Shown: one piece after another, positions 1 through 4,241 of the stretch | Layout of the letters: each line of letters begins with the position of its first letter | How positions within the stretch are numbered: position 1 is the first letter of the stretch | From: a virus | Taxonomy: Duplodnaviria; Heunggongvirae; Uroviricota; Caudoviricetes | Virus record (IMG/VR): IMGVR_UViG_2778261564_000010 | Reading direction: 5' to 3' (one strand) | DNA: 4,241 nt | Notes under the pieces: model-generated | The model's database searches: none | Seen by the model: the letters and a program-made list of their open reading frames with translations, nothing else | What the model was told of the DNA's origin: nothing | Position numbers and translations under genes: made by a program

Positions 1-800
1 TATTTCTCATTTACCCAGCGGCGACGTTTAGGTCGTTTCATGAAGGATTCCGGAGACTCCGGATCAACGGCAATGCTGACCACCGTCTTTTCCTGTGGTG
101 GGTTCTGTTGCTGGTGGGTGTGAGGCGGTAGCGCAATATTTTTTGTGCGCTGCTTCAGTATGCTGGTGGCGGTCTGCTCTCCCGGCACGATGTCGCTTTC
201 ACGGTACATTGAGCGGATTTTTTCCGCACGCCCCCCCAGCGAACGACGTAATACCGCTTCCGGTAGCGCGTCCGCCACCTGATTGCGGACCGCCCACCAG
301 GATAATTCAGCCAAAGATAATTCACGCTCCTGCGTACCGCTTATTGCGTGACCGATGACGTCAATCATCCATGCTGACAGGTTTTGATGAGCAAGTTGCT
401 CGAGTGATTCGGATGTCTGGTCACGCAGCTGGTTGTCGCAGTGCCAGCACAACACCATTGCGCCGGTACCATAACGGTGAATGACAGTTTCGCTGTGATG
501 ATAATCGCCGTGTGGCCACTGGCAGGATTTAATATGGCGCAACAGCCAGTCAGACAATGCACCAGCACCACCAGCAGCACGAATCACCCGTGCGTTACTG
601 AAAAACGGCAGCAATGTTTTGTCTTCCACCAGCGGCTGGCGAACGGCAGGAACGACCCCGGACGGCAGATTACGCATGCTTTTCGGTTCAGGCTCCACCA
701 GCACTCTAGGGTTATGAAATACTTGCATGGATTCACGACCCGGCCTAAGGACCACCAGCCCGAGTTCCGGTACCAGAACAGGTCGAAGTAATATCCGCAC
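1..800 (-). CDS. Prophage protein, DUF968/YdfU-like (N-terminal part; 3' end lies beyond window start)
   Basis: Hand translation of the minus strand gives an uninterrupted frame from GTG 800-798 to position 1 with no stop (VRILLRPVLVPELGL...MRNLPSGVV...CQWPHGDYHH...CWHCDNQL...KRPKRRRWVNEK). GGAGG lies 4 nt upstream of the GTG, immediately after the stop of the upstream ORF. Alternative in-frame starts are ATG 872, 728 and 677. It is missing from the ORF track because it has no in-window stop. Family assignment is from memory of YdfU-like proteins next to hokD in Qin-type prophages and is unverified. Confidence 0.6.
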   Translation of the reverse strand, partial: MRILLRPVLVPELGLVVLRPGRESMQVFHNPRVLVEPEPKSMRNLPSGVVPAVRQPLVEDKTLLPFFSNARVIRAAGGAGALSDWLLRHIKSCQWPHGDYHHSETVIHRYGTGAMVLCWHCDNQLRDQTSESLEQLAHQNLSAWMIDVIGHAISGTQERELSLAELSWWAVRNQVADALPEAVLRRSLGGRAEKIRSMYRESDIVPGEQTATSILKQRTKNIALPPHTHQQQNPPQEKTVVSIAVDPESPESFMKRPKRRRWVNEK

Positions 801-801
801 G

Positions 802-1074
802 TTACCTCCAGATGCGTTGCTGGAATGTGCGGGATGGGCGCGGTGAGCGTTCGGAATAAGGGAGCCTGACATAGATTATCCAGTGACGATAATCGAGGCT
901 GAGGGCTTTCTTAATCTCGTATCCGCGTCTGCGGTAGTTATGAATTAGCCATTCGGCCTGTTCTTCAGTACATGGTGGGTGTTGGTACCAGTCGGTTTTA
1001 AATGCGTGTGAACGCCGCCCATGCCGGATGGCAAGGTCGGTATCAGAATTGTGAAATTTGGTTTTGTGCGCCAT
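802..1074 (-). CDS. Hypothetical prophage protein (90 aa)
   Basis: ATG-initiated ORF from the track (MAHKTKFHNSDTDLAIRHGRRSHAFKTDWYQHPPCTEEQAEWLIHNYRRRGYEIKK...). Its TAA stop at 802-804 lies 1 nt from the GTG start of the downstream long ORF, an operon-like junction. Its own SD is weak (GAGAAAAC) and the C-terminal 15 residues are R/P/S-rich, so the true extent is uncertain. Confidence 0.45.
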   Translation of the reverse strand: MAHKTKFHNSDTDLAIRHGRRSHAFKTDWYQHPPCTEEQAEWLIHNYRRRGYEIKKALSLDYRHWIIYVRLPYSERSPRPSRTFQQRIWR

Positions 1075-1140
1075 CTGTTTTCTCTACTGGCGCAGCAGGT
1101 GTCAGGTGTTCAGGCTGACGTGCGAATTGTAAACCAGAAT

Positions 1141-1173
1141 GCCAGGAAAAAACAAAACCCGCCGAAGCGGGTT
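1141..1173 (-). terminator. Rho-independent terminator at the 3' end of the hok transcript
   Basis: On the minus strand: 7-bp GC-rich stem (AACCCGC / GCGGGTT) with a UUCG tetraloop, followed directly by TTGTTTTTTCC. Confidence 0.6.
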
Positions 1174-1177
1174 AAGT

Positions 1178-1192
1178 GCGGGTGCGTTGAGG
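1178..1192 (-). promoter_or_regulatory. hok mRNA 3' fold-back element (fbi-like), complementary to the 5' end of the transcript
   Basis: Minus-strand 5'-CCTCAACGCACCCGC-3' is the near-perfect complement (one bulge) of minus-strand 5'-GCGGGTGCTTGAGG-3' at 1568-1555. This long-range 5'/3' pairing is the known hallmark of hok mRNAs. Confidence 0.5.
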
Positions 1193-1241
1193 ATGCCTGA
1201 CTCATCAGAGGTGGCGAGGGATTTCCCCCTCGCCTGGTCTC

Positions 1242-1397
1242 TTACTCCTCAGGTTCGTAAGCTGTGAAGACAGCGACCTCCGTCTGGCCGGTTCGGATTC
1301 GTACCTCGCAGAGGTCTTTCCTCGTTACCAGTGCCGTCACTATGACGGTTAAACAGATGACGATCAGGGCGATTAACATCGCCTTTTGCTGCTTCAT
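1242..1397 (-). CDS. hok: Hok/Gef-family type I toxin (HokD/RelF-like), 51 aa
   Basis: Hand translation: MKQQKAMLIALIVICLTVIVTALVTRKDLCEVRIRTGQTEVAVFTAYEPEE, ATG 1397 to TAA 1242-1244. SD AAGGAG lies 8 nt upstream. The protein matches my memory of E. coli HokD (RelF) and has the hydrophobic N-terminal helix and conserved Cys of the family. It is absent from the ORF track only because it is shorter than the track cutoff. Confidence 0.9.
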   Translation of the reverse strand: MKQQKAMLIALIVICLTVIVTALVTRKDLCEVRIRTGQTEVAVFTAYEPEE

Positions 1398-1453
1398 AGC
1401 CTGCTTCTCCTTGACCTTTCGGTCCGTAAGAGGCTAATCTCTATGTGTCGCAT
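1394..1453 (-). CDS. mok: mok-like leader ORF (19 codons), translationally coupled to hok
   Basis: ATG at 1453-1451 preceded by GAGG at the spacing seen in the plasmid R1 mok region. The frame ends in TGA overlapping the hok ATG as ATGA. Inferred by analogy with the R1 hok/mok/sok architecture; the ORF is much shorter than R1 mok. Confidence 0.4.
   Translation of the reverse strand: MRHIEISLLRTERSRRSRL
1411..1440 (+). promoter_or_regulatory. Candidate sok promoter
   Basis: Plus strand TTGACC (1411-1416), 17-18 nt spacer, then CTAATC/TAATCT (1434-1440). The -35 overlaps the complement of the hok SD, as in R1 (TTGCGC-N17-TATCCT, from memory). Confidence 0.45.
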
Positions 1454-1520
1454 AGATATGGCCTCAGATTAATGTTAAGCGTCTTGCAGGACGCGTAATG
1501 TTAACTGGGGCTTTTCTCTA
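1447..1520 (+). ncRNA. sok: Sok-like antisense RNA (approximate ends)
   Basis: Lies opposite the mok translation-initiation region. The 3' part contains a nested hairpin (GTTAA-GCGTC ... GACGC-...-TTAAC) followed by GGGGCTTTTCTCT, similar to what I recall of the R1 Sok 3' end. Boundaries are inferred, not measured. Confidence 0.4.
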
Positions 1521-1554
1521 TCTGCCTTTTGGTGTTCATGCCTGAGACAGATAG

Positions 1555-1601
1555 CCTCAAGCACCCGCAGTCATTCTACTTAACTAAGATTTCCCCGCAA
1601 A
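1555..1601 (-). promoter_or_regulatory. Candidate hok promoter and 5' tac-like element
   Basis: Minus strand TTGCGG (-35, plus 1596-1601), 16 nt spacer, TAGAAT (-10, plus 1574-1579), then GCGGGTGCTTGAGGCT (plus 1555-1568). The latter resembles the R1 hok mRNA 5' end GGCGCUUGAGGCU and is complementary to the 3' element at 1178-1192. Confidence 0.45.
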
Positions 1602-1655
1602 CCGTTTTTGTCCGGCACAGTAAATATCCAACTAAACCAATGGCGTTCGCTGTAT

Positions 1656-1835
1656 TTACCGCCAGTATTCAATGCACATGACCGCCATGAACACCCCTAA
1701 AAAAAGGGCATTTATATGTCCAAACATTAATATCAAAACATCAACTTTTTCCATATACCTTGCTGTGAAGATGATGGGCATACATGATGCGAACAACCAG
1801 AACGCAACAAACAAAAACTGCAATGCGTTTTTCAT
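1656..1835 (-). CDS. Possible small two-helix membrane protein (59 aa)
   Basis: Internal ATG at 1835 of the 1656..1874 track ORF (which begins at a GTG) is preceded by AGGGGGAATA. Translation is MKNALQFLFVAFWLFASCMPIIFTARYMEKVDVLILMFGHINALFLGVFMAVMCIEYWR, with two hydrophobic segments. The region is very AT-rich, so hydrophobic composition may be an artefact. Confidence 0.3.
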   Translation of the reverse strand: MKNALQFLFVAFWLFASCMPIIFTARYMEKVDVLILMFGHINALFLGVFMAVMCIEYWR

Positions 1836-2005
1836 TATTCCCCCTACAATCAATGTGCAATAACATTTAAACACACCTCAATTTAGCCGGACATATAAAT
1901 ATCTAAACCAGAAAAAATCACTTACATAGCGTTACAAACTCTTTAGTCTAAATATTCATCGTAAAACATTCCCCATACTTATCAGCCCGTTCTGCGCCAG
2001 GTAGC

Positions 2006-2293
2006 TCATTGCCTTATCTGGGAATCTGTAATCAGGTTTCCGGATGCTGGTGGATTTTCGCATTTTAGTTGTTCATAAAAGTGCACAGCTTTAACCAGTT
2101 CTTCTGATGTAACCGGGACTGGCGGGGCAGTGAATAAGGCCTGAATTTCATAGTTCGGCCTGTCGTTACAATCCTCTTTTTTCGGTACATATTTCCAGTC
2201 ACCAGACCACTACTTCCCCTGAAAGTCCGTAACGCCTTTTTTTCACGTAGCGATATCGCCATGCCACTGTTTTTGCTTGCCCCGCCGTTTCAT
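2006..2293 (-). pseudogene. Decayed reading frame with two in-frame stops
   Basis: One minus-strand frame starts at ATG 2293 (AGGAAGG upstream): MKRRGKQKQWHGDIAT-TGA(2243-2245)-KKGVTDFQGK-TAG(2210-2212)-WSGDWKYVPKKEDCNDRPNYEIQALFTAPPVPVTSEELVKAVHFYEQLKCENPPASGNLITDSQIRQ-TGA(2006-2008). The long 3' segment looks protein-like but has no usable start codon. Confidence 0.3.
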
Positions 2294-2317
2294 GCCCTTC
2301 CTGATAATTAACCTCGC

Positions 2318-2494
2318 TCATTCATCGCCCCACTCATCACAATATGCTTCGACCGGAGTTTTTCCTGCTTCATAATCATCACGCCATGCTTCAGCATCAG
2401 CAGCACTGCCACCACGTAACTCTGCATAGTCCATTAACAGTTCATGCCATTCTTCAAAACCGACGTTGTATTTAGTTGAACCAAAATCAGCCAT
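2318..2494 (-). CDS. Small acidic protein (58 aa), unknown function
   Basis: Hand translation: MADFGSTKYNVGFEEWHELLMDYAELRGGSAADAEAWRDDYEAGKTPVEAYCDEWGDE. The ATG overlaps the stop of the upstream gene (AAATGGCTGA) and GAGGAAG lies upstream. Absent from the track because it is under 60 aa. Weak motif similarity (KYN near the N-terminus, YCxxW near the C-terminus) to the 70-aa protein at 3767..3979. Confidence 0.5.
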   Translation of the reverse strand: MADFGSTKYNVGFEEWHELLMDYAELRGGSAADAEAWRDDYEAGKTPVEAYCDEWGDE

Positions 2495-2669
2495 TTTGTT
2501 CTTCCTCTTCGTCTTTTATTTCGTGATATGAGTAATTGCAGTAGTTAAAGAAAATATCTTTTGCTTCGTCATGTATTTCATCAGGCGTCGCATCATCATC
2601 CACTTCGAATTCATCCTCGAAATCTCCACCGGCTATTCCCGTTTCAATAATTATTTTAAACTTTCGCAT
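2487..2669 (-). CDS. Small, strongly acidic protein (60 aa), unknown function
   Basis: Track ORF with ATG start: MRKFKIIIETGIAGGDFEDEFEVDDDATPDEIHDEAKDIFFNYCNYSYHEIKDEEEEQNG, about one third D/E. The start codon sits 7 nt downstream of the H hairpin element. Coupled to the downstream 58-aa ORF. Confidence 0.6.
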   Translation of the reverse strand: MRKFKIIIETGIAGGDFEDEFEVDDDATPDEIHDEAKDIFFNYCNYSYHEIKDEEEEQNG

Positions 2670-2676
2670 TTAACTA

Positions 2677-2697
2677 CCGCCCTTTCGGGCGGCCTCC
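2677..2697 (-). promoter_or_regulatory. H element copy 2: GGAGG plus GC hairpin with GAAA loop, immediately 5' of a start codon
   Basis: Minus strand GGAGG-CCGCCC-GAAA-GGGCGG, then 7 nt, then ATG at 2669. The 23-nt core (plus strand taccgccctttcgggcggcctcc, 2675-2697) is identical to 3739-3761. Confidence 0.6.
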
Positions 2698-2724
2698 TGA
2701 TGTTCTGAGGGTGCAGAAATCCCT

Positions 2725-2781
2725 CCGGTTAAGGATTAAATTTTTAACAGAGCTAAATTTAATTATTCAGTTCTGGATTTT
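2725..2781 (-). promoter_or_regulatory. P' element: AT-rich conserved promoter/operator-like element with dyad symmetry
   Basis: Homologous to 3987-4048 (ccggttaaggattaaattttt...aatttaattattcag versus ccagttaaggattaaatttta...aacttaattattcag). Contains inverted repeat ATTAAATTT (2735-2743) / AAATTTAAT (2755-2763) with an 11-bp spacer. Overlaps the stop of the upstream 118-aa gene. Confidence 0.45.
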
Positions 2782-3119
2782 GTCGCCCTGCGTATCCGCG
2801 CTTTCGCGTTACGCTCAATCTGAATTAGCTTTTCTATATTTTTTCGCCTTTCCCGCTCCTCCTGACGCAAGAGCCTTACATCATCTGCCAGTCTGGTTTC
2901 TCTTTTCGCCACAGAGAGCATCCAGTCAAATGGTTCCACAACTGCACCGCAGATTTTACAGCGGACCTGACGCTCTTTTTCGTCAACCCGGACAGAGGCG
3001 TGATGACAATATGGTCTTTCCGATGGCTCATAAAGAAAATTAACCTGATTACGAGGGTCATCCTCTTTTACCGGAAATAAAACGATATTGCTTAACTCAT
3101 CCTCTGGTTTTATTTCCAT
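2763..3119 (-). CDS. Zinc-ribbon-like protein with basic helical C-terminus (118 aa), unknown function
   Basis: Track ORF 2763..3176 begins at a GTG immediately preceded by TGA. The preferred start is ATG 3119, preceded by AAGGAGAGGAGC. Translation: MEIKPEDELSNIVLFPVKEDDPRNQVNFLYEPSERPYCHHASVRVDEKERQVRCKICGAVVEPFDWMLSVAKRETRLADDVRLLRQEERERRKNIEKLIQIERNAKARIRRATKSRTE, with a C-H-H...C-x-x-C cluster followed by an Arg/Glu/Lys-rich tail. Confidence 0.65.
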   Translation of the reverse strand: MEIKPEDELSNIVLFPVKEDDPRNQVNFLYEPSERPYCHHASVRVDEKERQVRCKICGAVVEPFDWMLSVAKRETRLADDVRLLRQEERERRKNIEKLIQIERNAKARIRRATKSRTE

Positions 3120-3240
3120 GCTCCTCTCCTTTGATGCGAATGCCAGCGGTAATTGAAGCCTGATAGCTAATTTCACTCACAGTACCGCCTCCTGAAAATT
3201 TAATGAACAATTCAATACGTTCTTTGGTAATAGTGGTCAT
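3097..3240 (-). CDS. Small protein (47 aa), unknown function; overlaps the start of the downstream gene
   Basis: ATG 3240 preceded by AAGGAG at 6 nt, overlapping the TAA of the upstream gene. Translation: MTTITKERIELFIKFSGGGTVSEISYQASITAGIRIKGEEHGNKTRG. Ends at TGA 3097-3099, 23 nt past the ATG of the downstream gene in another frame. A diverged copy of this segment exists at 4051-4164. Confidence 0.4.
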   Translation of the reverse strand: MTTITKERIELFIKFSGGGTVSEISYQASITAGIRIKGEEHGNKTRG

Positions 3241-3250
3241 GTGTTACTCC

Positions 3251-3514
3251 TTAACCCGCAGTGCTTTCAACTGATGAGGGGAACAAAATCTTTTCATCAA
3301 ACCCTGCATTCATATCATGAACAGCAACACACCAATCCATCGACGAACGATTATCAAGAGCCTCCATGATTTCATCCATGCGGCGTAGGTCATACAGGTA
3401 AATGCTTTTATCGCCAATGGTGTAAAAGCCAATTTTTTTCGGTGATGGACAGCGCTCAAGAACTTCCTGTAATTCGTTCAACCATGCCCGTTCTTTTTTT
3501 GTCAAAGTTGCCAT
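3251..3514 (-). CDS. Hypothetical protein (87 aa)
   Basis: Track ORF 3251..3604 begins at a TTG. The preferred start is ATG 3514, preceded by AAGGAA, 1 nt after the stop of the upstream gene. Translation: MATLTKKERAWLNELQEVLERCPSPKKIGFYTIGDKSIYLYDLRRMDEIMEALDNRSSMDWCVAVHDMNAGFDEKILFPSSVESTAG. Confidence 0.65.
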   Translation of the reverse strand: MATLTKKERAWLNELQEVLERCPSPKKIGFYTIGDKSIYLYDLRRMDEIMEALDNRSSMDWCVAVHDMNAGFDEKILFPSSVESTAG

Positions 3515-3515
3515 A

Positions 3516-3734
3516 TCAGTTTTCCTTATACGGATTAATTTTATTGTGCAGTGTGTTGAATGACGCCCATACCACGTCGTTATACAATTCAGTAACTGGC
3601 TCAATTATTTTCCCGATTGCCCAGACAAAAATTAGAGGGGATATCGGTATCATCAATACGATAAACAGAATGAGAAACAAAAATTCTGTCGCCCTACTTT
3701 TTTGCGGATATTCTTTTCTGAATAATGTAGTCAT
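3516..3734 (-). CDS. Small single-pass membrane protein (72 aa), unknown function
   Basis: Track ORF with ATG start, 6 nt downstream of the H hairpin element. Translation: MTTLFRKEYPQKSRATEFLFLILFIVLMIPISPLIFVWAIGKIIEPVTELYNDVVWASFNTLHNKINPYKEN, with one hydrophobic helix at about residues 17-41 flanked by charged residues. The stop is adjacent to the start of the 87-aa gene. Confidence 0.6.
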   Translation of the reverse strand: MTTLFRKEYPQKSRATEFLFLILFIVLMIPISPLIFVWAIGKIIEPVTELYNDVVWASFNTLHNKINPYKEN

Positions 3735-3740
3735 TTCTTA

Positions 3741-3761
3741 CCGCCCTTTCGGGCGGCCTCC
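3741..3761 (-). promoter_or_regulatory. H element copy 1: GGAGG plus GC hairpin with GAAA loop, immediately 5' of a start codon
   Basis: Minus strand GGAGG-CCGCCC-GAAA-GGGCGG, then 6 nt (TAAGAA), then ATG at 3734. The 23-nt core is identical to copy 2 although the flanking genes are unrelated. Confidence 0.6.
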
Positions 3762-3766
3762 CGACA

Positions 3767-3979
3767 TTAATCGTTGTGGTAACTCATGGCTTCATTTGCA
3801 GCATCAACCGGATCAACCTCCCACCAGCAATAATTTGGTGCGTTTCCTTCAGGTGTCCACGGTTCCAATTCATTTTTTGCCACATTCTCGTCGCCAGTAA
3901 TTTTAAAAATCTGCTCAGAGAATTTTTTCACCCACTCGTTATATTTTTCAGTGTTAATAATTTTCTGTGTATTTGACAT
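3767..3979 (-). CDS. Small acidic protein (70 aa), unknown function
   Basis: Track ORF with ATG start preceded by GGAGGT at about 7 nt. Translation: MSNTQKIINTEKYNEWVKKFSEQIFKITGDENVAKNELEPWTPEGNAPNYCWWEVDPVDAANEAMSYHND. Lies immediately downstream of the P element. Confidence 0.65.
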   Translation of the reverse strand: MSNTQKIINTEKYNEWVKKFSEQIFKITGDENVAKNELEPWTPEGNAPNYCWWEVDPVDAANEAMSYHND

Positions 3980-3986
3980 AGATATA

Positions 3987-4048
3987 CCTCCAGTTAAGGA
4001 TTAAATTTTATTTACAGTGCTGAACTTAATTATTCAGATTTGGATTAT
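3987..4048 (-). promoter_or_regulatory. P element: AT-rich promoter/operator-like element upstream of the 70-aa gene
   Basis: Second copy of the roughly 60-bp conserved element (see 2725-2781). Ends in the GGAGG used as SD for the ATG at 3979. Contains TGTAAATAAAAT, a possible -10-like sequence. No transcription start can be called confidently. Confidence 0.4.
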
Positions 4049-4050
4049 GC

Positions 4051-4164
4051 TTTCTCTTCACGAAGTTCCGATTGTTAATTTGGCTCACAACAGCACCTTC
4101 TGAAAATTACCCTGATAGAAAGCCAGTACACGCTGCATAGCTTCGCTCTTCCGGCACTCGCTAC
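4051..4164 (-). other. Degenerate partial third copy of the cassette, truncated by the IS
   Basis: Minus-strand ...TAATTTTCAGAAGGTGCTGTTGTGAGCCAAATTAACAATCGG... aligns with the 3180-3215 region (...AAATTTTCAGGAGGCGGTACTGTGAGTGAAATTAGCTATCAGG...) but with frame-disrupting differences, and then joins directly to sequence resembling the last codons of the 118-aa gene. No intact ORF. Confidence 0.4.
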
Positions 4165-4241
4165 TGAACCGCCCCGGGAATCCTGGAGACTAAACTCCCT
4201 GAGAAAGAGGTAAACAGGATGACTAAAAATACACGTTTTTC
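4165..4241 (+). mobile_element. IS3-family insertion sequence, left end (IS629/IS1203-like), continues beyond window
   Basis: TGAACCGCCCCGGGAATCCTGGAGACTAAACTCCCTGAGAAAGAGGTAAACAGG followed by ATGACTAAAAATACACGTTTTTC matches my memory of the IS629/IS1203 left terminal repeat and orfA start. Unverified recall. Confidence 0.7.
4219..4241 (+). CDS. IS3-family transposase OrfA, first 7 codons only
   Basis: ATG at 4219 preceded by GAGG; translation MTKNTRF... Partial at the window edge. Confidence 0.65.

Follow-up and report, generated by a model that had tools for sequence, protein, structure and literature searches.

A complete and probably functional hok/mok/sok type I toxin-antitoxin module of the hokD type in the nin region of a lambdoid Escherichia coli prophage

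Our analysis concerns a hok locus carried by a 4,241-nucleotide stretch of viral DNA (Caudoviricetes; IMG/VR record IMGVR_UViG_2778261564_000010), the whole of which is referred to here as the window. The toxin gene is a small ORF of the length (about 50 residues) and hydrophobic character seen in the Hok/Gef toxins, and its product matches both the Pfam family PF01848 (Hok/Gef; E = 1.2e-23, 82.9 bits against a cut-off of 22) and PHROG 251, 'MokW-like host killing' (E = 2.8e-33). The sequence-only reading had named the protein HokD (RelF); all of its residues agree with the K-12 HokD (100% identity), and the coding DNA is identical too. HokD is toxic upon expression (2026 Hok preprint). The gene is embedded in the following set of observed and predicted elements, given in the direction of hok transcription.

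1573 to 1601, minus strand: candidate hok promoter, with -10 TAGAAT (1578-1573) and a weak -35, either TTGCGG (1600-1595) or TTTGCG (1601-1596).
1146 to 1566, minus strand: predicted full-length hok mRNA of about 420 nt, with its 3' end within the T-run after the terminator.
1555 to 1568, minus strand: tac (translational activator), the 5' element GCGGGUGCUUGAGG, pairing with fbi or ucb.
1538 to 1564, minus strand: predicted metastable 5' hairpin of 11 bp, in which tac is paired with the adjoining downstream sequence.
1505 to 1511, minus strand: ucb (upstream complementary box, the anti-SD of mok), GCCCCAG, assigned from folds and covariation.
1447 to 1516, plus strand: predicted Sok antisense RNA of about 70 nt, comprising a 5' tail antisense to the mok start region, then a long hairpin and finally CUUUUC.
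1394 to 1465, minus strand: mok translation unit, with the SD GAGG (1465-1462), ATG (1453-1451), 19 codons (MRHIEISLLRTERSRRSRL) and TGA (1396-1394).
1430 to 1434, minus strand: dcb (downstream complementary box), GCCUC, the predicted partner of the mok SD region once the mRNA is truncated.
1411 to 1440, plus strand: candidate sok promoter, with -35 TTGACC (1411-1416), an 18-nt spacer and -10 TAATCT (1435-1440), below the scanner threshold.
1242 to 1412, minus strand: hok translation unit, with the SD AAGGAG (1412-1407) and an ORF of 51 amino acids plus stop (1397-1242).
1213 to 1234, minus strand: 3' UTR hairpin GGCGAGGGGGAAAUCCCUCGCC of the minimum-energy fold, conserved with covariation across 37 loci (columns 363-370 with 382-389).
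1178 to 1192, minus strand: fbi (fold-back inhibition element), CCUCAACGCACCCGC, pairing with tac.
1146 to 1173, minus strand: intrinsic terminator of the hok mRNA, a stem-loop (1173-1156, AACCCGC-UUCG-GCGGGUU) followed by the T-run UUGUUUUUU.

The conserved, structured leader that characterizes hok mRNAs is present upstream of the toxin gene. The Rfam model RF01794 matches the minus strand at 1566-1395 over its full length (model positions 1-157; 106.7 bits against a gathering score of 59, E = 2.1e-24), a match comprising 172 nt 5' of the hok ATG. This family bears the name 'sok' and runs in the orientation of the hok mRNA leader. Other Rfam matches (isrK, at 26 bits against 50, and three snoRNA families) were sub-threshold and were taken as noise or as a generic hairpin-plus-terminator resemblance. 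Judging from the start of the RF01794 model and from homology to the R1 +1 site (GGCGCUUGAGG), the 5' end of the hok mRNA probably lies near 1566. About 35 related loci have a counterpart of the upstream -10 hexamer (TAGAAT, TATAAT, TACAAT, TAAGAT or TATATT), equally far from the conserved 5' end. A sigma-70 consensus scan of positions 1050-1750 on both strands called no site, the hok and sok promoters both falling below its threshold, and the assignment of the two promoters thus rests on homology and conserved position and not on consensus strength. The hok terminator is the sole terminator-like site within 1050-1750. The earlier description of the locus as a self-contained hokD-type hok/mok/sok unit, complete from a candidate hok promoter to a terminator, is supported by this inventory, since every element that it listed was recovered in the place assigned to it or no more than a few bases away, the hok promoter as a sub-threshold candidate.

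The two ends of the predicted hok mRNA are complementary. The segments GCGGGTGCTTGAGG (1568-1555) and CCTCAACGCACCCGC (1192-1178) form 14 bp with one bulged C, and this tac/fbi pairing is the closing helix of both the minimum-energy and the centroid structures computed for a 424-nt transcript (1568-1145). The fold of this transcript, at -177.7 kcal/mol (z = -9.42), was equalled by none of 100 shuffles; the tac/fbi duplex itself, at -26.9 kcal/mol, was equalled by none of 2000 dinucleotide shuffles of the 3' UTR. Across the whole window the best partner of tac is fbi, its own antisense aside. The 5'/3' complementarity that the sequence-only reading had pointed out between these two segments is therefore upheld by fold closure and shuffling, as well as by the covariation described below, and the leader, whose failure to pair on folding had been named as a sign of a decayed locus, retains its pairing capacity.

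Folding of partial transcripts points to the alternative structures known from the hok family. The first 31 nt alone give the metastable 5' hairpin (11 bp, -16.5 kcal/mol, z = -4.5), which would block co-transcriptional activation and which agrees with the metastable 5' structure described for R1 hok (PMC9841398). In the full-length fold the mok SD GAGG is buried in a helix between ucb (1511-1505) and CUGAGGC (1467-1461). Once the 3' end is left off (folds of 1568-1195 and 1568-1193), the tac segment GGGUGCUU pairs instead with AAGCCCC of ucb, and GAGGC (1465-1461) pairs with GCCUC (1434-1430). The predicted folds thus reproduce a switch to tac/ucb and mok SD/dcb pairing after 3' truncation.

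Comparison with related loci indicates that these helices are maintained across considerable sequence change. We aligned 37 full-length hok mRNAs, drawn from the window, phage 933W, Escherichia species, Kluyvera, Citrobacter, Pseudocitrobacter, Photorhabdus, Pantoea and an R1-type plasmid; a K-12-like locus without fbi at the usual place (L015) was excluded. The 5' 12-mer of tac finds a partner 30-85 nt past the hok stop codon in every locus of this alignment, and wherever a related locus has a clean fbi match the distance from the stop to fbi is 44-55 nt. When the search for fbi with RNAduplex was run without a position limit, alternative G+C-rich partners were chosen in several hokC-type loci; with the search limited to 30-85 nt past the stop, the conserved fbi was recovered in all loci except L015. 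Compensated tac/fbi pairs among the related loci (5':3') include GGGUGC:GCACCC and GGGCGC:GCGCCC, and likewise GAGG:CCUC, GAGA:UCUC and GAAG:CUUC. Decayed relatives were also observed, for example L005, with tac deleted, and K-12 hokD itself.

The RNAalifold consensus of the 37 loci contains 66 pairs, 20 of which show compensatory double changes. Covariation is seen in tac/fbi as well as in the internal helices among Escherichia, Kluyvera, Citrobacter, Photorhabdus, Pantoea and the R1-type plasmid. Within the tac/fbi closure one position is U-A in 23 loci and C-G in 12, and three positions of the ucb/mok SD helix show A-U in 25 and G-C in 12, G-C in 22 and A-U in 14, and U-A in 32 and C-G in 3. 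Double changes are also seen in a long-range helix that joins CUCUUAC, 5' of the hok SD, with GUAAGAG at the hok stop. From the MAFFT alignment RNAalifold recovered 6 of the approximately 12-14 tac/fbi pairs, as the position of the bulge shifts between clades, and the duplexes computed locus by locus are fuller.

On the opposite strand, an antisense Sok RNA is predicted from promoter-like hexamers (sub-threshold), a strand-specific hairpin and homology to sokW. The -35 hexamer overlaps the complement of the hok SD by 2 nt, and the promoter region is positionally homologous to the sokW promoter of 933W and Sp5 (TTGCCT ... TAACCT); the divergent sok promoter overlapping the hok SD that had been proposed is thus present as a pair of hexamers and stands as a candidate by homology and position. 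The predicted Sok region of the window aligns to the annotated 71-nt sokW of 933W. Its interval folds to -31.7 kcal/mol (z = -5.8) on the plus strand and to -18.5 kcal/mol on the minus strand, the plus-strand fold being the steadier because several of the pairs are G-U, and such an asymmetry is what would be expected if the plus-strand RNA were under selection.

The leader ORF claimed to end in an ATGA overlap with hok was confirmed as a mok frame of 19 codons (1453-1394), with GAGG 8 nt 5' of its ATG and its TGA overlapping the hok ATG. A stop codon that overlaps the next start codon is a classic arrangement for translational coupling. The window mok has its own SD, overlaps hok and is predicted to be coupled to it, in a form unlike that of R1, in which mok has about 70 codons. 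The position of its start is homologous to that of mokW in 933W and of mok in R1-type plasmids. Relative to 933W, 2 nt are absent just after the mok ATG and one additional T is found in the GACC-GAAA-GGUC hairpin, and together these changes place the window mok in the third possible frame.

Other hokD-type loci put this variant in perspective. An in-frame mok, which yields an N-terminally extended Hok of 68-70 amino acids, is found in 64 of 80 viral loci, whereas the 19-codon ATGA form occurs in 11 of the 80 and also in hokC of E. ruysiae and E. whittamii; the mok of Rac 442/2 has 68 codons and an out-of-frame +2 overlap. All three mok frames are therefore in use among near-identical hokD-type loci, which suggests that what counts is the act of translating the leader, the Mok peptide itself being of no importance. 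The short mok is a minority variant without demonstrable defect, and it is the only mild variation of this locus.

The arrangement in the window differs sharply from the one for which hokD is best known. In the Qin prophage of MG1655, hokD follows relB and relE on the same strand, and our alignment bears out the earlier description of it as the third gene of relBEF, lacking a leader and sok of its own. Homology between the two loci begins 16 nt 5' of the hok ATG and continues through fbi and the terminator with essentially complete identity, so that the Hok protein, the coding DNA and the 3' UTR, including fbi and the terminator, are shared, as is the general position in a lambdoid prophage adjoining a DUF968 (ydfU-like) gene. 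Upstream of this point relE ends 71 nt 5' of the hok ATG in K-12, and the hok promoter, tac, ucb, mok and sok, all of which the window has, are missing. A relBEF operon arrangement was considered for the window and rejected: the hok leader, and not relE, lies upstream. In agreement with the earlier statement that relBE-like genes are lacking there, a tblastn search of the window for RelB and RelE homologues found none (best E = 1.4), and the flanking ORFs gave no match to the Pfam RelE and RelB families.

We then consider which of the two arrangements is the normal one. Among 80 viral (IMG/VR) contigs with an identical HokD, 76 carry tac and a full leader and 2 carry the relE junction, and the self-contained locus is accordingly the rule and the K-12 arrangement the exception. 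The proposal that the window holds an ancestral or alternative intact module is upheld as to the ancestral, or normal, form; it does not hold as to a rare or new alternative. By these sequence comparisons the textbook relBEF arrangement of K-12 appears as a derived, truncated state of a common, self-contained locus.

The locus is widespread. About half of the complete E. coli genomes, 2784 of 5426, cover at least 80% of a 551-nt region containing it, and matching places in E. coli number 12,537. Identity is complete in at least 5 genomes, those of CFSAN061770 and EC31 among them, and reaches 99% or more in 454 records; 79 phage records carry the locus. In a wider survey, 44,248 Hok homologues have been catalogued and found to be enriched in prophages (2026 preprint). 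In strain CFSAN061770 the locus sits inside a lambdoid prophage, flanked on one side by small nin-region ORFs that follow the replication and cI/cro-like genes and on the other by DUF968, RusA, a DUF1133 Q-like gene and lysis genes. An element of the IS3 family is inserted in the source prophage, about 2.6 kb upstream of the hok promoter, and this prophage may be defective and no longer inducible. RefSeq records of the exact sequence annotate only hokD, together with a probably spurious antisense ORF; mok and hok are both annotated in a Rac-type phage record.

Taken together, these data lead us to conclude, with a probability of about 0.9, that the locus is a complete and probably functional hok/mok/sok type I toxin-antitoxin module (hokD allele), an accessory gene of the nin region of a Qin/Rac-like lambdoid E. 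coli prophage. Homology allows the control mechanism to be proposed with high confidence, on the model of R1 and of the folds computed here, and it is from these that we infer transcription, processing, coupling and toxicity for the window copy. A weak promoter (-10 TAGAAT, 1578-1573) would make the hok mRNA of about 420 nt, in which the local hairpin would hold the 5' tac during transcription; once transcription was complete, tac would pair with the 3' fbi and ucb would sequester the mok Shine-Dalgarno sequence, leaving a full-length RNA that is untranslatable and also a poor target for Sok. Slow 3' trimming would then remove fbi, freeing tac to pair with ucb and uncovering the mok start region. 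While the sok promoter fires, the short-lived Sok (approximately 1447-1516, plus strand) would pair with the mok start region, block translation and trigger cleavage of the duplex. Should transcription of sok stop, the 19-codon mok would be translated, with termination on the hok AUG (AUGA) opening the hok start site, and Hok would be made and inserted into the inner membrane. Possible triggers are prophage induction, loss of the element and the shut-off of host transcription by an infecting phage.

The physiological role is the least certain part of this interpretation. We propose that help with lysis and phage release after induction is the most likely role, by analogy with hokW-sokW of the Stx2 phages, whose DNA is 91% identical. 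Upon RecA-dependent induction of Sp5, sokW RNA vanishes and HokW builds up in the inner membrane; hokW-sokW was found to hasten lysis and to double the release of phage, and without the locus growth arrest comes about 40 min later and phage release falls to half (PMC8621323). A difference in location speaks against a transfer of the lysis role, hokW lying near the right end of its phage genome and the window copy in the nin region. If the source prophage is defective, as the IS3-family insertion may indicate, a role in assisting lysis would be moot.

Retention of the prophage, by killing of the cells that lose it, or abortive infection against other phages, as the sequence-only reading had suggested, is a genuine contender for this role, although we do not think it the probable one. 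It is encouraged by R1 hok/sok, which stabilizes plasmids and lowers the plating of T4 (cited in PMC8621323), and by the 933W annotation, which labels hokW 'prophage maintenance'; the only experiment on a close relative nevertheless shows the opposite sign, in that hokW-sokW helps the phage (PMC8621323), and hok genes are not enriched beside defence systems (2026 preprint). Nothing in the sequence discriminates between the candidate roles.

A more specific proposal is that the short ATGA mok represents a distinct mode of coupling, by termination and reinitiation, with an altered Hok output, and that read-through in the nin region makes Hok an early helper of lysis. The 19-codon mok differs from the 70-codon majority, so that the efficiency of coupling could differ, and the window copy is co-oriented with the flanking early-region ORFs, so that read-through after induction could override Sok. 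We regard this combination as speculative and somewhat unlikely.

We consider it improbable that the locus is a structurally complete but silent, decaying relic, in which the 2-nt change in mok or weak promoters would prevent the synthesis of Hok. The mok frame is not that of the majority and neither promoter was called by the consensus scan, the host prophage carries an IS insertion, truly decayed relatives exist (L005 and K-12), and the chromosomal hokA, hokB and hokC gave no post-segregational killing in earlier work summarized in the Hok preprint. Against this, all of the regulatory elements are intact and in register with those of functional relatives, the stop/start overlap is of the established coupling type, and the toxin is identical to HokD, for which toxicity is on record; moreover, the recurrence of the 19-codon ATGA mok in viral loci and, independently, in hokC of two Escherichia species argues for its being tolerated. 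That the window holds a plain hokD gene with unrelated flanks, its 5'/3' complementarity a chance match, is scarcely credible: short G+C-rich complements can occur randomly, the single point in its favour, but no shuffle reached the observed duplex energy, and the compensatory changes at several positions in distant genera refute it.

Returning to the preferred reading of a complete module, the locus matters little as a discovery, and its practical value lies in annotation, as the RefSeq records omit mok, sok and the RNA elements. Besides K-12 hokD, three known systems provide the measure of it. The chromosomal hokC (gef)/mokC/sokC loci belong to the same family and have the same elements, and those of E. 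ruysiae and E. whittamii share the 19-codon ATGA mok; they differ in a Hok that is approximately 80% identical, in a shorter ucb hairpin and in their chromosomal, non-prophage site, and those of K-12-like strains (L015) have no fbi where it normally lies.

Plasmid R1 hok/mok/sok (parB), the paradigm, shares with the window its architecture, both of its alternative folds and a metastable 5' hairpin, and its Sok is antisense over the mok start, as predicted for the window. The R1 elements, as summarized in PMC9841398, are the tac/fbi and ucb/mok SD pairings, the switch to tac/ucb and mok SD/dcb after 3' trimming and the metastable hairpin; the comparison with R1 that the sequence-only reading had advised finds all of them reproduced in the window. 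The R1 Hok is only about 44% identical (a figure given for HokW; PMC8621323), its mok has about 70 codons in the +2 frame as against 19, and its carrier is a plasmid and not a prophage. The Sok/ucb hairpin of the window has a 16-nt insertion relative to the Rfam consensus.

The closest known system is hokW/mokW/sokW of the Stx2 phages 933W and Sp5 (VT2-Sakai), with 90.9% DNA identity over 94% of the locus, the same order of promoter, tac, ucb, mok SD and start, sok promoter, hok, 3' hairpin and fbi, and a lambdoid carrier in both cases. HokW and the window Hok are identical at 47 of 51 residues, and the two Sok hairpins are one loop base apart. The 933W record (AF125520) annotates mokW, hokW and a 71-nt 'SokW antisense RNA' at homologous positions. 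Differences are seen in mokW, which has 70 codons in frame with hokW where the window mok has 19 and ends on the hok ATG; in the terminator, the sequence of which is not the same in 933W; and in the 5' tails of Sok, which differ at several positions and make full cross-regulation between sokW and the window Sok unlikely. For hokW-sokW the expected behaviour has been shown experimentally: the toxin mRNA is stable, the antitoxin RNA is unstable and killing follows when transcription stops (PMC8621323), a mutation in the -10 of Sp5 sokW abolishes antitoxin activity and unmasks toxicity (Takada et al. 2021, PMC8621323), and RNase III and Hfq contribute to antitoxin activity (PMC8621323). Earlier work has thus documented the module, its RNA folds and its occurrence in lambdoid prophages, a 91%-identical copy has been characterized by experiment, and the locus in the window is a common and ordinary member of a known family.

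The RefSeq annotation around the hok/mok/sok locus lacks both mok, the leader ORF, and sok, the antisense RNA gene, although it calls a gene on the strand opposite hok. Features in or next to the locus:

1021-1200, + strand (opposite hok): 59-aa 'hypothetical protein' WP_001112736.1, from the RefSeq annotation
1254-1259, - strand: UACGAA, the hok Tyr47 codon and the codon that follows it (columns 308-313 of A3, our alignment of 37 hok loci)
1656-1874, - strand: putative 72-aa hydrophobic ORF directly upstream of the hok promoter

The ORF of WP_001112736.1 overlaps the hok terminator and fbi, the 3' element that pairs with tac at the 5' end of the hok mRNA, and this gene call is probably spurious. 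For the putative 72-aa ORF, searches of Pfam and PHROG gave no match, and the homologous stretch in E. coli CFSAN061770, a strain with a 100%-identical locus, carries no annotation in RefSeq. The 3' UTR of hok also gives a sub-threshold Rfam match to isrK, a Salmonella prophage sRNA (1152-1233, - strand; 26 bits, gathering score 50); this match spans the 3' UTR hairpin, fbi and the terminator, and probably reflects only the generic likeness of one hairpin-plus-terminator to another.

The tetranucleotide UACG is the motif for A-to-I editing by TadA, and UACGAA at Tyr47 is unchanged in all 37 aligned hok loci, those of the R1 type included. A 2026 preprint cataloguing Hok homologues describes hokD as recoded from Tyr to Cys at the Tyr47 position, as hokB is.

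Further features lie in the nin region and at the right end of the window:

2675-2782 and 3739-4049: two copies of an intergenic cassette, between small nin-region ORFs
4164-4241: left end of an insertion sequence of the IS3 family (IS629-like)

The cassette copies are spaced about 1.1-1.3 kb apart and share the order G+C-rich hairpin TACCGCCCTTTCGGGCGGCCTCC, then AGGATTAAATTTT, then AATTATTCAG, with the hairpin 96% identical between them; they may be terminators, or module boundaries serving mosaic recombination. The transposase ORF of the IS3-family element begins within the window (ATG at 4219), and matches to other genomes with the same prophage region end at 4164/4167; a DUF977 gene adjoins the same IS junction in strain 28RC1. 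It follows that an IS has inserted into the source prophage, which may be defective as a result.

A truly decayed hokD locus is provided by E. coli ECMA0423 (1280-1503), in contrast to that of the window: its HokD is identical, but a small leader deletion has removed the tac element, and mok is in a different frame. K-12 is not alone in having the relB-relE-hok fusion, which also occurs in Kluyvera sp. CHPC 1.2972 (locus L027, 900-1650; compare loci L006 and L048). There relBE is 97-99% identical to that of K-12 and joins hok at the same point, within the hok SD, whereas the hok is a different one, 70% identical to HokD and resembling the type found in Citrobacter youngae. The fusion is either ancient or has had its hok part swapped, which gives a hint that selection, and not accident, may lie behind the relBEF arrangement.

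Follow-up and report, generated by a model that had tools for sequence, protein, structure and literature searches.

Gene content and base composition of the window

The window, by which we mean the whole 4,241-nt stretch of viral DNA that was analysed, is the nin region of a Qin-like lambdoid E. coli prophage and is 100% identical to a prophage in an E. coli chromosome. The gene order runs cI, cro, ydaT, replication genes, DUF1627, DUF977, small genes, a pseudogene, a gap, hokD, a rem-like gene, DUF968, RusA and Q-side genes, and the phage records show the same order as the chromosomal prophage. Everything from cro through the Q-side genes is encoded on one strand, and all genes of the window lie on the minus strand. 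We focused on the gap, which has a frameshifted gene (1956-2321) on one side and the hok/sok cassette (1156-1600) on the other and holds a 59-codon reading frame, referred to here as ORF59. The features of this part of the window are as follows.

1156..1173, minus strand: intrinsic terminator at the 3' end of the hok transcript (7-bp stem with 5 GC pairs, followed by a T-run)
1242..1397, minus strand: hokD toxin gene, 51 aa (PF01848, E = 1.2e-23, 82.9 bits; annotated by PGAP as 'type I toxin-antitoxin system toxin HokD', WP_000813254.1)
1395..1566, minus strand: hok mRNA leader with the mok/sok region (Rfam RF01794 sok, 106.7 bits, E = 2.1e-24, full model)
at 1566, minus strand: tac element GGGTGCTTGA, 6 nt after the putative -10 element of hok
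1573..1600, minus strand: putative hok promoter (-35 TTGCGG at 1600-1595, 16-nt spacer, -10 TAGAAT at 1578-1573)
1601..1655, minus strand: spacer from the ORF59 stop to the putative hok promoter; its first ~40 nt can be aligned with a second lineage of the locus (lineage B, below)
1656..1835, minus strand: ORF59, 59 codons plus a TAA stop, MKNALQFLFVAFWLFASCMPIIFTARYMEKVDVLILMFGHINALFLGVFMAVMCIEYWR, from the program-made ORF list and the comparison with lineage B
1699..1705, minus strand: T7 homopolymer within ORF59 (codons 44-46), read from the sequence and prone to frameshifts
1836..1955, minus strand: AT-rich intergenic spacer from the pseudogene stop to ORF59, GC 0.31, including a non-conserved GTG extension (1836-1874)
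1840..1845, minus strand: Shine-Dalgarno sequence AGGGGG, 4 nt 5' of the ATG at 1835 (AGGAGG where the allele has A at 1842)
1956..2321, minus strand: decayed upstream gene with a frameshift and internal stops, a pseudogene according to PGAP

Both neighbours named in the preliminary description were recovered, namely the hok locus to the left, with its coding sequence and leader matching their families in Pfam (HOK_GEF) and Rfam, and the decayed ORF to the right, which PGAP labels 'frameshifted; internal stop'. We infer a hok promoter at 1573..1600; it was assigned by eye, anchored on the start of the Rfam model at 1566, and scores under the threshold of the promoter scan. The hok terminator overlaps a sub-threshold isrK-like Rfam match at 1152-1233. 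Intact relatives of the pseudogene are 204 aa and 171 aa long and match phrog_14306 and phrog_660, two families to which no function has been assigned, and the last ~25 codons of the pseudogene (1956-2040) belong to a conserved block that travels with ORF59.

The segment 1600-2005 had been singled out for a sharp shift to AT-rich DNA. The drop in GC content was borne out (0.382, compared with 0.538 in 1-1400 and 0.423 in 2006-4241), but it is a gradient over ~400 nt, with GC in 200-nt windows falling from 0.545 at 1201-1400 to 0.345 at 1701-1900. Just 4.6% of 406-nt sliding windows have a lower GC content than the segment, the minimum beginning at 1577, and W-tracts of at least 6 bases occur at 27/kb, compared with 6/kb in 1-1400 and 18/kb in 2006-4241. 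The segment is the low point of a broadly AT-rich right-hand part of the window (GC 0.42 in the 2.2 kb to its right) and no isolated island. Within ORF59, GC at the first, second and third codon positions is 0.36, 0.29 and 0.53. Because T, which encodes hydrophobic residues there, occupies half of the second positions (31 of 59) and third-position GC is 0.53, the AT-richness of ORF59 stems largely from the composition of its protein. The sole plainly AT-rich non-coding DNA of the flagged region is the 120-nt spacer at 1836-1955. Two things make this locus AT-rich: the prevalence of T at second codon positions, owing to the strong hydrophobicity of the encoded protein, and this upstream spacer. 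The case shows more generally that what looks like an AT-rich "gap" next to a toxin gene can be no more than the trace of a coding sequence for a hydrophobic protein.

A 59-codon frame kept in two diverged lineages

The preliminary description saw no convincing long ORF in 1600-2005, a fair judgement in that length alone is consistent with chance. Among 5000 shuffles of the segment, an ATG-initiated ORF of at least 59 codons arose in 9.7% and a 75-codon stop-free run in 18%, and given these frequencies ORF59 is not distinguishable from a chance frame by its length. Its one candidate does exist at 1656..1835 on the minus strand, nested within a 72-codon ORF that begins with GTG (1656..1874), and the G-rich Shine-Dalgarno sequence was found as described, with AGGGGG at 1845..1840 four bases ahead of the ATG. 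The GTG was rejected as the start codon: the extension that it would add (1836-1874, 13 codons) is as variable as the spacer, carries an indel and is missing in lineage B.

An AT-rich segment of this kind could be a non-coding junction or spacer between mosaic modules, in which case the 59-codon ORF would be a chance frame without a product. The non-significant length (P ~ 0.1-0.18 in the shuffles) agrees with such a reading, as does annotation, since PGAP has never called ORF59 (uncalled in 10 of 10 RefSeq records examined) and no protein family matches it. This reading was weighed against a second lineage of the locus. A tblastn search recovered a paralogue, also of 59 codons, that is 44% identical over residues 1-59 (E = 9e-12). 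In Nissle 1917, ATCC 25922 and ST131 it lies in the ttcA-uspF prophage remnant. We refer to this paralogue as lineage B and to the copy in the window as lineage A. Despite a nucleotide identity of only 60%, start, stop and all 59 codons are kept with 0 gaps. The two sequences differ at 71 of 177 nt and share 26 of 59 residues, 14 of which use different codons, and identity at the three codon positions is 35, 42 and 29 of 59 (position 2 > 1 > 3). Between the lineages pN is 0.32 and pS is 0.72, a comparison that rests on two lineages with saturated synonymous sites.

Conservation was evaluated further by randomization and in all reading frames. When the 71 differences were placed at random, at least 26 identical residues remained with P = 0.0009 and a stop-free frame with P = 0.03, and both together were seen in 0 of 20,000 trials; the observed amino-acid identity is far above this expectation. 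In a six-frame test, the ORF59 frame was the sole one open in both lineages and reached a BLOSUM62 sum of 164, compared with 4-64 in the other five. Indels accumulate in the flanks, which align between the lineages only when indels are introduced, whereas ORF59 itself aligns with none. A Shine-Dalgarno sequence is present in both lineages (AGGGA, 6 nt 5' of the ATG, in lineage B), and third-position GC (0.53) stands apart from the 0.31 of the true spacer. In the lineage-B remnant, ORF59 is the sole intact small gene; the integrase gene, DUF1627, hok and the sitD-like gene are each disrupted. Given that start, stop and length in codons (59) are shared with a second lineage and that no indel separates the two, ORF59 is very probably a real gene; of the six frames, it alone is open in both lineages. 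We consider a chance frame in a non-coding junction unlikely.

The opposite strand carries a 63-aa ORF (1672-1863, plus strand) that could in principle be the real gene. It is annotated in ON470612, ON470619 and PV340562, appearing as an 83-aa 'hornerin' in two phage records, and its frame is open in lineage A. In lineage B, in contrast, this frame contains 2 stops, 18 of 59 residues are identical and the BLOSUM sum is 62 as opposed to 164, and that strand has no ORF of at least 40 aa. Scans of Pfam, PHROGs, NCBIfam, PADLOC and the PDB sequences with the 63-aa product returned no family, the best match being noise at an E-value of 0.43, and the ORF runs antisense to the entire operon. We rejected it as a candidate, and it is extremely improbable that it represents the gene; the 'hornerin' annotation in phage records is corrected here as an antisense mis-annotation.

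Distribution, recent polymorphism and regulatory signals

Of 5426 complete genomes, lineage A was found in 1570 and lineage B, at a coverage of at least 80%, in 1043, the two together accounting for roughly one in two complete E. coli genomes. Nissle 1917, ATCC 25922, ST131 and ATCC 8739 are among the carriers. Phage records contained ORF59 in 3 of 50,697 cases. No relatives outside E. coli and Shigella were detected among 1.84 billion representatives, the GTDB species representatives, IMG/VR and the JGI metagenomes. The GTDB scan used a degenerate N-terminal pattern specific to lineage A and would for that reason miss other lineages; the IMG/VR and metagenome scans, which used the family alignment, returned lineages A and B only. 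A word-indexed protein search with each lineage recovered E. coli and Shigella proteins alone, neither query retrieving the other lineage, and an exhaustive HMMER profile search revealed no third lineage. Two long hydrophobic proteins from the latter search matched in many short stretches and were dismissed as noise.

The suggestion that the segment marks a junction between modules of different origin proved correct with respect to boundaries: Stx-phage hok cassettes are homologous to the window only as far as about 1609-1613, and mosaic breakpoints cluster at 2025-2042. Such boundaries (at ~1610 and ~2030) would also be expected of a non-coding junction, but the AT-richness between them is no mark of foreign non-coding DNA. 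A query with the hok leader matched 4567 genomes, compared with 1570 for the ORF59 segment, so that most hok loci are without it. ORF59 itself was never seen away from a hok leader or its remnant, save where an IS element or a deletion cuts the locus. It fits a loose definition of a moron, being located between the replication genes and Q, co-oriented with them, present or absent among related phages and bounded by mosaic breakpoints; the promoter and terminator of its own that a strict definition demands were not seen at the scan threshold.

Of 281 complete copies, 275 are intact. The T7 run has 7 T in 274 copies and 6 T in 3 copies, and several protein clusters in databases diverge just after 'NALF', which reflects frameshift alleles at this run. 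Changes within the lineage comprise 12 nonsynonymous and 1 synonymous. Recent polymorphism within each lineage shows no sign of purifying selection: it amounts to 14 nonsynonymous sites and 1 synonymous site, a ratio that agrees with neutral change (P = 0.08-0.19) and rejects a dN/dS <= 0.5 (P <= 0.009). Because recent polymorphism is nearly all nonsynonymous, present-day constraint on ORF59 looks relaxed. The preliminary description had reasoned that a frame in which synonymous changes are not favoured is probably non-coding. Within a lineage they are indeed not favoured (12:1), which is a point for the chance frame, whereas between lineages they are (pN 0.32 versus pS 0.72). The between-lineage comparison is the more informative of the two, and the non-coding interpretation that the within-lineage dN/dS test had first suggested was overturned by it. 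Common polymorphic sites are ~4 times rarer in ORF59 than in the adjacent spacers (Fisher p = 0.007).

A further possibility is that the sequence is conserved as a regulatory or RNA element (an sRNA, a leader, a terminator region or a silencer bound by H-NS) and not as a protein. The paucity of common polymorphisms relative to the flanks, and the fact that those present are not synonymous, would suit such an element, as would AT-richness similar to that of H-NS targets and the position directly upstream of the putative hok promoter. The corresponding suggestion of a regulatory or structural region found no support in our scans, which yielded no Rfam match, no significant fold, no repeats and no excess of promoters or terminators. 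At permissive E-values, Rfam returned only the hok/sok leader, the isrK-like match and snoRNA noise, and apart from this spurious snoRNA no family matched 1600-1955 at E <= 1. Promoter, terminator, tandem-repeat, tRNA and inverted-repeat scans of 1600-1955 were all empty. The spacer at 1836..1955, which varies at 14 of its 120 nt, carries an indel at 1845 and aligns to lineage B only with several indels, showed no promoter-like site at the tool threshold and a fold (z = -1.97) that is not conserved in lineage B. The spacer at 1601..1655 showed no terminator and no hairpin with a T-run (z = -0.73). Among the RNA folds of both spacers in both lineages none was significant and none was shared, the z-scores of -0.7 to -2.0 belonging to hairpins that lineage B does not have in common. 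Conservation moreover follows the codon frame, with amino-acid similarity in frame 0 alone, which would not be expected of an RNA or DNA element, and the segment is missing from most hok loci. A regulatory or RNA element is thus very unlikely to account for the segment.

Taking these results together, the minus-strand frame at 1656-1835 is probably a genuine, previously unannotated gene for a 59-residue protein with two transmembrane helices, carried as an accessory cassette of the nin operon upstream of hok/sok. ORF59 would be transcribed with the delayed-early (nin) operon from the early rightward promoter, a proposal we make since the scans detected neither a promoter nor a terminator for ORF59 alone. 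Such a transcript, finding no terminator behind ORF59, would continue into the hok leader. Translation would start from the Shine-Dalgarno sequence of ORF59 itself.

Predicted membrane protein and comparison with known systems

We next consider the predicted product. The preliminary description of a small hydrophobic protein with two helices is upheld by a frame conserved in the diverged lineage B and by the predicted hairpin. The AF2 model has helices at residues 2-26 and 28-58 (pLDDT 73), and hydropathy analysis shows two hydrophobic peaks, with GRAVY values of 1.19 (ORF59, 59 aa) and 1.37. The product is predicted to be a two-pass hairpin of the inner membrane, lying nearly all within it, with ~4 N-terminal, ~8 loop and 4 C-terminal residues outside. 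The 59-aa and 72-aa forms matched no family in Pfam, PHROGs, NCBIfam, PADLOC or the PDB sequences; specifically, Pfam gave no Hok/Gef match (PF01848) at E <= 1 for the 72-aa form containing ORF59, Pfam and PHROGs gave no holin match, and no known defence or exclusion protein was matched (0 PADLOC families, none in Pfam or PHROGs). Foldseek against viral structures retrieved generic hairpins alone, all with E > 1. The peptide was found neither among the 8.3 million papers searched nor in the supplements of the Sakai Ribo-seq small-gene study.

In our working model, the protein would insert into the inner membrane such that its two termini face the cytoplasm; the lineage-B protein carries Arg-Lys at its N-terminus, an acidic loop and Arg at its C-terminus. 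The protein may act by helix-helix contact with another membrane protein via conserved small and polar positions. These positions are S17-C18-x-P20-I-I-x-T24 in helix 1, F38-G39-(H/Y)40-x-N42-A-L and G47 in helix 2, and a C-terminal I-E-x-W-R.

Its size and marked hydrophobicity (GRAVY 1.2-1.4), its place on a prophage and the presence, in both lineages, of a genuine type I toxin gene beside it raise the idea that ORF59 encodes a small membrane toxin in the style of type I systems, or a holin-like killer, and may be a second killer module beside hok. The family searches argue otherwise, with no match to Hok/Gef, holin or other toxin families at E <= 1, and so does the lack of any signal for an antisense RNA gene in Rfam, among plus-strand promoters and terminators, or in folding beyond that of shuffles. 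Crude scans, in which absence is not proof, showed no promoter-like site on the plus strand of 1100-2400 other than one at 2349, with none in 1600-1960, and in lineage B antisense promoter-like sites were no more frequent than in shuffles (6 compared with 5.7). The product has two helices and is without the charged tail usual in such toxins, the gene lies outside the lysis cassette, and it persists intact in 1043 genomes within a remnant that has no recognisable regulator. We regard a toxin as improbable, and for the predicted protein rank a modulator or exclusion-type role, itself conjectural, above that of an equally hypothetical pore-forming toxin.

The neighbourhood with hok allows a more specific conjecture, in which ORF59 is a partner of hok whose product acts on Hok in the membrane as a modulator (by immunity, gating or co-toxicity), or in which read-through into the leader tunes hok. 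ORF59 and hok have stayed adjacent in both lineages in spite of saturated synonymous divergence, and no terminator separates them. We hold this to be quite unlikely; a partner of a type I toxin at the protein level would be new, if true.

For now, ORF59 is best regarded as an ordinary accessory gene. It extends the small membrane proteome of E. coli, which is under-annotated, by one concrete gene with a family of two lineages, a family present in no family library and uncalled by the RefSeq pipeline. It would be relevant to prophage-host biology if Hok, phage entry or a host membrane protein proved to be its target.

Comparison with known systems places these possibilities in context. Like ORF59, Hok/Gef (PF01848) is a small hydrophobic membrane peptide of lambdoid prophages, and the two are linked in both lineages. 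Hok/Gef differs in having one helix and a periplasmic tail in place of two predicted helices; there is no sequence relationship, and the scans of ORF59 revealed neither a mok-like leader ORF nor a fold-back mRNA nor a Sok-like antisense RNA. Class II holins and pinholins of lambdoid phages, for instance S21 of phage 21, have 60-70 residues and two transmembrane helices. ORF59 is likewise small with two predicted transmembrane helices, but it is located in the nin region, ~2.5 kb upstream of the Q-side genes and not in the lysis cassette, and has neither a dual-start motif nor a charged C-terminal tail.

T4 Imm and HK97 gp15 are small inner-membrane proteins by which phages exclude superinfection. 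ORF59 resembles them in being tiny, predicted to reside in the inner membrane and carried as an optional cassette by some related phages, and its recent changes are mostly amino-acid replacing, as might suit a protein that meets other phages; it differs in showing no sequence or profile match to them and no detected promoter of its own. Regulators of the AcrZ, MgrB and KdpF type in E. coli are mostly single-pass proteins of the core genome whose partners are known. ORF59, in contrast, is predicted to be two-pass, is borne by prophages and is limited to E. coli and Shigella, but it shares with them a length of less than 60 residues, a mostly intramembrane character, conserved small or polar residues in its helices and a history of being missed by annotation pipelines.

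Prophage setting and base composition

The chromosome of E. coli CFSAN061770 matches window positions 1400-2300 at 100% identity, as do at least 11 other strains, and the annotation of the CFSAN061770 record and of phage vB_EcoS-640R1 shows a Qin-like lambdoid prophage. Its genes run from the repressor, cro, ydaT and the replication genes through DUF1627, DUF977, several consecutive small genes and a frameshifted gene to a gap, beyond which lie hokD, a rem-like gene, DUF968 (ydfU), RusA and the Q-side genes. From cro onward, every gene lies on the minus strand of the window; the sole exception is a small plus-strand ORF that overlaps the rem-like gene.

Features of the window (all on the minus strand)
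off the left end to 800, -, DUF968 (annotation)
802-1074, -, rem-like gene (annotation)
1242-1397, -, hokD (Pfam HOK_GEF, E = 1.2e-23)
1395-1566, -, hok leader and sok region (Rfam RF01794, 106.7 bits)
1600-1573, -, putative hok promoter (TTGCGG, 16 nt, TAGAAT; found by eye; 6 nt before the 5' tac element at 1566)
1956-2321, -, decayed, frameshifted pseudogene (annotation)
2487-2669, -, small gene behind the 26-nt repeat copy at 2675-2700 (DUF7167)
3516-3734, -, small gene behind the 26-nt repeat copy at 3739-3764 (DUF4014)

With these genes and the hok promoter placed, the AT-rich stretch at 1600-2005 is therefore the interval from the decayed gene to the hok promoter. PGAP annotated nothing within it in nine of nine RefSeq records examined that carry the window-type sequence (lineage A).

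Several further elements were observed around it. PGAP lists a 59-aa plus-strand ORF at 1021-1200 (WP_001112736.1, phrog_2947), which is antisense to the operon and extends from within the 5' end of the rem-like gene towards the hok terminator. A sub-threshold isrK-like Rfam match (26 bits, E = 0.01; gathering score 50) at 1152-1233 (-) spans the 3' end of the hok transcript and the terminator at 1173-1156. The two copies of the 26-nt repeat (96% identical) read GGAGG-CCGCCC-GAAA-GGGCGG-TA on the minus strand, each directly 5' of the start codon of a different small gene, and look like a common leader composed of a Shine-Dalgarno (SD) sequence and a hairpin. Intergenic repeats of ~70 nt (families D1 and D4; 81-90% identical) at 2715-2782 and 3980-4049, 1265 nt apart, suggest a gene-boundary element of the nin region that was duplicated or recombined.

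The preliminary description had reported a sharp shift to AT-rich DNA. Sliding GC analysis confirmed the drop (0.382 at 1600-2005 versus 0.538 at 1-1400 and 0.423 at 2006-4241) but not its sharpness, as GC declines over ~400 nt and the right part of the window is fairly AT-rich throughout. Only 4.6% of 406-nt sliding windows have a lower GC content, with the minimum beginning at 1577, and the density of W-tracts is four times that of 1-1400. The 59-codon ORF at 1656..1835 (-), here ORF59, and its G-rich SD were both present as described. Its GC content at codon positions 1, 2 and 3 is 0.36, 0.29 and 0.53, the last being near the overall value of the left module (0.54). T occupies 31 of the 59 second positions, reflecting Phe, Leu, Ile, Met and Val codons. 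This hydrophobic codon composition explains why ORF59 is AT-rich and also why AT skew is locally positive on the plus strand. AT-rich non-coding DNA is limited to the 120-nt upstream spacer (1836-1955; GC 0.308) and the 55-nt downstream spacer.

Coding status of ORF59

The length of ORF59 is not telling alone, since shuffling the region yields an ATG-initiated ORF of at least 59 codons in 9.7% of cases. Of 5426 complete E. coli genomes, 1570 carry the lineage-A segment, each at ≥96% identity and with no more distant match. Just 3 of 50,697 phage records contain it. ORF59 matched no family in Pfam, PHROG or NCBIfam, and a word-indexed protein search returned E. coli and Shigella proteins only, some of them frameshifted after 'NALF', which corresponds to the T7 run at 1699-1705. 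Across 123 aligned loci, all ten variable sites in ORF59 were nonsynonymous, and synonymous changes were fewer in its frame than in every other frame. This absence of a synonymous bias, named in the preliminary description as a sign of non-coding DNA, pointed that way until it was overturned by a diverged second lineage.

A tblastn search of a plasmid collection gave a 59-residue match with 44% identity over the full length (E = 9e-12). The two "plasmids" carrying it are actually pieces of chromosome, and the locus (lineage B) is a prophage remnant between ttcA and uspF with the same sequence in Nissle 1917, ATCC 25922, clone D and others. Of 5426 genomes, 1043 carry it at ≥99% identity. PGAP has no annotation for it here either, and its paralogue reads MRKILMYLCISIWIVISCVPIILTSEYLTEASIMALMFGHANALCIGVFISIIYIECWR. 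Start, stop and all 59 codons are kept with zero gaps at a nucleotide identity of 60%, while the flanks align weakly and need several indels. Identical nucleotides number 35, 42 and 29 of 59 at codon positions 1, 2 and 3, different codons underlie 14 of the 26 conserved residues, and pN is 0.32 versus a saturated pS of 0.72. When the 71 differences were placed at random, at least 26 identical residues remained in 0.09% of trials and no stop arose in 3%; both together occurred in 0 of 20,000. The ORF59 frame is the only one of six open in both lineages, with a BLOSUM62 sum of 164 compared with 4-64 in the other five, and an SD precedes the ORF in both. ORF59 is very likely a real gene, because the comparison with lineage B supplies conservation at the protein level.

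A 13-codon GTG extension was rejected as part of the gene, being as variable as the spacer, containing an indel and missing from lineage B. An antisense ORF (1672-1863 (+)) was rejected as well, as its frame has two stops in lineage B. Phage GenBank records list this antisense ORF, probably a mis-annotation, as "hornerin" in ON470612 (L002 5280-5531 (+)) and ON470619, and as a hypothetical protein in PV340562 (L003 4279-4530 (+)). The SD of ORF59 is polymorphic at 1842: many other haplotypes have the consensus AGGAGG where the window reads AGGGGG. One locus (L010) has an extra G at 1845.

In a pool of 286 lineage-A and 12 lineage-B copies, ORF59 is intact in 275 of 281 complete lineage-A copies. 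Variable sites comprise 12 nonsynonymous and one synonymous singleton in lineage A, and two nonsynonymous and no synonymous in lineage B. Finding at most one synonymous among 15 sites has a probability of 0.08-0.19 under neutrality, compared with ≤0.009 for dN/dS ≤ 0.5. Common variable sites are nevertheless four times rarer in ORF59 than in the neighbouring spacers (Fisher p = 0.007). These patterns may reflect either relaxed selection in defective prophages, combined with recombination that inflates flank diversity, or diversifying selection.

Module boundaries and the link to hok

The hok cassette is homologous to Stx phages (933W, VT2-Sakai and others) only as far as ~1609-1613, just beyond the hok -35 element; upstream of hok, those phages carry unrelated genes. 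On the right side, homology is lost at 2025-2042 in many loci, within the final ~25 codons of the upstream gene. Its intact relatives (204 and 171 aa; L005 2857-3471 and L010 2858-3373) fall into phrog_660 or phrog_14306, families of unknown function, and have in common only a C-terminal domain of ~48 residues (phrog_660, 924, 8171 and 30109), inside which the breakpoint cluster falls. It follows from these two ends of homology that ORF59 travels as one unit with the hok leader on one side and with the spacer and the C-terminus of the upstream gene on the other. The proposed junction between modules thus holds for the breaks, but it is not empty, given that it contains the conserved ORF59.

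In Qin prophages of the ATCC 8739 and ECOR13 type (L004, L003), an ISNCY transposase fragment replaces the hok CDS exactly at 1396, the hok start codon, and the hok leader/sok region and ORF59 are retained. In lineage B, a hok CDS fragment with an internal stop lies 55 nt past the ORF stop (L138 4235-4300; 80% identical to 1329-1264), so the linkage of ORF59 and hok is older than the lineage split. Heavy deletion has reduced the lineage-B locus to a remnant beside ttcA that retains fragments of integrase, DUF1627 gene, hok and sitD-like permease (L138 4235-4300; L139 1552-3737; L305 72-3521). A complete sitABCD-like metal transporter operon lies directly next to it in one genome.

Predicted protein and possible role

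Hydropathy profiles show two hydrophobic segments on either side of a dip (residues 24-32), with a GRAVY of 1.19 for lineage A and 1.37 for lineage B, and AlphaFold2 with a nine-sequence alignment predicted helices at 2-26 and 28-58 (mean pLDDT 73). Invariant residues are M1, L5, L8, W13, S17, C18, P20, I21, I22, T24, L36, F38, G39, N42, A43, L44, E56, W58 and R59. The distribution of charges, above all in lineage B with its N-terminal R-K, acidic loop and C-terminal R, suggests by the positive-inside rule that both termini are cytoplasmic. No match was found in PADLOC or among PDB sequences, Foldseek against viral models returned only generic hairpins (E > 1), and a literature search found no mention of ORF59. 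An exhaustive HMMER profile search of 1.84 billion representatives recovered the two lineages and fragments and nothing else, as did IMG/VR and JGI metagenome scans with the family alignment. A lineage-A-specific pattern hit only E. coli and Shigella in the GTDB species set; the family looks confined to prophages of these bacteria.

Among the initial proposals, a small membrane protein proved right, given protein-level conservation in lineage B and the two-helix hydrophobic prediction, whereas a regulatory region or empty junction found no support, a conserved coding frame being present instead. ORF59 has an SD and the orientation of the nin operon. Promoter/terminator scans and spacer folds detected neither a promoter nor a terminator belonging to ORF59, nor any terminator ahead of the hok promoter. 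ORF59 would be transcribed delayed-early with the operon, reading through into the hok leader, and its product may enter the inner membrane as a hairpin and act by helix packing against a partner protein. We infer that a modulator or exclusion-type role ranks first. A toxin of the type I toxin-antitoxin style ranks second; against such an arrangement, Rfam, promoter/terminator and fold scans and a scan of lineage B gave no antisense RNA signal. A Hok-linked role is very improbable, and a holin was excluded by the position of ORF59 and the lack of a profile match. ORF59 is new and unannotated, and belongs with the familiar small hydrophobic accessory proteins of prophages.

Follow-up and report, generated by a model that had tools for sequence, protein, structure and literature searches.

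A frameshifted, nonsense-containing and 3'-deleted remnant of a phrog_660-family gene in a lambdoid prophage of the Escherichia coli type

Introduction

The question raised by this locus is what became of a protein-like reading frame that appears to be interrupted by two in-frame stops within 11 codons, beside a run of A residues. The window, i.e., the whole stretch of 4,241 nucleotides analyzed here, belongs to an E. coli-type lambdoid prophage, with all genes on the minus strand, and its best full-length matches in complete E. coli genomes have 98.3% identity over positions 1-4167. The frame lies in the late-early ("nin-like") region of the prophage, between the replication genes and the block containing hokD, DUF968, rusA and Q. 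It is followed downstream by a hokD-type toxin gene, a 90-aa ORF and a DUF968 (ydfU-like) gene and is preceded by a series of short phage ORFs, among them DUF7167 and DUF4014.

In a preliminary description of the frame (2006-2293, minus strand) three options were offered, namely a recently inactivated gene, a sequencing or assembly error around the homopolymer, or a frame relying on an unusual start. The best explanation, to which a probability of about 0.93 is assigned, is that positions 1956-2321 (minus strand) are the remains of a small phrog_660-family accessory gene that no longer functions. The option of an inactivated gene is thus upheld, but an unusual start is not, an error in the sequence is very unlikely, and the anatomy of start and TGA proposed upstream of the A-run was also wrong.

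Reading frame and gene start

Inspection of the minus strand confirmed all coordinates of the frame as first described, including an ATG at 2293-2291, preceded by GGAAGGG, a TGA at 2245-2243 (codon 17 of the frame), a TAG at 2212-2210 (codon 28, 11 codons further on) and 67 sense codons at 2209-2009, which read WSGDWKYVPKKEDCNDRPNYEIQALFTAPPVPVTSEELVKAVHFYEQLKCENPPASGNLITDSQIRQ and are terminated by a TGA at 2008-2006. The A7 homopolymer was correctly placed next to the first TGA, but only six A's follow that triplet, since the run (2243-2237) includes the A of the TGA itself.

Regarding the 67 codons, which had been said to read like genuine protein, a search with the 67-aa segment supported this view, detecting 50 homologous proteins with E-values down to 1.4e-36. 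The alternatives that the stretch is open by chance, or that another frame is normally translated here, are ruled out, as these homologues read the same frame, the segment matches phrog_660, and the invariant residues of the family sit in that frame. No ORF of 30 aa or more was detected in the frame of the 67 codons in the ORF listing of the window; the 67 codons therefore have no conventional start of their own, and the listing lends no support to the idea that they rely on an unusual one.

The true start (MSEVNYQEGHETAGQAKTVAWRYRYVKK...) is the ATG at 2321-2319, which is in a different frame from the ATG at 2293, overlaps the TGA (2318-2320) of the upstream 58-aa gene as ATGA, and is also the start of the intact homologues of phage vB_EcoM-606R7, E. 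coli RIVM_C037166, and E. coli 55989. The ATG at 2291-2293 and its Shine-Dalgarno-like GGAAGGG, which had been taken for the beginning of the gene, both sit within codons of the real gene (Q-E-G-H-E) in a different frame, the ATG being a fortuitous out-of-frame triplet within GGG-CAT-GAA. Similarly, the TGA at 2243-2245, first read as an in-frame stop, is not a nonsense codon; it straddles two codons of the real frame, GTG|AAA, read out of frame as G TGA AA, and the intact alleles have these bases as well.

Nucleotide alignments revealed a run of six A's (A6) in all intact alleles (606R7, mEp460, 55989, and RIVM), A7 in the window and A8 in a sister allele. The A7 (2237-2243), at Lys27-Lys28, has one A in excess, equivalent to a +1 frameshift, and the frame downstream of the run is the ancestral one. 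The A7 is the actual lesion here, the +1 shift creating the apparent frame of ATG 2293 and TGA 2243. Translation from ATG 2321 would end after 40 codons at a TGA (2201-2199). This N-terminal 40-codon ORF (2199-2321) is still translationally coupled to the upstream gene and could give a short peptide. No promoter-like site was found within the span of the pseudogene, the sole one detected lying at 2349-2376 (plus strand) inside the upstream gene, no terminator-like site was found in 1400-2800, and no Rfam RNA family was detected in the region of the pseudogene, the only match being sok at 1395-1566, outside it.

In contrast to the TGA, the TAG at 2210-2212 was rightly regarded as a stop. It is a true nonsense codon at ancestral codon 37, which is a sense codon in the intact alleles (CCG, CTG, ATG, CAG, GCG or TCG in open alleles), and close relatives have CAG or TGG at this codon, each one transition away from TAG. 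The frameshift falls in the KK of the WRYRYVKK motif and the TAG nine codons later, both positions being inside the family's most conserved block or immediately ahead of it. What looks like two in-frame stops beside a homopolymer can thus be made up of one frameshift and one nonsense codon.

Intact homologues and deletions at the 3' end

Comparison with relatives revealed intact homologues in phage vB_EcoM-606R7 (119 aa), phage mEp460 (155 aa), and E. coli 55989 (WP_001290001.1, 171 aa), and an open homologue in E. coli RIVM_C037166 (WP_001529162.1, 104 aa), all of them downstream of the same 58-aa gene. The full span of the pseudogene, from ancestral start to ancestral stop, is 1956-2321, as given both by PGAP annotation and by global alignment, end to end, to the 516-nt gene of 55989. 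The 55989 allele has the same position, start and ATGA overlap as the window copy, is identical to it at 323 of the 366 window bases in the global alignment and shares the conserved core WRYRYVKK..GDWKYVP.KEDCNDRPNYEIQALF; it differs in having A6, CCG at codon 37, the 90-nt and 61-nt segments that the window copy has lost, and a single open frame.

The first of these losses is a 90-nt in-frame deletion, which appears as gaps of 38 and 52 nt in the pairwise alignment to the 55989 gene and has its junction between two copies of the repeat GAnAATCCnCCAG (ENPP...DNPP in the full-length protein). Because of this repeat, the pairwise comparison with 55989 and the multiple alignment place the junction only to 2047-2064. 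The second is a 61-nt deletion with its junction at CGGAAAC (2036-2042), which in the pairwise alignment to 55989 puts the remainder of the gene out of frame; the alleles of PhiR42_1 and LD39-1 retain 57 of the 61 deleted bases, flanked by CGGCAAC...CGGAAAC. The lengths add up, with 516 + 1 - 90 - 61 = 366 = 2321 - 1956 + 1.

The TGA that ends the 67-codon frame (2006-2008) is a new stop resulting from the 61-nt deletion and is also the stop of the open 104-aa allele. The 67 codons (2009-2209) represent the conserved core and the first helix of the ancestral protein, plus an out-of-frame tail of 10 codons (30 nt), and the invariant columns W38...F62 of the family fall inside this interval. Further downstream, the ancestral C-terminus survives out of frame as PDKAMSYLAQNGLISMGNVLR (1956-2021), which corresponds in the alignments to LPEKAMDYLKRNGLISVEDVLR of the 55989 protein (171 aa) and includes the ancestral stop (1956-1958). 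The C-terminal third of the protein has therefore been removed or frame-shifted by the 90-nt and 61-nt deletions. The preliminary description had identified the A-run and the TAG but overlooked both deletions and the out-of-frame remnant extending to 1956.

Relative to the full-length 171-codon allele, the window copy thus has four lesions, namely an extra A (A7, +1), the TAG at codon 37, the 90-nt in-frame deletion, located between short direct repeats, and the 61-nt deletion, by which the last 21 codons are put out of frame. The deletions alone may perhaps have left function intact, since the open 104-aa allele of RIVM_C037166, together with its protein cluster P0002 (64 member sequences), has the same 3' deletions, including that of 61 nt, and the new stop at the position of 2006-2008. 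This allele is identical to the window copy at 346 of 366 aligned positions and differs in having A6 and CTG (Leu) in place of A7 and TAG, which leaves its frame open.

Regarding the hallmarks of a pseudogene, intact homologues are present at the orthologous position (606R7, 55989, and RIVM_C037166), frameshifts relative to them were detected (A7 vs. A6 at 2237-2243, and the 61-nt deletion near 2037), and the TAG at 2210-2212 is a premature stop in the homologous frame. The dead allele probably gives no product. The locus is already annotated in this way in RefSeq genomes with the identical allele, and in this respect it is ordinary and already known. PGAP has a CDS pseudogene of exactly 1956-2321, "hypothetical protein; frameshifted; internal stop," in NZ_CP098219.1 (NBY13_RS09480) and NZ_CP023142.1 (CA696_RS30675), and the label "frameshifted; internal stop" was found in five of the genomes examined, sister alleles included. 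The genomes with the PGAP pseudogene share with the window the identical 381 nt, the 58-aa and DUF7167 genes upstream and hokD further downstream, but lack the IS3-family insertion located about 1.8 kb upstream in the sense of the minus-strand genes.

Distribution of alleles and age of the lesions

The distribution of alleles was derived from a search with the 381-nt locus and a scripted pattern scan of IMG/VR. The locus was detected in 1751 of 5426 complete E. coli genomes; 614 records from such genomes have the dead allele at an identity of at least 99%. A short A6 query across the run retrieved 666 records at the same level of identity. Queries of 46 and 47 nt across the A7 and A8 run matched nothing, probably because the low-complexity filter of BLAST masks the run and no 28-nt word is left, and do not speak for an absence of these alleles. 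An identical copy (381/381, with A7) is present in 13 complete E. coli genomes from dog, chicken, duck, human, cheese and wastewater in various countries, and three more complete genomes have a copy of the same length with one substitution. The 382-nt sister allele with A8 and TAG is far commoner, is present in three independent assemblies of CFT073 and was also found in the induced phages 640R1 and 813R8.

These counts bear on the option that the A7 of the window is a sequencing or assembly error and that the true run is A6. Homopolymers are error-prone in some sequencing technologies, and A6, A7, and A8 all occur among near-identical copies. Such an error is nevertheless very unlikely, given that the identical 381 nt, A7 included, recur in the 13 independent complete genomes of diverse host and geographic origin, that the three additional genomes differ by one substitution only and that the A8 allele is reproduced in the three CFT073 assemblies. 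Furthermore, a run of A6 would leave the gene dead through the TAG at 2210-2212 and the 61-nt deletion, and A6 with TAG is itself a frequent combination among the copies sampled.

In a set of 130 copies, comprising the IMG/VR contigs from the pattern scan and loci fetched earlier and hence neither random nor phylogenetically independent, A6 was combined with a sense codon 37 in 33 and with TAG in 40, A7 was combined with TAG in 14, and A8 was combined with TAG in 40 and with TGG in three. Expanded runs (A7 or A8) were never found with sense codons other than TGG among the 130 copies, and their confinement to alleles with TAG (or TGG) fits drift in run length in an already dead gene. Since A7 and A8 occur only on alleles with TAG, or with TGG in the three cases, we infer that the deletions and the TAG would be older than the expansion of the A-run.

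The three IMG/VR contigs with A8 and TGG form a class of their own, two of them retaining an otherwise intact 171-codon frame downstream; this class appears to represent either a recombinant or an inactivation separate from that by the TAG.

It is doubtful that the gene was inactivated recently, as had been suggested. The dead allele is widespread at 99% identity or more, and the TAG is common to the lineage of the window and that of PhiR42_1 and LD39-1, two lineages with an identity of only about 94% that are further distinguished by the 57-nt segment. Because the TAG is shared at this level of identity and the 61-nt deletion is shared with the open RIVM allele, either the lesions are of long standing or recombination between prophages has reshuffled them, and "recently inactivated" is therefore not the best description. 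Sister alleles have decayed further, by an extra stop, an IS-like insertion or second, compensating indels.

Three entries of public protein databases, P0001, P0008, and P0028, are chimeras from decayed copies in which the A8 frameshift is combined with a second indel that reopens the frame; their middle sections are out-of-frame junk, by which homology searches could be misled.

Possible recoding at the A-run

A further possibility is that the two frames are joined by recoding, either by a +1 ribosomal slip on AAA-AAA-A before AGG or by transcriptional slippage, and that a leaky TAG then allows low-level synthesis of a 104-aa protein. The site in the real frame, GTG AAA AAA AGG, would be suited to the former, as the Lys-tRNA can re-pair perfectly one base downstream and the rare, slowly decoded AGG favors +1 slips in E. 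coli; the polymorphic length of the A-run is also in keeping with this idea. Recoding is nonetheless extremely unlikely. The two-frame layout is not conserved, the intact homologues having A6 and a single frame, and A7 and A8 on the same background would need different shifts. The TAG comes as early as 8 codons after the run, and neither a suppressor nor a readthrough context is apparent; extra stops and indels pile up in sister alleles. A programmed frameshift or transcriptional slippage site was accordingly rejected, as neither the slippery run nor the two-frame layout is conserved and the downstream frame is closed by the TAG. A phase-variable contingency locus was rejected as well, since all 14 A7 alleles and 40 of the 43 A8 alleles also have the TAG and the tract is only 6-8 nt long.

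Protein family and predicted fold

The window copy, once conceptually repaired, gives a translation that matches phrog_660 (PHROGs v4, unknown function) with an E-value of 5.5e-27, and the intact homologues match it with values of 1e-42 to 4e-48. The family has the invariant core W..GDWKYVP.KEDCND.P.YEIQALF, preceded by WRYRYVKK. Regarding membership of phrog_660, the profile match was found, but an uninterrupted frame over the conserved core was not; the window copy is thus not an intact member and is also missing the C-terminal module common to intact members, phrog_26213 and phrog_250.

All database names of the homologues are "hypothetical protein." Searches of the ancestral protein family against Pfam, NCBIfam, and PADLOC gave no matches, a sequence search of the PDB gave only spurious matches to designed helical proteins, and a literature search on the family and the accession identifiers retrieved nothing. 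An AlphaFold2 model of the intact homologue P0025, of mediocre to moderate confidence (pLDDT 64.7, pTM 0.52), predicts that the ancestral protein consisted of a small beta-sheet core (a three-stranded sheet) followed by two helices. Foldseek searches of the PDB and BFVD with this model gave no match at E ≤ 0.001.

The C-terminal 35 residues of the intact homologues, a segment deleted in the window, have weak matches to phrog_250 and phrog_60, both entered in PHROGs as "unknown function" and both of which we take to be Ea22-type families. Assignment to the Ea22-like (Ead) lambdoid phage proteins was considered and rejected for want of a Pfam or NCBIfam match.

Loss of the gene and its significance

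The gene is dispensable, because inducible phages carry the dead allele. That this allele is very common fits hitch-hiking in a successful prophage; a residual or DNA-level role would also be compatible with it. It could also be that loss of the gene was selected, the protein being costly, toxic or sensed by host defense in lysogens or during infection, so that independent knock-outs, by the TAG, by expansion of the A-run or by deletion, arose repeatedly and spread through E. coli prophages. The dead alleles account for 97 of the 130 copies sampled, they are carried by inducible phages, and at least two different first hits were detected, i.e., TAG on an A6 allele and A8 on a TGG allele with the downstream frame otherwise intact in two of three copies. 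We consider selected loss unlikely, however, as the sample is not random and not phylogenetically independent, hitch-hiking of a single prophage lineage explains the counts equally well, and open alleles of three architectures are also common. Information on the function of the protein is also absent from the Pfam, NCBIfam, PADLOC, PDB, and Foldseek searches. If selected loss were nevertheless true, the intact phrog_660 protein would be a candidate defense trigger or toxic accessory protein.

Read as a pseudogene, the locus has little biological weight, as it adds one decayed accessory gene to a prophage that is mosaic, partly degraded and host to an IS insertion. Regarding annotation, a single pseudogene with ATG 2321 as its start is the appropriate call for 1956-2321, and the small ORFs sometimes deposited separately are frameshift artefacts, including out-of-frame products of 40, 65, and 85 aa and the "re-opened" P0001 and P0028.

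Neighboring features of the prophage

Downstream of the pseudogene, a complete type I toxin-antitoxin system of the hok/sok type was detected at 1242-1566, comprising a 51-aa HokD-like toxin (1242-1397, minus strand; phrog_251) and the sok RNA (RF01794; 1395-1566; 106.7 bits). The last ~90 bases of the window (about 4155-4241) are the end of an IS3-family element, which interrupts a DUF977 gene that is uninterrupted in relatives (e.g., 7085-7507 of L001). The terminal sequence of this element, TGAACCGCCCCGGGAATCCTGGAGAC, and the beginning of its ORF, MTKNTRF..., presumably resemble those of IS629/IS1203. An exact 42-nt pattern across the junction of prophage and IS was not found in species-representative genomes.

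The interval from about 1570 to 1955 is AT-rich and is left unannotated by PGAP in near-identical genomes. It includes a 72-aa, very hydrophobic ORF (1656-1874, minus strand), for which neither Pfam nor PHROGs gave a match, and a plus-strand ORF named "hornerin" in one phage record, which looks like an annotation artefact.

Upstream of the pseudogene, the 58-aa gene (2318-2494, minus strand) covers no more than positions 76-137 of the phrog_519 profile (143 positions) and may be a shortened module, although its conservation is wide and PGAP annotates it as intact. The 118-aa ORF at 2763-3119 (minus strand; phrog_1621) has a sub-threshold match to the zinc-ribbon PF08271 (21.6 bits vs. a cutoff of 29), and its Cys/His pairs suggest a small zinc-binding protein.

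Two linker modules are repeated between the small minus-strand genes, both of them intergenic. One is a 26-nt linker of a hairpin plus Shine-Dalgarno sequence, GGAGGCCGCCCGAAAGGGCGGTA (minus strand), with copies at 2675-2700 and 3739-3764 that are 96% identical; the other is an AT-rich linker of about 70 nt with copies at 2715-2782 and 3980-4049 that are 81-90% identical. These repeats may be recombination "boundary" sequences of the mosaic region, and the same hairpin motif precedes the mEp460 homologue.

Follow-up and report, generated by a model that had tools for sequence, protein, structure and literature searches.

Analysis of a 4,241-nucleotide stretch of viral DNA (the window) demonstrated that three of its small open reading frames, designated p70, p60 and p58, are real genes under purifying selection and represent three accessory cistrons of mutually unrelated families. 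The acidity of p58 and p60 is a selected, family-wide trait beyond chance, whereas p70 is unremarkable in this respect. An anti-defence or DNA-mimic role of the candidates p60 and p58 is plausible, and we tentatively propose, as a possibility that falls short of probable, that these two proteins (and less certainly p70) act as early binders inhibiting or modulating host nucleic-acid-binding proteins.

Reality of the genes and their acidity

The three ORFs listed in the first-pass annotation, p70 (3767..3979, 70 aa, PHROG 4659), p60 (2487..2669, 60 aa, DUF7167 of Pfam and PHROG 1997) and p58 (2318..2494, 58 aa, PHROG 519), were confirmed exactly on the minus strand, and all of them are annotated in RefSeq in near-identical prophages. 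Comparisons with diverged alleles gave dN/dS values of 0.02-0.23 for p58, 0.00-0.27 for p60 and 0.26 for p70. Protein-level homologues were present in distant phages and plasmids.

The first-pass annotation had ascribed 25-33% Asp/Glu to all three proteins, which held for p58 (27.6% D/E, 6.9% K/R) and p60 (33.3% D/E, 8.3% K/R) but not for p70 (18.6% D/E). The computed pI and net charge divided them in the same manner: p58 (pI 4.05, net -12) and the very acidic p60 (pI 4.05, net -15) are strongly acidic, whereas the Trp-rich p70 (pI 4.47, net -7) is only moderately so. The neighbourhoods fetched contained 83 annotated small CDS. A content of at least 25% D/E was reached by nine of these, all of the p58 or p60 family, and acidity at the level of p70 was seen in 16 of the 83. 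The trait extends to both families as a whole: the median is 27.5% D/E with net -11 for DUF7167 (63 diverse sequences) and 25.9% D/E with net -11 for the p58 family (19 sequences).

The p70 protein matched phrog_4659 over its entire length (E=4.8e-51, 1-70 of 70) and was found in this analysis only in Escherichia/Shigella prophages and phages; PHROG labels both 519 and 4659 as 'unknown function'. The KYN and YCxxW motifs, previously read as a trace of distant paralogy between p58 and p70, do occur literally in both proteins, but KYN and YC are not conserved in the p58 family. As BLASTP gave E=0.41 and hhalign a probability of 0.3% (p70 vs the p58 family), the idea of p58/p70 paralogy was dropped.

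Operon-internal position and the junction elements

The window occupies the nin-region position of lambda, with the replication genes on one side and the RusA/antiterminator genes on the other, in a lambdoid, Rac/Qin/Stx-like prophage of the E. coli type. A plasmid leading region, the first guess made from hok/sok, was ruled out by the best matches, lambdoid prophages that carry cro, replication genes, RusA and Q. The minus strand carries every gene of the window, and these genes constitute a single delayed-early transcription unit of one direction. The order in relatives is cro, a YdaT- or cII-like gene, replication genes, DUF977, the acidic-protein genes, hokD, rem, DUF968, RusA and a gene in the antiterminator position (Q or DUF1133). 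The p70, p60 and p58 genes are internal cistrons of a long operon, "nin-like" here and corresponding to the ea/exo-xis region in Stx phages. The interval between p70 and p60 (2763..3734, minus strand) is filled by four context cistrons of the same direction that lie outside the acidic set, encoding a DUF4014 membrane protein (3516-3734), p87 (3251-3514), p47 (3097-3240) and the Zn-ribbon-like p118 (2763-3119). The p60/p58 pair is flanked in the window by p118 upstream and by a frameshifted pseudogene downstream.

The start of p58 overlaps the stop of p60 by 8 nt (ATGGCTGA), and p60 stands before p58 in 79 of 80 related loci; the two are translationally coupled and travel jointly in E. coli prophages. 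The p70 gene is patchy between junction elements, being carried by about eight of the 80 loci. In ArgO145 the order is p118-p70-p60-p58-Ea22-like-DUF4014, and in ArgO145 and Stx2a phages the p118-p70-p60-p58 block is placed in the leftward early operon, with the recombination genes on one side and int/xis on the other, and has Ead/Ea22-like flanks. In this genome the next gene upstream is disrupted by an IS3-family element, which may impair expression from the early promoter and speaks against activity of the genes here.

Two of the proteins had been described as promoter-proximal and as sitting directly behind P/H elements. The underlying repeats are real and do lie upstream of p70 and p60: D1/D4 (element A) at 2715-2782 and 3980-4049, and the D5 hairpin (element B) at 2675-2700 and 3739-3764, all read on the minus strand. 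The element A copy at 3980..4049 holds the stop of the DUF977-family gene and a Shine-Dalgarno GGAGG 7 nt from the p70 ATG. The copy at 2715..2782 has the p118 stop within a motif with stops in all frames (TGAATAATTAA), as well as an A/T-rich spacer and GGAGG, and continues, without an ATG, into element B (2675..2700), where the stable hairpin GCCGCCC-GAAA-GGGCGGU comes after GGAGG and the p60 ATG is 5 nt further on. The other copy of element B (3739..3764) is a GGAGG-hairpin leader ahead of the DUF4014 gene, straight after the p70 stop. In the related loci and the window taken together, 53 of 68 copies of element B precede p60 and 10 precede DUF4014. Element A is joined directly to B with no ATG between them in 78 of 88 copies, and in relatives both elements are located between cistrons of one long operon.

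The intervals 2700-2790 and 3980-4050 contained no sigma-70-like consensus site on their minus strand, and the overall number of such sites equaled the shuffled expectation. A U-tract was absent from both hairpins, the one before p60 was not called a terminator, and the Rfam search returned sok only. The role of the elements as promoters or terminators was rejected on the grounds of the missing consensus sites and U-tracts (a non-consensus promoter would escape such a scan), and the repeats are inter-cistronic, or cassette, junctions. The promoter-proximal position was not upheld either, since the genes are internal cistrons, situated in relatives several kb downstream of the cro-side early promoter region. 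The consensus-based scan also revealed no unit of the moron type, with its own promoter upstream and an intrinsic terminator downstream.

The p60 and p58 families

The p60 protein matched Pfam PF23768 (DUF7167) with 55.1 bits against a cut-off of 24.4, residues 2-53 aligning with profile positions 1-60 of 60, as well as phrog_1997, and its relatives are named 'DUF7167 family protein' in RefSeq. A deep search provided 99 representatives of the family. Column conservation revealed a position-conserved acidic patch, E22 (97%), D24-D26, E30, E31, D34/E34 and D38, together with the strongly conserved non-acidic residues T28, I32, F41, N42, Y/W46 and Y/W48. The AF2 model (pLDDT 90) predicts a mini-domain built of a beta-hairpin plus helix. 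Tandem duplications of DUF7167 occur naturally (P0270, P0278) and hint at a dimeric unit; together with the acidic patch, they give an indirect hint at the B-DNA-like spacing of surface carboxylates, usually in a dimer, that DNA mimics display.

DUF7167 is widespread among phage groups, and its members belong to clusters of early or DNA-metabolism genes; the hosts of these phages include Escherichia, Klebsiella, Enterococcus, Lactococcus, Pseudomonas and Streptomyces. In Klebsiella Guernseyvirinae and Enterococcus Herelleviridae, two virulent groups unrelated to each other, the gene overlaps exonuclease genes, and in metagenomic phage contigs it adjoins topoisomerase/ligase and NrdD/NrdG genes. 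In temperate phages RecT/Gp157 are found nearby, one order being N - Ral - Y8K6 - DUF7167 - cIII - Kil - RecT and another GamL - RecT ... DUF7167 ... Ea22. The adjacent enzyme varied between a 454-aa protein annotated as exonuclease, a 180-aa exonuclease, a GyrA-like topoisomerase subunit, a radical-SAM/NrdD pair and a distant RecT, and no phage-encoded neighbour was constant across the contexts examined. Searches of the searchable literature for DUF7167, as for the accessions and peptide motifs, found no paper.

The p58 protein matched phrog_519 (E=5.5e-22) at profile positions 76-137 of 143 only, which indicates that some PHROG 519 members carry extra N-terminal sequence. In the AF2 model (pLDDT 81, shallow alignment) helices span residues 13-27, 34-42 and 47-55, so that p58 is predicted to be a Trp-rich three-helix bundle; the conserved non-acidic residues of the family are W16, W37, Y41 and G44. 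Homologues were identified in lambdoid prophages, virulent Ackermannviridae, one Autographiviridae phage and 554 plasmids, and the family is present on 516 conjugative plasmids. On IncI2 plasmids the homologue belongs to a string headed by a CaiF-like regulator and continuing with DUF1187, p58, SPFH, NfeD and T4SS; it lies ~15 kb from mobC, which is not an obvious leading-region position. The neighbours of p58 homologues vary between elements, which argues for a host partner and not a phage partner.

Candidate functions and comparison with known systems

The view of the three proteins as DNA mimics or anti-defence factors was neither borne out nor contradicted by the computations. The strongly negative, family-conserved charge that it presupposes is a feature of p58 and p60, p70 being moderate only. 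Conserved family acidity, the acidic patch of DUF7167, the location in early operons and the occurrence in very different mobile elements all favor an anti-defence reading of p58 and p60, and for p60 the vicinity of Ral, GamL, RecT and exonuclease genes elsewhere points the same way. The comparison of predicted structures with known DNA-mimic folds turned out otherwise: the AlphaFold models of p60 and p58 matched no solved structure, thus no solved DNA-mimic fold, and neither homology nor fold likeness to a known mimic of the Ocr/ArdA/Gam/Gp5.9 type was found. PADLOC and NCBIfam gave no match for p58, p60 or p70, the supplements of two anti-defence screens contained none, and the searchable literature yielded no experimental data on the three families. 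Caution is also advised by the size of a single domain of ~55 residues, which as a monomer would mimic a short stretch of duplex at most, and by the conserved non-acidic residues of DUF7167 and p58, which would suit any specific fold or interface and not DNA mimicry especially. The p70 protein is not unusually acidic and has a very narrow distribution.

According to the reading we prefer, p70, p60 and p58 would each form a single small folded acidic domain, and p60 and p58, less certainly p70, would be stoichiometric protein binders produced early upon induction or infection. Their targets would be the basic nucleic-acid-binding surfaces of host proteins, such as nucleases, restriction or other defence proteins and replication/recombination factors, and the occupation of these surfaces would modulate or inhibit them, which, broadly understood, would amount to anti-defence or host take-over. 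The genes are real and conserved, acidic as families, and placed in early operons of many kinds of mobile elements with no constant phage-encoded neighbour; the binding mode and the class of targets are what we infer. The bolder version, in which p60 would be a pan-phage DNA-mimic-like inhibitor whose acidic patch blocks DNA binding by a conserved host enzyme of DNA-end processing or restriction, by plugging its binding site, in Gram-negative and Gram-positive bacteria alike, and p58 would be a second general anti-defence factor, seems quite doubtful.

Small early proteins of the exo-xis region adjust the choice between lysis and lysogeny, the induction of the prophage or the cell cycle of the host. 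A similar role as modulators of development or host physiology, as distinct from counter-defence, after the example of lambda and Stx phages (Ea8.5, Orf60a, Orf61, Orf63, Orf73, Ea22), is unlikely for the proteins studied here. The p118-p70-p60-p58 block with its Ead/Ea22-like flanks in the leftward early operon of ArgO145/Stx2a phages would agree with it, as would the DUF7167 member between Ral and cIII/Kil in other temperate phages, but p58/DUF7167 homologues reside also in virulent Ackermannviridae, Herelleviridae and Guernseyvirinae and on plasmids, where a lysis-lysogeny role would be senseless, and tblastn detected no similarity to lambda itself. Somewhat less likely still, p60 might be an accessory of the phage's own replication/recombination machinery, e.g., an acidic adaptor or regulator of an exonuclease or SSB. 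The exonuclease overlap of p60-family genes in the virulent and mutually unrelated Guernseyvirinae and Herelleviridae, the DNA-metabolism clusters of the metagenomic contigs and the proximity of RecT/Gp157 in temperate phages speak for such a partnership; against it, the adjacent enzyme changes each time, and the neighbours in the window are the Zn-ribbon protein and p58.

Kuttervirus members of PHROG 519 were listed as Acr candidates by PaCRISPR/AcRanker via AcrHub with scores of 0.48-0.54 (PMC9409062), and p58 is small and acidic, as are many Acrs. These scores are predictions only and lie at the threshold, such predictors are biased toward any small acidic phage protein, and no Aca-like HTH gene adjoins p58 in the window, its relatives, Ackermannviridae or the plasmid contexts; an anti-CRISPR function of p58 is highly improbable. 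Equally remote is the notion of functionless or nearly neutral filler ORFs moved by cassette shuffling in a mosaic region. It would account for the variable gene order among phages, the rarity of p70 and the frequent fusion of element A to B, but it conflicts with the purifying selection on p58, p60 and p70 and with the persistence of the p60/p58 motifs and acidity in distant phages and plasmids, where identity is down to 35-60%.

At present, the locus offers ordinary "phage dark matter": of its three uncharacterised accessory proteins, p60 and p58 stand out by their acidity and are decent candidates for experiments, whereas p70 is unremarkable. The useful outcomes are the prioritisation of these candidates and a corrected model of the locus, with operon-internal cistrons and cassette junctions in place of promoter-led units. 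If p60 or p58 inhibited a defence or repair system, a function would be gained for DUF7167 in phages of the six host genera named above; in the case of p58, it would apply to a protein that phages have in common with IncI2 plasmids, the carriers by which mcr-1 spreads. Should the general-inhibitor reading be true, there would be two widespread, structurally new anti-defence families.

Altogether, p60 is a typical member of Pfam DUF7167/PHROG 1997 in its motif (...ETG..G...E.FEV.DDAT.EEIEE.A.D..FN..NYGW), its stand-alone architecture of 50-60 aa and its acidity. The three genes share with the accessory genes of the lambda nin and exo-xis (ea) regions the same niches (replication genes-RusA/Q here, recombination genes-int in Stx phages), short, tightly packed or overlapping cistrons and cassette shuffling, but differ from them in the lack of homology to lambda genes (tblastn) and in the presence of p58 and p60 also outside temperate phages. 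T7 Ocr, plasmid ArdA, T4 Arn, lambda Gam, T7 Gp5.9 and AcrF2/AcrIIA4 are acidic DNA mimics, and p58 and p60 resemble such anti-defence proteins in small size, pI ~4, net charge of -12 to -15, origin from mobile elements and placement in early operons, and in some phages DUF7167 has Ral, GamL and Lar-like genes in its vicinity.

Three unrelated accessory cistrons of an early operon

All genes of interest lie on the minus strand of the window, and the three small ORFs proposed in the first-pass annotation as acidic DNA-mimic or anti-defence candidates were found exactly where it had placed them: p58 (58 aa, 2318..2494), p60 (60 aa, 2487..2669) and p70 (70 aa, 3767..3979). The Asp/Glu content of 25–33% ascribed to all three held for p58 (27.6%, net charge −12, pI 4.05) and p60 (33.3%, net charge −15, pI 4.05) but not for p70 (18.6%, net charge −7, pI 4.47). 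Median values were 27.5% Asp/Glu and net −11 for DUF7167, the family of p60 (63 diverse sequences), and 25.9% and net −11 for the p58 family (19 sequences). Among 83 annotated small proteins of the fetched neighbourhoods, nine had at least 25% Asp/Glu, and all nine belonged to the p58 or p60 families; the acidity of p70 was reached by 16. Kept family-wide and exceptional among the small neighbours, such acidity in p58 and p60 is no compositional accident; p70 is unremarkable.

All three genes are under purifying selection (dN/dS of 0.02–0.23 for p58, 0.00–0.27 for p60 and 0.26 for p70), which speaks against the very improbable notion that they are neutral filler. They represent already catalogued families with no function assigned. 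With 55.1 bits versus a cut-off of 24.4, p60 is a textbook case of Pfam DUF7167; p58 matched PHROG 519 and p70 PHROG 4659, both PHROGs annotated as "unknown function"; PADLOC and NCBIfam gave no match for any of the three. The paralogy of p58 and p70 postulated from shared KYN and YCxxW motifs was rejected (BLASTP E=0.41, profile–profile probability 0.3%). Neither the KYN nor the YC of p58 is conserved in its family, the conserved signature of which is W16...GGSAADAxAW..DY..GKTP..A(Y/W).DEWG. Altogether, p58, p60 and p70 are three unrelated, real accessory cistrons of an early operon.

Position of the genes in the lambdoid operon

The closest DNA matches of the window were E. coli lambdoid prophages and phages, with 98% identity to many chromosomes, 97.6% to a 16-kb database record labelled as a plasmid and 94% to phage vB_EcoS-640R1. 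In these relatives, cro-like, YdaT/cII-like, replication, DUF1627 and DUF977 genes are followed, in the direction of transcription, by p70, the DUF4014 membrane protein, p87, p47, the Zn-ribbon-like p118, p60 and p58, and then by a pseudogene, hokD/sok, rem, DUF968 (YdfU), RusA and, in the antiterminator position, either Q (phage and plasmid-labelled records) or DUF1133 (chromosomal relative). The window thus takes the position of the lambda nin region within the rightward delayed-early operon. The ArgO145 and Stx2a phages carry the block in a different order, p118-p70-p60-p58-Ea22-like-DUF4014 (5800–7750 of the ArgO145 locus, L003), in the leftward early operon, with recombination genes on one side and int on the other.

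The final ~90 bases (about 4154–4241, plus strand) belong to the end of an IS3-family element that occurs in multiple copies, up to 50 per E. coli genome, and whose transposase ORF starts at 4219. It is inserted into the DUF977-family gene immediately before p70, in the part encoding the C-terminus, and early-promoter read-through into p70...p58 may therefore be compromised in this prophage. An identical DUF977/IS junction was seen in one E. coli genome.

p60 directly preceded p58 in 79 of the 80 related IMG/VR loci, p70 being present in about eight. The two genes overlap by 8 nt (ATGGCTGA) and are therefore probably translationally coupled. The sole locus without p60 (L030, match about 4001–4174) has a deletion joining the first p60 codons (MRKF...) in frame to p58, so that p58 follows the hairpin leader of p60. 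Upstream, the pair is usually preceded by p118 (2763–3119, minus strand), which itself follows p47 (3097–3240, minus strand), the order p47 > p118 > p60 > p58 being found in most of the 80 loci. p118 has a CHH...CxxC segment with a weak, below cut-off match to the TFIIB Zn ribbon and a highly basic C-terminal helix; as a basic partner of the acidic pair it is conceivable.

Directly downstream of p58 lie ORFs of 40 and 65 aa (1956–2321, minus strand), which overlap the p58 stop at ATGA. Near-identical RefSeq prophages have one gene here, annotated as frameshifted and interrupted by an internal stop; its place is taken by an Ead/Ea22-like gene in ArgO145. The window also holds a complete hokD-type hok/sok locus on the minus strand: a 51-aa Hok toxin (1242–1397), a full-length Rfam sok match (1395–1566, 106.7 bits) that abuts the hok start and covers the leader of the hok mRNA, the site encoding the sok antisense RNA, and, downstream of hok, a hairpin with a U-run that resembles an intrinsic terminator (1156–1173).

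Distribution and possible roles of p60 and p58

An exhaustive search yielded 99 DUF7167 cluster representatives, almost all stand-alone proteins of 50–60 aa. Tblastn located the family in Enterococcus Herelleviridae, Klebsiella Guernseyvirinae, Pseudomonas phages and large Escherichia phages, and Foldseek against BFVD additionally in Lactococcus, Stenotrophomonas and Streptomyces phages. The genes lie in early or DNA-metabolism clusters, in some phages overlapping exonuclease genes, beside a GyrA-like topoisomerase subunit and ligase, or beside NrdD/NrdG; temperate phages have either the order N - Ral - Y8K6 - DUF7167 - cIII - Kil - RecT or DUF7167 downstream of GamL-RecT. No constant neighbour was found among the contexts compared. 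That p60 serves the phage-encoded recombination or replication enzymes as an accessory factor is improbable, and a role of the three proteins as exo-xis-type modulators of development is slightly less so.

Homologues of p58 occur in virulent Ackermannviridae (55–60% identity), in one Autographiviridae phage (44%) and on 554 plasmids, 516 of them conjugative; IncT and other MOBH plasmids are among the carriers. In IncI2 plasmids p58 is 88% identical and part of an operon CaiF-like regulator > DUF1187 > p58 > SPFH > NfeD; in the mcr-1 plasmid p14EC047a (26161–28793; regulator CaiF/GrlA-like) this operon lies ahead of T4SS genes, and p58 overlaps the gene before it by the same 8 nt (ATGGCTGA) that it shares with p60 in the prophage. 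p70 matched only Escherichia/Shigella prophages and eight phage records. Hence, the p58 and p60 families are common to many mobile elements, without a constant phage-encoded partner.

The confident AlphaFold2 model of p60 (63-sequence alignment, pLDDT 90) comprises a beta-hairpin (residues 2–8 and 17–23) and a helix (29–43). Its conserved positions include T28 and the acidic E22 (97%), D24–D26, E30, E31, D34 and D38, the latter gathering where strand 2 ends and the helix begins. Two natural tandem duplications, each within a single polypeptide (P0270 and P0278; 105 and 129 aa), hint at a dimeric working unit of DUF7167. For p58, a shallow alignment gave a three-helix bundle (pLDDT 81) with generic helical matches only. 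PDB sequence and profile searches with all three proteins were empty, and no known DNA-mimic fold was recognised by these or the structure searches; since DNA mimics are not known to share a fold, this result is compatible with mimicry.

The original observation was partly confirmed, and the anti-defence or DNA-mimic reading stands as a candidate drawn from sequence. We tentatively propose that p60 and p58 are small proteins that bind host proteins stoichiometrically, on basic surfaces used for nucleic-acid binding, which, broadly speaking, would amount to anti-defence or host take-over; for p70 this is less likely. A specific anti-CRISPR function of p58, for which the sole basis is borderline machine-learning scores of its family in one paper (PMC9409062), is highly unlikely. 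For a screen of anti-defence genes, p60 (DUF7167) and p58 (PHROG 519) are reasonable choices.

Junction elements A and B

The repeats in front of p70, DUF4014 and p60, here elements A (2715–2782 and 3980–4049, minus strand) and B (2675–2700 and 3739–3764, minus strand), had been regarded as making two of the acidic genes promoter-proximal. Neither element contained a sigma-70-like match on its coding strand, and neither hairpin was followed by a U-tract. We read both as inter-cistronic cassette junctions rather than consensus promoters or terminators, which leaves promoter proximity unsupported; like paralogy, it was a wrong argument for the earlier reading. In element A, the preceding gene terminates within TGAATAATTAA, which has stops in all three frames; an A/T-rich spacer and GGAGG come next. 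Where p70 is present, element A supplies its ribosome-binding site; without p70, it passes directly into element B (78 of 88 copies in the fetched loci and the window). p70 is a presence/absence cassette between A and B, and this, together with the other gene order in the opposite early operon of Stx2a-type phages, suggests cassette shuffling via recombination at the junctions.

Element B was found 68 times (67 times in the related loci, once in the window), nearly always before p60 or DUF4014. Between its GGAGG and the ATG stands a stable 7-bp hairpin with a GNRA loop (GCCGCCC-GAAA-GGGCGGU), ending 4–5 nt before the start codon. Once folded, the hairpin would leave about 7 nt between GGAGG and the start codon, so that element B looks like a hairpin-bridged ribosome-binding site, resembling those of phage T4 genes 38 and 25.

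What the first reader, a model, noticed from the sequence alone, without database searches (positions are those of the whole stretch)
2670..4164. Mosaic array of small-gene cassettes assembled from reusable promoter-like (P) and hairpin (H) elements
Two conserved non-coding parts recur in different combinations on the minus strand: P - 70-aa gene - H - four-gene operon - P' - H' - 60-aa gene - 58-aa gene, with a degenerate third copy cut by the IS at 4051-4164. The flanking coding sequences are mostly unrelated, while the elements are near-identical (H) or clearly homologous (P). That is the signature of modular cassette exchange, as in phage moron or anti-defence islands, not ordinary duplication. 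None of the eight encoded small proteins is recognisable to me as a known family.
Basis: seen in the sequence. Interest (0 to 1): 0.75.

Follow-up and report, generated by a model that had tools for sequence, protein, structure and literature searches.

The report
Reusable gene-junction adaptors in coliphage prophages
Two short non-coding sequences recur between small accessory genes of E. coli lambda-like prophages; they look like portable stop/ribosome-binding junctions, not promoters or terminators, and they are the points where these phages swap genes, a concrete example of the long-proposed boundary-sequence route to phage mosaicism.

Summary
The repeats are real: H (2675-2700 vs 3739-3764, 25/26) and P (2715-2782 vs 3980-4049, 81-90%) flank unrelated small genes on the minus strand. 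The claimed third copy (4051-4164) is the 3' end of a DUF977/lygF gene cut by an IS3-family element. The window is the nin-position segment of a Rac/Qin-type E. coli lambdoid prophage.

P is not promoter-like. It starts with CTGAATAATTAA (a stop in all three frames), continues with an AT-rich spacer and ends in a Shine-Dalgarno sequence. H is not a terminator (no T-run). It is GGAGG, a -15.5 kcal/mol GC hairpin with a GAAA loop, and 5-8 nt before the next gene's ATG. The layout resembles the split ribosome-binding site of T4 gene 38.

Modular exchange is well supported. In the viral contigs fetched, 155 of 162 P elements are followed by H; 9 upstream and 12 downstream contexts give 34 combinations. 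Every break in colinearity with Stx phage ArgO145 lies in P or H. The P'-H' unit occurs in 2394 of 5426 complete E. coli genomes and is essentially confined to Escherichia/Shigella.

Verdict: a new, well-defined member of the known class of lambdoid boundary sequences. The translational role of H is inferred, not shown. Moderate interest.

The parts
4165..4241 (+). End of an IS3-family insertion sequence that truncates the DUF977/lygF gene
   Evidence: Homology with IS-free relatives stops at 4164/4167. The 77 nt match at 100% under 'IS3 family transposase' annotations, with 23,432 places in E. coli genomes.
4085..4164 (-). 3' end (last 25 codons plus stop at 4085-4087) of a DUF977/lygF-type gene.
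   Evidence: The translation SECRKSEAMQRVLAFYQGNFQKVLL* is identical to the C-terminus of the intact 140-aa protein (plus stop) in L001.
3980..4049 (-). P element. It has a three-frame stop block CTGAATAATTAA (4026-4037), an AT-rich spacer, and an SD (GGAGG) 7 nt before the ATG of the 70-aa gene.
   Evidence: Repeat families D1 and D4; minus-strand reading; conserved core with at least 5 unrelated upstream contexts; all 39 copies of the 70-aa gene have this leader.
3767..3979 (-). 70-aa gene (phrog_4659, unknown function, pI 4.5). It is the optional 'filler' between P and H.
   Evidence: ORF; PHROG 4.8e-51; the distance from P end to H start is about 24 nt (n=116) or about 225 nt when this gene is present (n=39).
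3739..3764 (-). H element. It has an SD GGAGG (3757-3761), a hairpin at 3740-3757 (6 G-C pairs plus a closing G.U, GAAA loop), and a 5-nt spacer before the ATG at 3732-3734.
   Evidence: Repeat D5; folds (-15.5 kcal/mol, 96% of the ensemble); the SD-to-ATG distance is 22 nt, or 6 nt with the stem closed (read).
3516..3734 (-). 72-aa DUF4014 gene (phrog_1832), with a hydrophobic core
   Evidence: Pfam PF13198 5.3e-26. In a protein-anchored sample, 61 of 80 copies lie behind H and 19 of 80 behind an ordinary AAAGGAGAGTGAT-ATG leader.
3512..3548 (-). Junction J4: the conserved 3' end of DUF4014 with an overlapping stop/start (TGATATG)
   Evidence: The same 3' end precedes at least 4 different downstream gene starts.
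3251..3514 (-). 87-aa gene (phrog_1714, unknown function)
   Evidence: No relative among PDB sequences.
3097..3240 (-). 47-aa ORF (phrog_19884). Its C-terminal 27 aa match phrog_37408. In ArgO145 an Ea22-like gene occupies this position and overlaps the 118-aa gene in the same way. The ORF contains, in another frame, a relic resembling a DUF977 3' end (3162-3200).
   Evidence: it overlaps the next gene by 23 nt, as the Ea22-like gene does in ArgO145; similarity D2.
3117..3146 (-). Junction J3: GCTGGCATTCGCATCAAAGGAGAGGAGCATG, a conserved gene end carrying the SD for the next gene
   Evidence: The same leader precedes the 118-aa, 87-aa, DUF4014 and Ea22-type genes in other loci.
2763..3119 (-). 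118-aa gene (phrog_1621), with a CxxC-type zinc-ribbon-like motif. Its stop lies inside P'.
   Evidence: weak Zn_Ribbon_TF hit below the curated cut-off; no significant PDB relative.
2715..2782 (-). P' element. The three-frame stop block is at 2759-2770 and supplies the TAA stop of the 118-aa gene. The orphan SD GGAGGG is at 2721-2726.
   Evidence: In the predicted fold, GAGGG pairs with the CCCUC (2707-2711) of the 24-nt filler.
2675..2700 (-). H' element. It has an SD GGAGG (2693-2697), a hairpin at 2676-2693, and a 6-nt spacer before the ATG at 2667-2669.
   Evidence: The SD-to-ATG distance is 23 nt, or 7 nt with the stem closed.
2487..2669 (-). 60-aa DUF7167 gene (phrog_1997), very acidic (pI 4.05)
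   Evidence: Pfam PF23768 7.9e-15; pI; behind H or a near-H variant in essentially all 80 protein-anchored loci.
2318..2494 (-). 58-aa gene (matches the C-terminal part of phrog_519), acidic (pI 4.05). It overlaps DUF7167 by 8 nt.
1956..2321 (-). Frameshifted pseudogene that ends the array
   Evidence: RefSeq annotation in L001, 'frameshifted; internal stop'; the translation contains stops.

Best explanation
The array is a promoter-less, terminator-less stretch of the early rightward (nin-position) operon of a Rac/Qin-type E. coli lambdoid prophage. Its small accessory genes are joined by a few conserved intercistronic adaptors.

P is a universal 'end and restart' junction. CTGAATAATTAA stops translation in whichever frame the upstream gene arrives. 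An AT-rich spacer follows, then a Shine-Dalgarno sequence.

H is a structured ribosome-binding site. A GGAGG lies 22-23 nt before the start codon. A very stable 6-7 bp GC hairpin with a GNRA loop brings it to an effective 6-7 nt, as in T4 genes 38 and 25. Any gene placed 5-8 nt after the stem therefore gets a working initiation region.

Because these 26-110 bp units are nearly identical in many co-resident lambdoid prophages, they are the places where homologous recombination crosses over. Phage Red/RecET-type enzymes need only about 23-27 bp of identity. Such crossovers swap, insert or delete whole genes without breaking expression, both between phages and between the PL-distal and nin regions.

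Shown here: the anatomy, the re-use with different cargo, and the breakpoints in P and H. Inferred: the split-RBS role of H (my estimate about 0.5) and the recombination mechanism.
For: Anatomy. P starts with a three-frame stop and ends in GGAGG 7 nt before the ATG of the 70-aa gene. H is GGAGG plus a hairpin of -15.5 kcal/mol at 96% ensemble frequency, and the stem-to-start spacer is 5-8 nt in 114 of 115 copies across unrelated downstream genes.

Leader comparison. DUF4014 and Ea22-type genes that lack H carry an ordinary AGGAG/GGGAG 5-6 nt before the start. H-preceded copies have only an A-rich spacer with no SD.

Conservation. GGAG is invariant or nearly invariant among 27 H variants. In the stem, C>T changes in the 5' arm (16) outnumber G>A changes in the 3' arm (3), p=0.004. 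The closing pair varies among G.U, A-U and G-C. Both points fit a hairpin in the coding-sense RNA.

Not transcription signals. There is no sigma-70 match in P and no terminator-like site at H.

Shuffling. 155 of 162 P elements have H at about 24 or about 225 nt, and there are 34 upstream/filler/downstream combinations in 149 units. Colinearity blocks with ArgO145 overlap by exactly H or P. The unit is found in the nin position and the exo-xis position. It is present in 2394 of 5426 E. coli genomes, up to 7 places per genome, so partner copies are available in the same cell.

Precedents. The T4 gene 38/25 split RBS (PMC3014915). Minimal pairing length of 23-27 bp for Redbeta, and acquisition of DNA from defective prophages by relaxed homologous recombination (PMC3945230). 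The boundary-sequence model (Susskind & Botstein 1978 and Clark et al. 2001, as cited in PMC3029335).
Against: No experiment bears on any step.

Stem covariation is uninformative: 91.5% of cells pair against 91.0% in shuffles, with one double change. The hairpin is therefore supported by thermodynamics and substitution asymmetry only, and that asymmetry could partly reflect mutation bias or shared ancestry.

The 3' arm GGGCGGU is itself SD-like and lies 5-8 nt from the ATG, so H could instead sequester the true SD. Three DUF7167 copies that lost the upstream GGAGG also have a weakened stem. A few genes behind H carry their own SD 14 nt after the stem.

AT-rich P could still hold a weak or factor-dependent promoter that a consensus scan misses.

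Most loci were chosen by exact matches to P or H, and IMG/VR holds many near-identical E. coli prophages. The counts are therefore not independent events.

Breakpoints falling in P and H are also what one would see if these were simply the only conserved stretches left between diverged genes.
Confidence: 0.6

Rival explanations
1. P is a promoter and H a terminator or hairpin, so each small gene or gene group is an autonomous, moron-like or PeSL-like transcription cassette that moves with its own signals.
For: P is AT-rich and has a -10-like TAAAAT or TTTAAT (read). The overall pattern resembles the PeSL cassettes of T4-type phages (PMC2839356): a repeated motif pair flanking small ORFs of unknown function, with shuffling.
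Against: No sigma-70 hit in either P copy, and the whole region scores at shuffle level. The -10-like hexamer is not conserved between P and P', and there is no -35. P contains the upstream gene's stop and the downstream gene's SD. H has no T-run and lies between an SD and an ATG. The order is P then H then gene, not terminator then promoter. The array is AT-rich as a whole, not cassette by cassette.
Confidence: 0.1
2. H is mainly an mRNA stability or processing element. It could be a 3' barrier that protects the upstream cistron (the 70-aa gene) from exonucleases. It could also become a 5'-terminal stem-loop protecting the downstream cistron after RNase E cuts in the AU-rich P spacer. Its position next to start codons would then be secondary.
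For: The GNRA hairpin is very stable. The adjacent AU-rich tract in P is a plausible RNase E target. Intercistronic stabiliser hairpins are well known in E. coli operons (general knowledge). H always follows either the 70-aa gene or P.
Against: This does not explain the tight 5-8 nt spacing to unrelated start codons, the invariant GGAG just 5' of the stem, or the absence of any other SD for H-preceded genes. The two roles are not exclusive.
Confidence: 0.15
3. H is a translational gate, not an enhancer. The real SD would be the GGCGGU of the 3' arm, locked in the hairpin. The downstream gene would then be kept silent, or translated only when an upstream ribosome or a factor melts the stem.
For: GGCGGU matches GGAGGU at 5 of 6 positions and lies 5-8 nt before the ATG. 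Variants lacking the upstream GGAGG have a weakened stem. The phi24B 't3' hairpin sits directly before an ATG without an upstream GGAGG (PMC4195576). SD-sequestering hairpins are common in T4 (PMC3014915).
Against: In the commonest form (P-short, 116 of 155 units) the nearest upstream stop codon is about 65 nt away, so no terminating ribosome can open a -15.5 kcal/mol stem. That would leave widespread, conserved genes essentially untranslated. The upstream GGAG is as conserved as the stem.
Confidence: 0.12
4. There is no special element. P and H are just the intergenic regions of one ancestral block (118-aa gene - P - 70-aa gene - H - DUF7167, as in ArgO145). Duplication and deletion copied them, and they look conserved because the prophages are recent relatives.
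For: P's homology extends about 18 nt into the 3' end of the 118-aa gene in several upstream contexts. The ancestral-looking order exists in ArgO145. Many contigs are near-identical.
Against: At least three upstream contexts (U3, U4, U6) join exactly at CTGAATAATTAA with no 118-aa-gene remnant, and downstream families diverge immediately after the stem. The same cargo (DUF4014) is found with H and with a different leader. The flanking genes within the window are unrelated while H is 25/26 identical.
Confidence: 0.08
5. P'-H' is a nut-like antitermination site (a boxA-like AGCTCTGTTAAAAATTTAA plus a boxB-like GNRA hairpin), or a target of a site-specific or homing enzyme.
For: P' resembles lambda nutL boxA and its spacer (from my memory of the lambda sequence; not tested). 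The hairpin has a GAAA loop. An HNH endonuclease gene lies next to a unit in ArgO145.
Against: The boxA-like string is not conserved in other P copies, which read AGCACTGTAAAT. The distance from boxA to the hairpin is about 50 nt rather than about 8. There are several copies per operon, deep inside it, each abutting a start codon. The window and most loci have no HNH gene or integrase next to the units. No Rfam family matches.
Confidence: 0.03

Closest known systems
Short conserved boundary (linker) sequences of lambdoid phages (Susskind & Botstein 1978 modular theory; Clark et al. 2001, HK620), as cited in PMC3029335
   Same: Short conserved sequences lie at gene or module junctions of lambdoid phages. 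Non-homologous modules flank them in different phages. They are proposed crossover points for homologous recombination. P and H fit each of these points.
   Different: P and H are a specific, high-copy pair with recognisable expression signals (three-frame stop, SD, hairpin RBS). Among 50,697 deposited phages they are absent from lambda, P22, HK620 and HK97. I could not read Clark et al. 2001 to compare sequences.
PeSL (promoter-early stem-loop) cassettes of T4-type phages (Arbiol et al. 2010, PMC2839356; Comeau et al. 2014, PMC4122927)
   Same: A repeated composite motif flanks small genes of unknown function in hyperplastic regions, and recombination between copies shuffles, inserts and deletes genes.
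   Different: PeSLs are strong sigma-70 promoters plus efficient terminators, so they act on transcription. They occur in virulent myoviruses. Here there is no promoter consensus and no terminator. The signals act on translation inside one long operon of temperate lambdoid phages.
Split (hairpin-bridged) ribosome-binding sites of T4 genes 38 and 25 (Nivinskas et al. 1999; Malys & Nivinskas 2009; reviewed in PMC3014915)
   Same: The SD lies too far from the AUG (22 nt in gene 38; 22-23 nt here). An intervening stable hairpin brings it to a functional 5-11 nt (6-7 nt here). There is no other SD in the spacer.
   Different: In T4 the structure belongs to one gene and was proven by mutation and probing. 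Here one and the same leader serves at least 5 unrelated gene families and is only predicted.
Morons of lambdoid phages (Juhala et al. 2000; Hendrix et al. 2000; from my own knowledge)
   Same: Extra small genes of unknown function, with low GC, sit between conserved phage genes.
   Different: A moron carries its own promoter and terminator and is expressed from the prophage. These cassettes show neither and are packed with overlapping stops and starts, like ordinary operon genes.
Integron gene cassettes with attC sites (from my own knowledge)
   Same: Promoter-less cassettes are separated by structured, palindromic repeats, and cassette order is variable.
   Different: attC sites are 57-141 bp imperfect palindromes recombined by an IntI integrase. 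H is an 18-nt perfect hairpin, no integron integrase is nearby, and exchange is best explained by homologous recombination.

Membership tests
Lambdoid boundary/linker sequences | Short conserved sequence located at a gene or module junction | tested here: met
   P spans the upstream stop to the downstream SD. H spans an SD to 5-8 nt before a start codon.
Lambdoid boundary/linker sequences | The same sequence is flanked by non-homologous modules in different phages | tested here: met
   9 upstream and 12 downstream DNA clusters give 34 combinations in 149 units. DUF4014 is found with and without H.
Lambdoid boundary/linker sequences | Recombination joints coincide with the sequence | tested here: met
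   All colinearity blocks between the window and ArgO145 end in, and overlap by, H or P. This is one phage pair only; a population-wide test was not done.
Lambdoid boundary/linker sequences | Long enough for homologous pairing by phage or host recombinases | tested here: met
   H has 25/26 identity within the window and 23 nt exact in 129 of 183 copies. The P'-H' unit of 110 nt is at least 99% identical in 906 E. coli records. The minimal pairing length is 23-27 bp for Redbeta and 31-34 bp for RecA (PMC3945230).
Split RBS (T4 gene 38/25 type) | SD-to-AUG distance too long for direct initiation | tested here: met
   22 nt (H) and 23 nt (H'), read from the sequence.
Split RBS (T4 gene 38/25 type) | Stable hairpin between SD and AUG that restores a 5-11 nt spacing | tested here: met
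   -15.5 kcal/mol at 96% of the ensemble. The residual spacing is 6-7 nt here and 5-8 nt in 114 of 115 copies. This is a prediction only.
Split RBS (T4 gene 38/25 type) | No alternative SD next to the start codon | tested here: inconclusive
   The spacers are A-rich with no SD, but the 3' arm GGCGGU is SD-like when unfolded.
Split RBS (T4 gene 38/25 type) | Stem-disrupting mutations lower translation and compensatory ones restore it | not testable with these tools
   This needs reporter fusions. Natural covariation is uninformative.
PeSL cassette | Strong sigma-70-like early promoter in the motif | tested here: not met
   No consensus hit in P or P', and the candidate -10 is not conserved between copies.
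PeSL cassette | Stem-loop that acts as a transcription terminator | tested here: not met
   No T-run after the stem on either strand, and no terminator-like call.
PeSL cassette | Flanks small variable ORFs and mediates modular shuffling | tested here: met
Moron | Own promoter and own terminator flanking the inserted gene | tested here: not met
   Gene ends overlap or abut one another.
Intrinsic terminator | GC-rich stem followed by a U-tract | tested here: not met
   The stem is followed by AAGAAAUG or AGUUAAAUG on the coding strand and by CCTCC on the other strand.
nut site (boxA + boxB) | Conserved boxA about 8 nt upstream of a boxB hairpin, once near the start of an operon | tested here: not met
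   The boxA-like string is not conserved among P copies. The spacing is about 50 nt. There are multiple copies deep in the operon. No Rfam match.
Integron attC | Imperfect 57-141 bp palindrome plus a neighbouring IntI integrase | tested here: not met
   H is an 18-nt perfect hairpin, and no integron integrase appears in 22 kb of context.

The most novel reading that the evidence does not exclude
P-H is a dedicated 'plug-and-play' expression adaptor specific to Escherichia lambdoid phages. It combines a frame-independent stop, a decoy SD masked by an anti-SD-like CCCUC, and a hairpin-bridged SD that gives any gene placed 5-8 nt downstream a ready-made initiation site. Selection would maintain it because it lets phages capture and exchange accessory genes by Red/RecET-type recombination, between prophages in one cell and between the PL and PR operons. 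It would be a translation-level, temperate-phage counterpart of the T4 PeSL cassettes, and the first split RBS shown to be portable.
Probability: 0.3. Interest if true: 0.6.

Novelty: new member of a known kind. Interest (0 to 1): 0.38.

Why it matters
Whether lambdoid mosaicism arises at conserved linker sequences or by illegitimate recombination followed by selection is a long-standing argument. Concrete, countable linkers are rare in the literature I could search. P and H give a precisely defined, abundant pair (present in about 44% of complete E. coli genomes) whose flanks are demonstrably shuffled. That makes the linker model directly testable in crosses, with or without the elements. If the hairpin-bridged RBS is confirmed, it would also show that a split RBS can be a transferable module rather than a peculiarity of one gene. 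It would be a practical annotation aid for finding the true starts of small prophage genes, and it would help avoid calling such hairpins terminators.

Tried and rejected
- **Rfam:** a scan of the whole window at E<=1 found nothing at P or H. It found only sok, plus sub-threshold chance-level hits.
- **Promoter/terminator scan:** no promoter in P and no terminator at H; hit counts were at shuffle level.
- **Covariation of the H stem:** 27 variants gave no signal beyond shuffles. Only the substitution asymmetry is suggestive.
- **Origin of the 24-nt filler:** I tested whether it is a deletion remnant of the 70-aa gene. The global alignment gave only scattered matches, so I rejected this.
- **Literature:** a full-text search for the hairpin sequence found 0 papers. 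Clark et al. 2001 is not held. The exo-xis papers describe predicted promoters and terminators elsewhere, not these elements.
- **Cargo function:** PDB sequence searches for the 118-aa and 87-aa proteins found nothing significant. Pfam and PHROG give only families of unknown function.
- **Technical failures:** a first fuzzy-regex scan timed out and was replaced by BLAST. Two family scans and one script failed on a bad coordinate or file name and were rerun.
- **Not attempted:** structure prediction of the cargo, large protein-database searches, and a metagenome scan. None bears on what P and H are.

Full report
**What the window is.** All genes lie on the minus strand. An IS-free relative (E. 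coli Z0117EC0013, locus L001, 98.3% identical over window 1-4167) shows the context. The order there is repressor/cro, ydaT, replication genes (an HTH protein and a DnaC-like ATPase), DUF1627, DUF977, the small-gene array, hokD, a rem-like gene, DUF968/ydfU, rusA, and a DUF1133 (Q-type) gene followed by the lysis genes. The array therefore occupies the nin position of the early rightward operon of a Rac/Qin-type lambdoid prophage. Phage Rac-SA53 has the same layout, with lygF as the DUF977 gene. In the window, the DUF977 gene is cut at 4164/4165 by the end of an IS3-family element. hokD with its sok antisense RNA lies at 1242-1566.

**Checking the observation.** The repeat finder reproduces the two elements:
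- H: 2675-2700 vs 3739-3764, 25/26 identical.
- P: 2715-2782 vs 3980-4049, 81-90% identical.

It runs P, 70-aa gene, H, four genes (72, 87, 47 and 118 aa), P', H', 60-aa gene, 58-aa gene.

The 'degenerate third copy' is not a copy. 4088-4164 encodes the last 25 residues of DUF977, identical to the intact protein, with the stop at 4085-4087. One real local similarity exists there: 4070-4108 vs 3162-3200, 30/39 matches, reached by 0 of 200 shuffles. It matches the interior of the 47-aa ORF in a different frame. That makes it a relic of an older junction, not part of P or H.

Two of the proteins belong to Pfam families (DUF4014, DUF7167), and all seven have PHROG families. Every one of these is of unknown function.

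**What P and H are, read on the coding strand.**

P begins with CTGAATAATTAA, which contains TGA, TAA and TAA in the three frames.
- In P' this block supplies the stop codon of the 118-aa gene.
- An AT-rich spacer follows, then GGAGG.
- In P, the ATG of the 70-aa gene comes 7 nt after the GGAGG. All 39 copies of that gene in the loci examined have this leader.
- In P' the GGAGGG is followed by a 24-nt filler. The filler's CCCUC is predicted to pair with the GGAGGG. H' comes next.

H is GGAGG, then CCGCCC-GAAA-GGGCGG (with a closing G.U pair), then 5-6 nt, then the ATG of the next gene.
- The isolated hairpin folds at -15.5 kcal/mol and takes 96% of the ensemble.
- There is no T-run on either strand. 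The scan finds no terminator-like site at H and no sigma-70-like site in P.
- No Rfam family matches either element.

The labels 'promoter-like' and, by implication, 'terminator' are therefore not supported. Both elements carry translation signals.

- The 110-nt P'-H' unit is present in 2394 of 5426 complete E. coli genomes, at 1-7 places per genome. 3381 places are chromosomal and 16 are on plasmids.
- In a collection with one genome per species, H occurs only in E. coli, in two Shigella flexneri genomes, and on a 3-kb scaffold of a Collinsella MAG, which is probably contamination.
- Only 21 of 50,697 deposited phage genomes have the unit. These are induced E. coli prophages, ArgO145-type Stx2a phages, Rac-type phages and mEp460. 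Lambda, P22, HK620 and HK97 do not have it.

**Re-use with different cargo.** Upstream of H there are only two contexts: the P' filler, or the end of the 70-aa gene. Downstream there are many different genes, and they diverge immediately after the stem.
- Of 162 P elements in the loci held, 155 are followed by H. The gap is about 24 nt in 116 cases and about 225 nt in 39 cases, where the 70-aa gene lies between.
- Flanking DNA falls into 9 upstream and 12 downstream clusters. These give 34 different combinations in 149 units.
- At least three upstream contexts join exactly at the three-frame stop.
- Aligning the window with Stx2a phage ArgO145 gives these blocks: 2273-2700, 2675-2770, 2719-3147, 3485-3764 and 3739-4049. 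Each maps to a different place in the phage. Neighbouring blocks overlap by exactly H or P.
- In ArgO145 the pieces sit in the PL-distal exo-xis region. Their order is 118-aa gene, P, 70-aa gene, H, DUF7167, 58-aa gene, Ea22-like gene, P'-H', DUF4014. That is a permutation of the window's order.

**Evidence that H belongs to the translation initiation region.**
- The spacer between the stem and the start codon is 5-8 nt in 114 of 115 copies, although the downstream genes are unrelated.
- To remove selection bias, loci were fetched through the cargo proteins instead. DUF4014 is behind H in 61 of 80 loci and behind AAAGGAGAGTGAT-ATG, an ordinary SD, in 19. DUF7167 is behind H or a near variant in essentially all 80.
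- So genes without H have a normal SD 5-6 nt from the start. Genes with H have only an A-rich spacer, and their nearest SD is the GGAGG on the far side of the hairpin.
- That GGAGG is 22 nt (H) or 23 nt (H') from the ATG, and 6-7 nt with the stem closed. This is the arrangement proven for T4 gene 38 (22 nt reduced to 5) and gene 25 (27 reduced to 11) (PMC3014915).
- GGAG is invariant or nearly so among 27 H variants.
- Formal covariation is uninformative: 91.5% of cells pair against 91.0% in shuffles.
- Substitutions are asymmetric: 16 C>T in the 5' arm against 3 G>A in the 3' arm (p=0.004). The closing pair alternates among G.U, A-U and G-C. This is what a hairpin in the coding-sense RNA would tolerate.

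The main alternative is that the SD-like 3' arm (GGCGGU) is the real SD and the hairpin masks it. I rate this lower. In the commonest form, no upstream ribosome comes within about 65 nt to open a -15.5 kcal/mol stem. Only experiments can settle the question.

**How it most likely works.** P and H are intercistronic adaptors inside one long operon. They end translation of whatever lies upstream and restart it for whatever lies downstream.

They are also the only near-identical stretches shared by otherwise unrelated gene neighbourhoods, and many E. coli strains carry several copies in different prophages. That makes them natural crossover points for homologous recombination. Redbeta needs about 23-27 bp of identity and RecA 31-34 bp, and Rad52-like phage recombinases are known to pull DNA from defective prophages by relaxed homologous recombination (PMC3945230).

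Exchange at these points moves whole genes and keeps them expressed. Two further junction types behave in the same way:
- J3 at 3117-3146, the conserved end of Ea22-type genes, which carries the next gene's SD.
- J4 at 3512-3548, the end of DUF4014, with an overlapping TGATATG.

The array is therefore a patchwork held together by a small set of such joints.

**Comparison with what is known.**
- **Boundary sequences.** The idea of short conserved boundary sequences in lambdoid phages goes back to Susskind & Botstein (1978) and Clark et al. (2001), cited in PMC3029335. P and H meet every feature of that class that I could test.
- **PeSL cassettes.** P and H resemble the PeSL cassettes of T4-type phages in what they do to genomes. 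They fail both defining PeSL features, the promoter and the terminator (PMC2839356).
- **Other classes.** They are not morons, intrinsic terminators, nut sites or attC sites. The membership table gives the details.
- **Prior description.** I found none of these particular sequences: no paper holds the hairpin string, and the classical phages lack them. I could not read Clark et al. 2001 itself.

**Verdict.** The exchange interpretation is correct. The functional labels are wrong. The finding is a well-defined new member of a known class of phage boundary sequences, with a plausible but unproven hairpin-bridged RBS. Interest is moderate (0.38).

Noticed in passing
window 1152-1566 (-): hokD (1242-1397) with its sok antisense RNA (Rfam RF01794, 106.7 bits, 1395-1566). 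A hairpin plus T-run after hokD gives a weak isrK-like hit (26 bits, below the gathering score of 50). This puts an apparent intrinsic terminator inside the early operon, upstream of rusA/Q.
   Followed up: partly
window 1651-2100: GC minimum of the window (36-37%). It holds a hydrophobic 72-aa ORF (1656-1874, minus strand) that RefSeq does not annotate in the close relative. This could be an unannotated small membrane protein, or just AT-rich spacer.
   Followed up: no
window 1956-2321 (-): Frameshifted pseudogene at the end of the array. Its distal part (1956-2040) is 79% identical to ArgO145 5098-5182.
   Followed up: partly
window 4165-4241; L341 7094-7859: An IS3-family element cuts the DUF977/lygF gene just upstream of P here. 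In Rac-SA53 an IS1 sits about 30 nt after its P'-H' unit. Two independent IS insertions lie next to these AT-rich junctions.
   Followed up: partly
window 3117-3146 and 3512-3548 (-): Two more recurrent junction sequences. J3 is GCTGGCATTCGCATCAAAGGAGAG(GAGC/TGAT)ATG. J4 is ...AATCCGTATAAGGAAAACTGATATG. Each precedes several unrelated genes in other prophages, so the whole array is stitched from a small set of conserved joints.
   Followed up: partly
window 3162-3200 vs 4070-4108: Non-random 30/39 similarity between the last codons of DUF977 and the inside of the 47-aa ORF, in a different frame. It suggests the 47-aa ORF is a chimera built over an older DUF977-type gene end.
   Followed up: partly
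window 2318-2669 (-): The DUF7167 protein (60 aa) and the 58-aa protein are both extremely acidic (pI 4.05; 20 and 16 D+E). Some phage DNA-mimic or anti-restriction proteins have this property. No homology evidence for that role was found or sought.
   Followed up: no
hit H57 (PP818812.1 11316-11422); L180 1282-1304: The P'-H' unit is 92.5% identical in a phage deposited as an Actinobacillus pleuropneumoniae phage. Exact H is on a 3-kb scaffold of a Collinsella MAG. These hosts are unexpected for an element otherwise restricted to Escherichia/Shigella, so misattribution or contamination is possible.
   Followed up: no
phi24B exo-xis region (PMC4195576, Table 4): The published predicted terminator t3 of phi24B (AACCGCC-TTCG-GGCGGTT-TATT-ATG) is also a GC hairpin directly before an ATG. 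It may be another structured start region rather than a terminator.
   Followed up: no

Follow-up and report, generated by a model that had tools for sequence, protein, structure and literature searches.

A GGAGG–hairpin element ahead of unrelated accessory genes in Escherichia prophages: a candidate split ribosome-binding site on a recombining junction cassette

The 4241-nt stretch of DNA analyzed here (the window) carries exactly two copies of the 23-mer GGAGGCCGCCCGAAAGGGCGGTA on its minus strand, which is the coding strand, at positions 2675–2697 (site 1) and 3739–3761 (site 2). By analogy with gene 38 of bacteriophage T4, we lean towards interpreting this 23-mer as a split ribosome-binding site (RBS) that resides on a recombining junction cassette: The Shine–Dalgarno (SD) sequence lies far upstream of the start codon and the intervening hairpin, as we infer, is looped out during initiation. 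This reading is favored by the remote SD, the hairpin that fills the gap, the 6–9 nt that remain between stem and start codon, the absence of an SD from the spacers, the existence of hairpin-less homologues and the likeness to T4 gene 38. The preliminary description of this DNA had suggested a structured or split RBS, and judged from sequence this still appears to be the best fit to the anatomy of the element. Points that weigh against it are the lack of any covariation, the largely paired SD at site 1, the complementarity of the 3′ arm of the stem to the anti-SD and the occurrence of variants with a weak stem or a deleted SD.

In the mechanism that we propose, a portable intercistronic junction, with the 23-mer at its core, would be used in the accessory-gene arrays of lambdoid prophages of Escherichia. 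These arrays are situated in the PR operon (nin-like region) and in the PL operon (ea/exo-xis-like region). During initiation on the polycistronic transcript, a 30S subunit would pair with the single-stranded GGAG(G), while the stem of 6–7 all-G/C base pairs with its GNRA tetraloop would remain folded and be looped out. An AUG that is 22–23 nt away in sequence would thereby be brought to an effective distance of 5–8 nt, as in T4 genes 38 and 25. Homologous recombination within the 23-mer and the surrounding cassette of about 105 nt would repeatedly re-pair upstream and downstream genes.

Anatomy and position of the element

The window consists of prophage DNA that stems from E. coli or one of its close relatives, and represents the accessory-gene array of a lambdoid prophage. 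In all, 69 complete E. coli genomes match at least 80% of its length at 97–98% identity. In an intact relative (NZ_CP098219), the region belongs to the rightward early operon of a lambdoid prophage and is situated between the replication genes and a hokD / rem / DUF968 / RusA / late-gene block, which corresponds to a nin-like position. All genes of the window are encoded on the minus strand. Read in the order of this strand, they begin with the 3′ part of a DUF977 gene, which is cut at about position 4166 by the end of an IS3-family element, followed by gene A (3767–3979; phrog_4659, 70 aa), whose stop codon UAA lies 5 nt before the GGAGG of site 2, and by the gene of a 72-aa DUF4014 membrane protein (3516–3734; Pfam PF13198, E = 5e-26) behind site 2. 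Three small ORFs (3514–3251, 3240–3097, and 3119–2763) separate the latter from the gene of a 60-aa DUF7167 protein (2487–2669; Pfam PF23768, E = 7.9e-15) behind site 1, after which come a 58-aa ORF (2494–2318), a decayed gene, hokD with the sok RNA, a rem-like gene and the start of a DUF968 gene. The start codons of the DUF4014 and DUF7167 genes are annotated in NZ_CP098219, and the two proteins belong to unrelated Pfam families.

The exact 23-nt repeat reported in the preliminary description was confirmed, and none of 200 dinucleotide-preserving shuffles yielded a match, even with up to three mismatches tolerated. If one mismatch is allowed, the repeat grows to 26 nt (2675–2700 versus 3739–3764), where the identity ends on both sides. 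On the mRNA, site 1 consists of the SD GGAGG (2697–2693), the 5′ arm CCGCCC (2692–2687), the loop GAAA (2686–2683), the 3′ arm GGGCGG (2682–2677) and the spacer UAGUUAA, of which UA (2676–2675) still belongs to the 23-mer and GUUAA (2674–2670) leads to the ATG at 2669–2667. At site 2, an exact match to site 1, GGAGG (3761–3757) and the stem-loop (3756–3741, with the 3′ arm GGGCGG at 3746–3741) are followed by the spacer UAAGAA (UA, 3740–3739; AGAA, 3738–3735) and the ATG at 3734–3732. The 23-mer ends 5 nt before the ATG of the DUF7167 gene and 4 nt before that of the DUF4014 gene; the stem ends 7 and 6 nt before these start codons, respectively, precisely the distance to unrelated genes that had been described beforehand.

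Folding of 178-nt contexts, which the preliminary description had recommended in a similar form, yields the stem with a probability of about 1.0, the individual pair probabilities amounting to 0.99–1.0 at both sites. The 23-mer alone folds at −15.5 kcal/mol, a value that includes a seventh, G·U pair between the last G of GGAGG and the U after the stem, and the 42-nt regions of site 1 and site 2 fold at −15.9 and −18.8 kcal/mol, respectively, with a z-score of −4.5 for the fold of site 2. As for the predicted accessibility of the SD, the first four bases (GGAG) are 0.74–0.94 unpaired at site 2, where the fifth base, G, pairs with the U after the stem; at site 1, GAGG is only 0.03–0.14 unpaired, its predicted partner being the CCCUC (2711–2707) of a connector located upstream.

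Neither site matches an Rfam family at E ≤ 1, and elsewhere in the window the same search returned only sok and weak matches at chance level. An intrinsic terminator, already dismissed in the preliminary description, can be discarded for either strand: The tails UAGUUAAAUG and UAAGAAAUGA lack a U tract and a terminator scan makes no call at either copy. No sigma-70 promoter-like site was found at either copy or in the A/U-rich cassette that is described below. We also rejected the idea that the hairpin codes for the C-terminal end of the product of a longer ORF, since the open frame comprises at most 43 codons and has no start codon in the junction type designated (a) below, as well as a link to small RNAs, since a 2026 preprint on prophage Pas sRNAs proved to be unrelated.

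A scan of IMG/VR for the exact 23-mer retrieved at least 131 sites, to which all counts of placement and context given here refer. Among the matches listed, 131 of 131 have a start codon 6–9 nt past the stem, or what is left of one where the copy is decayed or truncated. In 118 of the 131 listed matches, an ORF of at least 25 codons begins at this distance, apart from a single aberrant call at 2 nt. The remaining 13 either are truncated loci or contain frameshifted copies of these genes, whose start codon occupies the same place. The genes downstream of the listed sites fall into four unrelated families, namely DUF7167 (spacer of 7 nt past the stem), DUF4014 (6 nt, in three sequence variants), Ea22-like (8–9 nt) and a family designated ‘MQEIKE’ after the first residues of its proteins (9 nt). 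Their spacers (UAAGAA, UAGUUAA, UAAUGAAAA, and UAACAAAUA) are rich in A/U and free of SD sequences, and in both the PR and the PL contexts the genes lie on the strand of the element.

Spacing of the Shine–Dalgarno sequence and competing accounts of initiation

GGAGG is separated from the AUG by 23 nt at site 1 and by 22 nt at site 2, which shrinks to 6–7 nt once the hairpin is looped out. The anatomy is hence that expected of a split RBS, in that the SD is more than about 15 nt away from the AUG and a stable hairpin leaves an effective spacing within 5–11 nt. GGAGG offers the best anti-SD complementarity of the region (−10.3 kcal/mol) but is located at −30/−31; for every other gene of the window, the strongest anti-SD match (−6 to −10.6 kcal/mol) falls within the usual distance. 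No further unpaired SD was found between GGAGG and AUG. Additional information is provided by DUF4014 homologues without the hairpin (AAAGGAGAGTGATGTG; AAAGGAGAGUGAUGUG or AAUGGGAGUGAUAUG), which possess an ordinary GGAG 6 nt from the start codon: This is the very spacing that results when the hairpin is excised from GGAGG-[hairpin]-UAAGAA-AUG.

The 3′ arm AGGGCGGUA is itself complementary to the anti-SD, with −7.8 kcal/mol at the canonical distance, and is accessible only with the stem open. It therefore figures in a different account, which we consider unlikely: The working SD would be the GGGCGGU of the 3′ arm, 5–6 nt from the AUG and locked in the stem, such that the downstream gene would be translated only with the hairpin opened, for example by upstream ribosomes, and GGAGG would be a standby site at most. 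The complementarity of the arm is indeed comparable with that of the SDs of neighboring genes, and the stem is always followed by UAA or UAG. Moreover, where the element is preceded by gene A, a junction referred to as type (b), a mini-ORF of nine codons (3738–3767, minus strand; AUG UCG GGA GGC CGC CCG AAA GGG CGG UAA, MSGGRPKGR*) begins with an AUG that overlaps the stop codon of gene A (UAAUG), and its frame crosses both SD and hairpin to stop 3 nt before the AUG of the DUF4014 gene. However, this mini-ORF exists only in type (b); in the commoner type (a), its frame contains no start codon, except for a variant in which SD#1, an SD further upstream, is mutated to GGAUGG. Furthermore, GGnGG with its central mismatch is a poor SD beside a perfect and free GGAGG, a stem of −12.4 to −15.5 kcal/mol would nearly abolish initiation, and natural variants of the 3′ arm exist (GGGCAG, GAGCGG, and UGGCGG).

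Another role for so stable a structure, which we find equally doubtful, would be that of an element mainly concerned with mRNA stability or processing, the adjacency to start codons being a consequence of tight gene packing. The hairpin might then keep 3′ exonucleases away from the upstream cistron or, once the A/U-rich cassette has been cleaved, protect the new 5′ end as a stem. In favor of this are the high stability of the G/C stem with its GNRA loop and its intercistronic position beside A/U-rich single-stranded stretches that resemble RNase E sites. Yet such a role leaves unexplained why the only strong SD is invariably found right at the 5′ side of the stem, why the distance to the AUG is constant at 6–9 nt in the four families of the listed sites and why the spacers lack an SD; it is, in any case, compatible with a role as split RBS. 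Both accounts, opening of the stem by coupling and a function in mRNA stability, are kept alive by the complementarity of the 3′ arm, the mini-ORF of type (b) and the pairing of the SD at site 1.

Junction cassette, distribution, and conservation

Our confidence is considerably higher for the origin of the repeat than for the translational mechanism of the split RBS: The identity of site 1 and site 2 most probably results from recombination history and not from convergence. Among the matches listed, only two contexts are found 5′ of the 23-mer. Type (a) is a conserved non-coding cassette that comprises, in this order, a three-frame stop, an A/U-rich stretch, SD#1 and a 24-nt connector, whereas type (b) consists of the terminal part of gene A (...GAUUAAUGUCG/A). 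In its 5′ half, the cassette contains the three-frame stop CUGAAUAAUUAA within a small hairpin, then the A/U-rich stretch and finally AAUCCUUAACCGGAGG, which includes SD#1. In type (a), which occurs behind at least six different upstream genes, the three-frame stop often doubles as the end of the upstream gene, whose final codons and stop codon it provides. The 5′ half is succeeded by either gene A or the connector, never by anything else, and the window holds both forms. Copy 2 of the 5′ half (3980–4049, minus strand; repeats D1 and D5), with its GGAGG 7 nt before the ATG of gene A (3979), leads via gene A to the hairpin of site 2. Copy 1 (2715–2782, minus strand; direct repeats D1 and D5), which overlaps the stop codon of the upstream gene 2763–3119 and has no gene behind its SD#1, leads via the connector (GAUUUCUGCACCCUCAGAACAUCA; 2698–2721, minus strand) to the hairpin of site 1. 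The connector is conserved 5′ of the hairpin in most sampled sites. We examined whether it might be a relic of a deleted gene A, but its similarity to the ends of gene A is unconvincing by reading, apart from 7 nt after SD#1.

Upstream contexts and downstream families are combined almost freely. Seven of the eight combinations were seen among the matches listed, namely type (a) with DUF7167 (50 sites), DUF4014 (17), Ea22 (19) and MQEIKE (5), and type (b) with DUF4014 (29), Ea22 (8) and DUF7167 (2); type (b) with MQEIKE is missing. In phage ArgO145, the partners are reversed relative to the window, i.e., type (b) precedes DUF7167 and type (a) precedes DUF4014, in an array that belongs to the leftward operon near int and whose genes lie on the strand of the element. 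Similarity between copies ends precisely at the borders of the 23–26-mer, and the repeats span small ORFs, with distances of 1064 nt between the hairpins and about 1266 nt between the cassette 5′ halves. Because the spacer moves with the downstream gene and the context bases move with the upstream gene, the joints fall within the 23–26 shared bases, from which we infer that crossovers probably took place within the element itself. In summary, at least six upstream genes and four downstream families are joined by the element, with the mosaic joints inside it, as expected of a boundary sequence.

A more far-reaching interpretation, which we put forward tentatively and regard as rather unlikely, is that the junction of about 105 nt constitutes a self-contained plug-in adaptor for accessory genes, in other words an integron-like cassette system in half of E. 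coli genomes that requires recombinases only. Its parts would be a three-frame stop hairpin, an A/U-rich spacer, SD#1, an optional 70-aa gene and a clamp composed of SD and hairpin. Such an adaptor would end upstream translation in any frame and would give context-insulated initiation to any downstream gene, and its invariant core of 23 nt would serve as the homology for gene swaps by phage recombinases (Red, RecET).

Of 5,426 complete E. coli genomes, 2,662 carry a 38-mer around site 1, at 4,914 places in all and at as many as nine in a single genome. In phage and plasmid collections, the hosts are exclusively Escherichia (coli, albertii, and fergusonii), bar one record labelled Actinobacillus. 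When the DUF7167 protein was used as query against contigs of one genome per species, in search of deeper homologues that could inform on covariation, it led only to Shigella, to an evidently contaminated MAG and to a distant, 37%-identical relative from Bacilli without the element. The element was found only in Escherichia and Shigella and is young, of narrow range and spread by recombination. A full-text search for the hairpin string returned no match in the literature covered, the phrase ‘split Shine-Dalgarno’ was likewise unmatched, and nothing relevant was found on exo-xis in combination with a stem-loop. The element appears to be undescribed, whereas the kinds to which it would belong, split RBS and conserved mosaic boundary sequence, are already known.

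For the analysis of conservation, sampling was anchored on the downstream genes only and hence unbiased with respect to the hairpin, which resulted in 266 sites with 37 distinct 35-mers (haplotypes). The canonical stem is dominant in these samples, and 15 variant stem-loops are also present, whose folding energies mostly range from −5.6 to −12.4 kcal/mol, with a few between −2.6 and −4.6 kcal/mol. Some of the stem variants preserve pairing by a wobble (CCGCCU, CCGUCC, CUGCCC, and GGGUGG), others break a pair (CCACCC, CAGCCC, GGGCAG, GAGCGG, and CCGCCA), and compensatory double changes amount to zero across the 37 haplotypes, which means that the stem has no phylogenetic support. In total, 94.6% of cells are paired, with 17 one-sided (wobble-preserving) and 12 unpaired (pair-breaking) cells, values that every shuffle reaches. 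An apparent wobble asymmetry in the 5′ arm noticed early on (C-to-U, 5 versus 0) was abandoned when the larger unbiased sampling revealed the pair-breaking changes G3A, G2'A, G5'A, C2A, and C6A. Position by position, the variation of the hairpin equals that of the connector, and the hairpin is no more conserved than the neighboring cassette, the most invariant stretch being AAUCCUUAACCGGAGGGAUU around SD#1; function can therefore not be deduced from conservation. The earlier proposition, which took the identity of the element in front of different genes as a sign that the RNA itself is under selection, is not supported: The sharing reflects mosaic recombination, the variation equals that of the flanks and no change is compensatory. 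The lineage is too young for covariation to be informative.

These data raise the question of whether the element has any function at the RNA level. It could be a boundary sequence or relic that hitch-hikes with recombining modules, with the downstream genes being translated poorly or by other means, a view that we hold to be quite improbable. The lack of covariation and of conservation above the flanks would be in line with it, as would the recent and narrow distribution in Escherichia and Shigella and the loci, three in number, in which a 14-nt deletion has removed the SD and two bases of the stem. In this case, however, the downstream genes would have no usable SD, yet most copies are intact. 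Moreover, none of the 37 haplotypes departs from the GGA of the SD, the outermost C–G pair, the first G and the last A of the loop or the UA behind the stem, and the geometry of the element is that of a proven split RBS. The fifth base of the SD is G, A, or U, of which G and A are both able to pair with the U after the stem. As weak evidence, the invariant positions would fit an SD followed by a loop closed in the manner of GNNA.

Implications and comparison with known systems

If the hairpin is truly looped out, the element would be by far the most widespread natural split RBS, given its occurrence in Shiga-toxin phages and in about half of the complete E. coli genomes, where a genome may hold up to nine copies. 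Since variation in the strength of the stem, the loop sequence and the SD sequence already exists in nature, it would then offer a handy system in which to examine how a folded insert between SD and start codon is accommodated by the 30S subunit, as well as a compact and insulated initiation part for synthetic operons. Beyond translation, the element would be a countable example of a short functional sequence that acts as a crossover point in lambdoid mosaic exchange, which is relevant to the long debate on whether recombination at module boundaries is homologous or illegitimate. In terms of annotation, it would imply that these small genes do have an SD, one that is missed by gene finders that scan only 5–12 nt upstream.

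The preliminary description had also raised the alternative of an RNA–protein recognition hairpin comparable to boxB of the lambda nut site, i.e., a target of an N-type antiterminator or of another RNA-binding protein. This can hardly be correct, and the resemblance is superficial: Both are small G/C stems with a GNRA-like loop on an early lambdoid transcript. In contrast to the 5-nt loop of boxB, the loop of the prophage element is a true tetraloop, and a conserved boxA is missing, as the only boxA-like string (AGCUCUGUUAA, about 60 nt 5′ of site 1) is not shared among the copies. In addition, the sites are located deep in the operons instead of just after PL or PR, they number two per prophage and up to nine per genome, each of them abuts a start codon, and no Rfam family matches.

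With regard to mosaicism, short conserved boundary (linker) sequences have been proposed for lambdoid phages by Susskind and Botstein (1978) and by Clark et al. (2001), as cited in PMC3029335. The prophage element resembles these in being a short sequence that is common to the borders of otherwise unrelated modules and in which mosaic joints are found; whereas those proposals, in the form in which they are cited there, concern homology as such, the present element would, by its anatomy, also be a complete and structured translation-initiation signal. A similar relation exists to the PeSL motifs (early promoter plus stem-loop) of T4-type phages, which are repeated between small non-essential ORFs in hyperplastic regions and between copies of which recombination shuffles, deletes and replaces genes (PMC2839356; PMC4122927). 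Here, too, repeated hairpins and cassette halves flank small ORFs whose partners are shuffled among phages. PeSL, however, combines a promoter with a terminator, while the signal of the prophage cassette would be translational (three-frame stop, SD, and hairpin).

The closest counterparts of the split RBS that we favor are genes 25 and 38 of T4. In gene 38 and gene 25, SD and AUG are 22 and 27 nt apart and are brought to 5 and 11 nt, respectively, by a hairpin; mutations that destabilize the structure lower initiation, and the ‘split’ arrangement is confirmed by reporter assays and DMS probing (review PMC3014915). This experimental demonstration distinguishes T4 from the prophage element, which is known here from its sequence and predicted fold, and the stem of gene 25 differs further in having phylogenetic support in T-even phages, which the prophage stem lacks. 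Gene 38 has a UUCG loop in place of GAAA (GNRA), and it represents one gene of a T-even phage, as opposed to one identical element in front of at least four unrelated genes in temperate lambdoid prophages. Read directly, the gene 38 region, UAAGGAGAGGGGCUUCGGCCCUUCUAAAUAUG, is nevertheless composed of the same parts in the same order, i.e., an SD, a stable tetraloop hairpin directly after it, a short A/U spacer and the AUG, with 4–7 nt left between hairpin and AUG in the two systems. The distance from SD to AUG is 22 nt in T4 and 22–23 nt in the prophage, the folding energies are −16.7 kcal/mol for the 44-nt region of T4 and −15.5 kcal/mol for the 23-mer, and in gene 38, as at site 2, the stop codon of the upstream gene is positioned at or just before the SD.

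Alternative pairing of the connector and the repeated 5' half of the cassette

At the type (a) junction, where a 24-nt connector (2698-2721) joins the 5' half of the cassette to the 23-nt hairpin element at site 1 (2675-2697), a CCCUC in the connector (2707-2711, minus strand) can pair with either of two partners: SD#1, the Shine-Dalgarno motif in the 5' half of the cassette (GGAGGG, 2726-2721), or the Shine-Dalgarno motif of site 1 itself. In the predicted fold the latter is mostly masked, and by this masking junctions of type (a) may be weaker or regulated.

Another repeat in the window is longer, at about 68 nt (2715-2782 versus 3980-4049, minus strand, 81-90% identity); in it, a small hairpin containing the three-frame stop CUGAAUAAUUAA is followed by an A/U-rich stretch and then by AAUCCUUAACYGGAGG. 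The 3' arm of this stop hairpin occurs as AUUCAG, AUUUAG or GUUCAG, and pairing with CUGAAU is kept in all three variants. Compared across phages, AAUCCUUAACCGGAGGGAUU is the least variable stretch of the entire junction, whereas the hairpin varies more.

A mini-ORF across site 2 and natural variants lacking the Shine-Dalgarno motif

At site 2 (3739-3761), a nine-codon mini-ORF on the minus strand (MSGGRPKGR*, 3738-3767) shares a UAAUG overlap with the stop of the preceding 70-aa gene (3767-3979), runs across both the Shine-Dalgarno motif and the hairpin, and terminates 3 nt short of the start of the DUF4014 gene. In every copy seen, the stem is followed by UAA or UAG. Upstream of DUF7167, three IMG/VR contigs (among loci L122-L201) carry ...GGGGAUCCCUCAGGCCCGAAAGGGCGGUAGUGAAAUG, which equals a 14-nt deletion in which GGAGG is lost together with the two bases that open the stem; these natural variants without a Shine-Dalgarno motif are serviceable as controls.

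Junction cassettes of the E. coli type were also observed, at 92-98% identity, in two records under unrelated hosts, namely a metagenome-assembled genome labelled Collinsella (L282) and a phage labelled Actinobacillus vB_Apl-pPE4 (H46). Both are probably due to contamination or mislabelling rather than to true host range.

Further repeats, gene decay and the insertion sequence

The start of a 47-aa ORF (3240-3097) and the 3' end of the DUF977 gene are connected by a direct repeat of 39 nt (3162-3200 versus 4070-4108, 77% identity), which may be left over from an earlier junction or duplication or may be due to chance. The gene at 1956-2321 (minus strand) is decayed, with five stops in the window's frame; in NZ_CP098219 the annotation of the matching CDS records a frameshift and an internal stop. 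At about 4166-4241 on the plus strand lies the terminal part of an insertion sequence of the IS3 family, which we take to be IS629; its transposase ORF begins at position 4219 (MTKNTRF...). The homology shared with intact prophages breaks off at 4164-4167, so that the DUF977 gene is interrupted by the insertion sequence. Taken by itself, the piece of insertion sequence in the window is matched by 2,920 plasmid records.

The hok/sok locus and an isrK-like match

A complete type I toxin-antitoxin locus of the hok/sok type occupies 1242-1566 on the minus strand, comprising a hokD-like ORF (1397-1242, minus; Pfam HOK_GEF, E = 1e-23) and a sok RNA (1395-1566, minus; Rfam sok, 106.7 bits, E = 2e-24). 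Directly downstream of hokD, Rfam gives a weak match, below threshold, to the Hfq-binding sRNA isrK (1152-1233, minus; 26 bits versus a gathering score of 50). This match finishes in an intrinsic terminator, the sole clean one within the window (1173-1156, with a U tract after it).

Follow-up and report, generated by a model that had tools for sequence, protein, structure and literature searches.

The analysed DNA, a stretch of 4,241 nucleotides (the window), ends inside an IS629 element. Very probably, an E. coli or Shigella prophage of the lambdoid (Rac/Qin-like) type received this element by transposition, in the 3' part of its DUF977 gene; this degree of confidence applies to the explanation as a whole, including the consequences proposed for the prophage. 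Sequence comparison establishes which element is present, at which base it was inserted, which gene was hit and that the DNA to the left is intact. The disruption of the tail of an ordinary prophage DUF977 gene by IS629 belongs to a type of event that is already known and very frequent. The window ends 77 nt into the element, probably at a point where a short-read assembly broke at a multicopy repeat: the visible part of the IS is exactly 77 nt long, a common k-mer of de Bruijn assemblers, which suggests such a break. The features around the junction are compiled in Table 1.

Table 1. Features at and beside the IS629 junction (window coordinates).
Feature	Position	Strand	Basis
Left end of IS629-type element (IS3 family), rest off the window	4165..4241	+	77/77 and 75/77 matches; divergence of homologues at 4165
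Left terminal inverted repeat (IRL) TGAACCGCCCCGGGAATCCTGGAGA	4165..4189	+	Right ends, as reverse complement, agree at 22-23 of 25 positions
Start of transposase orfA, ATG at 4219, MTKNTRF...	4219..4241	+	Translation; the same bases open the annotated 28RC1 CDS
Predicted copy of the target-site duplication, CTAC (TAC if 3 bp)	4161..4164		Expected from CCAC of 28RC1 and from PMC3271280
Detached 3' end of DUF977: 2 nt of Cys115, 25 codons, stop TGA (4085-4087)	4085..4164	-	Translation, RefSeq, Pfam
Intergenic, from DUF977 stop to 70-aa ORF (3767-3979); holds repeat 3980-4049	3980..4084	-	Collinear with IS-free homologues

Boundary, identity and distribution of the IS629 left end

The first base of the element is position 4165 (TGAACCGCCCCGGGAATCCTGGAGAC...), and alignment with both IS-free and IS-bearing homologues makes this start exact to the base: The IS-free strain E. 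coli E2863 (L002) agrees with the window at every base as far as ...CACTCGCTAC (4164) and has unrelated sequence beginning with 4165, and the alignment with E. coli 28RC1 (L001) runs on past 4164 into a gene annotated as 'IS3 family transposase, programmed frameshift'. The 77 nt between this point and the window end (TGAACCGCCCCGGGAATCCTGGAGACTAAACTCCCTGAGAAAGAGGTAAACAGGATGACTAAAAATACACGTTTTTC) comprise the left inverted repeat, the leader and the first seven codons of orfA. The inverted repeat starts with 5'-TG and is the same as that of the full-length copies; a GAGG Shine-Dalgarno motif (4207-4210) is positioned ahead of the orfA start codon, and the gene reads rightwards, out of the window. 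In the 28RC1 copy, whose left end is identical to that of the window, OrfA carries an HTH_Tnp_1 domain and OrfB an rve domain, and a programmed frameshift is annotated.

All 77 visible bases are shared with the IS629 copies of 28RC1 and of phage JLK-2012 (annotated as 'IS629 transposase'; phage host O55:H7 DEC5E), and 75 of the 77 with the O157-type IS629 of phage PPompW_EH2201 (LC567828.1; annotated as 'insertion sequence: IS3 family IS629'), a comparison that covers 77 of the 1310 nt, i.e. 6%, of IS629. The full-length copies of JLK-2012 and 28RC1 comprise 1310 bp each and are 99.3% identical to one another and approximately 95% identical to the O157-type copy. According to the ISfinder convention, isoforms share at least 95% nucleotide identity; IS1203, IS1203v and IS3411 are isoforms of IS629, which was originally described from Shigella sonnei and is abundant in EHEC. 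Two bases in the window are informative with respect to the sub-type, C at IS position 33 and A at position 69, and group the element with the copies of JLK-2012 (O55:H7) and 28RC1. The divergence observed between the sub-types fits the published split of IS629, in which sub-types differ by 55-60 nt (4-5%) (PMC3271280). The earlier note on this DNA, which was made from the letters alone, had proposed an IS3-family, IS629-type left end at about 4165; the alignment break with the IS-free homologues proves this position exact, the matches to annotated IS629 copies bear out the element call, and in the database comparison, on which that call had been made to depend, the terminal sequence does match an IS3-family left end.

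With an 82-nt query composed of the junction and the IS part, 23,432 places were found in 3,575 of the 5,426 complete E. coli genomes (66%), so that the IS match is beyond chance; the copies per genome amount to a median of 3 and occupy up to 50 places. The IS629-end query furthermore matched 2,920 plasmid records, mostly from Escherichia and Shigella, and 174 phage records, mostly from Stx-converting phages. In the E. coli genomes as well as in the plasmid and phage records, the IS629-type ends are multicopy, dispersed and surrounded by unrelated flanks. The suggestion in the earlier note that an element abundant in EHEC and Shigella hints at the host background is thus borne out insofar as E. 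coli, Stx phages and Shigella plasmids very often contain IS629-type ends; as a marker of pathotype, however, it is weak, since an element present in 66% of the complete E. coli genomes carries little information in this respect. Lambdoid prophages are a typical site of IS629, 62% of whose O157 copies are located in prophages (PMC3271280). Among 185,579 species-representative genomes, the exact IS-end variant was matched solely by a 546-bp contig of Asaia platycodi JCM 25414 (L025, NZ_BAKW01000035.1; exact 53-nt match to an IS629 left-end variant at 365-417); this match is uninformative and is probably an E. coli contamination of the draft assembly.

The interrupted DUF977 gene and the prophage segment to its left

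The minus strand directly adjoining the element reads ...SECRKSEAMQRVLAFYQGNFQKVLL* and is identical to the C-terminus of an intact 140-aa protein from IS-free genomes. The intact homologue matches Pfam DUF977 (PF06163) over the whole model (E=5.3e-31), and the RefSeq annotation of this stretch in IS-free genomes is 'DUF977 family protein'. Within the 140-codon gene, the insertion separates the first base of codon Cys115 from the second (T/GT, the slash denoting the insertion point).

In 69 complete E. coli genomes, window positions 1-4164 are present as a single collinear block of 97-98.4% identity that is followed directly by the rest of DUF977, and a deletion at the junction was observed in none of these IS-free genomes (0/69); an NCTC strain with an intact DUF977 (L015) shares 99.9% identity with the window over 1744-4167. 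The minus-strand gene order in the IS-free genomes starts with cro/ydaS, ydaT, an O-like HTH protein, a DnaC/IstB-like ATPase, DUF1627 and DUF977, and proceeds with the small ORFs (70 aa, DUF4014, 87 aa, 47 aa, 118 aa, DUF7167, 58 aa), hokD/sok, DUF968, RusA and Q. Based on this collinearity, the small-ORF region ends naturally at approximately 4084, i.e. at the DUF977 stop, with the IS inside the next gene upstream, and everything to the left of the IS is intact, with no loss on the visible side. Exact-protein look-ups of two window ORFs led only to IS-free or differently rearranged loci.

Several features of the segment to the left were recorded in addition. At 1956-2321 (minus strand), ORFs are broken into pieces of 40 aa and 65 aa; the counterpart in the IS-free locus L004 (6956-7321) is a RefSeq frameshifted pseudogene with an internal stop, and the decay is therefore older than the IS insertion. 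A complete hok/sok type I toxin-antitoxin locus occupies 1242-1566 (minus strand), with a 51-aa HokD ORF (1242-1397; Pfam HOK_GEF at 1.2e-23) and a match to the Rfam sok model (1395-1566; 106.7 bits, gathering score 59). Just downstream of hokD (1152-1233, minus strand), a weak match to the Rfam isrK sRNA (26 bits, E = 0.01) remains below the gathering score of 50 and may be due to chance. An element of 26 nt (TACCGCCCTTTCGGGCGGCCTCC[T/C]GA) is present in two copies of 96% identity at 2675-2700 and 3739-3764; it folds into a GC hairpin capped by a tetraloop and not followed by a T-run, and on the minus strand it separates a GGAGG from the ATG in front of both the DUF7167 and the DUF4014 ORF. 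In this position it could draw Shine-Dalgarno sequence and start codon close to each other or make the mRNA more stable. Rfam revealed no RNA family in 4051-4241, and no significant RNA structure was detected in the intergenic 3980-4090 (z = +1.5).

Related insertions in DUF977 and the origin of the junction

The closest counterpart of the junction is present in E. coli 28RC1 (NZ_CP015020.1, region 328158-329505), where IS629 of the same sub-type is inserted in DUF977 in the same orientation and at the same phosphodiester bond. This insertion is a simple one: It comprises 1310 bp, is bordered at both ends by a 4-bp CCAC duplication and is accompanied by no deletion. The 28RC1 allele of DUF977, however, differs from that of the window at 11 of 81 flanking bases (~14%), one of these within the duplicated target (CCAC versus CTAC in the window), and the genes downstream include DUF551 in place of the 70-aa/DUF4014 module of the window. 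Differences between the two alleles extend as close as 3 nt to the IS, and the base seen in the duplication is the one proper to its allele; the insertions of 28RC1 and the window must therefore be independent. In nine poultry E. coli strains (e.g. NZ_CP148493.1, NZ_CP148426.1), IS629 is likewise located in DUF977, here in a Qin-like prophage remnant and in the same orientation, but displaced by 14 bp in the 3' direction (towards the stop of the gene, to the left in the window), with a TTC duplication; the element belongs to the other sub-type (identity of 98.4% with the O157-type copy and of 95.6% with that of 28RC1). In all of these DUF977::IS629 insertions, the left end of the IS points towards the 3' end of DUF977. 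One of the poultry strains (L005, NZ_CP148426.1; 4059-7638) carries a group II intron, with an ltrA reverse transcriptase/maturase, within its DUF977-borne IS629; in sister strains, L006 among them, the 1310-bp IS at this site is uninterrupted.

Megablast searches of the 5,426 complete E. coli genomes with the left and a synthetic right junction revealed junction-spanning matches only in 28RC1 and the nine poultry strains, and the combination of the window's DUF977 allele with the IS was absent from these genomes. The exact junction was not found among the phage records by megablast with the left junction, and a search for the exact junction pattern gave no match in the GTDB species representatives, IMG/VR or the JGI metagenome contigs.

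By analogy with its family, the element would have arrived by copy-out-paste-in transposition via a circular intermediate, and it is expected to be full-length (1310 bp) and to have generated a duplication of 3-4 bp (TAC or CTAC). The second copy of the duplication would be situated after the right IS end, outside the window, and the rest of DUF977 would follow there as (C)TAC-AGATTATG...; the right junction predicted for a simple insertion accordingly reads ...GGGGCGGTTCA immediately followed by (C)TACAGATTATG.... Target-site duplications of IS629 are 3-4 bp long (PMC3271280), and those found at other copies are CCAC (28RC1), TTC (L005, L006), TAC (JLK-2012) and TAA (LC567828.1). Both the copy-out-paste-in pathway of the IS3 family and the excision of IS629 promoted by the IS-excision enhancer (IEE) are described in the literature.

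The DNA to the right of the element lies outside the window, and the IS could instead mark a rearrangement, in which IS629-IS629 recombination or an adjacent deletion caused by IS/IEE removed or moved the 5' part of DUF977 together with the replication and immunity genes and left a truncated prophage. The copy numbers given above would provide partners for such an event, IS-rich Shigella-like loci (L008, L009, L014) carry the same prophage segment broken up beside IS1/IS3 copies, and deletions caused by IS629/IEE are reported (PMC9943667). On the other hand, the insertion of 28RC1 and all nine insertions at the -14 site continue into DUF977 past the right end of the IS, with the duplication present, and no deletion is seen on the visible side of the junction; a rearrangement is therefore considered unlikely.

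Considerably less probable is the possibility that the visible bases represent a solo left-end fragment of IS629 remaining after a deletion, or that the junction is an artefact of assembly at a repeat. The equality of the 77 visible nt with a common assembler k-mer is compatible with an artefact, and partial copies of IS629 are known, as its sites have been counted as 'complete or partial' (PMC3271280). However, the terminus is canonical (TG...) and coincides with the bond used by the bona fide full-length insertion of 28RC1, and a false join produced by assembly would be unlikely to hit base 1 of the inverted repeat precisely.

The earlier note had interpreted the junction as the truncation of a repeat-bounded cassette array, in which the IS abuts a degenerate cassette copy, may have eliminated cassettes or a regulator located upstream and may supply an outward promoter, which could then act on the cassettes that are left. 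Short repeats do exist in the window: 4070-4108 resembles 3162-3200 (39 nt at 77%), the only internal resemblance of the segment abutting the IS, and 3980-4049 resembles 2715-2782 (81-90%). The DUF977 end of 28RC1 and its downstream spacer (L001 4939-5013) match window positions 3125-3200 at 96%, which identifies the copy at 3162-3200 as a relic of the 3' end of a 28RC1-type DUF977 allele; the repeat at 2715-2782 is made up of the last part of the 118-aa ORF together with the following spacer, which includes a Shine-Dalgarno sequence. Judged by their sequences, the repeats look like conserved gene-boundary sequences, the sites of module exchange in lambdoid phages. A degenerate cassette at the IS border is ruled out, as the neighbour of the IS is the authentic DUF977 C-terminus in collinear arrangement with the IS-free genomes. 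Since the comparison with IS-free homologous prophages that the earlier note had called for reveals DUF977 and not further cassettes to the right of 4164 in all 69 genomes, positions 1-4164 are collinear, the insertion at the identical site in 28RC1 occurred without deletion and no promoter-like site is present on either strand, the truncation of a cassette array is extremely improbable.

Predicted consequences for expression, and target preference

In the simple insertion favored here, the transposase gene is oriented opposite to the minus-strand early-right operon of the phage. The DUF977 product would be cut after residue 115 and extended by approximately 13 IS-encoded residues, as read from the right end of the 28RC1 copy; on the side of the detached 3' end, stop codons of the IS end in the DUF977 frame preclude a fusion protein reading from the IS into the remnant. 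In consequence of the insertion, about 1.3 kb of untranslated antisense IS would be placed between the early promoter and the small ORFs and Q, and Rho-dependent polarity would be expected to lower the transcription of these downstream genes, which would contribute to decay of the prophage. For the nin-like genes located downstream and for Q, the polar effect that the earlier note had raised is a plausible prediction; phage antitermination, should it be active, might carry transcription through the IS. In the 28RC1 copy, the terminator-like sites, one of which is located on the operon strand, are within chance (3 versus 1.3 +/- 1.2 expected).

The outward promoter considered in the earlier note finds no counterpart, as neither positions 3900-4241 nor the complete 28RC1 copy contain a sigma-70-like site on either strand. 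In the IS3 family, the outward-facing -35 element is located in the right end and not in the left (IS911/IS2/IS3), and the left end is not known to carry an outward promoter in this family; an outward promoter acting on the window genes is thus unlikely. If polarity on Q occurs, the insertion may leave the prophage defective in late gene expression, which bears on its inducibility. The disruption may be reversible in strains with IEE, in which IS629 is reported to be excisable. For the annotation of the contig, it is relevant that it probably broke at a multicopy IS, that DUF977 is disrupted and that the small-ORF region to the left is complete.

IS629 is reported to have no recognisable target sequence (PMC3271280), and its target choice has been described as unknown in the literature; the recurrent use of a few DUF977 bases therefore suggests a small local hot spot. 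That the 3' part of DUF977 is a genuine, orientation-specific hot spot of IS629 is proposed only tentatively, on the basis of three independent events, two of them at one bond in alleles ~14% apart and the third 14 bp away. If true, it would provide a handle on IS629 targeting, e.g. by local DNA structure, by transcription or replication of the early operon or by a bound protein. The recurrent and orientation-consistent use of these positions is a minor but concrete observation on the target preference of this element. IS911 has been reported to be drawn to targets that resemble its own inverted repeat; a resemblance of the DUF977 target to the IS ends was considered and rejected, as the best local alignment scored 15 versus 14.5 +/- 2.1 in shuffled sequences (+/-60 nt).

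Comparison with known elements

With respect to IS629, the left inverted repeat, the leader and the orfA start of the window match at 97-100%, and there is no difference in kind. The paradigms of the IS3 family, IS911, IS2 and IS3, are different elements, and the likeness to them consists in the mechanism expected for the family: OrfAB is produced by -1 frameshifting, transposition proceeds by copy-out-paste-in through a circle, and the promoter formed at the circle junction combines an outward -35 element in the right end with an inward -10 element in the left end.
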